Part shown: positions 1 through 64,000 of the stretch, in pieces | Position numbering within the stretch: position 1 is the stretch's first letter | How the letters are laid out: each line of letters opens with the position of its first letter | Source: Candidatus Dormiibacterota bacterium | GTDB taxonomy: Bacteria; Chloroflexota; Dormibacteria; Aeolococcales; Aeolococcaceae | DNA length: 64,000 nt | Direction of reading: 5' to 3' | Assembly: GCA_963751755.1 (NCBI GenBank) | Contig: CAVVVH010000007.1 | Coordinates: 43,556 to 107,555 of the forward strand | Position numbers and translations under genes: made by a program | Notes under the pieces: generated by a model | What the model saw: only the letters and a program-made list of their open reading frames with translations | Told to the model about the DNA's origin: nothing | Databases searched by the model: none

Positions 1-192
1 CAACGCGGCCAGCCCAGCTGCGGTCGCCAATGCCCACACCGCCTGCCCAGCCGACACGCCGAGCGCCGTGACGATGCCGCCGCGCCGCCCGCCGAGGAGG
101 ACGTTGCGGATCGTCAGGGCTGTATCCGGGCCCGGGGTCATGATCACCAGGGCCGAAACAGCCAGGAAGGGCACCACCGCCGCCGCGCTCAT
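1..192 (-). CDS. LysE/RhtB family amino-acid translocator, N-terminal part only (gene runs off the left edge)
   Basis: Reverse-strand translation from the ATG at 192 gives MSAAAVVPFLAVSALVIMTPGPDTALTIRNVLLGGRRGGIVTALGVSAGQAVWALATAAGLAAL. The MTPGPD...GxxxG pattern is typical of the LysE family. No stop lies in the window, so it is absent from the ORF track. Confidence 0.7.
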   Translation of the reverse strand, partial: MSAAAVVPFLAVSALVIMTPGPDTALTIRNVLLGGRRGGIVTALGVSAGQAVWALATAAGLAAL

Positions 193-274
193 CGCCACGA
201 TTATCGGGTACGTAAGCTTGGCCTTCCTCTCGCCTAGGCGGATGAGACCCGGGGTGGCTAGGAGGTCGCCGACC

Positions 275-910
275 ATGGCCGTGGATGTGCTCACCGACAC
301 TGTGATTCGCAGACCAAGGGCGCAGGTGGCCGCGTACGTCGCCGATCCCACCAACGCACCGGAGTGGTACGTGAACATCGTCTCGGTCAGCTGGGAGACG
401 GAGCCACCGGTCCGCGTTGGCTCACGCGTGGCGTTCGTGGCCCGGTTTCTCGGCCGCCGCCTCGCCTACACGTACGAGATCGTCGAGTTGGTGCCGGGCG
501 AACGGCTGGTGATGAGCACGGCCCAGGGGCCCTTCCCGATGGAGACGACGTACACGTGGGACGACGCCGGCGCAGGCACAACTCGCATGACGCTGCGCAA
601 CCGCGGTGAACCGAGCGGCTTCGCGAAGGTCAGTGCCCCGCTCATGGCCGGGGCGATGCGCCGCGCCAACACGAAGGATCTCGCAAGCCTCAAAGCTCTC
701 CTCGAGTTCGCGCACCGCCTGACCGACAGCGGACATGCTCACCGCCAGACGGTCGCGACCCAAGCCGCCGCGCGGTCAGGAGCGGATCAGGGTCACCTCG
801 ACGCCGAACGCGCGAGCAGCGGTCCGCCACAGCGCATCGGCGGTCACCACGCCGGCACCGAGGACGGCGGCGGCTGCCAGGCAGCAGCGGTCGGCGATTC
901 CAAAGCCTGA
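275..910 (+). CDS. SRPBCC (polyketide cyclase/dehydrase-like) family protein
   Basis: ATG at 275 is preceded by GGAGG (261-265). MAVDVLTDTVIRRPRAQVAAYVADPTNAPEWYVNI...TRMTLRNRGEPSGFAKV is SRPBCC-like. The last ~45 codons are low complexity and overlap the convergent vapC. Confidence 0.7.
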   Translation: MAVDVLTDTVIRRPRAQVAAYVADPTNAPEWYVNIVSVSWETEPPVRVGSRVAFVARFLGRRLAYTYEIVELVPGERLVMSTAQGPFPMETTYTWDDAGAGTTRMTLRNRGEPSGFAKVSAPLMAGAMRRANTKDLASLKALLEFAHRLTDSGHAHRQTVATQAAARSGADQGHLDAERASSGPPQRIGGHHAGTEDGGGCQAAAVGDSKA

Positions 911-1159
911 TGGCAGGCGCGAACGCGTCCGCGCAGAGAGCCACGCCATCTCCGCGGTGAAGGGCGTCACCGTCACATCGAGAGCTGCAACCGCGAGCTC
1001 CACGTCCGGTGCCGGCATGCCGCGCTGGATCAGCTTGCCCGCCACCTCCTCGAGGTTGACGGACAGCACCGTGGCGTCGGCCAGGTACTCCTCGACCAGC
1101 GCAGCCCCAGGCTCGTCGTCCAGCAGTGCCAGCAACGCGCTCGCGTCCAGCACGACCAT
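776..1159 (-). CDS. vapC: PIN-domain ribonuclease toxin VapC
   Basis: MVVLDASALLALLDDEPGA...VTADALW is a classic PIN N-terminus with acidic residues. It lies directly downstream of an AbrB-type antitoxin gene. Confidence 0.85.
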   Translation of the reverse strand: MVVLDASALLALLDDEPGAALVEEYLADATVLSVNLEEVAGKLIQRGMPAPDVELAVAALDVTVTPFTAEMAWLSARTRSRLPSGFGIADRCCLAAAAVLGAGVVTADALWRTAARAFGVEVTLIRS

Positions 1160-1169
1160 CAGGCCAACC

Positions 1170-1454
1170 TCAGCGCCGCGTCCGCGACCGTCCCGACACG
1201 CGCTCCTTGGCGGCGTCCTGGCGGCGTTCGCGGATGAGCTCTGCGGCAAGGTCCAGGCCGGCCGGGACGTGCTTACGGACCAGCGCCTGGCTCTGCCGTA
1301 CCGCGGCGCGGCGTGACATCAGGCGCACCTCGCCCGGCGACGCACCGCTGACGAACACCACCTCGTCGCCCTCGCGCAGTTCGAGCTCTGCCCGAATCGG
1401 CGCCGGCAGAACCAGGCGTCCGCTGCGGTCAAGTCGCGCGGAGTGCGGCACCAT
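1170..1454 (-). CDS. vapB: AbrB/MazE/SpoVT-family antitoxin VapB
   Basis: RLDRSGRLVLPAPIRAELELREGDEVVF is a SpoVT/AbrB swapped-hairpin motif. Its stop is 10 nt upstream of the vapC start. Confidence 0.8.
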   Translation of the reverse strand: MVPHSARLDRSGRLVLPAPIRAELELREGDEVVFVSGASPGEVRLMSRRAAVRQSQALVRKHVPAGLDLAAELIRERRQDAAKERVSGRSRTRR

Positions 1455-1530
1455 GTGTCAAGTATGCCGCAACCGGGCGTCTACGGTAGGCATGAGTGCT
1501 TATCCCGCAACAGACTATACTCGCCGCACC

Positions 1531-1704
1531 ATGGCCCTGGAGATGCGCCCAGCCTGTGAACGCTGCGCCACACCGCTCGCACCCGAAGCCGACGCGCGCA
1601 TCTGCAGCTTCGAGTGCACCTTCTGCCCGCCATGCGCGGACGCGATGGAGGCCGTCTGCCCCAACTGCGGCGGCGAGCTGGTCGCACGCCCGCGCCGGCG
1701 ATGA
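1531..1704 (+). CDS. DUF1272 zinc-ribbon protein
   Basis: MALEMRPACERCATPL...ARICSFECTFCPPCA...CPNCGGELVARPRR matches the DUF1272 Cys pattern. An alternative upstream ATG is at 1492. Confidence 0.75.
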   Translation: MALEMRPACERCATPLAPEADARICSFECTFCPPCADAMEAVCPNCGGELVARPRRR

Positions 1705-2456
1705 CGCGCACCGCTCTCCTGCAGGTCGCGCTCAACGGCCAGCGCGATGAACCGCACATCCCACGCACGCCGTCCGAGCTAGCCGCCGCCGGCCGCGACG
1801 CCGTTGCTGCCGGCGCACGGGTCATCCATCTCCATCCTTGTGACGACGACGGCGTCCCCACTCTCGAGGCGGCGCCGATCGCCGCCGCCATCACCGCTGT
1901 TCGTGCGGCGTGTCCGGGCATTCCGCTGTCGCTGAGCACCTGGGCGCTCATCGAACCCGATGCGACGCACCGGCGCGCGCAGATCGCATCCTGGACGGTG
2001 CTGCCCGACCTGGTCACCGCCAACCAGGGTGAGGAGGGCATCGTCGATCTCTGCCACGACCTGCTCGCGCGAGGCGTCGGCATCGAGGCCGGGCTGCTGG
2101 AGCTGGCCGACGCTGAACGATTCGTCAGCACCGACCTCCCCGTTGTGTGCACGCGGGTGCTCATCGAGCCGCTCGACGAGGCTGTCGAGGCGGCCGTGGC
2201 GCACGGCGCTGCGATGGAGCAGGTGATCACCGCCGCGGGCATCACCCTCCCGCAGGTGCACCACGGTGACGGCATCGCCTCGTGGGCGGTCAGCGAGCGT
2301 GGCCTGCGCCGCGGTCACGGCATGCGCACCGGTCTCGAGGACTGCCTGTTCCTCCCGGACGGACAGGCCGCTAGGGACAACGCCAGCCTGGTCACGGCGG
2401 CCGTCGCGTTGATGCGCGCCGCGGGCGTGGCGCCTGCCGTCACCTCAGAGCCCTAG
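1701..2456 (+). CDS. 3-keto-5-aminohexanoate cleavage enzyme family (BKACE/DUF849)
   Basis: LLQVALNGQRD...PRTPSELAAAGRDAVAAGARVIHLHP is the BKACE N-terminal signature. There is an ATGA start/stop overlap with the DUF1272 gene. Confidence 0.75.
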   Translation: MTRTALLQVALNGQRDEPHIPRTPSELAAAGRDAVAAGARVIHLHPCDDDGVPTLEAAPIAAAITAVRAACPGIPLSLSTWALIEPDATHRRAQIASWTVLPDLVTANQGEEGIVDLCHDLLARGVGIEAGLLELADAERFVSTDLPVVCTRVLIEPLDEAVEAAVAHGAAMEQVITAAGITLPQVHHGDGIASWAVSERGLRRGHGMRTGLEDCLFLPDGQAARDNASLVTAAVALMRAAGVAPAVTSEP

Positions 2457-2492
2457 CGGCGCGCGTCCCTTCTCGCCAAAGAATTCGGGTCC

Positions 2493-4133
2493 TCAGCCGA
2501 CCCGGGATTCCTCGTCGCGCGTCAGCCGGCCATGGGCAACTCCGGCCACCGCAGCGTGCGTGCCGGTGTGGCCGGTGACGGCGGCGAGGAACGTGCTGCT
2601 GTCGAGCGCGAAGAGCGTCACGTCGGTCACGGTGGTGACCGTCGCCGTGCGCGGCACACTGCTCAGAAGCGCGATCTCGCCGATGCCGTCGCCGCGTCTT
2701 TGGGTGGACACGTGGCGGCCCGCGACGGTGACATCCAACTCTCCATCTGCCACCGCGTAGAAGCGGTCACCGGCGTCGCCCTCGCGAATCAGCACGGTGG
2801 CCGGCGGCAGCTCGACGCGTTCCAGTGAGCGAGCCAGGCCCTCGAGCGCAGGCGCCGGCAGCGAGGCGAAGTGAGGCAGCGAACGCAGCAGCGCGATCTC
2901 CACGATCGGCACGGTGGCGTTGGCATCGAGCGTCAGCAGCGACCGCCCGCACACCACCAGCCCCACGGGCAGAACGGCCCCCACCCCGACCAGGGCCGCG
3001 GTCGAGCCGCCGATGTCGATGAGCACGGTGGTCAACAGCGAGCCCACGGCAAGACCGGCCATGGTCACACCCTCGACCACGCCGAAGATGCGCCCGAGCA
3101 GCTGCGCCGGAACGGCGCGCTGGAGCAGCGTTCGCGTCGCCATCTCCAGGACGGCGGCGCCGGCGCCGGCCAGCGCCAGGAGGGTGGCCGTGGCCACGAC
3201 GTTCACCGACATCGCGGTAAGTCCGAGGCCGGCGCTCAACACCAGGCTGCCCAGCACCATCGGACGCGCCAGGCGGCGGCCCACCAGCGTGGCCGTGACG
3301 CCACCGGCGAGGACCCCACCGATGCCGAACGCCATGTTGAGGTATCCCGCCAGCGCCGCGCCCTGGTGCAGCACGCTGATCGCCAGCACCACGAAGAGAA
3401 CGTCCAACGCCCCGAGCACCACCCAGGCGAGCGCGAGGACCGCGACCAGCAACCGCGAGTGGCGCTCCGTGGCGAGAAGACGCAGGCCGGCTCCGACGTG
3501 CGCGAGTGCGCTCCCCGGCACGTCGTCGTCGTCCACCGCCAGTGGCCGCGTCCGCACACCGGCGACGAGCAGCGTCGCGACGGCACCGAACGCGGAGCAC
3601 ACCGCGAACACCGCGCCGGGGCCGCCGGCACCCAGCAAAACTCCCGTCATCGCCCCGGCCAGCACGATCCCCACGGCCTCGATCCAGCCCGTGGCCACGT
3701 TCATCGCGGTGAGCTGGTCAGCCCCACGCACCAGCCCGGGCACGAGCACCGCCTGGGCGGGACGCGTCGCTGCCACGGCCGTCGACGCCACCACCGCAGC
3801 CCCGTACGCCGCGTACGGGCTGAGGCCGGCGAACAGCACCACGGCCGTGAGTCCCATGGCGGCCGCCTGCACGATGTAGCCGCCCACAAGGAGGGTCGCC
3901 GGCGAGCGCCGGTCTGCGACCGTCGCGATGAATGGCGCCAGGACGCTCGGCGGCACCGTCTGCGCGACGACGACGAGCCCCGCCGTGGTCGCGCCGCCCT
4001 GCTCGAACGCGTACACCAGCATGGCGATCCACACCGCGTACTCGGTGAGGATGAACAGCGCGTACGCGCCCGCCACGCGGAGCAGCGTCGCGCTGCCGGC
4101 GATGACCCGGATCACCGCCGTCAGGTCGCCCAC
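2493..4133 (-). CDS. MFS transporter fused to a C-terminal cyclic-nucleotide-binding domain
   Basis: About 12 hydrophobic segments are followed by LRSLPHFASLPAPALEGLARSLERVELPPATVLIREGDAGDRFYAVADGELDV...GDGIGEIALL...PRTATVTT, a cNMP-binding fold with the G-E-x-A-L and R-T-A motifs. Confidence 0.85.
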   Translation of the reverse strand: MGDLTAVIRVIAGSATLLRVAGAYALFILTEYAVWIAMLVYAFEQGGATTAGLVVVAQTVPPSVLAPFIATVADRRSPATLLVGGYIVQAAAMGLTAVVLFAGLSPYAAYGAAVVASTAVAATRPAQAVLVPGLVRGADQLTAMNVATGWIEAVGIVLAGAMTGVLLGAGGPGAVFAVCSAFGAVATLLVAGVRTRPLAVDDDDVPGSALAHVGAGLRLLATERHSRLLVAVLALAWVVLGALDVLFVVLAISVLHQGAALAGYLNMAFGIGGVLAGGVTATLVGRRLARPMVLGSLVLSAGLGLTAMSVNVVATATLLALAGAGAAVLEMATRTLLQRAVPAQLLGRIFGVVEGVTMAGLAVGSLLTTVLIDIGGSTAALVGVGAVLPVGLVVCGRSLLTLDANATVPIVEIALLRSLPHFASLPAPALEGLARSLERVELPPATVLIREGDAGDRFYAVADGELDVTVAGRHVSTQRRGDGIGEIALLSSVPRTATVTTVTDVTLFALDSSTFLAAVTGHTGTHAAVAGVAHGRLTRDEESRVG

Positions 4134-4171
4134 GGGCGGAGGATATCAGCGGCGCCAGCCCGGAATTTGCG

Positions 4172-5143
4172 CTACCGGGACGAGCCGGCCGGTGCCACGC
4201 CACAGAAGCTGCGCCGGTACGCCTGTGGCGACGTGCCGCGGTGGCGCGCGAAGTGCTGCCGCAGCGTCGCTGCGGTGCCGAACCCCGTTTGCTCGGCGAC
4301 CTGCTCAACGTCGAGCTCGGTCTCCTCGAGCAGCCGCTGCGCGCGCGCCACCCGCTGCGTGATCAACCATCGGTGCGGAGCGGTCCCCGTCGTTGCGGTG
4401 AAGCGACGGTTGAAGGTGCGCAGCGACATGTTGGCGCGCCGCGCCAGGTGCTCGACGCCGAATGGCTTGTTGAGGTTCGCCTGCACCCAGTCGAGTACCA
4501 CCGCGAGGTCGTCGCCGCGGTCGTGTTCCACCATCGGCGCCTCGATGTACTGCGCCTGGCCGCCGTCGCGATGCGGCGGCACCACCATGCGACGCGCGAT
4601 GGCGTTGGCGACGGCCGCGCCGTGCTCCTCGCGGATGATGTGGAGGCAGAGGTCGATGCCCGACGCCGTGCCCGCGCTGGTGAGCACCGAACCCTCGTCG
4701 ACGTACAGCACGTTGGCATCCACCTCGATCTCGGGATACCGCGCGGACAGCTCTGCTGCGTAGCGCCAGTGCGTGGTGGCCCGGCGCCCGTCGAGCAGCC
4801 CGGCCGCGGCGAGCACGAACGCCCCGGTGCAGACGCTCATCACGCGAGCGCCGCGAGCAACAGCGTCGCGCAGAGCCCGGAGGAGCTCCGCCGGTGGTTC
4901 GTGGTCGCTGTTCCAGGCGGCGATGGCGATGAGGTCGGCGGTGGCGAGCTCAACGATGCCGTACTCCGGGGAGATGGTGAAGCCGCCGTCGGTGACCAGC
5001 GGGGGAGGCTCCACCGCGCACACCCGGAAGTCGTACACGGGCAGCCCCTCGTCGGAGCGGTCGGTGCCGAACACCTCGCAGAGCACGCCGAGCTCGAAGG
5101 TCGCCACGTGCTGGCCCACTGCCACGACCACCTTCTCGAGCAT
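4172..5143 (-). CDS. GlxA-family transcriptional regulator (DJ-1/PfpI domain plus AraC HTH)
   Basis: The start MLEKVVVAVGQHVATFELGV was placed from the DNA (cat at 5141-5143). SVCTGAFVLAAAGLLDGRRATTHW is the DJ-1 nucleophile-elbow region. The C-terminal AraC HTH reads LARRANMSLRTFNRRF...GFGTAATLRQHF. The upstream part of the 637-aa ORF is non-coding read-through. Confidence 0.85.
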   Translation of the reverse strand: MLEKVVVAVGQHVATFELGVLCEVFGTDRSDEGLPVYDFRVCAVEPPPLVTDGGFTISPEYGIVELATADLIAIAAWNSDHEPPAELLRALRDAVARGARVMSVCTGAFVLAAAGLLDGRRATTHWRYAAELSARYPEIEVDANVLYVDEGSVLTSAGTASGIDLCLHIIREEHGAAVANAIARRMVVPPHRDGGQAQYIEAPMVEHDRGDDLAVVLDWVQANLNKPFGVEHLARRANMSLRTFNRRFTATTGTAPHRWLITQRVARAQRLLEETELDVEQVAEQTGFGTAATLRQHFARHRGTSPQAYRRSFCGVAPAGSSR

Positions 5144-5434
5144 CGAGCTAGTTTGGCACAAATCACGCGAGGTTTGGCGTTTCTGCCACTCGCGGTGAAA
5201 CTCGTACCGCCGTACGGTGGATCCAGCGGCAACCGACGGGCGCACAGGGAGTGCAGAGATGAACGGATTCGACATCACCGAGCTGGGACAGGTCAGGGAG
5301 CAGGAGAACATGCTGGAGCGCGCGGAGTCGCAGGCGCTGCGCCGGGCGCGGCGGGACGCCGACGCGGGGACTGGGCGCCTCAGCCGCCGACGCAGGGGGC
5401 TGCACCGCCGGCTGTCCAACCTTCTCGCGTGACG

Positions 5435-5776
5435 ATGATCGCGCGCATCTGGTCCGGCGCAACGGAGACGCGGGACGCTGCGGAATACGAGCACTACATG
5501 CACCGCGTGGCGCTCCCGGGGTACGCCGACGTCCCCGGCAACCGTCTCGTGCTCATGCTGCGCCGCGATCGGGATGACTGTCGCACCGAGTTCACCATGA
5601 CCACGCTGTGGGAGGACCTCGACGCCGTCCGGTCGTTCACCGGTGCAGACGAGGAGACGGCGGTGTACTACCCGGAGGACGATCGCTTTCTCGTCGAGCG
5701 CGATCGGGTGGTCCGACACCACGCGGTGTACGGGTGGCACAGGTCCCTCCTGGGGTGGTCGTCGCACCGCGGCTGA
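5435..5776 (+). CDS. Antibiotic-biosynthesis-monooxygenase (ABM)-like small protein
   Basis: MIARIWSGATETRDAAEYEHYMHRVALPGYADVPGN...LWEDLDAVRSFTG...AVYYPEDDRFL is a typical ABM/dimeric alpha-beta-barrel family pattern. It is divergent from the GlxA regulator gene. Confidence 0.65.
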   Translation: MIARIWSGATETRDAAEYEHYMHRVALPGYADVPGNRLVLMLRRDRDDCRTEFTMTTLWEDLDAVRSFTGADEETAVYYPEDDRFLVERDRVVRHHAVYGWHRSLLGWSSHRG

Positions 5777-5812
5777 GCGGCGCTCAGTAGCGACTGGCCG
5801 GGCTACTCTCCG

Positions 5813-6850
5813 GTGGTGCCCGATGCATCGCCGCTGGCCCGCCGCCTCAGCGCACAGATGCTGTCGGGCGAGCCGGCAGCGGATCCCGTCGCGGTGGTCG
5901 AACGGCTGCTCGCGGTGCAGGGCCAGGATCTTCAGGGTGCGCGGCTGGCGATCCGAGCTCGCTCCGCGAACCTGCACGTCACCGACATCGATCGATGTCT
6001 CACCGAGGACCGCTCGCTCGTCATCACCACGCTGAACCGCGGGACGCTGCACCTCGTCCGCGCCGATGACTACCCGTGGCTTCACGCGCTGACCACTCCG
6101 CCCGTTGTCACCGGCAACGCGCGCCGGCTTGCCCAGGAGGGCGTGTCCGCATCACAGGCGGACCGAGGCGTTGCCCTGATCGAGCGCGCGATCGGCAAGG
6201 ACGGCCCGCAAACGCGCAGTCAGCTGCGGCAATTGCTGGTCCGAGCGGGCATTCCCACAGCCGGCCAGGCATTCGTGCACATCGTCATGTGCGCCACGCT
6301 GCGAGGCCTCATCGTGCGCGGGCCGGTGCTGGGACGTGAGCACGCCTTCGTGCTCGTGCGTGATTGGCTACCACGGGCACGGCAGGTGGATCGTGATCGG
6401 GCACTCACCGAGCTCGCTCGCCGCTACCTCGCAGGACACGGACCGGCGACCGACCGTGACCTGGCCCAGTGGTCGGGGCTGCCACTGCGCGACGCCAGGG
6501 CCGGCCTGGCCGCCATCTCCACGGAGCTGCAGCAGGTGCGGGATGGCCTCGTCGACCTCGTACTCAGAGAGCCACCGGCCCCGCTGCCGCCGCCGCGCCT
6601 GCTCGGTCAGTTCGACCCGGTGCTGCTGGGCTGGACATCCCGTGCGGACATCATCGGTCCGCATACGGGCCTGGTCACGAGCAACGGGCTCTTCCGGCCG
6701 TTCGCGATGGTCCGCGGCAGGGCGGTGGGAACGTGGAGCATGGCCGGGGGAGCCGTGCGTGTCACACCGTTCGGCGAGCTGTCGCGTGCTGTTGCCGATG
6801 CGCTGAACGCCGACGCGGCCGACGTGCAGCGCTTCTTCGTCGCGCGCTAG
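5813..6850 (+). CDS. Winged-helix DNA glycosylase-like protein (AlkZ/YcaQ, DUF1006 family)
   Basis: LLAVQGQDLQGARLAIRAR...LNRGTLHLV...RRYLAGHGPATDRDLAQWSGL...GLFRPFAMVRGRAVGTW are family hallmarks. A Q-x-Q motif is at VQGQD. Confidence 0.75.
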   Translation: MVPDASPLARRLSAQMLSGEPAADPVAVVERLLAVQGQDLQGARLAIRARSANLHVTDIDRCLTEDRSLVITTLNRGTLHLVRADDYPWLHALTTPPVVTGNARRLAQEGVSASQADRGVALIERAIGKDGPQTRSQLRQLLVRAGIPTAGQAFVHIVMCATLRGLIVRGPVLGREHAFVLVRDWLPRARQVDRDRALTELARRYLAGHGPATDRDLAQWSGLPLRDARAGLAAISTELQQVRDGLVDLVLREPPAPLPPPRLLGQFDPVLLGWTSRADIIGPHTGLVTSNGLFRPFAMVRGRAVGTWSMAGGAVRVTPFGELSRAVADALNADAADVQRFFVAR

Positions 6851-6886
6851 CCGGCGTCGAGAGTCGCTCGGCTCAGCGCGACTGTG

Positions 6887-7487
6887 CTACGACGCGGCGA
6901 CGGAATCGCCGACCAGCTCGGCGACCGACCGGATGGTGGCGAAGCGACCCGCCAGCACGTACTCGGTACGGGCGATCACGTCATCAGTCGAGAGCGTGCG
7001 CGGGTCGGCGAGGATGTCCTCCACGCTGCGGCCAGGCGGCGCATCGCGGTGCTCGATGGGCGTCGTCGCCGTGGCGTCCGTGACGAAGGTCACCTCGAAC
7101 CCGAGGTCGGAGCCGACGCGCGCGGTCGTCTCGCAGCACTGCTCGGTGCGGATGCCGGCGATGAGCAGCTCGCGCACACCTCGCGTGGTGAGCACCTGCT
7201 GCAGGTTGGTGGTGGTGAATGCGTTGTGAGCCGTCTTGGTCATGAGTGGCTCGCCGTCGTCGGGGACCAAGCCATCCATGAGACGCACGAAACCGCTGGC
7301 GGGATCGAAGACCGTGCCGGTGGAGGGCTCGGCGTGGAGCACCCACACCACGAGGTCGCCGCCGGCCCGCGTGAGCCGCACCAGGCGGTTCACCTGCTCG
7401 ACCAGCTGCGGATTGGAGTTGTGTGCCCACATGGCACGCTGTCGCGAACAACTCCTGGACGTCGACCACTATGAGCGCGCGATTCAT
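6887..7487 (-). pseudogene. Isochorismatase-family hydrolase, reading frame broken near the N-terminus
   Basis: MNRALIVVDVQELF (frame of 7487) carries the catalytic-Asp segment. The rest, MWAHNSNPQLVEQ...KTAHNAFTTTNLQQ...GIRTEQCCETTAR, is in the +1 frame (ORF 6887..7432). The break lies between 7433 and 7455. Confidence 0.75.
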
Positions 7488-7658
7488 GTGGTGATCCTAA
7501 ACGTCGTGGCTGTGGGCTCAGGCCCGGACAGACGCTGCGCCAGGCACCTAGATGGCGAGGCCGTCCGGCCAACGCCGAGGCAGATCAACCCTGCGCGCTC
7601 TAGGATCGGGATCGTCGACCGCCCGTCGAGGAGACAGCCGCATGACCAAGGCCGAACC

Positions 7659-8624
7659 GTGACCGATCGCGCGTTCAAGCGGATCCTGTCGATCGACGGC
7701 GGCGGCATCCGGGGGCTCGTGCCCGCTCTCGTGCTCGCGGAGATCGAGCACCAGACCGGCAAGCCCATCAGCAGCCTCTTCGACCTGATCGCCGGGACGT
7801 CGACCGGCGGCATCCTGGCCCTTGCCCTGACATGTCCCGGGACGGACGGCACGCCGAAATACCCGGCGACCAAGCTGGTCGATCTCTACGCATCGGGCAC
7901 GCGCCACCAGATCTTCCCCGCGCAGTTCCTAGGCGGAGTGAAGCAGCTCTTCGGGCCCAAGTACTCCGCGCGTGGCATCGAGACCGTCCTTCGCGAGTAC
8001 TTCGGGGAGGCCCGCCTGAAGGACGTCATCACCGACGTCTTCATCCCCGCCTACGAGATCGAGACGAGAAACCCGTTCTTCTTTCGCAGCAGCAGGGCGA
8101 AGGCCGACCCGGCGGAGTACGACTACCCGTTGTGGCGCGTCGCTCGAGCGACGTCGGCCGCTCCGACGTACTTCCCGCCGGCGGAGGCCGACGCCGGGAG
8201 TGGAAAGAGCTGGTTCAACGTCGACGGCGGCCTGTACGCGAACAACCCGAGCATCTGGGCCATGGCGGACGTGCTCGCCGGCGGCGCGGAGCTGGAGAAC
8301 CTCCTCGTCGTCTCACTGGCGACGGCGAGCAAGGAGTTGAAACACCCGTTCCAGTACCGGGAGGCGAAGGGCTGGGGGCTCATCCACTGGGCGCGGCCCG
8401 TCATCGACATCGCGCTGTCCGGTGGCAGCGACGCCGCCGAGTTCACCCTGGGCCAGCTGCTGGGCGAGCGCAGCTTCCGTTTCGTCCCGACCACTCCGCT
8501 GGCCAGCGAGGCGCTCGACGACGTCAGCGACCAGAACATCGAGCGCCTGATGGAACAGGGCCGGCAGCTCATCCGCGACCAGGGCCCCGCCATCGCCAAG
8601 CTCTGTGCCGAGCTGACGGCCTAG
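7659..8624 (+). CDS. Patatin-like phospholipase
   Basis: ILSIDGGGIRGL (oxyanion G-G-G-x-R-G), GTSTGG (G-x-S-x-G serine) and DGGLYANNP (catalytic Asp) are all present. The GTG start at 7659 was chosen because upstream in-frame sequence overlaps the opposite-strand gene. The start is uncertain. Confidence 0.8.
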   Translation: MTDRAFKRILSIDGGGIRGLVPALVLAEIEHQTGKPISSLFDLIAGTSTGGILALALTCPGTDGTPKYPATKLVDLYASGTRHQIFPAQFLGGVKQLFGPKYSARGIETVLREYFGEARLKDVITDVFIPAYEIETRNPFFFRSSRAKADPAEYDYPLWRVARATSAAPTYFPPAEADAGSGKSWFNVDGGLYANNPSIWAMADVLAGGAELENLLVVSLATASKELKHPFQYREAKGWGLIHWARPVIDIALSGGSDAAEFTLGQLLGERSFRFVPTTPLASEALDDVSDQNIERLMEQGRQLIRDQGPAIAKLCAELTA

Positions 8625-8685
8625 ATTTTCAGCCACTGGTTGCCCGCGACAGGCAGCTGTCGCCGCGCGCTCGCACCATGCCGCC

Positions 8686-8901
8686 GTGGCCACCCGCACC
8701 AACGTGATCGATGCCTCGCTCCGTTTCGCCCGGTCCGACCCTGCGTTGCTTCGCTACGCACGCGACAGCGCGGAGAAGGTCGGCGTTCCCGTCGACGACC
8801 TCCTGCGCGACGCCATCGACCGGGTGGCCGCGATCCGCGCTGCACAGGAACCGCCAGCATTGACGCTGCGCGACGGCCGTCCGCTGCTCCGCGCCATCTG
8901 A
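8686..8901 (+). CDS. Hypothetical small protein (71 aa)
   Basis: It has strong GC3 codon bias and an ATG start, and no recognisable motif. The helical, Arg/Asp-rich composition is loosely reminiscent of ribbon-helix-helix or antitoxin-like proteins. Confidence 0.45.
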   Translation: MATRTNVIDASLRFARSDPALLRYARDSAEKVGVPVDDLLRDAIDRVAAIRAAQEPPALTLRDGRPLLRAI

Positions 8902-8919
8902 CAGGCCGTAGCCACTTGC

Positions 8920-9858
8920 TCAGAGGTCGATGGAGACGCCCGCACCGGCCGCACGGGCGGCGTCGTAGACCAGGCGCGCAACCACGACGTCCTCGAACGC
9001 GACCCCCGTCGACTTGTAGACGGTGACCTCCTCCGGTGACCCTCGGCCCGGCCTGGTCCCGGCGAGCACCTCGCCGAGCTCGGTGACCGTCGCCGGGTCC
9101 CGGCCCTGCAGCTCCTGCGCGCCGGCCGGGGGCGCATTCTCTGCCGCGCCTCTCCATTCGACGAAGACGTGTCCCAGGCGCATCGTGTCGGCGTCGACCT
9201 CCGGTCCGAACGTCCCGCCCACCGAGGTCACGTGCGCGCCGGGGCTGAGCCAGTCGAACCGGATCACCGGTTCGCGGGCGTCGGTGCAGCAGCAGACGAC
9301 GTCCGCGTCTCGGACGGCCTCCTCGAAGGTCTCGACGACGACACAGCGCGGATCGAGCGCAGCGAGCTGAGTCGCGCGCTCGCGATTCCTCGATGCGATG
9401 CGGATCGCCCTGATGTCCCGCACCAGCGGGGCTGTGGCGAGGTGGGATCGCCCCTGGACGCCGGCCCCGAGAATGGTGAGCGTCGCCGCGTCAGCTCGCG
9501 CCAGCAGCCGCATCGACACGGCCGCGCCGCCGCCGGTGCGCATGGCGGTGATGTGCGTGCCGTCCATCACGCACAACGGCGTTCCGTCCTGCTCGTCGAA
9601 CAGCACGATCACGGCCTGGTGTGACGCCCGGTCGCGTTCGGCGTTGCCGGGGAAGACGCTGACGGCCTTGATGGCGAGTCCGTGATCCGGCACCCAGCCC
9701 GGCATCGCGCCGAGCAGGCCGGGCCCGGTCCGCGCCGCCGTCCTCGGCGGAACCGAGGTCGCCCCTGTCGAGTACGCACGGAATCCCGCCTCGAGCGCAT
9801 CGAGCATCGCGGCTGGGGAGAGGAGCGCCTGCACGTCGCTCGCGGTGAGGAACAGCAC
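8920..9858 (-). CDS. Ornithine cyclodeaminase/mu-crystallin family protein
   Basis: ITAMRTGGGAAVSMRLLA..., the Rossmann motif LTILGAGVQGRSH and VYKSTGVAFEDVVVA are OCD-family signatures. Confidence 0.85.
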   Translation of the reverse strand: MLFLTASDVQALLSPAAMLDALEAGFRAYSTGATSVPPRTAARTGPGLLGAMPGWVPDHGLAIKAVSVFPGNAERDRASHQAVIVLFDEQDGTPLCVMDGTHITAMRTGGGAAVSMRLLARADAATLTILGAGVQGRSHLATAPLVRDIRAIRIASRNRERATQLAALDPRCVVVETFEEAVRDADVVCCCTDAREPVIRFDWLSPGAHVTSVGGTFGPEVDADTMRLGHVFVEWRGAAENAPPAGAQELQGRDPATVTELGEVLAGTRPGRGSPEEVTVYKSTGVAFEDVVVARLVYDAARAAGAGVSIDL

Positions 9859-9890
9859 TGCCGGCCTATCTTGGCAGGGCCCGCCGGGGC

Positions 9891-10568
9891 TTACGACGCG
9901 TGGTTGAGGATCTGCAGCGAGTTGGCGAAGTTGGTGAACAGCTCAGGCGGGTTGTTGAGCGACGTGACCACCACGATGTACAGCGATCGCCCGGCGAGCA
10001 CTGTGCGGGTCTCGACGTAGCCACCCGAGGCTGAGATGACCGCGTCGACGGAGTGGAACCCCTGGTACGTGCCAAAAGTCTTCGACACCAGCGTGCCCTT
10101 GCTGTTGGTGACCTGGCCGTTCACCGATCCGTTGAGCGCGCCGTTCGGTGTCGCCGAGACGTCGAAGTTGGCCGGGAAGTCGGCGTAACCCACGATCTCG
10201 GCGGTGTTGGCGTCGATCGCGTCGCTCCACAACACCTCTTTGAGCGACTGGCTGCCGATGGCCTTGGTCTGGTCATCCTCCACCGGCGTGTGCTGGTACT
10301 GCGCACGGAAGTGGCTGGTGGGGTCGGTGAAGGCCGACGCGCTCGCGGTGGTCGCCGGGGGCGTCACCTTCTTGCCCACCACGAACAACCCGACCACCAC
10401 GAGCACCGCGGCGATGCCCACCGCGCCGATCACCCAGCCCCAGCGTCGCGACGTGCGCTGCGGCTGGGCCCAGGCGGGCTGGGGCCACCCCGAGGGCGGG
10501 CCGGCGGGCGGGGGCGCCGAGGGAGGCGGGGGAGGGGCATCGATCACGGGCGGGATCGTATGCGGCAC
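9891..10568 (-). CDS. Hypothetical membrane-anchored protein (Pro-rich N-terminus, single TM, extracytoplasmic domain)
   Basis: MPHTIPPVIDAPPPPPSAPPPAGPP... is followed by the TM segment WGWVIGAVGIAAVLVVVGLFVV and a ~150-aa domain with no recognisable family. Confidence 0.6.
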   Translation of the reverse strand: MPHTIPPVIDAPPPPPSAPPPAGPPSGWPQPAWAQPQRTSRRWGWVIGAVGIAAVLVVVGLFVVGKKVTPPATTASASAFTDPTSHFRAQYQHTPVEDDQTKAIGSQSLKEVLWSDAIDANTAEIVGYADFPANFDVSATPNGALNGSVNGQVTNSKGTLVSKTFGTYQGFHSVDAVISASGGYVETRTVLAGRSLYIVVVTSLNNPPELFTNFANSLQILNHAS

Positions 10569-10636
10569 CTCCGGCGCGAACCGGCGCCGTCAAGAGAATT
10601 GCCACGAGCCGTTCCGCGGCTGTCACGGCGGGCGCC

Positions 10637-10709
10637 GATGGTGCCATCGGTCTTGATGGTGCCATCGTGGCTTGACACGGCACCATGAGTGGTGCCATAG
10701 TGGTGTCAT
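10637..10709 (+). promoter_or_regulatory. Operator array plus putative leaderless promoter
   Basis: Two perfect copies of the palindrome GATGGTGCCATC lie at 10637-10648 and 10655-10666. Related copies are GGCACCAT (10679-10686, inverted), TGGTGCCAT (10690-10698) and TGGTGTCAT (10701-10709). TTGACA is at 10672-10677 and a CATAGT -10-like hexamer is at 10696-10701. The ATG of the next gene is at 10708, so a transcript would be leaderless. Confidence 0.5.
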
Positions 10710-11232
10710 GAACCTCGCCCAGTACTCCGAGAACATCCAGCGCCAGCTCGTCGTCGCCGCCGATGCCGCCGGAGACGACGCCCGCGCGCTCGCCGAGCGG
10801 CTTATCGCTCCGCTGGACTCCGCCATCCGGCTGTCGATCCAGGAGGCTCTCGCCGCGGCCGCCGAGGAGATCACCCTCGAGCTGGCGCCAGGCTCGGTGG
10901 AGCTGCGCGTGCGAGGCCGTGATCTCGAGTTCGCAGTCGTCCGCCCTCCCAGCGACGCCGGCGACGATCTCGGCGCTGACGACCTGACGGCGGGCGTCGG
11001 CAGTCAGCTGGTTGCCCCCACCGCTCCGCTGGACGGCGATGACGGTGGCATCCAGCGCATCAACCTGCGCCTGCCCGACCACCTCAAGACGCGGGTCGAG
11101 CAGGCCGCCGGCCGGGAGGCGCTCTCGGTCAACTCCTGGCTGGTGCGGGCCGCCTCAGCGGCGCTGGAACGCACCGACAACGCCCCGCAGCACCCGCGCC
11201 GTTCCCAGCGCTACACGGGCTGGGCGCGCTAG
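10708..11232 (+). CDS. HicB-like/ribbon-helix-helix C-terminal domain protein, first gene of a DUF4097 operon
   Basis: MNLAQYSENIQRQLVVAAD... precedes a C-terminal IQRINLRLPDHLKTRVEQAAGREALSVNSWLVRAA, an Arc/HicB-type RHH. Genes of this type commonly precede DUF4097 genes in actinobacteria. Confidence 0.65.
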   Translation: MNLAQYSENIQRQLVVAADAAGDDARALAERLIAPLDSAIRLSIQEALAAAAEEITLELAPGSVELRVRGRDLEFAVVRPPSDAGDDLGADDLTAGVGSQLVAPTAPLDGDDGGIQRINLRLPDHLKTRVEQAAGREALSVNSWLVRAASAALERTDNAPQHPRRSQRYTGWAR

Positions 11233-11259
11233 CGCACCCGCTCACACAGGAGAGAAACG

Positions 11260-12135
11260 ATGCCCACATTCGACACCCCCGAACCCATCACCATCTCCCT
11301 CGAGATCGGCGTCGGTGACATCCGCGTCGCCGCGAGCGATCGCAACGACGCCGTCGTCACCGTCCTCCCCAGCGACCCCGGCAACAGCTCCGACGTGGCT
11401 GCCGCCGAGCAGACGCGCGTCGAGTACGCCAACGGCGTGCTGCTCATCAAGTCACCAGGCGGACGCCGTCAGTGGTCCCCCCGCCGCGGTCGGGACTCGA
11501 TCGACGTCCGGGTCGATGTTCCCGCCGGGTCACATCTTCGCGGCTCTACGGCCGTGGCCACGTTGCGCTGCACGGGCAGGCTCGGCGACTGTCACTACAA
11601 GACGAGCGTCGGTGAGATCCGCCTCGACGAGACCGCCGCCGTCATGCTCCGCTCCGGGATGGGTGACATCGCCGCCAACCGCGTGGGCGGCGACGCGGAC
11701 GTGAGAACCAGCTCCGGCGCGGTCCGGCTGGGCGCAGTCGACGGCACCGCCGTGGTGAAGAACTCGAGCGGCGACACCTGGATCGGCGAGGTGGGTGGCG
11801 ACGTGCGCGTCAGCGGCGCCAACGGCAGCATCGCCATAGACCGCGCCGGCGCGACGGTGGCGGCACAGACGGCCAACGGCGACGTGCGTCTCGGCGAGGT
11901 CGCCGGCGGCGCCGTCGTCGTTCAGACCGCGCGCGGCAAGCTCGACGTCGGCATTCGCGACGGGGTCGCCGCGTGGCTGGACCTCAACACCGCCTTCGGT
12001 GCCGTCCGCAACGAGCTGGACGACGCGCCGCGGCCCGCTCCTGGCGATGCAACGGTCGAGGTGCGCGGACGCACCGCCTTCGGCGACATCACCATCCGCC
12101 GCGCCGCCGCGTACGCAATCGCAGGCCGCACATGA
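11260..12135 (+). CDS. DUF4097 (LiaG/LiaF-C-like) beta-strand repeat protein
   Basis: The motif G-D-I/V-R-V/L repeats: VGDIRVAA, VGEIRLDE, MGDIAANR, SGAVRLGA, GGDVRVSG, NGDVRLGE, FGDITIRR. Confidence 0.8.
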   Translation: MPTFDTPEPITISLEIGVGDIRVAASDRNDAVVTVLPSDPGNSSDVAAAEQTRVEYANGVLLIKSPGGRRQWSPRRGRDSIDVRVDVPAGSHLRGSTAVATLRCTGRLGDCHYKTSVGEIRLDETAAVMLRSGMGDIAANRVGGDADVRTSSGAVRLGAVDGTAVVKNSSGDTWIGEVGGDVRVSGANGSIAIDRAGATVAAQTANGDVRLGEVAGGAVVVQTARGKLDVGIRDGVAAWLDLNTAFGAVRNELDDAPRPAPGDATVEVRGRTAFGDITIRRAAAYAIAGRT

Positions 12136-13092
12136 CCGCCGCCGCACCGGTTCGAGCGCTCGAGGTCATCGGCCTGCGCAAGTCCTTCGGCGACAAGGTC
12201 GTGCTCGACGGCATCGACCTCGACGTCGCCGAGGGGACGACGTTCTCGCTGCTCGGACCCAACGGCGCCGGCAAGACCACCACCGTGCAGATCCTCTCGA
12301 CCCTTCTCCGGGCCGACGCCGGCGAGGTGCGCGTCGCGGGGTTCGACGTGGCGCGCGAACCCGAGGCGGTCCGCGCAGCGATCGGCCTCACCGGGCAGTT
12401 CTCCGCAGTCGACAACCTGCTCACCGGTGAGGAGAACCTTCTGTTGATGGCAGACCTTCACCATCTCGATCGCCGCGCACGGCGGAGTTCGAACCTCTGA
12501 GCTGCTCGAGCGCTTCGAACTCGTGGACGCCGCGGGGCAGATGGTCGCCACCTACTCGGGTGGGATGCGTCGCCGCTTGGACCTGGCGATGACGCTGATC
12601 GGCAATCCGCGTCTGGTCTTTCTCGACGAGCCGACAACCGGGCTGGACCCCCGCAGCCGTCGCACCATGTGGCAGATCATCCGCGAGCTCGTCGCCACCG
12701 GCGTCACCATCTTCCTCACCACCCAGAACCTCGAGGAGGCCGACAAGCTCGCTGATCGCATCGCTGTCCTCGACCACGGCCGGCTGGTCGCGCAGGGCAC
12801 ACCGGACGAGCTCAAGAGCAGGATTCCCGGCGGTCACACCCGCCTGTACTTCCGCGATACGGACGCGGTGCGGGCGGCGACCCAGGTTCTCGCTGACGCG
12901 TCTGCGGACAGCGACCCACTCATCCTCCAGGTTCCAACGGACGGCTCACCGCGGTCGCTGGGCGCGATCATCGGCACGCTCGAACAGCACTCCGTCTCGG
13001 TGGAGCGCGTGACGCTCCACACACCTGACCTGGACGACGTGTTCATCGCCCTCACGGGCAACCCGAGCGACGCAGCGGCGGCCGCGTCATGA
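12132..13092 (+). pseudogene. ABC transporter ATP-binding protein (DrrA-like), one frame break
   Basis: Walker A GPNGAGKTT and the Q-loop are in the frame of 12132 and stop at 12500. The signature YSGGMRRRL, Walker B LVFLDEPTTGLD and the H-loop are in ORF 12523..13092. The break lies within 12480-12500, at GGAGTTCGAACCT. There is an ATGA overlap with the DUF4097 gene. Confidence 0.85.
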
Positions 13093-13880
13093 GCGCCCTC
13101 GTCTATGCGACGCGCGACTCGGTGACCATGCTGCGCCGCGATCTTCGGCACGCGCTGCGCTACCCGGCCATGACCCTGAGCGGCGTGTTCGTGCCCGTTC
13201 TCTTCCTTCTGCTGTTCGCCGGCGTGTTCGGCAACGCCCTGCGCGCGGGCCTCGGGCAGGGCACGCCGCTGGGCGGCCGGTACATCGATTACATCGTCCC
13301 CGGGATCCTGCTGATGACCGCCAGCAGCGGCGCCGAGGCCACCGCCGTGAAGGTGTCCTCCGACATGAGCACAGGCATCATCGCGCGCTTCCGGAGCATG
13401 GCCATCAGCCGCGTGTCCGTGCTCACCGGCCAGGTGATGGGCAGCCTCATCCGCACCGGTCTCAGCGGGCTGCTGGTCGCGGGCGTGGCGGTCGCGCTCG
13501 GCTTCCGCCCGACGGCCGGCCCTGTGGGCTGGGCCGCCGCCGCCGGCGTGTTCATCCTGCTCACCGTCAGCCTGACCTGGCTCGGGGTCGCCTTCGGACT
13601 CATCGCCAAGACCCCGGAGGGCGCCAACAGCATGGCGCTGCTGCTCGTCGTGCTCCCCTTCGTCAGCAGCGCGTTCGTACCGACCAGCTCGATGCCCGCC
13701 GGGGTGCGGTGGTTCGCCGAGAACCAGCCCTTCACACCGATCATCGAAACCCTGCGCGCGTTGCTCGCCGGCACACCCGTTGGATCCAGTGGCCTCGTTG
13801 CTCTCGCGTGGTGCGCCGCCCTCAGCGCGGTCGGCTACCTGGCCGCTCGCGCTCGCTACAACCGCAACCCCGTCCGCTGA
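13089..13880 (+). CDS. ABC-2 type transporter permease (DrrB-like)
   Basis: Six hydrophobic segments are present, with ATGA coupling to the ATPase gene. RDLRHALRYPAMTLSGVFVPVLFLLLF is a typical ABC-2 N-terminus. Confidence 0.85.
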   Translation: MSALVYATRDSVTMLRRDLRHALRYPAMTLSGVFVPVLFLLLFAGVFGNALRAGLGQGTPLGGRYIDYIVPGILLMTASSGAEATAVKVSSDMSTGIIARFRSMAISRVSVLTGQVMGSLIRTGLSGLLVAGVAVALGFRPTAGPVGWAAAAGVFILLTVSLTWLGVAFGLIAKTPEGANSMALLLVVLPFVSSAFVPTSSMPAGVRWFAENQPFTPIIETLRALLAGTPVGSSGLVALAWCAALSAVGYLAARARYNRNPVR

Positions 13881-13915
13881 GGCGGGCGCAAGTCGGGCCC
13901 GGTTAGGCTGGGCCG

Positions 13916-14755
13916 GTGAGCCTCCTGTCGCCCCTTGCCGCCCTCGGGTCGGGGGCGATGCTGGGCATCGCGGACTTCGGTGGCGGGCTGGCCGGACGGC
14001 GCACTCCTGCGCCCAGCGTCATCGCCGGCATGGAGCTCGCCGGCCTGGTCTTCGCCCTGCCGTTCGCGCTGTTGCTCCTGCCGCTGCAGTGGGACGTGCG
14101 TGACATGGCACTGGCGTTCTCCGGCGGGGTGGTCGGAGGCCTGGGGCTCATCGCCTTCTACCGCGCGATGACGATCTCCCTCATCGCCGTCGTCGCGCCG
14201 GTCACCGGCGTCATCGCGGCGGCGTTGCCAGTCACCCTCGGCATCATCGGTGGTGATCGCCTGCACCTCGGTCAGGTTGTCGGCATCGTCGTCGGCCTCG
14301 CCGCGATCGCGCTCATCAACGGCGCGGGTCGCAGCCCGGCGACGGGCGCCCGCGCCGCGCTGTGGCTCGCCATCCTGGCGGGACTCTGTTTCGGGTTCTT
14401 CTTCATCGTCTTCCACGCCGGGAGCCCGGCGGGCACGGCGGCGTTCCTCAGCGGTCGCATCGGCTCCGCGCTGGCGGTGCTGCCCGCGGCCGTCATCATC
14501 GGCGCGTCGCCCATCCCGCGCAGAGGCACCTGGCGGCTGATTGCCGTCGTGGGCATGTTCGACGGGTCCGGCACCGTGCTCTATCTGTACGCGTCGCAGG
14601 GAGGTCTGCTCGCACTCACCGCCGTGCTCGCGTCCTTCTATCCCGCCTTCACCGTGCTGTGCGCGCGGCTCATCGCCCACGAACGCCAGACCCACACCCA
14701 GACGGCAGGGGCCGTTCTCGCCGTCGCCGCGGTGGCGCTCATCGCCGGCACGTGA
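13916..14755 (+). CDS. EamA/DMT family transporter
   Basis: About 10 TM segments rich in Gly/Ala are arranged as a duplicated EamA-like architecture. The start is GTG. Confidence 0.75.
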   Translation: MSLLSPLAALGSGAMLGIADFGGGLAGRRTPAPSVIAGMELAGLVFALPFALLLLPLQWDVRDMALAFSGGVVGGLGLIAFYRAMTISLIAVVAPVTGVIAAALPVTLGIIGGDRLHLGQVVGIVVGLAAIALINGAGRSPATGARAALWLAILAGLCFGFFFIVFHAGSPAGTAAFLSGRIGSALAVLPAAVIIGASPIPRRGTWRLIAVVGMFDGSGTVLYLYASQGGLLALTAVLASFYPAFTVLCARLIAHERQTHTQTAGAVLAVAAVALIAGT

Positions 14756-14767
14756 GCTGGTGGCGGC

Positions 14768-16216
14768 TCAGGCTGCCACCACCTCGCGGCTCGCTGCATG
14801 CGCGTCAGCCTCGATCGCGTGGGCGGGCACGCGCGTCCGCAGCAGCGTCGCGCCGATGAGTGCTGCAGCGGCGGCGAAGGCGCCGCCCACGAGAAACGCC
14901 ACGTGGTACCCGCTGAGCAGTGCGGCGACCTGCGTCACACCGTGCGCGCTGCTGGTTCGCGCCGCGGCCACGCTCGCCAGCACGGCCAGACCGAGCGCGC
15001 CGCCCATCATGAAGGACGTGTTCACCATCCCCGATGCCAATCCGGACTGCTCCGGTGACACGTCGCTCATGGCGGCGAGCAGCACCGGGTTGAACGCCAT
15101 GCCGGCGCCGAACCCGAGCAGGATCATCGAGGGCAGCACGTTGACAGCGAAGCTGCCATCGGCAGGCGCCAGGCTGAACAGCGCCAGCCCGGCGGCCGCG
15201 AAGGCCAGTCCAACCGCCAGCGGGCCGCGGATGCCGAAGCGCATCACCAGCTTGGCCGACACGCCGATGGACATCGCCCCCATCACCAGGTTGGCGGGCA
15301 GGAACGCGAGGCCCACCTGCAGCGCGCTGTAGCCGAGCACCAGCTGCAGGTACAGCGCCGCCATGAAGAACCAGGCGAACATCGCTGCAGCCCAGAGCAC
15401 CCCGATGACGTTGGCGGTGGCCACGTTGCGCAGCCGGAAGAGGGCGAGTGACACGAGCGGCGCGGCAACGCGCGACTCGAGGAGCAGGAACAGGGAGAAG
15501 AGTGCAACGGCGATGGCCAGACCATCGAGCGTGCGCAGCGACGTCCAGCCGGCCTCGTTGCCGTTGACCACCGCGAAGACGGCCACCATGAGCGCGGCGG
15601 TGACGGTGATCGCGCCCGCGACGTCCAGCCGCACACGCGCCGCCTGCGCGTGCCGCGCCGGCAGCAGGTTCAGCGACAGCAGCACCACCGCCGCTCCGAC
15701 GGGGATGTTGACCAGGAAGATCCAGTGCCAGCTGACCGTGGTGAGGATGCCGCCGAGCAGCACACCGACCGAGCCGCCCCCGGAGGCGACGAACCCGAAC
15801 ACGCCCATCGCCTTGGCGCGATCCGCCGGCTCGGTGAACAGGCTCATCATCAGCGACAGGCTCACCGCAGAGACGACGGCGCCGCCGATTCCCTGCACCG
15901 CGCGTGCCGTCACCAGCATCGCCTGCGACCCGGCGAGCCCGCAGCACAGCGACGCGACGGTGAAGAGCGCGATGCCTGCGATGAAGAGGCGGCGGTGGCC
16001 GAAGAGGTCGCCAAGACGGCCGCCCAGGAGCAGGAAGCCGCCGAAGGTGAGCAGGTACGCGTTGACAACCCACGCCAGCGAGGTCGCCGAGAAACCGAGA
16101 TCCGCCCGGATCGACGGCAGTGCGACGTTCACGATCGTCGAGTCGAGAACGATCATCAGCGTGCCGAGGCACAGCACCATCAGCGCGAGCCAGCGGGTGC
16201 GGGCGGTGAGGTTCAC
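14768..16216 (-). CDS. MFS transporter, DHA2 (EmrB/QacA, 14-TM) family
   Basis: LGTLMIVLDSTIVNVALPSI and LGGRLGDLFGHRRLF (MFS motif A) are present. The GTG start at 16216 follows AAGGAG with a 6-nt spacer. Confidence 0.85.
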   Translation of the reverse strand: MNLTARTRWLALMVLCLGTLMIVLDSTIVNVALPSIRADLGFSATSLAWVVNAYLLTFGGFLLLGGRLGDLFGHRRLFIAGIALFTVASLCCGLAGSQAMLVTARAVQGIGGAVVSAVSLSLMMSLFTEPADRAKAMGVFGFVASGGGSVGVLLGGILTTVSWHWIFLVNIPVGAAVVLLSLNLLPARHAQAARVRLDVAGAITVTAALMVAVFAVVNGNEAGWTSLRTLDGLAIAVALFSLFLLLESRVAAPLVSLALFRLRNVATANVIGVLWAAAMFAWFFMAALYLQLVLGYSALQVGLAFLPANLVMGAMSIGVSAKLVMRFGIRGPLAVGLAFAAAGLALFSLAPADGSFAVNVLPSMILLGFGAGMAFNPVLLAAMSDVSPEQSGLASGMVNTSFMMGGALGLAVLASVAAARTSSAHGVTQVAALLSGYHVAFLVGGAFAAAAALIGATLLRTRVPAHAIEADAHAASREVVAA

Positions 16217-16362
16217 GGCGTGCTCCTTGTCACTGTTGGGTTCGCACACGTAGACGGCAGGCAGCGGCGCGAATCATCGGTTCAGCACCACCTCGTCTCC
16301 CCGCCCGGCATGGTGCGAGCCCCGTCCGATGACTTTGGCCGCCGCGCGCGGTCTGTTCTGAG

Positions 16363-16635
16363 ATGAGGCAACCACGCCCTCGCGCAGTCCTGTGCGACGT
16401 GTCTGGGCTGCCGGCCACGCTGGCGGCGGTCGACCAGCTGGCGCGAATGCAGCTCGCGGCTCGTCGTTCCGGGTGCCAGGTCCAGCTGCGCAACACCGCC
16501 CGCGAGCTGGAGGGCCTGATCGCTCTCGCCGGTCTCGCCGACGTCCTACCCGTCGAGGTGGAGCGGCAGGCCGAAGACGGGGAACAGCGCGGCGGTGTCG
16601 AGGAAGAACGTCAGCTGGGTGATCCGCCCGTCTGA
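16363..16635 (+). CDS. STAS-domain (anti-sigma-antagonist-like) protein, apparently N-terminally truncated
   Basis: VLCDVSGLPATLAAVDQLARMQLAARRSGCQVQLRNTARELEGLIALAGLADVLP is the C-terminal two thirds of a STAS fold. An in-frame stop at 16330 limits the N-terminus. The 3' 90 nt overlap the convergent sigma-factor gene. Confidence 0.4.
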   Translation: MRQPRPRAVLCDVSGLPATLAAVDQLARMQLAARRSGCQVQLRNTARELEGLIALAGLADVLPVEVERQAEDGEQRGGVEEERQLGDPPV

Positions 16636-17551
16636 CAGCTCGAGCACCTGGAGAGCCCAGGGGTCGAAGCCGCTGCCCGTCGCGCTCGGCTTGTACTGGC
16701 CGAACGCGGGCGACCCGTTCGCCGACACCGTGGGGATGACCCGCGAGCCGCGGCAGCCGATGCCCGGCCCCCACCACCAGCTGAAGATGTCGTCGCGTCC
16801 CTGCAGCCACATGTCGAATGGCGGCATCGACTGGCTGGCGTCCTCGTGGATCAGCGCGGTCAGCGCGTCCATGTCGTAGCGCTCGAAGGCGCGCACGTAG
16901 CGGTCGAGGAGCGCGCGGTCGTCGGGGCTGAGCGGTGGCGTGGGGTCGGACGCGCTCACCCTGCCCGCGGCGAGGGTGGCGCGGGCACGCTGCAGCGCGC
17001 TGTTGACGGACGCCACGCTGGTGTCGAGGAGCTCGGCCACCTCGGACGCCTGCCAGCGCAGCACCTCACACAGGATCAGCGCGGCGCGCTGCCGCGGCGG
17101 CAGGTGCTGGAGGGCGGCGATGAGCGCCAGCCGGATCGACTCGCGCGCCACCGTCACGTCGGCGGGGTCACCCTCGAGCACCAGTTCGCCGGTCGGCACC
17201 GGTTGCACCCAGTAGGCCTCTGGCCGCGTGTGCAGGTTCGAACTCCAGCGGCGCCTGCGCAGGGCCGAGGTCCATCGGCACCGCCCGGCGCTCGCGCCCC
17301 TTGAGCATGTCGAGACAGACGTTGGTTGCGATCCTGTACAGCCAGGTGCGCAGCGCCGCCCGCCCCTCGAAGCGGTCGGACGCCCGCCAGGCGCGGACCA
17401 TGGTCTCCTGGACCGCGTCCTCCGCCTCGAACGGCGACGCGAGCATGCGGTAGCAGTACGCGGTCAGCTCGGAGCGGTGGGCTTCGAGCTCGTCGCTGCC
17501 CGCGCCGGGCCCGGGGCTGATCGTCACTGGCCTCGTCTGCACGATGGTCAT
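16546..17551 (-). pseudogene. Sigma-70 family sigma factor with NTF2/SnoaL-like C-terminal domain (TIGR02960-like), one frame break
   Basis: Region 2 ([28 protein letters not shown]...[14 protein letters not shown]) is in ORF 17168..17551. Region 4 (LQHLPPRQRAALILCEVLRWQASEVAELLDTSVASVNSALQRAR) and the SnoaL-like tail are in ORF 16546..17208. The break lies between [10 protein letters not shown] and EAYWVQPVP, at 17205-17250. Confidence 0.8.
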
Positions 17552-17590
17552 GGTACGAAGCCCCGGGCCGTGGTGGTCTGCACGCGCGAC

Positions 17591-18151
17591 CTACCGCAGC
17601 GGCTGGTACGTGACGATGACGACGCCGTCCGCCCCGACCGGCCGGGTGTCGACCAGGCGCAGCTCGGTGCGCGGGCTGCCCTCGGCGAAGAGGCGCTTGC
17701 CCGCGCCGAGGACGATCGGGAAGACCATCAGCCGGTACTCGTCGACGAGGTCGTGCTCGGCGAGCGTGCGCACCAGGTTGGCGCTGCCGGCGACGAGGAC
17801 GTCGCCCTGCGTCCGCTCCTTCAGCTTGGTGACCTCGCCTGCGACGTCGCCGCTGATCACCGTCGAGTTCTCCCAGCTCGCGTCGTCGGGGGTGAGCGTC
17901 GTCGAGACCACGTACTTCGGCATGCTGTTCATCCTCTTGCCGAACTTGTCGTCGTTCATCGATGGCCAGGCCGCGGCGAAGCCCTGATAGGTGATGCGGC
18001 CGAGAAGCTGCGCATCCGCGGCGTTGAGCTCATCGACCTTGAACTTGTCGCCGTCCTCGCCGCGGTTGAACCGGAACGCCCATCCGCCCTCGCCCGGCGA
18101 ATCGATGACCCCGTCGACGGTGATGAACTCGCTGACGATGAGCTTGCCCAT
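17591..18151 (-). CDS. Dihydrofolate-reductase-like (RibD C-terminal domain) family protein
   Basis: MGKLIVSEFITVDGV...LLGRITYQGFAAAWP...VLVAGSANLVRTL...DEYRLMVFPIVLGAGKRLF are present. Confidence 0.8.
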   Translation of the reverse strand: MGKLIVSEFITVDGVIDSPGEGGWAFRFNRGEDGDKFKVDELNAADAQLLGRITYQGFAAAWPSMNDDKFGKRMNSMPKYVVSTTLTPDDASWENSTVISGDVAGEVTKLKERTQGDVLVAGSANLVRTLAEHDLVDEYRLMVFPIVLGAGKRLFAEGSPRTELRLVDTRPVGADGVVIVTYQPLR

Positions 18152-18248
18152 GGTGTGTGTCCTCCGGCTGTGTGCGGTGCGCGTCGAGTCCTATGACCTG
18201 CGGCGAGGCGAAGAGTCATCGGCGCGGAGATCTGCCACTGTGCGCCGC

Positions 18249-18857
18249 ATGGCAGCGCCGGACCAACCCGAGCTGGTCGTGGCCGACGCGGCGGCATGGC
18301 GCCGGTGGCTGGAGCTGAACCACGCCGACCCCACCGGCGTCTGGCTCGTGCTCGCCACCAAGGGAACGACGCAGCCGACGTCCCTGCGCTACGCGCAAGC
18401 CCTCGAGGAGGCGCTGTGCTTCGGCTGGATCGACGGCCAGGCCAAGCGCCGCGACGGCGCCACCTACCGTCAGCGCTTCACACCGCGGCGGGCGCGGAGC
18501 CAGTGGTCGCAGCGCAACGTCGGCATCGTCGGCCGCCTCACCGGCGAGGGTCGCATGCACGCCGCCGGGGTCGCCGAGGTGGAGCGCGCCCAGGCCGACG
18601 GCCGCTGGGCCGCTGCCTACGCGGGCCAGGCCGCGGCCCAGGTCCCGGATGACCTCGCCGCCGCCATCGCGGCGTCGCCGCGCGCCCAGGCGATGTTCGA
18701 CGCGCTGATCGCGCAGAACCGCTACTCGCTCATCCACAGGGTCGGCACCGCGCGCGATCCCGCCACCCGTGCCGCGCGCATCGAGCAGTTCGTGGTCATG
18801 CTCGAGCGTGGCGAGACGATCCACCCGCAGAAGCGCCGGCCTGTCGATTTCGGCTGA
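18249..18857 (+). CDS. YdeI/OmpD-associated family protein
   Basis: AAWRRWLELNHADPTGVWLVLATKG...SLRYAQALEEALCFGWIDGQ are present. The ATG at 18249 is in frame with ORF 17991..18857. Confidence 0.75.
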   Translation: MAAPDQPELVVADAAAWRRWLELNHADPTGVWLVLATKGTTQPTSLRYAQALEEALCFGWIDGQAKRRDGATYRQRFTPRRARSQWSQRNVGIVGRLTGEGRMHAAGVAEVERAQADGRWAAAYAGQAAAQVPDDLAAAIAASPRAQAMFDALIAQNRYSLIHRVGTARDPATRAARIEQFVVMLERGETIHPQKRRPVDFG

Positions 18858-18922
18858 GCGCTGCGTCGTCAGGTGTAGAGGGCGGCCACCACGGCGGCCC
18901 ACCATCGTGTGGAGGACGGCAG

Positions 18923-19273
18923 ATGCCGACGTACGTTTTTCTGCTCTGGCAGGACGAGAGCAAGGCCGAGCGGCCTGGGACCCCCGGCTTTGACACGGAA
19001 ATGGGGGCATACGGTGCGCTTCAGGAGGAGCTGATGAAGGCCGACGCCTTCAAGGCCGGTGACCCCCTTCAGCCGGCAACGACCGGCCAGTTGGTCCGCG
19101 TCCGCGACGGCAAGACCGAGGCCAGCAAGGGCACCTTCACGAGCGGGCCGGAGCAGCTGGTGGGCTTCTACCAGGTCGAGTGCACGGACGACGCCGACGC
19201 GGCCCGCTGGGCCGCCAAGATCCCGGCCGCGGCCAAAGGCGCGATCGAGGTCCGGCCCGTCTGGGCGATGTAG
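18923..19273 (+). CDS. YciI-family (DGPF domain) protein
   Basis: MPTYVFLLW...GFYQVECTDDADAARWAAKIP...IEVRPV is the YCII pattern. Confidence 0.8.
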   Translation: MPTYVFLLWQDESKAERPGTPGFDTEMGAYGALQEELMKADAFKAGDPLQPATTGQLVRVRDGKTEASKGTFTSGPEQLVGFYQVECTDDADAARWAAKIPAAAKGAIEVRPVWAM

Positions 19274-19394
19274 GGAGCGTCGGGCGGACGGACCGGCGCC
19301 GTGCCGGGCCGTCCGCGCTCCGTGCGCGGTGGCCGGTTCCGCCGCGCCCTACGATGTGCATTGCGCATCCACCGCCGTTCACCGAGGCGCACCA

Positions 19395-19727
19395 ATGAAG
19401 TACATCCTGTTGATCCGCTCCCCGGTCGACACACAGGAGCGGCCGGACGACATGCTGCCGCGCCATGCGGCGTTCGCCGAGGCGACCGCCAAGCGCGGCA
19501 AGCTGGTGGACGGCGCCGAGCTCGCCGACATCACCACCGCCACCACGCTGCGCCGCCAGGGCAGCGACACCATCGTCACCGACGGTCCGCACGCGGAGAC
19601 CAAGGAGCATCTCGGCGGCTACTACGTCATCGACTGCACCGACCTCGACGAGGCGATCGAGATCGGCCGCGAGGTGCCGCTCGTCGACGGCGCGTCGCTG
19701 GAGATCCGCCCGCTTGTCGAGCACTGA
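19395..19727 (+). CDS. YciI-family protein (second copy)
   Basis: MKYILLI...TDGPHAETKEHLGGYYVIDCTDLDEAIEIGREVP...LEIRPL are present. Confidence 0.85.
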   Translation: MKYILLIRSPVDTQERPDDMLPRHAAFAEATAKRGKLVDGAELADITTATTLRRQGSDTIVTDGPHAETKEHLGGYYVIDCTDLDEAIEIGREVPLVDGASLEIRPLVEH

Positions 19728-20977
19728 GCCTCAGCGCGCGGCGATCGCGGCCGACGCGCTCGTCGGTGTCTTCCGCGGCGAGGCGGCGCGCGTCGTCGCC
19801 ACCCTGACGCGCCTGCTCGGCGACATCGATCTCGCTGAGGACGCCGTGCAGGAGGCGCTCACCGCCGCGGTCGGCGCGCTGGCCGCGCGACGGCACGCCG
19901 GACCGTCCCGGCGCGTGGCTCATGACCACCGCTCGCAACAAGGCGCTCGACGCGCTGCGGCGCGAGCGCACCCAGGCCACTGCGCGCGAGGCGGCGCTGC
20001 GGCTGCACCTCGACGACGAGAGCGATCCGACCTCGCCGTTCGACGGCACGCCGTTCCCTGACGACCGGCTCGCGCTCCTCTTCACGTGCTGCCACCCGGC
20101 GCTGGCGGGCGACGCGCGCGTCGCGCTGACGCTGCGCCTCATCGGCGGCCTGACCACGCCGGAGATCGCTCGCGCATTCCTGGTGCAGGAGTCGACGATG
20201 GCGCAGCGCCTGGTGCGCGCCAAGCACAAGATCCGCGCCGCGCGCATCCCGATCCGCGTGCCGCCCCAGCCGCTGCTGGCCGAGCGGTTGCCGTCAGTGC
20301 TGGCTGTGATCTACCTCATCTTCAACGAGGGCTACCTGGCGACGAGCGGCGACGACGTGGTGCGGCAGTCGCTGTGCGACGAGGCCATCCGCCTCGCGCG
20401 GCTGACGGCGAGCCTCATGCCCGATGAGCCGGAGGCGGCGGGGTTGCTGGCGCTGCTGCTGCTCACCCACAGCCGGCACGCGGAGCGGCAGGGCGGCAGC
20501 GGCGAGCTGCGCCTGCTGCGCGAGCAGGATCGGTCGCGGTGGGACCACGCGATGATCGCCGAGGGTCGCGCCGTCCTCCAGCGTGCCCTCGCGCAGCGCC
20601 GTCCCGGTCGCTACCAGGTGGAGGCGGCCATCGCGGCGGTGCACAGCGAATCGTCGTCGGTCGGCGCAACCGACTGGGCACAGATCGCCGACCTGTACGC
20701 CACGCTGCGCGAGATCGCGCCGTCGGCGGTGGCGGCCCTCAACCACGCTGTGGCGATCGCCGAGTTGGGATCCCCCGCAGCAGGACTCGCGCTGGCTGAC
20801 GATGTCTCCGAAGCGCTCGACACGTACCACCTTCTCCACTCCGCGCGAGCGGAGCTGCTGGTGCGGCTCGGTCGCACGCGCGAGGCTGTGGCGGCGTACG
20901 ACCGGGCACTCGAGCTGGTCACCAATGACGCCGAACGCGCGCACCTGGTGCGACGGCGCGACGACGCCTCGCGCTGA
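19714..20977 (+). pseudogene. ECF-type sigma factor with long C-terminal helical (DUF6596-like) domain, one frame break
   Basis: The N-terminus VFRGEAARVVATLTRLLGDIDLAEDAVQEAL is in the frame of a TTG at 19714. The continuation WPRDGTPDRPGAWLMTTARNKALDALRRE...LLFTCCHPAL...TTPEIARAFLVQESTMAQRLVRAK is in the +1 frame (ORF 19922..20977). The break is at ~19868-19880. This is the usual partner of YciI genes. Confidence 0.8.
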
Positions 20978-21032
20978 AACTCACAGCAAACTCCCAGCGG
21001 TCGCCACGTACATCATTCATACAATTGTTGGC

Positions 21033-21254
21033 ATGGCAGAAGACGCACAACCCGTCCACCCGACCCATCTCCATACCTGCGGCCACTGCGGCGCCGACAT
21101 CCAGGGTCAGCTGGAGTGGCCCGTGGGCCCGCTCGGCGGCAAGCAGGACTTCGAGGTCACGTGCCCGTCGTGTGGCAACACCATCGCGGTGACTGTCGAG
21201 AACGACGAGTGGGTGAGCGACAAGCTGGTGCACGAGGGCGAGGCCAAGCTCTAA
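21033..21254 (+). CDS. Hypothetical zinc-ribbon protein (73 aa)
   Basis: Two CxxC pairs are present (CGHCG...CPSCG). It is preceded by an unusually AT-rich stretch containing TACAAT (21019-21024). Coding bias is good. Confidence 0.55.
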   Translation: MAEDAQPVHPTHLHTCGHCGADIQGQLEWPVGPLGGKQDFEVTCPSCGNTIAVTVENDEWVSDKLVHEGEAKL

Positions 21255-21337
21255 CTCTCAGCGGCGCGTCACGACCACCGGATCGTCACGGGCCCGGCGG
21301 CCGGACGGCGACAGCTCCGGCGCCATGCTGACACGTC

Positions 21338-22219
21338 ATGTCAGCCGTCCTTCGCAAGCCGCCCGACGCGGACCTGTGGCGCGCGGCTCACGCCGGCGAG
21401 GACATCCACGAGATGGATGGCGTCGCCTTCGAGAGCCTGATCTCGGTGGCGCTGCGGGAGTACGGCTACGACGTCGACCTCACAGAGCGGTACGACAGGG
21501 GCGCCGACATCGTGGCCACCCGTGACGGCCGCCGCACGTCGATCCAGGTGAAGAGGGCGAGCCAATCCGTCACCGAGGCCGCGGTGGACCAGGCTGTCCG
21601 TGGCAGGTCCGCATACGAATGCACGCACGCGATGGTGATCACCAACTCGCTCTACACCCCGGCGGCACGGAGGCATGCCGAGGAGTTGGGCGTGGTGCTG
21701 TGGGACCACGAGGACCTCGCCAACCTCCTGCACGCAACCGGAATCGCTCCGTTGACCTCCGCATCGGCGCCGCGGTGTTCGTCGTGCGCCGTGGCCATGG
21801 AGTACACCTGGCGACCGCGTCCGTCGTGGCGATGCGCCGGCTGCGGCGTCCAGGCGCCCTACCGGCGATGGGCGCTGCGTGTCACCGCTCGTTCGTGCAA
21901 TGAGGGGAGCCCTCTTCCACTCGTGCCACCGTCACCACCACCGCAACCGCGACCGGCGGCTGCCCCAGCACAGTCCGGCCCGTTGACTGAGCTCAAGCTC
22001 GGCGCCGCCCTGGCCGCGCTGGTGTTCGGCTGGATGTGCGTCGTCGCAGCCGGCATCGCGGTGCTCGAGTACGGTTCGCCCAGCCAATCCACGCAGCGCG
22101 GTGCGGTGCTGTTTCTTCTCGCCCTGCTCGCCATCCCCACGGTCGCCGGCACGAGGAGGCTGTTCAGGGCTCGCCGGCGGATTCGCGGAGTGCAGAGGAC
22201 GCGTCCGGCGACGCGTTGA
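21338..22219 (+). CDS. Mrr-type restriction-endonuclease domain protein fused to a zinc ribbon and a C-terminal TM hairpin
   Basis: GVAFESLISVALREYGYDV...DRGADIVA...TSIQVKR carries the PD-(D/E)xK motifs D...QxK of Mrr_cat. CSSC...CAGCG is a zinc ribbon. A Pro-rich linker and two hydrophobic helices follow (LGAALAALVFGWMCVVAAGIAVL; AVLFLLALLAIPTVAG). Confidence 0.7.
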   Translation: MSAVLRKPPDADLWRAAHAGEDIHEMDGVAFESLISVALREYGYDVDLTERYDRGADIVATRDGRRTSIQVKRASQSVTEAAVDQAVRGRSAYECTHAMVITNSLYTPAARRHAEELGVVLWDHEDLANLLHATGIAPLTSASAPRCSSCAVAMEYTWRPRPSWRCAGCGVQAPYRRWALRVTARSCNEGSPLPLVPPSPPPQPRPAAAPAQSGPLTELKLGAALAALVFGWMCVVAAGIAVLEYGSPSQSTQRGAVLFLLALLAIPTVAGTRRLFRARRRIRGVQRTRPATR

Positions 22220-22405
22220 CGGCGCCGGCGGTGCAGTCATCCTTCACGATGCACCGGTGAGCACGCAGACCAAGCTGCTGATCGCCGGCATCATCCTGGC
22301 GTCGGTGGCCGGACTCGTCCTGTCAGCGCTGCTGGCGTTCTCCACCACTCCCGGGTAGCGCGCACCGCTGGCGCACTCCATCGGAGCGCCGTAGACTGAC
22401 CTGAC

Positions 22406-23173
22406 ATGCCAACTCGCGAGGCTCCGCCCGACGAGACGGCGCCTCACCAGGGGGCACCACACGTGTACAGGAAGCTGCCGAACAGCCGGACGTGGATGTT
22501 CCTGTACACAACCGGTGTGCTGCTCATCCTCATCGGATTGGGCTCCTCGTTCATCGCCTTCGACCACGGCGGCACGCTGTTCAGCGGGTACGACCAGCTT
22601 CGCTACGGGTTCATCGCCGCGTGGTTCGGGATGCTCGGTGGCGTGGCCATCAGCTACAAGGGCATCATCGACCACCGCGTCGCCAGCCAGTGGGACAGCG
22701 GCTGGATCCTCTGGTACATCGTGCGACCGTTCAACGGCTTCATCGTCGGCGTTCTGACCTTGGCGCTGCTCGCGGTCGTCAATACCGCGGCGCTGCCGTC
22801 GATTCCCGCTCTCGCCGTGGCGTGCTTCACTCTCGGCACTCAGGAGCGGCGTTTCTTCGCCTTCTTGTACGAGGTGGCCAAGCTGGTGCTCAACACTCCC
22901 AATGACACTGGCGGCGGGTCGCTGCAGATCAACAAGCTCACCCCCACGGCGGGAGGCGCAAGCACGCTGCTCATCATCGAGGGCGCGGGCTTCCAGAAGG
23001 GCGCGACCGTGTCCATCGGCGGTACCGAGGTCGCCACCGCCACGGTGTCCTCGGACGGCACCTCCATCGCCGTCGTCACGCCCGGTGGCCTGACGGCGGG
23101 CGACCTCGCCGTGCTGGTGACCAATCCGGACAACACCGCGCTGCGCGCGGCGACGAAGTTCAAGTACAGCTAG
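22406..23173 (+). CDS. Membrane protein (about 4 TM) with a C-terminal IPT/TIG domain
   Basis: N-terminal hydrophobic helices are followed by LQINKLTPTAGGASTLLIIEGAGFQKGATVSIGGTEVATATVSSDGTSIAVVTPGGLTAGDLAVLVTNPDN, an IPT/TIG Ig-like fold pattern. Confidence 0.65.
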   Translation: MPTREAPPDETAPHQGAPHVYRKLPNSRTWMFLYTTGVLLILIGLGSSFIAFDHGGTLFSGYDQLRYGFIAAWFGMLGGVAISYKGIIDHRVASQWDSGWILWYIVRPFNGFIVGVLTLALLAVVNTAALPSIPALAVACFTLGTQERRFFAFLYEVAKLVLNTPNDTGGGSLQINKLTPTAGGASTLLIIEGAGFQKGATVSIGGTEVATATVSSDGTSIAVVTPGGLTAGDLAVLVTNPDNTALRAATKFKYS

Positions 23174-23322
23174 GCCGTACTGCTCACCCCGGGGCGGCGA
23201 TGAGCGTGACCGGGGTTTGACCCAGCTCCCCGCGACCGGTAGGATGCCGCCGACTGGCCGTCCGCTTCCGTCACCCACCGGGTGCAGCCTCGGGAGCGCC
23301 CTGGCTCACTCGAGGGGGGAAC

Positions 23323-25116
23323 ATGATGCGAAGGTTCACACCACTCGCGGGAATCATCCTGGCCCTGGCGCTGTTCGCCGGGTCACACCAGCTGGCGGCG
23401 CGGGCCGCCACCAACTGGCCGGCGACGTGCGCGACATTGCAGGCGGTGCTCAACGCGCCCACCACGCTGGCAGGCGACACGGTGACCCTCAGCAACGCGG
23501 GCGTCCCGTGCACGGCGCCCACGATCACCTACCCCGTGGCCCTGCCCAACAAGCAGCTGACCATCGCCGGCGCCACCTCGAGCGACGGCTTCAACGGCCA
23601 GGGCGCCGCGCAGCTGATGACCGGCACCAACGTCGGCGCCACGGTGATCACCAACCTCACCTTCGAGAACGGTCACGTGAGCGGGTACGGCGCGGCGATC
23701 CTCGTCGACGGCAGTCAGAACCTGACCATCAGCAAGTGCAAGTTCCTCGGCAACAGCGCCACCGGCACAGGTGCGGTCGACATCGGCACCGGCAACGGGG
23801 GCACGCTCACGATGACCGGCAACACCTTCGGCGGCACGGCTGCTGGAGCACCCAACACCTCCAGCGGACAGTACCCGGGGGCGGTCTGGATCGATTCCAA
23901 CAACGACGTCGTGATGTCGAACAACAGCTTCATCGACAACAAGAGCAACGGTGGCAACAACGGTGATGGCGGGGCCGGCGCCGTGTTCGTCATCTCCCGC
24001 ACCAGCGGAGCCAACATCACGCTCTCCGGCAACACGGTGAGTGGCAACAGCGAGACCGTCGCCGGTGGCATCGGCGGCGGAGTGACACTGGAAGGCAAGA
24101 ACCTGACCGTCACCGGCAACAGCTTCACCGGCAACAGCATCGGCTCAGGCAGCAGCGGCGGTATGGGCAACTTTGGTGGCGGCCTCGCCGTCATCAACAC
24201 CGCGACAGGGGCCACGCTGAACCAGTCGCACAACCTGTTCACGAACAACCACATCGGTTCGTTCAGCTACACCGGGGCCCGGGCAGAGGCGTACTTCGGC
24301 GGCGGGGGCGAGTTCGTGCAGATGAAAACCATCTCGAGCTTCGACGACACGTTCATGGGCAACACAGTCGACGGTGGCGTGGGGTTGAGCACGTCGGTTG
24401 GCGGCGGGCTGGGCCTGGAAGGTAACGGCAGCGGCGGCACCACGGCGACGCTGACGGCGGCCAACCTGGTGGCTACTGGCAACTCCGTGCAGACATCTGC
24501 GGACGGCGAGGCCAACGGCGGTGGAATCTATGCCGGGTTCGGTGCCGGTTGCTTCGTCTCGCTCTGCCCCGCCGAGGTCGACCTCTTCAACTCCACCATC
24601 ACGGGCAACAGCGCCAACAACGGTCCGGGGATGTCGGGCGGGGTGGCCACCGATGTCGGCAAGGTCACCAACTCGATCGTGTACGGCAACACCGGCAACG
24701 CGGCGCAGATCAGCTTCGGCAGCCTGACGGTGACGTCGAGCGACAGCTGCAGCGCCGCCGCCACCGCGTACACGGGCAGCGGCAACATCTGCGCCGACCC
24801 CAAGCTGGTCGACCCGGCAGCGGGCGATGTCCATGAGAGCGCGAGCAGCCCGACGGTCAATGCCGGCAACAACTCGCTGATTCCCGCGGGCCTGACCACC
24901 GACTACTACGGCGCGGCACGCGTCAGCGGCGGCACCGTCGACATCGGGGCCGCCGAGTTCCAGAGCGTCACAACGACACCGCCCGTACCGGCAGCGGGTG
25001 CCGCGTCGGGCACAGCGGTCCCGGCCGGCATCGGCCTGCTGCTGTTCGGTGGAGCGGTCCTCGCGATCCTCGGCTGCGGCGTCGCGCTCCGGCGGAGGCG
25101 CAGCACCGAGCCCTAG
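23323..25116 (+). CDS. Secreted right-handed beta-helix (Pmp-like GGxI/FxxN repeat) protein with a C-terminal TM anchor
   Basis: The signal peptide is MMRRFTPLAGIILALALFAGSHQLAARA. Repeats such as ITNLTFENG, LTISKCKFLGNSA, LTMTGNTFGG, ITLSGNTVSGNS, LTVTGNSFTGNS and FNSTITGNSA are present. The tail is TTPPVPAAG...GIGLLLFGGAVLAILGCGVALRRRRSTEP. Confidence 0.75.
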   Translation: MMRRFTPLAGIILALALFAGSHQLAARAATNWPATCATLQAVLNAPTTLAGDTVTLSNAGVPCTAPTITYPVALPNKQLTIAGATSSDGFNGQGAAQLMTGTNVGATVITNLTFENGHVSGYGAAILVDGSQNLTISKCKFLGNSATGTGAVDIGTGNGGTLTMTGNTFGGTAAGAPNTSSGQYPGAVWIDSNNDVVMSNNSFIDNKSNGGNNGDGGAGAVFVISRTSGANITLSGNTVSGNSETVAGGIGGGVTLEGKNLTVTGNSFTGNSIGSGSSGGMGNFGGGLAVINTATGATLNQSHNLFTNNHIGSFSYTGARAEAYFGGGGEFVQMKTISSFDDTFMGNTVDGGVGLSTSVGGGLGLEGNGSGGTTATLTAANLVATGNSVQTSADGEANGGGIYAGFGAGCFVSLCPAEVDLFNSTITGNSANNGPGMSGGVATDVGKVTNSIVYGNTGNAAQISFGSLTVTSSDSCSAAATAYTGSGNICADPKLVDPAAGDVHESASSPTVNAGNNSLIPAGLTTDYYGAARVSGGTVDIGAAEFQSVTTTPPVPAAGAASGTAVPAGIGLLLFGGAVLAILGCGVALRRRRSTEP

Positions 25117-25136
25117 AACCCCGCTGACGCGGATGG

Positions 25137-25619
25137 CTAGGCTGCGGCAGCCGCCTTGGCGAACGCGTCGAGGCCGACCTGCCAGCCGTCCTTGTTGCCC
25201 ACCATGTCGCGGTGGTGCTCCCAGCCGTCGCCATGCGCGTCGAGCTTGCTGTGCTCGAGCACCACGTGCGTGCGCCGCGGGCCGTCGGCGGTGAAGGTCA
25301 CCTCGACCTCGCTGCTCCTGCTGGGATCGCTCTCGAGCTGGAAGTCGTTGCTGATGTCCCAGCTGAACACCAGGCGGTGCGGCGGGTCGTAGGCGAGCAC
25401 CCGTGCCCAGCGGCTCTCCGTGCCGTCGGTCGCGCGGTCGTAGATGTTGCCGCCGACCCGCGGCTCGAACACCATCTCTGCGAGCTCGCCCTGCAGGATG
25501 TGATGGGTCGACGGCCACCATGTGCCCATCTCCTGCGTGAAGACCGCGAACGCGCGCTCGATGGGCAACTCGACCGTCACGGTGGCACGAACCGAGGTGC
25601 CGGCTGTCTGCGTTGTCAT
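25137..25619 (-). CDS. SRPBCC/AHSA1 (activator of Hsp90 ATPase homolog 1-like) family protein
   Basis: ELPIERAFAVFTQEMGTWWP...GGNIYDR...RWARVLAYDPPHRLVFSW... is present. There is a 4-nt overlap with the upstream ArsR gene. Confidence 0.8.
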   Translation of the reverse strand: MTTQTAGTSVRATVTVELPIERAFAVFTQEMGTWWPSTHHILQGELAEMVFEPRVGGNIYDRATDGTESRWARVLAYDPPHRLVFSWDISNDFQLESDPSRSSEVEVTFTADGPRRTHVVLEHSKLDAHGDGWEHHRDMVGNKDGWQVGLDAFAKAAAAA

Positions 25620-25930
25620 GGGGTCTCCTCCTCCGGGCTTTCCGCTGCTGTCTTGAAAGCGCCCAGGGCGCTGGTCCAGAACGTGTCGAAGTAGGCGCGC
25701 AGGTCGGCGAGCCCGCGCGGGTCGATGCTGTACAGGCGGCGGTTGGCCACCGGGCGGTCGCGCACCAGTCCGGCGTGCTTGAGGACGCGCAGGTGCTGCG
25801 AGACCGCGGGGCGGCTCACCGGCAGGCCGCGGGCGATGGTGCCGACAGGGAGCGGCCCCCCGGCCAGGCGCTCGAAGATGGCCCGGCGCGTCGGGTCCCC
25901 GAGGGCGGTCATCGCTTCTGCGTTAGCCAT
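25616..25930 (-). CDS. ArsR/SmtB family transcriptional regulator
   Basis: ALGDPTRRAIFERLAGGPLPVGTIARGLPVSRPAVSQHLRVLKHAGLV is the canonical ArsR wHTH. Confidence 0.9.
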   Translation of the reverse strand: MANAEAMTALGDPTRRAIFERLAGGPLPVGTIARGLPVSRPAVSQHLRVLKHAGLVRDRPVANRRLYSIDPRGLADLRAYFDTFWTSALGAFKTAAESPEEETP

Positions 25931-25989
25931 AACTTACGGTAAGTGTAGGCGCACATACGGCGCGCGTCAACTGGAACGGCTGGGCTCTC

Positions 25990-26050
25990 CTGACCACCTC
26001 GTCCGCGCCGCCGATGCGGCGCTCTACCAGGCCAAGCGCGAGGGACCCGC
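25990..26050 (+). pseudogene. Remnant of the extreme C-terminus of a GGDEF (diguanylate cyclase) domain
   Basis: The reading frame gives SPDHLVRAADAALYQAKREG, the very conserved last helix of GGDEF domains. Nothing upstream of it resembles the rest of the domain. Confidence 0.35.
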
Positions 26051-26216
26051 GCCGCAGCGCGGGCGCGCATCCGCGCCGATCAGCCGTCCGCCCAGGCTGC
26101 CTGACATCGATCCCCTCTCCACAGAGGCCGGTGCTCCTCGCCGCTGAACGGCGGCTCGGGGGCCCGGCCTCTTCTCTGTGCGCCGGCCTGTCACGATTGC
26201 CTCGAGGAGGCCAGCC

Positions 26217-26375
26217 ATGAATCTTTCGCGGATGCTCTACCGCGCGGCCCGGGTCTCGCGCGACCTCGAGGCTGTCAGCAGCGGCAACCCTCGCCGGATC
26301 AGCCGTCGCGCCAAGAACAAGATCATCGGCAGAGCGCTGGGTCGCGCCGGCATCTGGCGCCGTCTCTGGAAGTAG
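26217..26375 (+). CDS. Hypothetical small basic protein (52 aa)
   Basis: The ATG is preceded by GAGGAGG with a 7-nt spacer. MNLSRMLYRAARVSRDLEAVSSGNPRRISRRAKNKIIGRALGRAGIWRRLWK is Arg/Lys-rich. Confidence 0.55.
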   Translation: MNLSRMLYRAARVSRDLEAVSSGNPRRISRRAKNKIIGRALGRAGIWRRLWK

Positions 26376-26478
26376 CCGGCCGCGCCATTCCCTCGCCGCT
26401 CCTTACCACCTCCATAACCCTCGCGGTGGTGTCCTGTGCCCGGCGCTGTAGGGACGGCACGAGGCGAGGAGGAGACGG

Positions 26479-27579
26479 ATGGATGCTCGGAGCAAGCGCA
26501 GAGGCCTGGTGATGGCGGCATCCCTGGGCGTCGCGGCCGTGTTGGCCGGGTGTTCCAGCTCGCCGAGCACCAGCTCGACGGCATCCGCGACGGCGGCGGC
26601 CGCGGCTGGCGTGATCGCCACCTCCAAGCAGAGCGGCGAGACCCTCGACCGCCTTCTCGCCCCCCCGGGGTGGACCATCTCGCTGTGGGCCGTTGGTGGT
26701 GCCAAGTACTCCAACCCCAACTCGATCGAGAAGGACGGCAGCAGCATCTGGGTCGGCTACCAGAACGTCACCGCCAAGGACGGCAGCGACGGCAAGACCA
26801 GCACCATCGTCGAGTACACGCTGGACGGCAAGGTGATGAAGACGTGGACCGTGCCGGGGCACACGGATGGGCTGCGCATCGATCCCTCGACTCACAAGGC
26901 GTGGGTCACGTCCAACGAGGACGGCAACCCCGCGCTCAACATCATCGATCCCACCAGCGCGACGCCGACAGCCATCACGCTCGCGCCGACCGCGCATGGC
27001 GGCGGGTACGACGACCTCGCATTCGTCGGCGGGGCGACGTACATCGCGTGCTCCAACCCGACGGTCGATGCCAACGGCAACAACGTCTTCCCTGCCGTTG
27101 ACAAGATCACCATCAGTGGGACGACCGCAACCGTCACGCCGGTCCTCATGGGCAACGCCAAGGCGACGGACACCGTTGCCAACGCCGCCACCACGCTCAA
27201 CCTCACCGACCCCGATTCGTTCACGGTGGACCCGAGCGGAAACCTGGTCCTCGTCTCGCAGGCCAACTCGGCGCTGATCACCATCCAGAACCCGGGTGCG
27301 TCGAACCAGGCGGTGACCAAGACCCCGATCGGCAATCAAGAAGACGACACGGTGTGGGCCACTGCGAACTCCGGGACGCTCTACGTCACCGATGCGGGCA
27401 AGAACGCCGTCTACACGGTGAAGTGGTCAGGGCCCAAGGGGACGGTGTTCACCGAGGCGCCCAACGACTTCGGCGTGGTGGGTTTCATCGGCACCATCGA
27501 CCTCACCACCGGTTTCATCACCCCGGTCAGCACGGGGTGGAGCAAGCCGACCGGGCTGCTGTTCGTCCCGGCTTCGTGA
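26479..27579 (+). CDS. Lipoprotein, probable beta-propeller fold, unknown function
   Basis: A GAGGAGGAG RBS, a signal peptide and the lipobox LAGCSS are present. The body is Thr/Gly/Asn-rich with repeated ...DG...V.. strands. Confidence 0.7.
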   Translation: MDARSKRRGLVMAASLGVAAVLAGCSSSPSTSSTASATAAAAAGVIATSKQSGETLDRLLAPPGWTISLWAVGGAKYSNPNSIEKDGSSIWVGYQNVTAKDGSDGKTSTIVEYTLDGKVMKTWTVPGHTDGLRIDPSTHKAWVTSNEDGNPALNIIDPTSATPTAITLAPTAHGGGYDDLAFVGGATYIACSNPTVDANGNNVFPAVDKITISGTTATVTPVLMGNAKATDTVANAATTLNLTDPDSFTVDPSGNLVLVSQANSALITIQNPGASNQAVTKTPIGNQEDDTVWATANSGTLYVTDAGKNAVYTVKWSGPKGTVFTEAPNDFGVVGFIGTIDLTTGFITPVSTGWSKPTGLLFVPAS

Positions 27580-27585
27580 CCGCCT

Positions 27586-27618
27586 GACGGGCGCTCCCTC
27601 TCCCCGGGAGCGCCCGTC
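27586..27618 (+). terminator. Perfect 13-bp stem hairpin 7 nt after the lipoprotein stop
   Basis: The hairpin is GACGGGCGCTCCC-tctcccc-GGGAGCGCCCGTC. There is no T tract, as is common in high-GC actinobacteria. Confidence 0.55.
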
Positions 27619-27829
27619 ATTCCCCTCGTGGTCGTCTTCCGCCTCGTGCTCGTCGTCACGGGTGCTGCGGGGCATGAGGACTGTGCGCACAACGATCCTC
27701 CGCGCGGTGACTCGACTCTCAGGCACCTCCAAGACAGGGCTGAGGGTTGTCTGAGGCGGCGGCTGCAAGCTGATCCCAGTCGAACCGAGCAGAAGGGTCT
27801 CGACGTCATCAGCAGAAGGGAGAACCCCA

Positions 27830-28075
27830 ATGACCACGGGAACACTGATCCTCAACATCGTGATGATCGCCGTCGCCACAGCGCTCGTTGCCATTCCTGC
27901 GGTGTTCATCCCGCACCGGCTCGACCGCGACATCCGGGTGCTCGACCGCGACATCCAGGGCCTCGATCGCGACCTCCGGGCGCGGACAGCCAAGCCCTCC
28001 GCGCAGCCGGCGCGCGGTCCCGTCGCCGAGGGCCGTTGGGCGCCCAAGCACCAGCGGAGCGTCGACGCCGCCTGA
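27830..28075 (+). CDS. Hypothetical small membrane protein with LDRDI heptad repeats
   Basis: An AAGGGAG RBS precedes the N-terminal TM segment LILNIVMIAVATALVAIPAVFI, followed by HRLDRDIRVLDRDIQGLDRDLRA. Confidence 0.6.
   Translation: MTTGTLILNIVMIAVATALVAIPAVFIPHRLDRDIRVLDRDIQGLDRDLRARTAKPSAQPARGPVAEGRWAPKHQRSVDAA
27920..27982 (+). repeat. Three tandem copies of a 21-bp unit (in-frame, coding)
   Basis: The copies are CTCGACCGCGACATCCGGGTG, CTCGACCGCGACATCCAGGGC and CTCGATCGCGACCTCCGGGCG. Confidence 0.9.
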
Positions 28076-28213
28076 CGGGCAATTCCCAGGGGCCGCGCCC
28101 GAGCACCGTCCCCAACCGGTGCCGCAGGGCGCGGCCTCGTTGTGCCCGGCCGGCCCGGCGCTGAGCTCGCCGCCTCCGCGGTGGCGACCCACCGCCCGAT
28201 AAACTCGGCCCGG

Positions 28214-29235
<1,022 letters not shown>

Positions 29236-29239
<4 letters not shown>

Positions 29240-29886
29240 GTGCCCCCACCCGCGTCGCGGTCCTGGCGTCGGGGACAGGGAGCAACCTCCGCGCGCTGCT
29301 CGATGCCGCACAGGCCGGCGAATTCCCCGCCGTGGTGGTGGTGGTGGTCAGCAACCGTGCGGAGTGCGGCGCCCTGGCGATCGCGCGCGAGCATGGGGTT
29401 CACGCGGTGTCGCTGCCGGTCAAGGCGTACGGAGGAGACGCTACCGCGCGCGACCGCGCCATCCTCGAGACGCTTCACGCCGCCCGCGTCGAGCTGGTCG
29501 TGTGCGCCGGCTACGACCGCGTGCTCAGCGATGACGTGCTCACCGCCTTCCCGGGCGCGATCCTCAACATCCACCCCTCCCTGCTGCCCGCGTTCGGTGG
29601 CGGCATGCACGCGGTCGAGGATGCGCTTGCGGCGGGGGTCAAGGTCACGGGCTGCACCGTGCACCTGCTCGCAGCCGGGGCCGTCGACGCGGGCCCGATC
29701 GTGCTGCAGGCAGCCGTGCCCGTGCACGAGGACGACGACGCGCACACTCTGCGCGCGCGCATCCACGAGCAGGAGTGGCGCGTGCTGCCCGAGGCCGTTG
29801 CCCTGTGGGCCACGGGGCGGCTCGAGGTCGACGGCTCCCGGGTGCGCATCCTCAGCAAACCGCGCCTGCACGAGGGGGTGCGTTGA
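29236..29886 (+). CDS. purN: Phosphoribosylglycinamide formyltransferase
   Basis: VAVLASGTGSNLRALLDA...LNIHPSLLPAFGG...GCTVH is present. There is an ATGA overlap with purM. Confidence 0.95.
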
Positions 29887-31412
29887 TGCGTGCGCTGCTG
29901 GGCGTCGCCGACCGCACCGGCCTGGTCGACTTCGCGCGGGGCCTGCGCGAGTGCGGCGTCGACATCATCGCCACCGACGGCACCCGCCGCGCTCTCGCCG
30001 ACGCGGGTATCGAGGCCACCGCGGTGAGCGACGTCACCGGCTTTCCCGAGATGCTGGACGGCCGCGTCAAGACGCTGCACCCCGCCATCCACGCCGGCAT
30101 CCTCGCCCGCCGCGAGCTCCCCGAACACATGGCCAAGCTCGATGAGCACGGCTTCACCGCGATCGACATCGTGGCCGTCAGCCTGTATCCGTTCGTCGAG
30201 ACAGTCGCGCGCGGCGCCGACGCGGCCACCACCATCGAGAACATCGACATCGGCGGCCCCACGATGATCCGCGCCGCCGCCAAGAACAGCGCGTCGGTCG
30301 CCGTGCTCGTGTCACCGGGGCAGTACGACGAGGTTCTCGCCGAGCTGCGCAAAAGCGGCGCCATCTCGCAGGCCACTCGCGACCGTCTCGCGGCGCGCGC
30401 CTTCGCTCACACCGCCGCGTACGACACGGCCGTGGCTGCGTACCTGAGCGGGCAGGTCGTGGAGTGCGAACCAGCCCCGCCCGAGTACACCACCGGTGGC
30501 CGGCTCATCGCCCAACTGCGGTACGGCGAGAACCCGCACCAGTTCGGGGCGCTGTACGCCATCCCAGGTGCGCCGGGCGGCGTCGCCCATGCGCGCCAGC
30601 TGCAGGGCTCGGCGCTCAGCTTCACCAACTGGCTCGACGTCGACGCCGCGCGCCGCCTGGCCTGTGATTTCGACGAGCCCGCCGCGTGCGTGATCAAGCA
30701 CACCAACCCCTGCGGCTTCGCGGTCGGCAGCGACGCCGCGGACGCATACCGGCGCGCGTTCGAGTGCGACCCACGCTCCGCGTTCGGCGGCATCGTCGCC
30801 ATCAATCGGCCGCTCGACGAGGCTACAGCGGAGGAGCTCGCCAAGACCTTCCTCGAGGCCGTGGTTGTTCCCGCGATCACCCCGGAGGCGGCGGAGCGCC
30901 TCGCGAGAAAGGAGAGGTTGCGCGTGCTCGTCGTGGAGAAGCCGTCGTGCGCGGCGCAGCTCGACGTGCGCAGCATCGACGGCGGCCTGCTCGTGCAGTC
31001 CCTCGACCGGGTCACCACCGATCGCAGTGCGATGTCTGTGCCCACGCAGCGCCAGCCCACCGACGCCGAGTGGCGCGACCTGCTGCTGGCGTGGCGGGTG
31101 TGCCGCCACGTCAAGTCCAACGCCATCGTCATCGTCAGGGACGGCATGGCTGTGGGTGTCGGCGCTGGTCAGATGTCGCGCGTCGAGGCCGCCGAGCTCG
31201 CCGTTCAGCGCGCCGGCGATCGGGTCGCAGGTGCGGTCGCTGCGTCGGACGCCTTCTTCCCGATGCCAGACGGCCTGGAGACCCTGGGCAGGGCAGGCGT
31301 CGCCGCGGTGATCCAGCCCGGGGGGTCGAAGAAAGACCCCGAGGTCACCGCTGCGGCTGACGCATTGGGGATGGCGATGGTCCACGCCGGGGAGCGCCAC
31401 TTCCGCCACTGA
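29886..31412 (+). CDS. purH: Bifunctional AICAR formyltransferase/IMP cyclohydrolase
   Basis: GRVKTLHPAIHAGILAR, ENIDIGGPTMIRAAAKN, LRYGENPHQ, IKHTNPCG and QPGGSKKD...HAGERHFRH are present. The start overlaps the purN stop. Confidence 0.95.
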   Translation: MRALLGVADRTGLVDFARGLRECGVDIIATDGTRRALADAGIEATAVSDVTGFPEMLDGRVKTLHPAIHAGILARRELPEHMAKLDEHGFTAIDIVAVSLYPFVETVARGADAATTIENIDIGGPTMIRAAAKNSASVAVLVSPGQYDEVLAELRKSGAISQATRDRLAARAFAHTAAYDTAVAAYLSGQVVECEPAPPEYTTGGRLIAQLRYGENPHQFGALYAIPGAPGGVAHARQLQGSALSFTNWLDVDAARRLACDFDEPAACVIKHTNPCGFAVGSDAADAYRRAFECDPRSAFGGIVAINRPLDEATAEELAKTFLEAVVVPAITPEAAERLARKERLRVLVVEKPSCAAQLDVRSIDGGLLVQSLDRVTTDRSAMSVPTQRQPTDAEWRDLLLAWRVCRHVKSNAIVIVRDGMAVGVGAGQMSRVEAAELAVQRAGDRVAGAVAASDAFFPMPDGLETLGRAGVAAVIQPGGSKKDPEVTAAADALGMAMVHAGERHFRH

Positions 31413-31445
31413 GCCGCCGCGGGAGCGGCCCGGCGGTTTCTTCTC
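31413..31445 (+). terminator. GC hairpin followed by a T-rich tract immediately after purH
   Basis: In GCCGCCGCGGGAGCGGCCCGGCGG, CCGCCG pairs with CGGCGG. TTTCTTCTC follows. Confidence 0.55.
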
Positions 31446-31528
31446 GGTGGCGCACTGGGCGTGCTTCCGCTACCGGCGCAGTCCCACCGGCTGAGTTTCC
31501 TCGCGCGTCGCAGGCGTCGGACCCGGCG

Positions 31529-31774
31529 TCAGCGGATCCCGCTCACCTCGTGGACGTCGCCGCAGTCGACGCCGAGCGCGGCATGGTGATCGCGAACGGC
31601 CTGCGCGTCGGGTGCGTCGAGCAGGCAGTACACCCTGCCGTCGGCGTTGTGATACAGCTCGACCTGCCGCACCCCGAACTGATCGGTCTGACCCGCGGCT
31701 GCGCCCTGGGCGATGTCGTCGATGGCCGCTTGCGGCAGCTTGAGGTCCGAGTGGAAGTCCATGAACTGGGGCAT
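31529..31774 (-). CDS. DUF4242 (SCO4226-like) small protein
   Basis: MPQFMDFHSDLKLP...VYCLLDAPDAQAVRDHHAALGVDCGDVHEV is present. A GGAGGAAAGGC RBS lies before the ATG at 31774. Confidence 0.7.
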   Translation of the reverse strand: MPQFMDFHSDLKLPQAAIDDIAQGAAAGQTDQFGVRQVELYHNADGRVYCLLDAPDAQAVRDHHAALGVDCGDVHEVSGIR

Positions 31775-31855
31775 GCCTTTCCTCCGATTGGGTCGAACGC
31801 CGGGTGATGGTACGTGTGCCTCAAGGGGCCACACAACTCGCCGTTCGGCACCAGC

Positions 31856-32687
31856 TCAGCCGGCGAAGGCGGTTGCCTCCTGCCGGCGTCCCTCGGTCGC
31901 GATGTCCATGAACCCGTACGTGCCCGCCTCGAGCAGCTCGCGCGCCGCGCGGCTCAGGGCGCCGAACGCGACGTGGCTGAACGCGCCGCCCACAGAGACC
32001 CGCGCGACGCCGGCCTCCGCGAGCTCGGCGACCGGCGGCAGGCCGGGCAGCGCCAGGACGTTGACCGGTCCGCCCACGGAATCGACGACGCGGCGGACCT
32101 CCTCGATGGTGCGCAACCCCGGGGCATACAGCACGTGGGCGCCGGCCTCGCGGTACGCGTGCAGCCGGGCGATGGTGTCGTCGAGGTCGGGATTGCCGCG
32201 GATGAGGTTCTCCGCCCGCGCGGTCAGCACCAGCCCGGGCTCGATCACGGCAGCCTCCACCGCCGCGGTGATGCGCTCGACGGCGAGGCTGATGTCGTAG
32301 ATGCCACCCCGCGCGTCACCGGAGTAGTCCTCGATCGAGCAACCGGCCAGCCCCGCGGCGGCGGCGGCCCTGACCGTGGCGTAGACGCTGTCGGGATCGT
32401 CGGCGAACCCGTTCTCCAGGTCGGCCGACACGGGGACGTGAACCGCCGCCGCCACGGCCGCGGCGTGGGCCAGGACCTCATCCCGGCTGACCGCGCCGTC
32501 GTGGCGGCCGAGAGTTGCCGCGAACCCGCTGCTGGTGGTCGCCAGCGCCTTGAACCCGAGCGACTCGACGAACTTCGCGCTGCCCACGTCCCAGGGGTTC
32601 GGCAGGAGAAGTGGCTGGCCGCGCCGGTGGAGCGCGAGGAAGTCCCCCGCCTTGCCGGCGAGCCGAGGCAGGGCCACCGGCCGAGTC
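31856..32687 (-). CDS. Isocitrate lyase/PEP mutase superfamily protein (methylisocitrate lyase/oxaloacetate decarboxylase-like)
   Basis: PLLLPNPWDVGSAKFVESLGFKALATTSSGFA...VSADLENGF...GCSIEDY are present. The GTG start at 32687 was chosen to give a typical ~277-aa length. The ORF is open up to an ATG at 32791. Confidence 0.75.
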
Positions 32688-33102
32688 TGACACGGATTGA
32701 CGACGGTCCGCCGTGCTCGGAGAATCCCGAGCACGCACGGGGGGTTTGCATGGGGCGCCGACAGGTGGCGGCCGCCGTTGTGGTGTGGCACTCGCTGCAG
32801 CTGGGTGCAACCGCGTCCGCGCAGGCAGCAGCCTCAGCTGCGCCCACCCGCGCACCCGCGCCAACGCCGCCCACACGTCCACCCACCAGCGGCGTGGGCT
32901 CCGTGACGCTCCGCACGTCAGCGTCTCACAGGACCCTCTCAGAATCGGCGCCGATCATCGAGACCACCGCCAGGTCGTACGACCCCTGGCGTCATCTTCA
33001 CGAAAGGTGCCGGATGGATGCTCCGTTTGCATCCCAACTGCGTATCAAGGAATAAGCAACCGCCCGGGGCGGTTTCAACCAACGACACAGGGACCCTCCA
33101 AG

Positions 33103-33507
33103 ATGTCCGCCCAACTGGCCGCCAACCCCATGAACCCGGACCTGATCGCCCGTGCCGGGCGCGAGATCTGGGATCGCCGGATCGCCTCGCTGCGCCGCCG
33201 CGTGGACGGGACGCGGATCCGCCGCCGGATCAAGGCGATCGACCAGCTGATCGACCAGCTCGAGGAGCGCCACCTCACCGGCGAGCGCTCGTTCGACCGC
33301 GGCCTGCGCCAGCGCCTCTACAGCCTCGAGGACGAGGTCGGCATCCCGCTGCCGCGCAAGGCGATCCGCGCCCGCAACACCGTCCGGCTGCACGCCGCCC
33401 TGCTCGACTGGCAGGAGACGCTGCTCGACTCCATGGTTCCCGAGCGCAAGCATTTCCCCGACGCCCACGACAACGATTGGGCGACGCCACACCCGGTCGG
33501 CTGGTAG
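33103..33507 (+). CDS. Hypothetical protein (134 aa, helical, Arg-rich)
   Basis: It has strong GC3 bias throughout and no recognisable motif. Confidence 0.5.
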   Translation: MSAQLAANPMNPDLIARAGREIWDRRIASLRRRVDGTRIRRRIKAIDQLIDQLEERHLTGERSFDRGLRQRLYSLEDEVGIPLPRKAIRARNTVRLHAALLDWQETLLDSMVPERKHFPDAHDNDWATPHPVGW

Positions 33508-33795
33508 CCCTCAGCGCCGAAAGACGCCGAGGCGGTCATCACCCTGCATCCGGCCCGGCGCATTGGAGCCCTGGGCTGGCTCCTTGCTCTTCAGACGCCC
33601 CCGGAGCAGGGTGACGACCGTCCCCGCTCAAGCCTCGCAGCCGGAGATCGAGCGACGGAAGTGGTGACCCACGAGGTCGAACTGCCGGGTCTGACCTCTC
33701 GCTGTCACCAGGTCGACCAGCGTTCGTCGCCCCCACCTGGACTTGGTTGCTGACGCCCGCCGTGGGCGGGGCGGGGTGCCCGCTGCCCCGGCTTG

Positions 33796-33815
33796 GCCCG
33801 CGAAGCGCCGCGGGC
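33796..33815 (-). terminator. 7-bp GC stem hairpin about 20 nt downstream of the DksA/TraR-like gene
   Basis: The hairpin is GCCCGCG-aagcgc-CGCGGGC. It is read on the minus strand just after the TAA stop at 33837-33839. Confidence 0.45.
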
Positions 33816-33836
33816 GGGGCAAGGGGCTCGCCGCCC

Positions 33837-34202
33837 TTAGCGGTTCTCGCGGTCGATCTTGGCCTGATCGTCGACGCAGTATCTCGCGGCCGGCATGGCC
33901 TCGAGTCTGCCGTCGGGGATGCTCTTGCCGCACACCTCGCAGACGCCGTACTTGCCGGCGTCGAGGCGTTCGATCGCGGCCTGCAGCTCGGTGAGCTCGC
34001 CGTCGACGCTCTGGAGCACGCCGAGGTCGAGCTCGCGCTCGAGGGTCTCGGTGGCCTGCTCGGCGGGGTGCTGGTCGGCGGTCGAGAGCTCGCCCTGGCT
34101 GGCCTCGTTGGCGGCCGTGCTCAGCCTGGAGGCGGCGTCGCGCACCTCCGTGAGGCGGTCGCGTTCCGCGTTGAGCCGCTCGCGGGCCTGTTCGGTGTCC
34201 AT
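33837..34202 (-). CDS. TraR/DksA family C4-type zinc-finger protein
   Basis: A coiled-coil N-terminus is followed by YGVCEVCGKSIPDGRLEAMPAARYCVDDQ, the CxxC-x17-C DksA-type finger. Confidence 0.85.
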   Translation of the reverse strand: MDTEQARERLNAERDRLTEVRDAASRLSTAANEASQGELSTADQHPAEQATETLERELDLGVLQSVDGELTELQAAIERLDAGKYGVCEVCGKSIPDGRLEAMPAARYCVDDQAKIDRENR

Positions 34203-34335
34203 GGTCTCTCCTGGGTTAGATCGGGCCGCGGCGGCGCCACATTGTCATCGCTGGGACGGGCAGGCGCAACTCCAGCCCAGTTGGTGGCGCCCGCCCATTG
34301 ACCCCATCGACTGACGCCGTTCATAATGCCTGACA

Positions 34336-34944
34336 ATGTCAGTTGAGATGCCGGTCAGGGACCGGCGTGCTGAGCGTTACGCGGCGACGCGCCGAGAGAT
34401 CCTTGACGCCGCCAGGGAACTGGTGCGCGCCGACGGCCTCGGCTCATTGTCGATGCGCGACCTCGGTGCCCGCGTCGGGATGCGCGCCCAGTCCCTGTAC
34501 GTGTACTTTCCGTCGAAGTTCGCGATCTACGACGCCCTGTTCGGTGAGTCCAACGTCGAGCTCCTGCGCCGGATCAACGAATTGCCGCCCACCCTTGAAC
34601 CATTCGAGGGGATGCGCGCGCGCGCTCACATCTTCCTGACGTTCTCCGTCGAAGACCCCGTCCGCTACCAGCTGCTCTTCCAGCGCACCATCCCCGGTTT
34701 CGAGCCGAGCGCGCAGGCGTACGAGCCGGCCGTGCGCCTCCTCGAGGAGTCGCGCCAGGCGATGTGTGCGTGCGGCATCACCGACGAGCGCGCCTTCGAC
34801 GCGTGGGTCGCCCTGATCGCGGGCCTCGCCGCGCAGCAGAACGCCAATGAGCCGGGCGGCGACCGCTGGGTCCGCCTCCTGGATGAGCTCACCGACATGT
34901 ACTTCGAGCACTACGCGCCGCCCACAAGGAGGAGGAAACCATGA
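34336..34944 (+). CDS. TetR/AcrR family transcriptional regulator
   Basis: TRREILDAARELVRADGLGSLSMRDLGARVGMRAQSLYVYFPSK is the TetR HTH. Confidence 0.9.
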   Translation: MSVEMPVRDRRAERYAATRREILDAARELVRADGLGSLSMRDLGARVGMRAQSLYVYFPSKFAIYDALFGESNVELLRRINELPPTLEPFEGMRARAHIFLTFSVEDPVRYQLLFQRTIPGFEPSAQAYEPAVRLLEESRQAMCACGITDERAFDAWVALIAGLAAQQNANEPGGDRWVRLLDELTDMYFEHYAPPTRRRKP

Positions 34945-35696
34945 TCAGCAGTGCACTTCCCGTGGAGGCCATTGCGCCACTCGCACACGACGAGGCCATG
35001 CGTCTCGCCACCGCGGAGTACGACAGGCTGCTTGCTCTCGTCGATGACCTCCGCGACGAGGAGTGGTCGCGACCGACTGACTGTGCCGGTTGGGATGTCA
35101 AGGCGATGCTGGCTCACATCGTCGGCATGCTCGAGTTGCAGGCGGACCCGCAGGAGCGCACCCGTCAGATCAGCGCCGCCGCGACGGCGGCCGCGGAGTC
35201 CGGCCGCCTTCGCCTCGATGCATTGACCGCGCTGCAGATCAGCGAGCGCGCCGCGTTCAGCACCGACCAGCTGCGCGCCGCTCTGCACGACGCGGCGCCG
35301 CGCGGGCTGGCCGCGCGTCGCGCCATGCCGCAGGCGATGCGCGACGCGCCGTACGACCCGCAGCTGCCCGGTGAATCCGGCTGGACGGTGGGCTACCTCT
35401 TCGACATCGTCCACACCCGTGATCCGTGGATCCACCGCGTCGACATCGCTCGCGCGACCGGCCGCCAGCCACAGCTCAGCGCCGACCACGACGGCCGCAT
35501 CGTCGCCGACGTCGTCGCGGACTGGGCAGGTCGCCACGGACAACCGTTCGCGCTCACCCTCACCGGCCCAGCGGGCGGCACCTACGTGGCCGGCCACGAT
35601 GGCGTCGACCTCCACCTGGACGCCGTCGAGCTCTGCCGCATCCTCTCCGGGCGTGAATCCGGATCCGGTCTCCTCTCCACCCGCGTCGTCTTCTGA
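34941..35696 (+). CDS. Maleylpyruvate-isomerase-family mycothiol-dependent enzyme (DinB-like, TIGR03083-type)
   Basis: EWSRPTDCAGWDVKAMLAHIVG... is present. It is ATGA-coupled to the TetR gene. Confidence 0.7.
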   Translation: MISSALPVEAIAPLAHDEAMRLATAEYDRLLALVDDLRDEEWSRPTDCAGWDVKAMLAHIVGMLELQADPQERTRQISAAATAAAESGRLRLDALTALQISERAAFSTDQLRAALHDAAPRGLAARRAMPQAMRDAPYDPQLPGESGWTVGYLFDIVHTRDPWIHRVDIARATGRQPQLSADHDGRIVADVVADWAGRHGQPFALTLTGPAGGTYVAGHDGVDLHLDAVELCRILSGRESGSGLLSTRVVF

Positions 35697-35727
35697 AGAA
35701 TCACCAACCGAGCAAAGGGAGCTGAAC

Positions 35728-36540
35728 ATGAACACCTTTCGAGTCGGCGCTGACGTCACGGTGTTTGCCGATCCCATGGAGGTGCCCGGGCTCGGCTTCC
35801 TCCCGGTGAACGCGTTCGTTTTGCACGCCAGGGAGCCGGTGGTCGTCGACACCGGTCTGAGCCTGCCGGACCGCGACTACGTCGCCACGCTGAGCGCGGT
35901 GATCGACCCCGCGACGGTGCGCTGGATCTGGTTGACCCATCCCGACCGCGATCACACCGGCGGCCTGTTCAAGCTCCTCGAGGCAGCCCCACAGGCACGG
36001 CTGGTCACCACCTTCCTCGCGGCGGGCATCATGTCGACGGAGAGGCCGCTGCCACTTCACCGCCTGCACCTCCTCAACCCGGGCCAGAGTCTCGATGTGG
36101 GCGACCGGACACTGCACGCGTTCCGGCCGCCGCTCTTCGACAGCCCGGTGACGGTGGGCTTCTACGACGACCGCTCGCACACCTGCTTCAGCTCCGATTG
36201 CTACGGCGCCCCGCTGGCCACAGCCGAGCTGGCCGGTGGACCGGACGTGCGTGAGGTGCCGAGCGACCAGCTGCGCGCGGCGCAGCTTCTCTGGGCCGCG
36301 GTGGACAGCCCGTGGGTGCACAACGTCGACCATGGCGCCTACATGAAGACGGTGCGCACCATCAGCGACGTCGACTGCTCCACCGTCCTGAGCACTCACC
36401 TGCCGCCGGCGATCGACCTCGCCGCGCAGCTCGAGGCGATGCTCGCCGAGGCGCCGAACGCCGATCCATTCGTCGGTCCGGACCAGGCGGCGCTCGAGGC
36501 GATGCTGGCCTCCTTCCAGCCGGTGGAAGCGGCGACCTGA
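35728..36540 (+). CDS. MBL-fold metallo-hydrolase
   Basis: VVVDTG... and [12 protein letters not shown] (an H-x-D-x-D-H variant) are present. The ATG at 35728 follows AAAGGGAG. Confidence 0.75.
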
Positions 36541-36565
36541 TCGGCCCGTTGGGGCTGGCGCCGGC

Positions 36566-38758
<2,193 letters not shown>

Positions 38759-38762
<4 letters not shown>

Positions 38763-40233
38763 TTCGTTGCCTCGAGGAGGAACCCGAGCGGTACCGGCAC
38801 CCACGAGGGGCGGTGGGCGAGCTCGTAACCCACCTCGTAGATCGCCTTCTGGATCTCGAACGCGCGACGCAGGGTCAGCGCCGCGCCGGGATCGGGCATG
38901 AGCACGGTGTCCGCGGTGCGCTCGACGTACGACGCCCAGAACGCCTCGCGATTGGCAGCGGCCCAGCTGAGGCCGTGCGCGCGCACGTGCTCCCACGCCT
39001 GGTCGGCAGGGGTGAGGCGCTCGAGAAGGGCCACCGACGCGGCGTAGTCGAAGCTGCGCAGCATGCCGGCGACATCGCGCAGCGGCGAGTGGCGGCGCCG
39101 GCGATGCTCGACGGGACGGCGCGGCTCCCCCTCGAAATCGAGCACCGTCCATCCGGAGTCCGTGCGGAGCACCTGGCCAAGGTGGTAGTCACCGTGGATG
39201 CGGATGGCCAGGCCCGGCTGGCGCAGCGCCCTGATGCTGTCGAGGCGCGTCTCCAGGGCGGCGCGGTGGTCGGGCAGCTCCTGGAGCGACTCGCCGCCGC
39301 GCGCGATGAGCGCGTCGAGCTCGGCGCGCACCTCGTCAGCCCACTGACCGAGGTCCTGCGGGGTGATCGGCTGGGGAGCGAGGTCCGGACCGGTTGCGGC
39401 GGCGAGCGCGAGGTGCATCTGGGCGGTGATGTCGCCCAGGCGCGCCGCCTCACCGGTGAAGCTGCCCCCGGCCTCCTCGACTGTCTGGGTGCGCTGGGCG
39501 GCGTCACCGGGCACGTGCTCCTCGGCGTCCGCGTACAGGTCGCGCAGCGACGTCAGCGCAAGCGTCCAGCCCTCGGTGCCGTTGTGGAGGAAGGGTTGCG
39601 CCATCGCCAGCAGCGCGCCGTGGGGCCGGTCCTCGCGTTCGTAGTGCAACCAGGCCAGCGCCGGTGCAACGTGGTCGAAGCCGGCCTCGGCGAGAGCCCT
39701 GGTCATCTCCAGCTCGACAGATGGCTCGAAGGTCAGCTTGCGCATCACCTTGAGCAGGTGCTCCCCGCCCACCACCAGCGACGTGTTCGACTGCTCGCGC
39801 GCCAGCGGGGCGATGTCCGGCGTCGACGCGTCGAGTCCTCCGCCGCCGGCCGACAGGCGCCCGTTGCGCAGCTGCACGGTCTGCCCGGCAGCAAGGATCC
39901 TCCACAGCGGTGCGGAGCTTCTCGCGTCGGCAAGGGCGTCGAAGATGAGGGTGTCGTCGTCCTCGTGGATGACTGCCGCGGGATCGCTCGGCCTCACGCC
40001 GCCGGGCTCGCTCAGCGCCACCGGAACGTTGTACGTGGCCTCGGTGGCGTCATCGTGCTCCACGGTGGCGATGCAGATGGCCACATCGGGCGCGCCGCCG
40101 GCGACGAGTGAGAGCTCGTCGCAGCGGACCGTGCGGATGGCCTGTCCGCCGCCGTACCAGCGCTGGCGCGGCAGCCACGACGCCAAAGCCTCCTCGAGGT
40201 TGGCGCGCATCGCGTCGACGTCGACGGTCCCGT

Positions 40234-40237
<4 letters not shown>
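38759..40237 (-). CDS. mak: Maltokinase (Mak/Pep2)
   Basis: [10 protein letters not shown]..., [17 protein letters not shown] and [15 protein letters not shown]...[10 protein letters not shown] are present. There are 4-nt overlaps with treS (upstream) and glgB (downstream). Confidence 0.9.
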
Positions 40238-41967
<1,730 letters not shown>

Positions 41968-41971
<4 letters not shown>

Positions 41972-43961
41972 GACATGGGCCGCAGGTGGAGGACGTGCGC
42001 CGGCTGGTGTGCTGGGTCGAGCCGGACGTAGTTGGCGGGGCCCCACCACGAGTACGTGGCGCCCGTGAGCTCGTCGTGCGCGGAGAAGGGCGCGTCGGCG
42101 GGGATGCCCAGGGCGGCGAGGTCGAGCCAGGTGGTGGCCTCGTGCGCGGAGTGGGGGTCGAGGTTGACGATGATGAGCAGCACGTCCTTGCCATCGTCGC
42201 TCATCCGCGAGACGCAGAGCATGTCGGGGGAGTCGATGTGGTGGACGTGCAGGGTGCGCAGCAGCGCGATCGCCTCGCGGTGGCGGCGCCGTATGCCGTT
42301 GATCGCCTCGATCATGGGCGCCAGCGAGCGCGGGTCGTTCCAATCGCGGATGCGCACCTGGTACTTCTCGGAGTTGAGGTACTCCTCGCTGCCCTCGCGC
42401 ACGGCGATGTTCTCGTACAGCTCGTAGCCGCTGTACATGCCCCAGGACGGCGCGGTCAGCGCGGCGAGGACGAGGCGCAGCCGGAAGGCGCCGGGGCCGC
42501 CGCGCTGCAGGAACGCGTGCAGGATGTCGGGCGTGTTGACCCAGAAGTTGGGCCGGAAGTAGTCGACCATCGTCGGTCGACGAGAGCTCCGTGAGGTACT
42601 CGGCGAGCTCCTCCTTGGTGTTGCGCCACGTGAAGTACGTGTAGGACTGGGTGAAGCCGGCCTTGGCGAGCGCCCGCATCACTGCCGGCCGGGTGAAGGC
42701 CTCCGCGAGGAAGAGCACGTCGGGGTGGCGTCTCGTGCACCTGGGCGATGAGCCACGTCCAGAACGGCAGTGGCTTGGTGTGCGGGTTGTCGACGCGGAA
42801 CACCCGCACCCCGTGCCCGATCCAGAACAGCATCACGTCGCGTAGCGCCGTCCACAGCGCCTCGCGGTCCTCGGTGTCGAAGTTGATCGGGAAGATGTCC
42901 TGGTAGCGCTTGGGCGGGTTCTCCGCGTAGCGGATCGAGCCGTCCGGGCGGTGGCGGAACCACTGCGGGTGCTCGGTCACCCAGGGGTGGTCAGGACTGC
43001 ACTGCAGCGCGTAGTCGAGCGCCACCTCGAGCCCCGTCTTGCGCGCCGCCGCGACGAAGGCGTCGAAGTCCCTGATGCTGCCGAGGTCGGGGTGGATCGC
43101 GGTGTGACCGCCCGCCGGCGTCGCCGATGGCCCAGGGGCTGCCGGGGTCGTCAGGGCCCGGGTCCAGGCTGTTGTTCGCACCTTTGCGGTGGGTGACCCC
43201 GATCGGGTGGATGGGGGGCAGGTAGACGATGTCGAAGCCCATCGCCGCGATCGCCGGGAGGCGCGCCCTGGCGGTGCGCAGCGTGCCCGGGTGTTGCGGG
43301 CGTCGGCTCCCTCCGAGCGCGGGAAGAACTCGTACCACGCCGAGAACGCGCCGAGCTGCCTGTCGATCCAGAGCGGGAAGGGACCGGCGAGCGTCCCCCC
43401 GCTGCGATCGATGGTGCGCTGCATCAGCGCGATCGCCGCCGGCCGTTCGGCGGCGGCCACGCGGGCCCCGGCCCCGGCCGTACCGCGGAGCGCCTTGGCC
43501 AGGGCGGCGAGCGCGGACCGGTCGGCGGCGCCCAGGCCGCCCCGCGCCAGGCGCTGCTCGGCGAGGAGCGCGCCCTCCTCGAGCTCGAGGGCGACGTCCT
43601 GGCCGTCGTCGAAGCGCAGCCTCAGGTCTCGCAACCAGCTCCCGTAGTCGTCGGGCACCCCCACCACCTCGAAGCTCCATGCGCCTGCCCTGACCGGCAC
43701 GAAGCTCGCCTCATATCGGTCGTTGCCCGCGGCGGGCAGCGTCAGCTCGCGCCACCCCGAGGGCGTCTTCGAGCCGGGTGATCCGCGCGCCGGCCGCGGC
43801 GGCCCGTGCCGGGCCCAGACGAGCAGTCGGTCGTGGCCGTCGGCGATCACCGTGGCGCTCACGTGCACAGGCAGACCAACCGCCGCCTTGGCCGGGTGCG
43901 CGCCACCGTCGACGACCGGGCGCACCTCCTCGATCAAAACTCGTCCCACGCCTGCGGGCAC
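41968..43961 (-). pseudogene. glgE: Alpha-1,4-glucan:maltose-1-phosphate maltosyltransferase GlgE, four frame breaks
   Basis: Conserved blocks lie in alternating frames. PAKAAVG...[11 protein letters not shown] is in one frame and [34 protein letters not shown]...GSPWAIG in another. Reading then returns to [11 protein letters not shown]...LQCSPDHPW...[10 protein letters not shown], then shifts to [17 protein letters not shown]...[11 protein letters not shown], then to [14 protein letters not shown]...SGYELYEN...EYL.SEKYQ. The breaks are at about 43286-43291, 43108-43118, 42720-42735 and 42568-42585. A likely GTG start at 43961 follows GGGAGGA. The ORF is open up to 43979. Confidence 0.85.
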
Positions 43962-44325
43962 GCCGGTCCTCCCTGTCACCTCACGCGCGGCGACCAGACT
44001 AGCGGCCGTGCCCGGCCTGGCGATGACGCGCGTCCGGACGGATCAGCAGCGGGCGGATCTCACGAGCCGGCGCGGAAGACGATGATCGAGGCCGGTTTCG
44101 GGCCGCTCGCGGCCGACTGTTTGGGAGGTGTCGAGGCGGGGCGTGCGCTGCTGGTGCGACGCGATGGCGTCGCCGGTGCCGTCCCAGGCCGCTCGTGGCC
44201 GCTGCGATCTGGCATGAACCCCCGCTCCTGCTCTCAGGCGCTGACGCGATGGGAGGGAACGTAGCACCGAGGTACCCGGTTTGTGTACGCCACCGTACCG
44301 TCGTGACGCGCTCGCGGCGCCGCCG

Positions 44326-45351
44326 TCAGGGTCGCTGCAGCACCCTCCCGGTGCGATCGACCACGAGCGTGAGGGTGACGTCGTGCCGGCCGATCCCCAG
44401 CGGGCCCGACACGACTGCACGTACTGAGTAGTGGAGCGTTCCGCCAGCATCTGTGACCCCGGCGCAGGTGGTGGACACGACGGTGGCGAAGTCCTCGGTG
44501 TTGTCCTGTCCGCACCCCGAGAGGTCGGGGAAGAGGGTGTTGACGTCAGAGAGCGGTGGACGGTCGGCGGGTGGTATGCCCGCCTCCACCGCGGCTGCGG
44601 CACTGGCCGGCAGCGGGATGGCTGGGTCCCCGGCGACGAAGGCGTCCTGGCCGTTCCAGCACACCTCGACACGCATGCTCACCGTCGCGCCGAACTCGGC
44701 GCCGACCATGTGGCCGGTTGCCACGTATGTACACGTGGCGCCCTGCACCCCTGACGCCAGGGACGCATTCGACGCCGTCACCACCTGCTCGGGCGCGAGC
44801 AGGATCAATGCCAGCCACGCGGCGACCACCACTGGCAGCGCCAACCACGCGAGACGCGCTCTGCGCCGTCCGTCGCCCGCCTCGTCGCTCTCGCCATCGG
44901 CCTGCACCCAGGCGATCACCAGGGTCGGCGTCATCACCAGGAGCTCGATGAGGATCACCAGGCCACGCCCGCTGACGCCGTTGTTGACCGCACTGTCCCC
45001 GATGCCGCTGTGGCCGGGCAGAAGGATCGTCGTCAGGAATGCGGAGGCCATGAGCACCACGACCTCGAGGAGGGCGCCCAGGCCCAGCAGGCGGAAACCG
45101 CGCCGGTAGGCAAGATCGCGCAACGCGCGTTCGCGTTCGTCCAGGTTTCGGGCGCGCGCGAACGCAAGGCCGCCGGTGGCCCGCACCAGGAGAACATCGA
45201 GGCCCGCAAGCACCAGCACCACGAGGATGCCGAAGCCGTGCAGGGATTGCGGCAGAAGGGAGCCGAGCAGCGCGGTGATCGCCACGATCGCGGCGACGAC
45301 TGTCCGCCGGCTGCGCCGCTTGCGGAGGCGCGATGACAGGCGCGCGATCAC
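44326..45351 (-). CDS. Membrane protein, DUF2178-like 4-TM N-domain plus Cys-containing extracytoplasmic domain (paralog B)
   Basis: There is a GTGA start/stop overlap with paralog A. NLDERERALRDLAYRRGFRLL is the DUF2178-type DERE helix. The C-domain carries VCWNGQDA...C...C...GTLHYS...VVDRTGRVLQRP. Confidence 0.65.
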   Translation of the reverse strand: MIARLSSRLRKRRSRRTVVAAIVAITALLGSLLPQSLHGFGILVVLVLAGLDVLLVRATGGLAFARARNLDERERALRDLAYRRGFRLLGLGALLEVVVLMASAFLTTILLPGHSGIGDSAVNNGVSGRGLVILIELLVMTPTLVIAWVQADGESDEAGDGRRRARLAWLALPVVVAAWLALILLAPEQVVTASNASLASGVQGATCTYVATGHMVGAEFGATVSMRVEVCWNGQDAFVAGDPAIPLPASAAAAVEAGIPPADRPPLSDVNTLFPDLSGCGQDNTEDFATVVSTTCAGVTDAGGTLHYSVRAVVSGPLGIGRHDVTLTLVVDRTGRVLQRP

Positions 45352-46457
45352 GGGAACTGCTCCAGGTTGCCGTGACGGTCGATTCGTAGATGCATGCTGA
45401 CCTCGCGGTGCAGGAACGGCAGCAGCATCGGCGACACCTCGGCGTCGTAGGTGAAGCTGAGGGTGCCATTGGCGCTCGTCGTCCGCTGACACGACACGGT
45501 GCGCACGGTGACCACGACACCGCCCCCGAACACACAGTCACTGTTGTTCAGGCCGAAATCCTCATAGGCACTCTTCCCGTTCCAGCACACACGAGCGCGC
45601 AGCGGAACGTCGGCGACCACCAGCACGCCCATCGTCCGGGTCGCGAAGAGCTCTCTGCAGTTCATCACGGCGCCGTTGGCGACCCTGCCGTCGGAGGCCG
45701 GCATCGACGACGCCGACAGCTGCTCAGGAAGGAATACGATCGCGACCGAGAACGCGAACGGAATGGCCACGGTCGCGGCCAGCAGCCAGGCTGCGACTCG
45801 GGCTCGTGTCGAGGCCGGCGCGCTGAGCTCACCGTCCAGCGGGATTCGCGCGGGTTCCAGGAACGCCAGCACCATTCCCGGGAGCACGAAGAGAAGTTCC
45901 GCGGCCGCGATGAGGCCGCCACCACCAAGGGAAGAGCCCAGCCACGTGCGGCTCTGCGTCGAGGCGACATCGCAGATGAGCGCAGCTGCCCCAACGCACG
46001 CCAGCAGCGCGTAGGCGATGCGATGTGCACGGTTGCGCAACGCTTCCTGGCGCTCGTCCACGGTGCCGTCGACGGCCGTGGCAACGCGCTGCGTGGCGCG
46101 ACCGAGCGCGATGTTGAGCAGGACGAGCACCAGGAAGAGACCGAGCAATCCCCCAGAGTCCGATGGTGTCGCGGGCGCCGGCGTGGCCACCAACGCGGCG
46201 CACACCGCGGCCAAGGCGATCACCAGGCCGCGCCGGACAGTGCGCCGGCTCAGCCAGCTGCCCGGTTCTGCCCGCACGCCCCGCAGCAGGAACATGGTCA
46301 CCAGCACGAGGACGATGTAGGCGCCGGCGGCGACGCTGCTCACCACCAGTCGACCCAGGAGCAGGAGCAGCAGGATCACCGCCAGCGCGGCCGTGATCCG
46401 GGTCGGGGTGAGTCGCGGGCGACCGAAGCGCCTGCGAACCTGTGGGCTAGCCAGCAT
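45348..46457 (-). CDS. Membrane protein, DUF2178-like 4-TM N-domain plus Cys-containing extracytoplasmic domain (paralog A)
   Basis: VDERQEALRNRAHRIAYALL is the DERE-type helix. The C-domain carries VCWNGKSA...C...C...GTLSFT...RIDRHGNLEQFP, collinear with paralog B. The start overlaps the end of the XRE gene. Confidence 0.65.
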   Translation of the reverse strand: MLASPQVRRRFGRPRLTPTRITAALAVILLLLLLGRLVVSSVAAGAYIVLVLVTMFLLRGVRAEPGSWLSRRTVRRGLVIALAAVCAALVATPAPATPSDSGGLLGLFLVLVLLNIALGRATQRVATAVDGTVDERQEALRNRAHRIAYALLACVGAAALICDVASTQSRTWLGSSLGGGGLIAAAELLFVLPGMVLAFLEPARIPLDGELSAPASTRARVAAWLLAATVAIPFAFSVAIVFLPEQLSASSMPASDGRVANGAVMNCRELFATRTMGVLVVADVPLRARVCWNGKSAYEDFGLNNSDCVFGGGVVVTVRTVSCQRTTSANGTLSFTYDAEVSPMLLPFLHREVSMHLRIDRHGNLEQFP

Positions 46458-46749
46458 CACCACCACCTGCCCCCGCCGCGCGGCGGTACAACTCCTCGCT
46501 CATCGGTCTGAACGGCTGGCGCGAGAAGATCGCCTCGATCGGCACGCCGAAGATCTCGCTGAGGCGGAAGGCGAGCTCGAGGCTCGGGTTGTAGTCGCCG
46601 CGCTCGAGGTATCCCACCGTCTGGTAATTCACCCCGACGGCGTCGGCGAGGGCCTGCCGCGACAGTCCTCGCTCGGCCCGCAGCACTGCGATGCGGTTGT
46701 GGAAACCGCCCGCCTGCCCCGCTTCAGCTTCCTCGGTTGATCGACTCAT
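46447..46749 (-). CDS. XRE-family HTH transcriptional regulator (YozG-like)
   Basis: NRIAVLRAERGLSRQALADAVGVNYQTVGYLERGDYNPSLELAFRLSEIFGVPIEAIF is present. Confidence 0.9.
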   Translation of the reverse strand: MSRSTEEAEAGQAGGFHNRIAVLRAERGLSRQALADAVGVNYQTVGYLERGDYNPSLELAFRLSEIFGVPIEAIFSRQPFRPMSEELYRRAAGAGGGDAG

Positions 46750-46872
46750 CGGGCAGAGTGTTGTAGTTCTACAACAGATTGTCAAGCGAGCGCCACATCA
46801 CGATGCGCCCCGCGATCCCGCGCCCCGTGAGAGCGCCACGGCCAACGCACCGCCTCGTACTGTGAAACGGAC

Positions 46873-47923
46873 ATGTCGCGCTATCGATGGGCACTGACCG
46901 GGCTGGCCGGACTGGTTGTGGCCGCCGTCCTGGTCACCGGGCTGCTCCGACCAGCCCCGCCCAGCGCCGCCACCGGCAGCGGCAACGCGGCGCTCATCCC
47001 CACCGACCAGCGCATGGGAGCGCCCGAGTTCACCGGCCTCGACGGCTGGCTGAACAGCAAGCCCCTCACCGTGAACGGCCTGCGCGGCAAGGTTGTGCTC
47101 GTCGACTTCTGGACGTTCTCCTGCGTCAACTGCGTGCGCACCATCCCCCACCTGCAGCACCTCCAGCAGGCGTACGGCGGCCGCGGCCTGGTCATCGTCG
47201 GCGTCCACTCCCCGGAGTTCGACTTCGAGAAGCAGCGCGCCAACGTCGCCGCGGCGGTCCAGCGCTTCGGGGTCACCTGGCCGGTGGCCATCGACTTCGA
47301 GATGAACACGTGGAACGCGTACAGCAACCAATACTGGCCGGCCGAGTACCTCGTCGACCAGTCCGGCCGTGTCGCCTACATCCACGACGGTGAGGGCGAC
47401 TACGACGTCACCGAGTTCGGCCATTGCGGCGCTTCTCGGCATCAACGCGCACCCGACGCCGGTCGCAGCAACCCCCGACCTCAGCGCGCAGACTCCCGAG
47501 CTGTACGCGGGGAGCGAGCGTGGCCAACTCGGCAACGGCGAGCACCACGGGACCATCGGAACGTCGGTGAACTACGGCAGCCAGGACACCACCACCGACG
47601 CCGACCGCATCGTCCTCGGAGGCACGTGGGCCGACCAGGGCCAGTACATGGTGTCGCGGACCGCCGGCCACGTCCTGCTCAACTTCTCGGCGCGCGACGT
47701 GTACCTGGTCGCGGGACCGGACTCGCAGCCGGTGCACGTCACCGTCACCGTTGATGGCAACGTCGTGAGCGCGCAGCAGCGCGGCCCCGACCTCGGCGCT
47801 GACGGCCTGGCCGTCACCAGCCAGCAGCTGTACCACGTTCTCGCCAACCAGGGCGGCGGCCGCCGTCTCCTCGACATCGCGGTGCCGGCCGGGTTCCGGC
47901 TCTACACGTTCACGTTCGGCTGA
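46873..47923 (+). pseudogene. Thioredoxin-like (DipZ C-terminal-type) membrane-anchored protein, one frame break
   Basis: An N-terminal TM segment is followed by LRGKVVLVDFWTFSCVNCVRTIPHL (CxxC) and ...GVHSPEFDFEK...YWPAEYLVD.SGRV..IH.GEGDYDVTE in the first frame. (S)AIAALLGI...ELYAG...GTWADQGQYMVS...VYLVAG... is in ORF 47369..47923. The junction is GAG T TCG at 47413-47419. Confidence 0.8.
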
Positions 47924-47927
47924 GCTG

Positions 47928-48881
47928 ATGCGCGCGTTCACGCCGGCGTCCGTCGCTCTGCTTGCGGTGTTGACACTGACGGCATGCGGCACGCAGACGT
48001 CTCCCCCGGACGCCGCCTCTTCGCTCTCGTCGTCTGCGGTGAGCGGAGTGATGGTGGATTCGGCGCACGGGTGGGGGTTGACCGGCGACGGCCTGGCGCG
48101 AACCTCCGACGGCGGCGCCACGTGGACCAGCCTCAAGGGTCTGCCGAAGATCAACTTTGGATCTGGCACCGTGGCCAGCTTTGCCGGCGCCGATGTTGCG
48201 TGGCTGTGCGAGCAGGGTCGCGCCCGCGGCTCGCAGCCGAGTGCGGCGGGCGACACCCGCACGTCAGCGTCCCCGCCCGCACTCTGCATCGCCACGGGAG
48301 ACGCGGGCAAGACCTGGGTTGCGCACGACGTGCCCGGCAGCGGCACCACGAGCGTCGGACGGCGCCGCGATGACGCGACCGTCGACAACGTGCTCGCCAC
48401 CAGCGGCCACGCGGCATGGGTGGTGGTGGGAACCCTGGACACCTTTGCGGGGGGCGGGCACGAGAGCATCGGCCTCATCGAGCTCGCGCTGCTCCACACG
48501 GTGGACTCGGGCGCCCACTGGTCGACGGTTCGCGACCAGAAGGTCGACCTCAATACGCCGTGGCCCGGGGCTGCGGCGAACTGGGTCGACGTTGGCGCGT
48601 CGGGGGCGCTCTACGTGAGTGGCTTCAGCAAGGGCATCGACCGCAGCACTGACGGCGGCGCCACCTGGTCGACACTGCCGGCCCCGTTGCCGGCCATCGG
48701 CGACCGCGGAACGCAGGTGTACTGCTCGCTGACGGAGAGCGGCACACGGCTGACGGTGACCATCCGCGCCGTCGTCAGCAACAACCGGCAGCTGTACGAC
48801 GAGACCAGCGGGGACGGCGGCCGGACCTGGTCGGGTCCGGTGCCCGCGCTGTCTCCACCCACCACCGTGGCCAGCTGCTGA
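47928..48881 (+). CDS. Lipoprotein with BNR/Asp-box repeats (Ycf48/sialidase-like beta-propeller)
   Basis: The lipobox is LTLTACG. Five S-x-D-x-G-x-T-W boxes are present: TSDGGATWTS, TGDAGKTWV, TVDSGAHWST, STDGGATWST and SGDGGRTWSG. Confidence 0.75.
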   Translation: MRAFTPASVALLAVLTLTACGTQTSPPDAASSLSSSAVSGVMVDSAHGWGLTGDGLARTSDGGATWTSLKGLPKINFGSGTVASFAGADVAWLCEQGRARGSQPSAAGDTRTSASPPALCIATGDAGKTWVAHDVPGSGTTSVGRRRDDATVDNVLATSGHAAWVVVGTLDTFAGGGHESIGLIELALLHTVDSGAHWSTVRDQKVDLNTPWPGAAANWVDVGASGALYVSGFSKGIDRSTDGGATWSTLPAPLPAIGDRGTQVYCSLTESGTRLTVTIRAVVSNNRQLYDETSGDGGRTWSGPVPALSPPTTVASC

Positions 48882-48882
48882 C

Positions 48883-49614
48883 GTGATCAGCATCGCGTCC
48901 CTGGTGGCGACGTTCGTCGCCGGGCTGGCGTCATTCCTCGCCCCGTGCTCGGTGCCGCTGCTGCCCGCCTATCTCTCGGCCGTCAGTGGCGCGGCCGCCG
49001 CCGACCTCGCGGACAACAGACGCCGTCGCGACGTCCGCGGCCGGCTGGTGGCCGGCGCGATGCTCTACGTCGCGGGGTTCACCACCGTCTTCATCCTCCT
49101 CGGGATCGGCGCAGCTGGCATCGGCCACTCAGTTCGCCAGGTGGAGCGCGGCGTCGAGATCGCCGGCGGGATCCTGCTGGTGGTCTTCGGGCTGCTGGTG
49201 GTGGGCGCACTGCGCCTGCCGTTCATGGAGCGGGTGCGCGGCGTGTCGTTGCCCGAAAGGCTGCAGGGTCGCGGCGTTGTGGCCGCGTACTTCGTCGGCA
49301 TCGTGTTCGGCATCGGCTGGACACCGTGCGTCGGCCCGTACCTCGGCGTCGCCTTCGTCCTCGCCGCCAGCAGTGCCCACGTCCTCTCCGGCGCGGCCCT
49401 GCTGCTGGCGTACTCCATCGGGCTCGGCCTGCCCTTCGTGCTCATCGCGCTTCTGTGGGCGTCGCTGCCGACGCTGCCGCGCCGCGTTGCCCGCCTCGCC
49501 GGCCCGATGACCCGCGTGGGCGGCGCCCTCACCATCGCGCTCGGGCTGCTCCTGCTCAGCGGCTGGTACACGCACCTGACGTCGTACCTGGCGCAGATCA
49601 GCACGCCCAGTTGA
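48883..49614 (+). CDS. ccdA: Cytochrome c biogenesis/thiol-disulfide transporter CcdA (DsbD family)
   Basis: FLAPCSVPLLPAYLS and GWTPCVGPYLG are the two conserved Cys-Pro motifs. Six TM segments are present. Confidence 0.85.
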   Translation: MISIASLVATFVAGLASFLAPCSVPLLPAYLSAVSGAAAADLADNRRRRDVRGRLVAGAMLYVAGFTTVFILLGIGAAGIGHSVRQVERGVEIAGGILLVVFGLLVVGALRLPFMERVRGVSLPERLQGRGVVAAYFVGIVFGIGWTPCVGPYLGVAFVLAASSAHVLSGAALLLAYSIGLGLPFVLIALLWASLPTLPRRVARLAGPMTRVGGALTIALGLLLLSGWYTHLTSYLAQISTPS

Positions 49615-49655
49615 GTCAAGATCGTTCCAGTCAACTCTGAAGAGGAGCGCGAAGC

Positions 49656-50135
49656 ATGGCACCCACCAAGTCGGCGACCAAAGCCACACCGAAACCTGCG
49701 AATCGCACCAGCTCGAAAGCCGCCCCATCCAAGGGATTCAGCGCCGAAGAGAAGGCCGCGGCGCGCGAGCGTGTCCGGGAGCTCAAGGCCGAGGCGGCCA
49801 AGGTGGATGGGAAGACGGAGCTGCTCGCGGCCATCGCCAGGATGCAGGAACCGGATCGCGCCATCGCCAAGAGGGTCCACGCGCTGATCACAGCCGCAGC
49901 ACCGGACCTCGCTCCGAAGACGTGGTACGGAATGCCCGCATACGCCAAGGACGGCAACGTGATCTGCTACTTCCAGAACGCAGGAAAGTTCAAGGTCAGG
50001 TACCAGACGCTCGGCTTCAGCGACAAGGCGAAGATCGACGACGGCGCCATGTGGCCGATTCAGTACGCGCTGAGCAAGCTGACCGCCACCGAGGAGGCCA
50101 AGATCACCGCGCTGGTGAAGCAGGCGGTGCGCTGA
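49656..50135 (+). CDS. DUF1801 (YdhG-like) domain protein
   Basis: A Lys/Ala-rich N-tail is followed by KTWYGMPAYAKDGNVICYFQNAGKFKVRYQTLGFSD. Confidence 0.7.
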   Translation: MAPTKSATKATPKPANRTSSKAAPSKGFSAEEKAAARERVRELKAEAAKVDGKTELLAAIARMQEPDRAIAKRVHALITAAAPDLAPKTWYGMPAYAKDGNVICYFQNAGKFKVRYQTLGFSDKAKIDDGAMWPIQYALSKLTATEEAKITALVKQAVR

Positions 50136-50184
50136 GGGCGCATGTTCTCGCCGAGGTGACGAACTGGCGACGTGGAGTCGGACG

Positions 50185-50721
50185 GTGACATCGCCGCAGA
50201 CACTCGGTGAAGGCGACCGGCGTCTTGTGGCGGCGTGGGCTGCCGACTGCGCCGAGCGAGTCCTGGGGCTGTTTGAGGCGGAAGTCCCAGGAGACGATCG
50301 CCCTCGCGCTGCGATCGCCCGCACCCGGGCGTATGCCCGAGGAGAGCTGAACACCGCCGACGAGATTCGTCGCCGCTTCGTCGGTGGTGTGCCTGCCGGC
50401 GAGGTGAAGGCTCCTGCGGCGTCGGCGGCTGCCCGAGCCGCCGGTCAAGCCGTGGCCATCTGCCACATGGGTGCGCATGCACTGGGCGCCGCCGCGTATG
50501 CCGTCAAAGCCGCCGGCCTGGCGGCTCCCGACCGGCCGGAGGCAGTCAAGGACGAGATCCGCTGGCAGCTCACCCACATGACGGCCGAGGTTCGACTCGC
50601 CCTGCGCTCCCTCCCCCCAGTCGGCGAGAACCGGTCCGGCCCGCTTGGGCCGGGCCTCCTCGCATCTGGTCAGCTCCGCGAGATCATCCGTGACCTGCAA
50701 GTCGGTCTCGCCACACGTTGA
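50185..50721 (+). CDS. All-helical putative immunity-protein-like family (Imm5-like; often mis-annotated as SbcC)
   Basis: GDRRLVAAWAADCAERVLGLFE....DDRPRAAIARTRAYARGE...AARAAGQAVAICHMGAHALGAAAYAVKAAG is the pattern I associate with that family. Confidence 0.5.
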   Translation: MTSPQTLGEGDRRLVAAWAADCAERVLGLFEAEVPGDDRPRAAIARTRAYARGELNTADEIRRRFVGGVPAGEVKAPAASAAARAAGQAVAICHMGAHALGAAAYAVKAAGLAAPDRPEAVKDEIRWQLTHMTAEVRLALRSLPPVGENRSGPLGPGLLASGQLREIIRDLQVGLATR

Positions 50722-50766
50722 ACCTCACCACGAGCGTCCTCGGCGCCTCGTCTGCATCATCCTGCG

Positions 50767-52917
50767 TCACGAGATCGTATAGGCCGCACTTGGTGTCTGG
50801 TTGGCGTCCGCGCTGGTCAGCAGCCACAGATGGTATGCGGTGCTCGCTTTTGGGGGATTGACAGTGGCGCTGACGGTGACCGTGACCCCGTCGAGCGCGC
50901 TGATCCCGGACGCGGAGAGCGTGATCCTGGCGTCATTGTTCGCCGTGCTACCGCTGCCCTGGGAGAGCACCACCGCGCCCACCGTCTCCGTGCCGGCGGC
51001 CGTGTCAGAGACGATGTAATCGCCGACGGTCGCCGGGAGGCTGGTGCCCGCCGGAGCCAGGAGCGTGATGGTTGATCCTGCCCCGAGGGCGCCGGAGGAG
51101 CTCGTCGTGAATGAGATCGTGTAGGTTGCCGTCGCCCCGTGCGTGTTCGGGCTGGCGCTCACCGTGATCCCGGACACGGAGGTACCGATGCTGTATGCCG
51201 TGCTCTGAGCGCCACTTTGATCAGCCGAGGTGCTCACAGCCGCGTGGTCCGATGTGCTCTTGACCGCCGGGTTGACGACTCCCTGGATGCCAACAGTGAC
51301 AGCATCGCCGGCGGTGATCCCCGATGCGGCGAGAACGATCCGAACCTGGTTGGGTGTCGAACTGCCACCGGCATTGGAAACCGACACCGAGCTCACGGTG
51401 TCAGTGTTGGCGCCGCTGTCACTCACCGCGTAGTCGGCGCTGGCGGCCGGCAGCGCCGTGCCTGGCGCAGCGGCGACGGTGATCGCATCTCCCGGGCCCA
51501 GCGCTCCGGAACCGCTGGTGGTGAAATGGATCGAGTACGTGGCCGTGGCCCCCGGCGTGTTGGGGACCGGTGACAGGGAGACCTTGGTCACGACGCTGAA
51601 CACCGTCTGCTGAAGCGTCTTGCTCGAGCTGCCCGCGTAGTTTGCGTCGCCCGAGTACGTCGCGGTGATCGCGTTGATTCCCTTGTTGGCGTACTGGACC
51701 ACACAGGTCGCCTGGCCGAGCGTCAGCTGCTGCGCGGCGCAGCTCGCGATGACGCCACTGCCGTCGGAGAAGGCGACCGTACCGGTCGGTCCGACAGATC
51801 CGGAAGCGGGGACCACCTTCGCCGTGTAGGTGACGCTCTGGCCGGTCGCGGACGGGTTGCGCGAAGAGGACAGCGTCGTGGTCGCGCCGATCGCGTAGAT
51901 GAGGCCGTTGCTGGCGAAGTCCGCCGCGGCGCAGAAGGTCGAGGAGATGCACGACACCGCGGTGAGACCGTTCCCATTCGGGTCGGCTTTGACCGGAGTC
52001 GACCACGACGTGCCGTTCCATGTGATCGCCTGGGATCTGTAGTCCACGGCGATGCAGAAGAGGGAGGAGCTGCATGAGACAGCGCCGCCGGGGCCCCACC
52101 CCGCTTGGGCGGCGGGTGCCGACCAGGATGTGCCCGTCCGCATGACCACGTTGCCATTGCCGTCCACCGCCACGCAGAACGTTGTCGAGCTGCAGGACAC
52201 GCCGGCGAGACCGCCGCCCCCGGGGTCGATGTTGGTCGGCGCCGACCACGACGTGCCGTCCCAGCTCACGGCGTTGCCATGACTGCCGTCCTTGGATGAG
52301 TCCACCGCGACGCAGAACGCTGCGGAGACGCACGACACCGAGCTGAGGCCACCGGGTGGGTCGATGTTGGTGGCCGCCGTCCAGGAGGAACCGTCCCAGG
52401 CTGCCGCGTTGCCGCCGGCGTCCACGACGATGCAGAAGGTCGGCGAGGAGGCGCACGACACGGAGGTGAGGTTGCCGGCGCCGCTGATCGCTACAGGCGC
52501 CGACCATGAGCCGCCGCTCCACGTCAGGGCGTTCCCCGCGCCGTCCACGGCGACGCAGAAGGTGGTGGAGCTGCACGACACCCCACTCACCTCGGTCTTG
52601 TTCCCCTCAATTCCGGTCTCTGACCACGAGGTGCCGTCCCAGGTCGCGGCGTTGCCGGCTGCCGTCGCCTCGACGCAGAACGTCCGAGACACGCATGACA
52701 CGGTATTGGGAGCGGCCCCCAGGTACACGGGCTGCGACCACGCATGGCTGAGAGGGGCGCCGCCACCACCGTTGCCGGCGAGGGCGCGTGGCACGGTCAC
52801 CGCAGCGCCGATGCCGAGTGCGACCACGACTGCCGCAATTGTGTATCGCCGTCCCCGAAAGCGGCTTCGACCACCGGCGGAGTCGGTCTCTTGCCCGCCC
52901 ATTCCAGTGTGGTTCAT
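50767..52917 (-). CDS. Large secreted or anchored repeat protein: seven Cys-pair blades, an Ig-like domain and two tandem ~135-aa domains
   Basis: The ATG at 52917 follows GGGGGGA. The TM/signal segment is YTIAAVVVALGIGAAV. Seven copies of VSC.S..FC.AVD..GN...W.G.SWS are present. The Big-type Ig domain reads SATGQSVTYTAKV...GTVAFSDG...TATYSGDANY. Two paralogous domains follow (SPxPNTxGATATYxIxFTTSxSGALGxG...). Confidence 0.75.
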   Translation of the reverse strand: MNHTGMGGQETDSAGGRSRFRGRRYTIAAVVVALGIGAAVTVPRALAGNGGGGAPLSHAWSQPVYLGAAPNTVSCVSRTFCVEATAAGNAATWDGTSWSETGIEGNKTEVSGVSCSSTTFCVAVDGAGNALTWSGGSWSAPVAISGAGNLTSVSCASSPTFCIVVDAGGNAAAWDGSSWTAATNIDPPGGLSSVSCVSAAFCVAVDSSKDGSHGNAVSWDGTSWSAPTNIDPGGGGLAGVSCSSTTFCVAVDGNGNVVMRTGTSWSAPAAQAGWGPGGAVSCSSSLFCIAVDYRSQAITWNGTSWSTPVKADPNGNGLTAVSCISSTFCAAADFASNGLIYAIGATTTLSSSRNPSATGQSVTYTAKVVPASGSVGPTGTVAFSDGSGVIASCAAQQLTLGQATCVVQYANKGINAITATYSGDANYAGSSSKTLQQTVFSVVTKVSLSPVPNTPGATATYSIHFTTSGSGALGPGDAITVAAAPGTALPAASADYAVSDSGANTDTVSSVSVSNAGGSSTPNQVRIVLAASGITAGDAVTVGIQGVVNPAVKSTSDHAAVSTSADQSGAQSTAYSIGTSVSGITVSASPNTHGATATYTISFTTSSSGALGAGSTITLLAPAGTSLPATVGDYIVSDTAAGTETVGAVVLSQGSGSTANNDARITLSASGISALDGVTVTVSATVNPPKASTAYHLWLLTSADANQTPSAAYTIS

Positions 52918-53322
52918 CTGGATCCCCCCAGTCGCGCCCCGAGCCTGGAACGATGAGAACCCAGCGATGAGGGTAGACAAGGTTCAGTTGCGACAGTGTG
53001 CACGCTTCCCAGGCAAAAGGAAACAGGCCAAAGGAAAGCAGAGATCAACTGGCCCCACAGGGGTGTTCCGCCGCAATCTCCCTGTTACACCGTCTATGTA
53101 GTGATCACTGCCGCCCGATCGCACATATCGGGGGCGACGTGGACGATTTCACAGGTCCCGATGCAGCCTGGGAGTAGCTTGGCGGGCCCGAGTGTCGACC
53201 CGCGCCCAATAGCCCGCGAACACTGTGAGCCACTGGCACGCCGTGGGTCGTCCCGCCGCCATGACGGCGTCGGGTGGGATGATCGACCCTCGCGTCGATC
53301 GGGCACCACGGAGGCGATGGCG

Positions 53323-56066
53323 ATGAGCAGCGACGACCGGTTCGGCGCCCGCGCAACCCTGGCCGGCGACGTCGACTACTACGCGCTCAGCCGTCTCGCG
53401 GACACCGGGGTCGGCGACCCGTCGCGCCTCCCCATGACCGTCAAGATCCTGCTCGAGAATGCGCTGCGCCACTCCGGCGCGCCCTTCGCCAACGAGGACG
53501 ACGTCGCGGCCTTGGTCGCCTGGGACGGCAAGCACCCCGCTGAGGACCGTGAGCGCCCGTTCGTCCCGTCCCGGGTGCTGCTCCAGGACTTCACCGGCGT
53601 CCCCGCCGTCGTCGACCTGGCCGCGATGCGCTCAGCCATGCAGCGGGCCGGCGGCGACCCCGGACGGATCGATCCCCTGGTGCCGGTCGACCTGGTCATC
53701 GACCACTCCGTGCAGGTCGACGCGTTCGGGGACGCGCAGGCGTACGGCCGCAACATCGAGCGCGAGTACGAGCGCAACCGCGAGCGCTACATGCTGCTCC
53801 GCTGGGCGCAGCAGGCCTTCAAGGGCTTCCGGGTGGTGCCGCCCGGGATGGGCATCGTGCACCAGGTCAACCTCGAGTACCTGGCCCGCGTCGTCCAGGT
53901 ACGTGACATCGATGGCCACAACGTGGCACTCCCGGACACGCTGGTGGGGACGGACTCGCACACCACCATGGTCAACGGCATCGGTGTGCTCGGCTGGGGT
54001 GTCGGCGGCATCGAGGCCGAGGCCTGCATGCTCGGCCAGCCGCTGTTCCTGCTCTCGCCGGTGGTGGTCGGCGTTCGCTTCCACAACGCGCTGCCGGTCG
54101 GGACCACCGCAACCGACCTGGTGCTGACCCTGACCGAGATGCTCCGCAAGCATGGCGTCGTCAACAAGTTCGTGGAGTTCTGCGGCGCCGGGCTGTCGTC
54201 GATGACCGCCGCCGACCGGGCCACCCTCTCCAACATGGCGCCGGAATACGGCGCCACCGCCTCGTTCTTCCCGGTCGACGCGCGCACCCTCGAGTACCTG
54301 CGACAGACGGGCCGCGAGGAGGAGCACGTCGAGCTGGTCGAGCGGTACTGCCGCGAGCAGGGCATGTTCCGCACCGACGAGTCGGAGACGCCGCTGTTCA
54401 GTGAGATCCTCGACCTCGACCTCGCCTCGATCGTCCCTTCGGTTGCCGGCCCTCGCCGACCCCAGGACCGCGTCGCCCTCCCGGGCGTGTGGGACTCGTT
54501 CACCGCGGTGTACGGCGGCGGCGGCGACGACGCGCCGCAGCGCAACGGCGACCTCGCCCGCCTCGTCCAGGAGGGCGGCAACCCTGAAGGGGCCACCGGC
54601 AACCCCAACCCGGAGCCCGCGGCAGCCGGCAATGGTCACAACGTCAGGGAGCTCGCCGACGGCGCCGTGGTGATCGCCGCCATCACATCCTGCACGAACA
54701 CCTCCAACCCGTCGGTGATGCTCGCCGCCGGCCTGCTCGCGCAGCACGCCGTCGAGCGCGGCCTCACCGTGGCCGCGCACGTCAAGACGTCGCTGGCGCC
54801 GGGCTCGCGCGTGGTCACCGACTACCTGCGCCGCGCCGGTGTCTCAGAGGCGCTCGACACCCTGCACTTCAACACCGTCGGCTACGGCTGCACGACATGC
54901 ATCGGCAACAGCGGTCCGCTGCCGGAGGAGGTGTCGAGCCGCATCGAGTCCGAGGACCTGGCGGTGGCCGCGGTGCTCAGCGGCAACCGCAATTTCGAGG
55001 GGCGCATCCACCCCCAGGTGAAGGCGGCATACCTGGCGTCGCCGCCGCTGGTGGTTGCGTACGCACTCGCCGGCACCGTCGACATCGACCTCACCACCGA
55101 GCCGCTCGGCCGCGACAGCGACGGCGGGGACGTGTTCCTCAGCGACATCTGGCCCACCGCTGAGGAGATCGCCGACGCGACCGCGCGCGGGCTGCAGCAG
55201 TCGATGTTCCACGACGAGTACGCGCGCATCTTCGACGGCGACGAGCACTGGCAGAAGCTGCCGGCCCCGACCGGCGCCATGTTCGACTGGGAGGACGACT
55301 CGACATACGTGCGCGAACCGCCGTTCTTCGCGAGCGCGGCACAGCCGCAGCAAGCACCGGAGGCGATCGAGAACGCCCGCGTCCTCGCCGTGCTCGGCAA
55401 CTCGATCACCACCGACCACATCTCGCCGGCAGGGACCATCTCCCCACAGTCACCGGCGGCCGCGTACCTGCGTGACCATGGTGTCGAGTTGCGCGACTTC
55501 AACACCTACGGGGCGCGCCGTGGCAACCACGAGGTGATGATGCGCGGCACGTTCGCCAACATCCGCCTGCGCAACGCGCTCGCGAATGGCAAGGAGGGTG
55601 GCTGGACGACCCACCTCGACAGCGGTGAGGTGATGTCCATCTACGACGCAGCGATGCGCTACGCCAAGGAGGGCGTGCCGCTGATCATCCTCGCGGGGCG
55701 CGAGTACGGCTCGGGATCGTCGCGCGACTGGGCGGCCAAGGGGCCGATGCTGCAGGGCGTGCGCGCGGTGATCGCGCAGTCGTTCGAGCGCATCCACCGC
55801 AGCAACCTGGTGGGCATGGGGGTGCTGCCGCTGCAGTTCCGCGACGGCGACTCCCCGAGTCGCTCGGCCTCGACGGCCGCGAGCGCTACACCATCCGCGG
55901 GGTTGCGAATGCGGGCCCGGGGGCAACCATCGAGGTCGTCGCCAGCGGGCCTGGCGGAGACACCACCTTCGAGACGTTGTGCCGGCTCGACAGCGCCACC
56001 GACGCGGAGTATTTCCGAGCCGGTGGCATCCTGACCCACGTGCTTCGTCAATTGATGGCCTCCTGA
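53323..56066 (+). pseudogene. acnA: Aconitate hydratase AcnA, one frame break close to the C-terminus
   Basis: [53 protein letters not shown] and SGNRNFEGR...[10 protein letters not shown]...[20 protein letters not shown] are in one frame up to [21 protein letters not shown]...[30 protein letters not shown] is in the -1 frame and ends at the TGA at 56064-56066. The break is in the C run at 55853-55856. Confidence 0.9.
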
Positions 56067-56195
56067 TCTGACACCCGCTTCACAAGCGTTGACAGTTCTT
56101 TTGGAAGCAGCACTCGACACAGCCTCGACGGGCGGCGATGCTAGGGGCAGCCATTGGAGCGTTTGCTGCAATTGATGGAGGAGAGCCGGTACACG

Positions 56196-56651
56196 ATGAA
56201 GCGTCTGTCCCTCGCGTCAGTCCTGCTTCTCGCCGGCGGCATCGTCCTTTCCGTGGGCCTGCCGCTGCAGTGGTCGACCGTCACCTCTCCCGACGGCGCC
56301 ATCTCGGTGTCCCTGCGCGGCATCGACTACGCGGGCTACGACATCCTCACCACCGCAGCGATCGGCCTGCTGCTCGTCGTCGCGGCGTTCGGCGTGGCGG
56401 CGGGACGGCGCTGGGGCCGGCTGCTCGGCGTCATCGTCGCGGTGTTCGCCTGCCTCTGGGGGGCGCTGGTGGTGGTTGCTGCTGCAAATCCATCTGCCGA
56501 CGGCAGCGTGTTGTCGGGAGTCAAGGTCTCGATTGGCCTGGGGGCCTTCGCGGTGGCCGTCGGTGCGGCGCTGGCTCTGATCGGCGCGGTCATGAGCCTT
56601 CGCGTCCGCAGCGTTGCCGTCGTCACAACGGGGGTGGCTTCGAGCGCCTGA
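56196..56651 (+). CDS. Hypothetical integral membrane protein (4 TM)
   Basis: MKRLSLASVLLLAGGIVLSVGL... has four hydrophobic segments and no family motif. Confidence 0.55.
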   Translation: MKRLSLASVLLLAGGIVLSVGLPLQWSTVTSPDGAISVSLRGIDYAGYDILTTAAIGLLLVVAAFGVAAGRRWGRLLGVIVAVFACLWGALVVVAAANPSADGSVLSGVKVSIGLGAFAVAVGAALALIGAVMSLRVRSVAVVTTGVASSA

Positions 56652-56761
56652 CAGAGGGCGGTTCCCGCCCGGGAGGGGCTAGGCTGTGGTCCGGCGACAG
56701 GGAGCTGTCGCCGGCCACGGTCAACCTCAGTCCATCCCGTCCGCCCTGTCGAGGAACGCCG

Positions 56762-58510
56762 ATGAAACCCGCCCCGCGCCGCTGGCAGGTCTCACCCGCC
56801 GCGCCACTGCCCGGACATCCGTCGCTGCTCGGCCGCATCCTGGCGGCGCGCGGCCATGACGACAGCAGTGCTGCAACGTTCCTCGACGACGGCGCCACGT
56901 TCCACGACCCGTTCGCGTTGCGCGGCATGGCGGCGGCCGTCGAGGTGCTTGGCGCGGCGATCCGCGCCGGCGAGCGCATCGCGGTGTACGGCGACTACGA
57001 CGCCGACGGCGTCACCGCGTGCGCGATGCTGAGCCGTGCGCTGCGCGCCGCCGGCGCCGACGCGGTGCCGTACATCCCCAACCGGATGAGCGAGGGCTAC
57101 GGGCTGCACGGCGCCGCGCTGATCGACCTGCACGCCCAGGGCGTGCGCTGCGTCATCACCGTCGACTGCGGTACCAGCAGCGTCGACGTCGCCGCGGCGC
57201 GGCCCGCGGGCATGCGCCTGGTGGTCACCGACCACCACCTGCCGCTGGCCCCGGATGGCGCACCGCCCGCGCTGGCGCCGGCGGACGCGCTGATCAATCC
57301 CAAGCAACCCGGCTGCGAGTACCCCTTCGACGGCCTCGCCGGCGCGGGCGTGGCGTGGAAGCTGCTCGCCGCGCTCGAGACGGCCGGCCTGGTCCCGGCG
57401 GGCAGCGCCGAGGCGGGCCTCGGTCTCGCCGCGCTCGGCACCGTCGCCGACATGATGCCGCTGCGTGGCGAGAACCGGCTCATCGTCCAGCGCGGCATGC
57501 CCCGCCTTCGCGACCACGCGGGCATCCGCGCGCTGTGCGCCGTGGCGGGTTTGTCACCCGAGCTCCGTGCCAGCGACATCGGCTTCGGCCTCGGGCCACG
57601 CATCAACGCGGCCGGGCGGATGGAGGACGCCAAGCTCGCGCTCGACCTCTGCCTCTGCGACGACGACGACCGGGCCTTCGAGCTGGCCACCCGGCTGGAC
57701 GCCCAGAACCGCGACCGCCAGGCGGCCGTCGCGATCGCCATGGCCGAAGCCGAGACGATGGTGGCCGACCTGCCGGAGGATGCCCCGGCCATCGTGCTGG
57801 GAAGCCCGTCGTGGCCGATGGGGATCGTCGGGCTGGTGGCCGGCCGGCTCACCGAGCGCTACGCGCGACCCAGCTTCATCGTCTGCCTCGACGCCGTGGA
57901 GGCCAAGGGCTCCGGGCGGTCGATCCCCGGCGTGCACATCGTCGAGGCGCTGGACGGCGCGGCAGCCACGCTGCTGCGATACGGAGGGCACAAGGTCGCC
58001 GCCGGATTCAGCCTGGACGCCGCGCGCTTCGACGAGTTCGCCGACGCCATCCGAGCGTCCGTCGCCGCCCAGCTCGGCGATGCGTCGCGTGAGCGGGTTG
58101 TGGCCATCGATGGCGAGATCACCACCGCCGAATGCGTCCCGGACACCTGCGACCTGCTCGACAGGCTGGAGCCGTGTGGCCAGGGCAACGCCGCGCCCGT
58201 GCTGGCGATGCGCGACTGCACGGTGCTGTCGACGAGCACGTTCGGCGCGGACTCGCAGCACCTCCGGGTGGCGCTGAGCGACGGCAACGGCATCGTCGAG
58301 GCCATCGCCTTCTTCAAGCCGCAGCTCGCCGACCACCTGCCTCGCGGGCGTCGTGTCGACGTCTGCATCGCGCTCGAGCGCGACGAGTGGCAGGGGATGG
58401 TGCGGGTGCGGGCTCGGCTGCGCGACATCCGGCCGGCGCGGCCTGAACCGGTGGTGGAGCTCGCCGGCTCACCGGTGGCGACATTGACGCCGGCTCCCGT
58501 GTCGCGCTGA
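56762..58510 (+). CDS. recJ: Single-stranded-DNA-specific exonuclease RecJ
   Basis: The DHH motifs are present: IAVYGDYDADGVTA, VITVDCG, LVVTDHH and GLAGAGVAWKL. The DHHA1 motif is GGHKVAAGFS. Confidence 0.9.
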   Translation: MKPAPRRWQVSPAAPLPGHPSLLGRILAARGHDDSSAATFLDDGATFHDPFALRGMAAAVEVLGAAIRAGERIAVYGDYDADGVTACAMLSRALRAAGADAVPYIPNRMSEGYGLHGAALIDLHAQGVRCVITVDCGTSSVDVAAARPAGMRLVVTDHHLPLAPDGAPPALAPADALINPKQPGCEYPFDGLAGAGVAWKLLAALETAGLVPAGSAEAGLGLAALGTVADMMPLRGENRLIVQRGMPRLRDHAGIRALCAVAGLSPELRASDIGFGLGPRINAAGRMEDAKLALDLCLCDDDDRAFELATRLDAQNRDRQAAVAIAMAEAETMVADLPEDAPAIVLGSPSWPMGIVGLVAGRLTERYARPSFIVCLDAVEAKGSGRSIPGVHIVEALDGAAATLLRYGGHKVAAGFSLDAARFDEFADAIRASVAAQLGDASRERVVAIDGEITTAECVPDTCDLLDRLEPCGQGNAAPVLAMRDCTVLSTSTFGADSQHLRVALSDGNGIVEAIAFFKPQLADHLPRGRRVDVCIALERDEWQGMVRVRARLRDIRPARPEPVVELAGSPVATLTPAPVSR

Positions 58511-58629
58511 GGCCCGACCGGCCCTCTCGAGGGGTCGGTACGCAACCGCACACAGGACCCTCACCGCGGGCGCGTAGGCTCACGGCAGGTCCGGCCTTTC
58601 GGCCTGGCAACGGCAGCGAGGAGACATGC

Positions 58630-58902
58630 ATGCCCACAGTGATGGCCCACCACGACGTCAAGGACAAGGATCACTGGCTGTCGTCGCCCAAGCGCGAGGA
58701 GGTGTTCGGACCCCTGGGCGTCAGCAACATCCGCACCTTTGTCGACCCGCAGAACCCGAACCGAGTCGGACTGGTCATGGACGTTGCCGACATGGACGCG
58801 CTCATGGGGTACATGCAGCAACAGGAGGCCGCTGACGCGATGGAGAACGACGGCGTCAAGGCCGAGACCCTGGTCATGCTCGTCGAGGAGAAGGCCGGGT
58901 AG
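58630..58902 (+). CDS. Hypothetical small protein (90 aa)
   Basis: GAGGAG lies upstream. Coding bias is good. No recognisable motif was found (MPTVMAHHDVKDKDHWLSSPKREEVFGP...). Confidence 0.55.
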   Translation: MPTVMAHHDVKDKDHWLSSPKREEVFGPLGVSNIRTFVDPQNPNRVGLVMDVADMDALMGYMQQQEAADAMENDGVKAETLVMLVEEKAG

Positions 58903-59053
58903 CCCGCGTACAACCAACAAGCCGCCGGCGGAAGTTACCAACCATCTGTCGAGTCCGATGACCTGGTTCCCAAAGGTCTCGCGCCGGTAACGGCCACGGC
59001 ACAGCGGGCCGGCGCCGAGGGTCGCCGCATCTGGACGCCCACACGATGCGGCC

Positions 59054-60904
59054 ATGTCGCCTCCAGATCACGGGTGTCACGAACGCGGTCGAGCCCGACG
59101 GCCCGGCCTCAGGGGATTGGTGCGCGCCGCCGCCCTCGGACTGGTGGCGCTCCTTGCGGTGTCCTCGGCGCATCTGGCTCCCGTCTCAGCCACCGCACCA
59201 GCGGCGTCTGTTGGCTTGGGGCGTGTTGGCCTCGCCCAGGCGCCGGTTCAGCTGAACGCCGCTGTCACGACACCCTCCGCCAGCGCGGCACCCACACCAC
59301 CGTCGAATCCGTCGTCGACCCCGGCCGTGGCGATGGCTGCCCGTCCGGCCTCGTCGGCGACATCGCCGGCGCCCGCGCCGGGCGCGAGGGCTGCTGCGGT
59401 GCCTCTCACCCCCGCCCGGAGCGCGCGGGCGTCGTCGAGTGCCCCCGCGTACGCGGCCTCCCATCCGTCAGCGGTGGCTCTTGTCGGTCAGCCGTACGGC
59501 CCCCAGCCGAACCGGATGATGACGTGGCCCGACGACGTGTACGGCGCGCAGTTCACGGCCGGCGAAGAGGACCAGCTGGCCACCGAGTTCAGCCAGGTGG
59601 TCATCGGCAAGGCGCACGACGACTACACCAACCGTCAGATGGCCCCAAAGTTCCAGGCGGTCAACGACCTGGTCTCGCGCAACCCGAATCTCGGCGTGTA
59701 CTTCGATTTGTCGGGGAAGTTCTGGTACCTCGCCAACAACTGGGGGGTCACCTTCGATCCGTCGTGGTACTTGAAGGACAACACCGGTCGTTCCCTGTGC
59801 ACGAAAGCGGGGACGCCGATCGGCAGTGCCTACTGCTACATCGATCTCACCAACAACAGTTACCGGGCATGGGTCAAGCAGGTGGTGCTGTCCTGGATGC
59901 AGCAGTCGCCGGCCACCGGCCTGGCCTTCGACTCCGTCGATCCCATCGGGGTCTCGTCCACTGACACCGCCTACTGGGCAGGTGTCATCGGGCCGGCGCG
60001 CGTGAGCAGCTACAACAGGGCGATGGTGTCCTTGGTCACCGAGATGACGCAGCTCATGCACTCGATCGGCAAGCGCACCTGGTACAACGGCTTCGCGCCG
60101 TCCCCCGGCCGGGACGCCTCGCGCAACCTCAGCATGCTCAGCACCGTCGACGGTGGTGTTGACGAGAGCTTCTGCATCACGCTGGAGTTGTACATGAACA
60201 GCAACACGCCCGTGCTCAACCCGATCCTGCCCGACCTGCAGATCATGCAGCAACACAAGGACAAGATGCTGGGGATGTTCACGCTGTACAAGCACGGGAA
60301 CGCAGCCTTTCAGAGCCTGGGGCCGTACTGCTTCGGCGCCTTCATGATGGGTTGGCAGGTGGGGTCGTCGTACTTCCGCTTCGCTGAGAGCTACTTCAAC
60401 ACCTCACTCAGCTATCAGCTCCCCGATGCCCGCATCAACATCGGGACGCCAACGGCGCCGTTTCACCAGGCCGGCAACCTGCTGTCGCGCACCTTCACCA
60501 ACGGCTCGATCTATGTCAACACCGATCCGTCCGCCACCCTGAGCTTCGTCGCGCCGCAAGCGCTGGTCGGGTACGCCGGGGGACTGCAGACAGGAACCGT
60601 GGCCGCCGGCGCGACAGTGTCCATCCGTCCGAACCAGGCACTCTTCTACCTCAACCCAAAGTTCGTGAGCACCTTCCCCGGCAACGCGTCGGCAACCGCT
60701 GCCGCGGCCGTTCCCGTTGGTCTGGATGCCGCCTCGGAGTGGCGGGCGCGCCCGCCGCAGGGTCCTCAACAACGTCGAGCCAGTCGCGCTGCCCGCTCGA
60801 CTCTGAACCAGCACCGGATGTCGCCGTTGACAACGGTCCCGGGCCTGCCCGCGATCGACAATCCACGCCGCCGCGCCGCCGACGGAACCCTACCCTCGGG
60901 CTGA
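59054..60904 (+). CDS. Secreted protein, putative glycoside-hydrolase-like (GHL-type) domain. Family assignment is weak.
   Basis: A signal-like segment AAALGLVALLAVSSAHLAPVSA and a Pro/Ser/Ala linker precede a ~400-aa domain rich in aromatic residues and Asn. Local GC is lower than in the neighbours. The last ~55 codons look non-coding, so the C-terminus is uncertain. Confidence 0.5.
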   Translation: MSPPDHGCHERGRARRPGLRGLVRAAALGLVALLAVSSAHLAPVSATAPAASVGLGRVGLAQAPVQLNAAVTTPSASAAPTPPSNPSSTPAVAMAARPASSATSPAPAPGARAAAVPLTPARSARASSSAPAYAASHPSAVALVGQPYGPQPNRMMTWPDDVYGAQFTAGEEDQLATEFSQVVIGKAHDDYTNRQMAPKFQAVNDLVSRNPNLGVYFDLSGKFWYLANNWGVTFDPSWYLKDNTGRSLCTKAGTPIGSAYCYIDLTNNSYRAWVKQVVLSWMQQSPATGLAFDSVDPIGVSSTDTAYWAGVIGPARVSSYNRAMVSLVTEMTQLMHSIGKRTWYNGFAPSPGRDASRNLSMLSTVDGGVDESFCITLELYMNSNTPVLNPILPDLQIMQQHKDKMLGMFTLYKHGNAAFQSLGPYCFGAFMMGWQVGSSYFRFAESYFNTSLSYQLPDARINIGTPTAPFHQAGNLLSRTFTNGSIYVNTDPSATLSFVAPQALVGYAGGLQTGTVAAGATVSIRPNQALFYLNPKFVSTFPGNASATAAAAVPVGLDAASEWRARPPQGPQQRRASRAARSTLNQHRMSPLTTVPGLPAIDNPRRRAADGTLPSG

Positions 60905-63176
60905 CCTTCTCGCGCGCCGGCGGCTCTCAAACAGCAGCACCCCGGCCGCCCCGACAGGCAGCAGCACGGCCAGGGGTACCTCTGGCGCGGTGACCGGCGG
61001 CGTGAGGTCCGCGAAGACGTCGAGCCAGTGACGCTGGCCGTTGGTGTCGATCCATCCGCGGGTGTTGCGGTCGGGAGCGGTCTGCGGGCTGCCCGAGAGC
61101 GACATCCACGCCGCGGGGGTGACCACGGAGCCGTCCGCGAGCTTGACCGCGATGGCCGGGCCGGTGGCGGTGAACGTGGTGTTCACGGTGCACCCGATCG
61201 ACGGCGGACCGCCCAGCGGGTCGCGTGACAGCGCGCCACCGGGAAGGACGTAGCGCCCCTGCTCGATGTCCTCCGGGGACTGCGCGGCCCCTCCGAGGTT
61301 GTCGAGCAGGGGAACGGCAGCAGAGCCGATGGCGTTGGCGGCGCCCGAGCTCGCCGACTCCGAGTCGTCGGAGTGCCCGCAGCCGAAACGATCGGTGCCG
61401 CTGGCGCTGGGGTTGCTCTGCGGGTACTCGCCGGGCACGCCGACGCCGTTGCCGCACGGGAAGATGTACCCGGCCATGTCCTCGCCGAGCCCGTCGATGA
61501 ACCGGTACGTCGTGTGCATGTGCGGCATCAGCCAGGGAGGCAGCGCGTACGGGTTGCCGGATGCGCAGCTCAAGCGCCGGCGACGGCGGCCCGCCGCAGG
61601 CCCCGCTGCTGTTCGGGTCGGGGCAGGGCATGTCCTGCGGGCCGAGGAAGCTGCGCAGGAAGGTGAACGGGAACACCTCACCGGGGATCGACACGAACGT
61701 CCCGTCGCCGACGCGGAACGCCGCGACGTCGCTCTGGATGTACGTCGCGGTGACGTTGCCGGTCGGTGGCACCGGTAGTGGCTGGGTGCAGCCGGGGTCG
61801 GCGTAGCCCGGCCGCTCGGCGAACACACCCGCCAGCCCGCCGACGTCGAACAGCGCGTTGGTGACCAGGATGCACACGCTGGCGCGTGCACCGGCGATGT
61901 CGTTCCCCGTCGACGCTGTCCCCGCCGACAGCGCGCTGTGCACAGCGGCGGCCAGCTGGTTGCCGAGCGCGACGTCCTCGGTGTAGTAGCCGAGCTTGAC
62001 CGCGCTCGCCTGGTTGGCGGTGAACTCGGTCCTGCAGCCGGCGGGATGACTGGCATCGACGAACTGCTGCGGCGTGCGGCTGACCGCGGTTGGAAACACC
62101 TGCGGCGTCTCGTTGCTGCCCACCGACCCAGCCATCTCGATGGCGACGCCCCCGTAATCGGTCTCGAGCTGGTGGCGGAACCAGTACGGCCAGTCGGCGC
62201 TCAGCCAGGTCGTCTCCTGCTGCAGCGTCGTCGGCGACGGCGCGTTGGGATCGGCGGCGCTGCCGCCGTTGAAGCCGAGCGTCTCGGCGTGCTGGCTGAC
62301 GTCGCCGAGCGTGACGATCACCTTGTGGGTGGTGGCGTTCACCGCCTGCAGCGTCGGCACCAGCTGGTCGTCGACGAAGGGGTACGACGAGAAGCACTGC
62401 CGGAAGGTGGCCGGCTCGATCGCCTCTCCGTACGTGATCGTGGCCGGCTGCATGGCGTTGTACGCGCTGACGATCGCCGCTGCCGCCTGCGCCTCCATGA
62501 AGGGGACGAAGTAGTTGTTGGCGCTCGAGGTGGCGCTGCTGACGCCGTAGAGGCCGATGGTGTCCGGCGCCGACTCGTCGTGTGTCGACGAGATGAAGAC
62601 GTCGTTCGGGTGCAGGGCCGCCCCGGCCGGCAGCAGCTGCCCGACCATGGTTCGGATCGCCTGCAGGTAGACGTTGAAGGCGCCCTCGTTGTCCAGCACC
62701 TCGACCGCGATGGTGCGGGTGCCGTTGCCGACCACCATGGCGCGCGCCCCGACCGGGTCGGCCACCTGCGTGTAGAAGCGCGGCGCGTTGCCGCCGCCGC
62801 CGATGAAGTTGCCGTCCCAGCGCCCGTCGGCGTTGCAGTCCAGGTAGGGGTCGCCGAGGTCGTAGTGGCCGGTGGCCTTCTGGTCGACGTAGGGCTCCTC
62901 GAACGCGAACAGCCGGCTGCCGGTGTACACGGTGCTGTCGAGGGCGCCGCCGCAGTCCGCAGGGTCGACGAACCCCGCCGGCGCCGGCGTGCAGTGGTTG
63001 GCGGCGGCCGAGCCGTTGGGTCCGCAGTAGGGCGTGTAGCTGCGCACCGCCGCACCGACGGTGAACGGCGCTGCCGCGGCGTGAACCACCATCGGCGACG
63101 CGGCCCGGCCACTCGTGGCCGCCATGGCCAGCGCAGCCGCGAGCGTGATGAACGTGAGCCCTCGACGGGTGCCCAT
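60890..63176 (-). pseudogene. Large secreted protein of unknown family with a C-terminal TM anchor, one frame break
   Basis: The ATG at 63176 follows GGAGGAG. The signal peptide is LTFITLAAALAMAATSGRAASP. The N-terminal ~520 aa are in ORF 60927..63227. The C-terminal part (GNPYALPPWLMPHMHTTYRFIDGLGEDMAGYIFPCGNG...) is in ORF 60890..62056. The break is at ~61560-61600. The tail is TPPVTAPEVPLAVLLPVGAAGVLLFESRRRARRSARG. Confidence 0.65.
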
Positions 63177-63592
63177 CTCTCCTCCCTTCCTGGGTCCGGA
63201 GTGTAGCGCTCGTAACCGCCGCCGCAAAGCTATCGTTCAGGTCACACGCGCAGGTCTTCCCGGACCGAACGACGTCTACGGCGCAGCGGTGGCGCTGGAT
63301 GGCGACGGGGCCGTCGCCGCGGTGGGCGCGAGCGCCGTCGACAAGACGGGGGCCGTCATCGTCTTCGACGGCTCGACCCCGAACTCGCCCCAGACCCTGC
63401 ACTGCTGAGGCGCAAGCTCCAGCACCGCTGGGGCACGATTGCGGCACCGCCGCCCCGGGACGCTCGTCCTTTACACCCCCCCGGCCAGGTGCTAGCGTCG
63501 CGGCCAACGACCGTCGGCGGCAACGCCGGGGCGCTCTCCCAGCTCACGTCCTCGCTGCGCCTTGTGGCCGGGTCGCGCAGGGAGATCCAGCA

Positions 63593-64000
63593 GTGCCGGA
63601 TCGGACGTCCATCCCCAGCATGGTCGTGGCCGGCACCGGGTCGGGCGCGGGCAAGACAACCGTCGCGCTGGGGCTCGTCGGCGCGCTGCGCCGCCGTGGG
63701 CGGAGCGTGCAGACGTTCAAGGTCGGGCCCGACTTCGTCGACTGCGCGTACCTCGCGCATGCCAGCCGGCGTCCCTGCCGCAACCTCGACTCGTGGATGC
63801 TGGGCCGCGACGGCGTGGTGCACTCGTTCGCGCACGGCGTCGCCGAGGCCGACTGCGCCGTCGTCGAGGGCACCATGGGGATCTTCGACGGCCACGGCGG
63901 CACCGACAGCGCCGAGGCGGGGGCGGTTCTCTTCCCGGGCAGCACCGCCGAGCTGGCCCGGCTCATCGGCGCGCCGGTGGTGCTGGTCGTCGACGTCGCC
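63593..64000 (+). CDS. cobB: Cobyrinate a,c-diamide synthase (CobB/CbiA), N-terminal part; the gene runs off the right edge
   Basis: A GTG at 63593 follows GGGAG. The product begins VPDRTSIPSMVVAGTGSGAGKTTVALGLVGALRRRGRSVQTFKVGPDFVDCAYL...NLDSWM, which carries the P-loop and FKVGPD motif. No stop lies in the window. Confidence 0.85.
   Translation, partial: MPDRTSIPSMVVAGTGSGAGKTTVALGLVGALRRRGRSVQTFKVGPDFVDCAYLAHASRRPCRNLDSWMLGRDGVVHSFAHGVAEADCAVVEGTMGIFDGHGGTDSAEAGAVLFPGSTAELARLIGAPVVLVVDVA

Follow-up and report, generated by a model that had tools for sequence, protein, structure and literature searches.

Two frame breaks at an identical 13-mer very probably reflect one systematic GAGTC-to-GAGTTC consensus error

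Two genes in the window, by which we mean the whole 64-kb stretch analysed here, are interrupted by +1 frame breaks at the same 13-nt string, GGAGTTCGAACCT: one encodes a DrrA-type ABC transporter ATPase and the other a TIGR02960-type sigma factor (Table 1). We are confident that one systematic consensus error, by which a true GAGTC is sometimes written as GAGTTC, underlies both breaks, and since each break is an instance of this recurrent extra-T error, the organism itself most likely has both genes intact. The error would arise where a true GAGTC, mostly with G as the next base, is occasionally turned into GAGTTC in a few-contig, error-rich metagenome assembly. Its source is probably long-read assembly, a platform that we infer. 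The real ATPase gene would then most likely read GAG... AGT CGA ACC, and the real sigma factor gene GAG TCG AAC.

Table 1. Features at the two frame breaks and at further GAGTTC breaks in the window
Feature	Position	Strand	Basis
13-mer copy 1, GGAGTTCGAACCT, in ABC ATPase gene	12484..12496	+	Sequence match
AGTT likely to hold one surplus base, most simply one T of TT 12488-12489	12486..12489	+	Ortholog spacing
N-terminal fragment, DrrA-type ABC transporter ATPase	12132..12500	+	TIGR01188 profile positions 1-103, 125 bits
C-terminal fragment of ABC ATPase, +1 frame	12490..13092	+	TIGR01188 profile positions 116-302, 181 bits
13-mer copy 2 in sigma factor gene	17234..17246	-	Sequence match
TT of GAGTTC (AA on + strand), one base missing from independent contigs	17241..17242	-	X1 and X3 contigs, 8 orthologs
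N-terminal fragment, ECF-type sigma-70 factor (TIGR02960 / NF006089)	17168..17551	-	True part ends at GAG 17243-17245
C-terminal fragment of sigma factor	16546..17241	-	NF006089, 276 bits vs cut-off 240
GAGTTC at +1 break	37368..37373	-	GAG-TCG in 4/5 relatives; HMM frame switch 37352
GAGTTC at +1 break	40559..40564	-	GAG-TC in 5/5 relatives; HMM frame switch 40554
GAGTTC at +1 break	47413..47418	+	GAG-TCG in 5/5 relatives; HMM frame switch 47424

The two broken genes

A first-pass annotation of this DNA had claimed that an identical 13-mer sits at both breaks and that removal of one T from GAG-T-TC would restore both genes. The string is indeed present at both places and occurs exactly twice in the window, where 0.03 hits are expected by chance; a search of the whole 1.83-Mb assembly likewise returned just these two copies, both at frame breaks, and a scan of the window allowing up to one mismatch gave no match beyond them. 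The restored peptides proposed for the two genes agree with the translations of the flanking frames, and one surplus T accounts for both breaks, as judged from contigs at the sigma site and orthologs that lack one base.

The evidence is most direct for the sigma factor. Its C-terminal fragment, listed as an ORF at 16546..17208 but carrying on in frame from TCG at 17239-17241, passes the NF006089 cut-off by itself, while TIGR02960 (cut-off 265) gives 129 and 261 bits for the two fragments. All eight aligned orthologs have 6 nt between the conserved codons where the window has 7, GAGTTCG, which puts the break inside the 13-mer, as had been supposed. Two contigs from other runs lack one base at 17241 and read GAGTC: one from X1 (722 nt, depth 4.45), which differs in one other letter, and one from X3 (226 nt), which differs in three, each run contributing a single contig over this site. 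Contig sizes such as 151 suggest that X1-X4 are short-read data. X1 and X3 come from one study and could represent a sister strain instead of the same population. A one-base omission at 14345 in X4, found in a single low-identity contig, was set aside as belonging to another organism.

At the ATPase locus the N-terminal fragment, whose listed ORF starts at 11973, has a likely start near 12132 and ends at a TGA (12498-12500) that is met only through the frame shift; the frame of the C-terminal fragment, listed as 12523..13092, is open from 12433. Each fragment alone scores below the curated TIGR01188 cut-off of 312 bits, which applies to the whole protein. Four orthologs and one paralog-like copy have one base fewer within 12468-12498, and because an R-x-R motif is conserved in the four orthologs, the surplus base can be placed, with some reserve, in the AGTT. 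The listed close contigs of X1-X4 do not span 12484-12496, which says nothing either way; since no independent close contig covers the site, the surplus base is argued here from orthologs and from analogy with the sigma site, with which the ATPase break would share its cause.

Three further breaks in the window carry GAGTTC (Table 1), and the DNA of relatives around them is otherwise 76-94% identical. The window has 14 extra-base switches altogether, and at 5 of them GAGTTC is no more than 45 nt away.

A genome-wide class of GAGTTC breaks

Of the 1137 same-strand frame switches that we counted across the assembly with a minimum flank of 90 nt, 763 belong to the extra-base type and the remaining 374 to the other. 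An old-frame stop lay within 20 nt of 88 and 256 of these, respectively; without them, about 675 insertion-type breaks remain, one per 2.7 kb of the 1.83-Mb assembly, against 118 of the opposite type. These counts come from a codon-model HMM of our own construction and not from a gene caller, and even in many-contig controls the model yields 0.0-0.35 breaks per 10 kb. A GC3-phase changepoint scan (1270 events, mixed with gene boundaries and with weak hexamer signal) was replaced; a strict codon-likelihood scan (106 extra-base and 15 other events) missed most sites, and a site classifier based on windowed maxima was abandoned with 85% of positions ambiguous.

When all hexamers were ranked by enrichment within 20 nt of the 675 breaks, GAGTTC/GAACTC came first (43 against 12.4 expected, z 8.7), and GAGTTCG is found 29 times against 5.6 expected. 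The assignment of both breaks to a GAGTTC class, made earlier from the window, thus has statistical support genome-wide. In a GC3-phase test, GAGTTCGA antisense to the gene coincided with an extra-base break at 10 of 13 scorable sites and with a missing-base break at none. Most GAGTC sites (1843) are unaffected. A palindromic GANTC reading was rejected: the mirror product GACTTC is unenriched, with extra-base breaks at 12 of 305 sites on the coding strand and 4 of 43 on the opposite strand.

A coincidence of 13 bases exceeds chance for random sequence, as claimed, but not within the GAGTTC class, in which a contiguous stretch of at least 7 flanking bases is common to 4 of 946 pairs of sites; identity of the two copies of GGAGTTCGAACCT beyond GAGTTCG is at chance level. 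A relevant context as long as the full 13-mer is not supported, given that the T-less form, GGAGTCGAACC, occurs three times in the genome, in no case at a frame break, and that other pairs of class sites have different 13-14-mers in common. Flank preferences are weak (chi-square p 0.001-0.03 at three positions) and confounded by codon phase, and AGCGAGT(T)CGAGC occurs four times with the extra T and four times without it; these numbers are small, as is that of the T-less copies. The shared 13-mer would be read as an error-prone core, GAGT(T)CG, with seven flanking bases that agree by chance.

The GAGTTC class is independent of gene orientation, the motif being on the coding strand at 31 of 55 sites and on the opposite strand at 24. 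This bears directly on the idea of programmed +1 recoding at GAG-TTC-G, whether ribosomal or transcriptional, by which both genes would be expressed at full length. Programmed +1 frameshifting, as in prfB, occurs at a fixed short sequence, and the recurrence of one string at two breaks, both +1, has the same appearance. Unlike the prfB type, however, the present case is unconserved, with the extra base in none of the eight sigma orthologs or four ABC orthologs and not in the paralog-like copy, and relatives lack it at the three further window breaks as well (4/5, 5/5 and 5/5). It is also strand-independent, and a motif on the non-coding strand is beyond the reach of a ribosome or an mRNA signal; the base is missing from independent contigs at the sigma site, and in-frame GAG TTC GAA C is present at five unbroken places. 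We therefore regard recoding as hardly conceivable and return to consensus error as the preferred explanation.

Distribution among related assemblies

G001, a three-contig assembly, has 20 extra-base breaks in 200 kb, of which 9 lie near GAGTTC against 0.44 expected (Poisson p 1e-9), and in G016, of the same genus and also in three contigs, 3 of 15 do so against 0.28 expected. In 400 kb of the many-contig relatives G013 and G005 we counted 5 extra-base breaks, and GAGTTC was near none of them. Many-contig relatives have a lower GAGTTC:GAGTC ratio, 0.37, than G000 (0.52; Fisher p 0.00016) or the few-contig relatives (0.51; p 0.011). Within the genus the class is thus seen in the three assemblies of few contigs, G000, G001 and G016, and four assemblies of 1-110 contigs are without it. 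The latter include G037 (1 contig) and G040 (20 contigs), few-contig assemblies of another family that show no GAGTTC class, and for this reason the error is not general to contiguous assemblies.

These figures also speak to an objection, namely that two unrelated random errors share 13 bases by chance and that a GAGTC-specific error class does not exist. Hundreds of further insertion-type breaks do lie at unrelated G+C-rich contexts, and the GAGTTC excess amounts to only about 30 of the 675, as random error would have it. Against this stand the rank of GAGTTC as the top hexamer, its presence at 9 of 20 breaks in G001 and its proximity to 5 of the window's 14 extra-base switches, and we judge the objection most improbable.

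Another possibility is genuine mutation, with T duplication specific to the GAGTC context pseudogenising the genes of this lineage. The assembly itself carries the extra T's, and at the ortholog of 37368 the extra T is shared by G001, which is readable as inheritance; G016, which is as close to the window as G001, is without it. At the sigma site the T is missing from near-identical contigs of two other runs, and the roughly 675 insertion-type breaks would knock out a large share of the genes. The confinement of the class to the few-contig assemblies of the genus, and its absence from G013 and G005, likewise argue against real mutation, which we consider highly unlikely.

Implications and comparison with known systems

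The consensus error matters chiefly as a warning about a species-representative genome with roughly one spurious frameshift per 2.7 kb. At such a density, apparent pseudogenes, split genes and perhaps the low completeness estimate (52.8%) should not be given a biological meaning. Being so specific, the GAGTC-to-GAGTTC class could be flagged or corrected automatically, here and in at least two related assemblies.

Why GAGTC should be prone to error invites speculation. One possible, though rather doubtful, reading is that in this genus GAGTC/GACTC carries N6-methyladenine on the GACTC strand, set by a conserved PF01555 methyltransferase, so that the extra T marks an epigenetic motif. The duplicated T would be the base opposite the GACTC adenine, and the error pattern of long reads from native DNA would in effect read out the methylome. 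Genes for PF01555 N6/N4 methyltransferases are present in all five genus genomes searched, their best solved relatives being M.RsrI (E 3e-20) and CcrM (E 1.5e-11); PF02384 methyltransferases were found in G013 only.

In several respects the breaks resemble the consensus errors of long-read-only assemblies, in which, according to the portions of the reports available, single-base indels split genes, raise gene counts and vanish with short-read data: differences amounting to 798 bp gave 292 extra CDS in a high-G+C actinobacterium (PMC11649196), and indels required short-read polishing in another study (PMC9262707). They differ from these in being overwhelmingly insertions (675 against 118) and in that the context to which they are most specifically bound is no long homopolymer but the non-homopolymer GAGTC, a pentamer turned into GAGTTC. 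A literature search on nanopore sequencing or basecalling with GAGTC, and on motif-bound indels, returned no description of a GAGTC context. Another parallel lies in methylation-induced nanopore basecalling errors, which the available part of one report describes as strand-specific, motif-bound, recurrent and persisting in long-read-only assemblies (PMC11610603). The GAGTTC errors are similarly motif-bound and recurrent, and the duplicated T here is paired with an adenine, that of GACTC on the opposite strand. In contrast to the errors in that part of the report, which are mainly substitutions (C to T, G to A) and not insertions, those described here are insertions; if they are indeed driven by methylation, an insertion-type signature would join the known substitution-type signatures.

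Two genes broken at the same 13-mer

Inspection of the sequence in the first-pass annotation had indicated that an identical 13-mer lies at the frame break of two unrelated genes, and this is borne out: GGAGTTCGAACCT occurs in the window solely at 12484-12496 (plus strand) and 17234-17246 (minus strand), even at one mismatch, where dinucleotide-preserving shuffles predict 0.03 chance matches. Across the entire source assembly, G000 (1,829,651 bases, 9 contigs searched; the window is C7:43556-107555), GGAGTTCGAACC is found twice, at exactly these sites. Both splits are +1 shifts, equivalent to one surplus base.

Split genes carrying the two copies of the 13-mer
Feature	Coordinates	Strand
DrrA-type ABC ATPase, split; 13-mer copy 1	11973..12500 and 12523..13092	+
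TIGR02960/NF006089 sigma factor, split; 13-mer copy 2	17168..17551 and 16546..17208	-

In all eight aligned sigma factor orthologs (L014-L017, L019, L020, L023 and L024; L021 was excluded as partial, and L018 and L022 because their genomes are unpublished), 6 nt, or two codons, separate the conserved CCG CTG from AAC CTG, whereas the window has 7 nt, GAGTTCG, and the break therefore lies inside the 13-mer. Unpublished genomes underlie none of the conclusions drawn here. For the ATPase, four orthologs and one paralog-like copy (L002-L006) are each one base shorter within 12468-12498. Comparison of the motif common to the four orthologs, G-R-x-R-[AV]-x-E-L-L, with the window translation, whose upstream frame gives R-R-S and whose downstream frame gives R-T-S-E-L-L, would place the surplus base within AGTT at 12486-12489. 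The same gene contains a 9-nt inverted repeat, GAGTTCGAA (12485-12493) and its reverse complement TTCGAACTC (12514-12522), 20 nt apart, the second arm of which forms in-frame R-F-E-L codons; no equivalent partner stood out in the part of the sigma site that was inspected.

Independent sequence was provided by four public soil-metagenome runs from two studies, with contigs compared over 11900-17700; contigs of length 151 suggest that these are short-read data. Two runs of the same study, X1 and X3, each supplied a sole contig at the sigma site (X1, 722 nt spanning 16898-17620, with 1 other differing letter; X3, 226 nt, with 3). Both lack the base at 17241 and therefore read GAGTC. This evidence concerns the sigma site; among the close contigs listed, none spans the ATPase site. 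The earlier reading that removal of one T restores both genes is correct, and the two restored peptides match exactly the translations of the flanking frames (HHLDRRARRS then RTSELLERFELVDAAGQMVATYSG for the ATPase; ...APLE then 16 residues for the sigma factor).

GAGTTC breaks in the window and genome

Frames were followed with a 7-state Viterbi tracker, using a purpose-built codon model trained on 308 long G000 ORFs. It returned 1226 same-strand coding-to-coding switches; restriction to those with flanks of 90 nt or more left 1137 (763 extra-base, 374 other). From these, 88 and 256, respectively, were removed as resembling gene ends, the old frame having a stop codon no more than 20 nt away, leaving 675 extra-base and 118 opposite-type breaks in 1.83 Mb, together roughly one per 2.3 kb. 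Of all hexamers found no more than 20 nt from the 675 extra-base breaks, GAGTTC/GAACTC was the most enriched, with 43 occurrences versus 12.4 expected (z 8.7), which supports the proposed assignment of both breaks to a GAG-T-TC class; GAGTTCG (29 observed, 5.6 expected) and GAGTTCGA (14 observed, 1.8 expected) were likewise enriched. The majority of breaks fall outside GAGTTC, at G+C-rich contexts, and those enriched within 20 nt (CCGGGCA, 28 observed and 10 expected; CGTGCC(C); CGCTGC; ACGCCCGG) suggest more context-specific insertions at short G/C runs.

A GC3-phase test, independent of the tracker, gives the same picture. Among the minority of GAGTTCGA sites that were scorable, extra-base breaks accompanied 10 of 13 antisense motifs and 7 of 48 on the coding strand, with no missing-base breaks in either orientation. 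The pooled class sites of G000, G001 and G016, 55 in number, have the motif on the coding strand in 31 cases and on the opposite strand in 24, so a translational signal is excluded as the cause.

Of 14 extra-base switches that the frame-tracking model places in the window, five have GAGTTC within 45 nt. At 37368, 40559 and 47413, GAGTTC adjoins a frame switch in well-conserved DNA where 4/5, 5/5 and 5/5 of the closest relatives, respectively, read GAG-TC. The exception at 37368 is the three-contig assembly of another species, G001, which has the identical extra T in the orthologous GAGGAGTCGACGG (L025, G001:C1:61573-65123), which suggests a recurrent error driven by context. Elsewhere, one long coding stretch (41981-43900, minus strand) contains four switches inside ~720 nt (42571, 42728, 43113 and 43287), none with GAGTTC.

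The further suggestion was that the sequence context reaches beyond the hexamer; a special role for the whole 13-mer is not supported. Without the extra T, GGAGTCGAACC has three copies in G000, none at a break; five of the seven copies of GAGTTCGAAC lie away from breaks, three of them as in-frame GAG TTC GAA. At least 7 contiguous flanking bases are shared by 4 of 946 pairs among 44 distinct G000 class sites, and one pair shares a 14-mer of unlike sequence. Preferred flanks (C preceding the motif, A two bases and C four bases beyond it) differ weakly from 1843 unaffected GAGTC sites (p 0.001-0.03) and are confounded by codon phase. GGGAGTCGAACCC and GGGAGTTCGAATCTCCC lie within non-coding stretches (G000:C6:238930 and C5:89840) and resemble tRNA T-arms.

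Control assemblies and the origin of the extra base

Frame breaks in control assemblies scanned with the identical tracker
Assembly	Contigs	Scanned	Extra-base breaks	Near GAGTTC	Expected
G013 + G005 (same genus)	110, 70	400 kb	5	0	
G001 (same genus)	3	200 kb	20	9	0.44
G016 (same genus)	3	198 kb	15	3	0.28
G037 (another family)	1	200 kb	1	0	
G040 (another family)	20	200 kb	3	0	

The excess near GAGTTC is significant in both three-contig relatives (Poisson p 1e-9 for G001, 0.003 for G016). Breaks of the other type numbered 8 in G013 and G005 combined. Per 10 kb, G000 has 3.7 extra-base breaks and its many-contig relatives have 0.0-0.2. Both G000 (0.52) and G001 and G016 together (0.51) have a higher GAGTTC:GAGTC ratio than G013 and G005 (0.37; Fisher p 0.00016 and 0.011, respectively), a comparison that is supportive only, since the assemblies represent different species.

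We consider it very probable that both breaks are an assembly artefact, a systematic consensus error, and no property of the organism; GAGTC would be miswritten as GAGTTC at a few percent of sites. With its 9 contigs, 52.8% completeness and high break rate, G000 is probably a long-read assembly of modest depth. On the opposite strand, the partner of the duplicated T is the adenine of GACTC, and two predicted PF01555 N6/N4 methyltransferase genes, a few kb apart, are present in all five genus genomes searched. The mirror product GACTTC showed no enrichment at extra-base breaks in G000. One conserved PF01555 gene is in two pieces in G000 (C4:317206-317908, minus strand; profile positions 3-110 and 123-213) and intact in G001, G016, G013 and G005.

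Given ~675 insertion-type and 118 deletion-type breaks, apparent pseudogenes anywhere in G000 are suspect, and frame breaks may partly depress its completeness estimate. In a high-G+C actinobacterium, a few hundred indels raise the gene count, according to PMC11649196, and PMC9262707 describes indels that call for polishing with short reads. The literature searched on such assembly errors yielded no description of the GAGTC-to-GAGTTC context. Methylation-linked nanopore assembly errors, as portrayed in PMC11610603, are substitutions, whereas the class in G000 consists of insertions.
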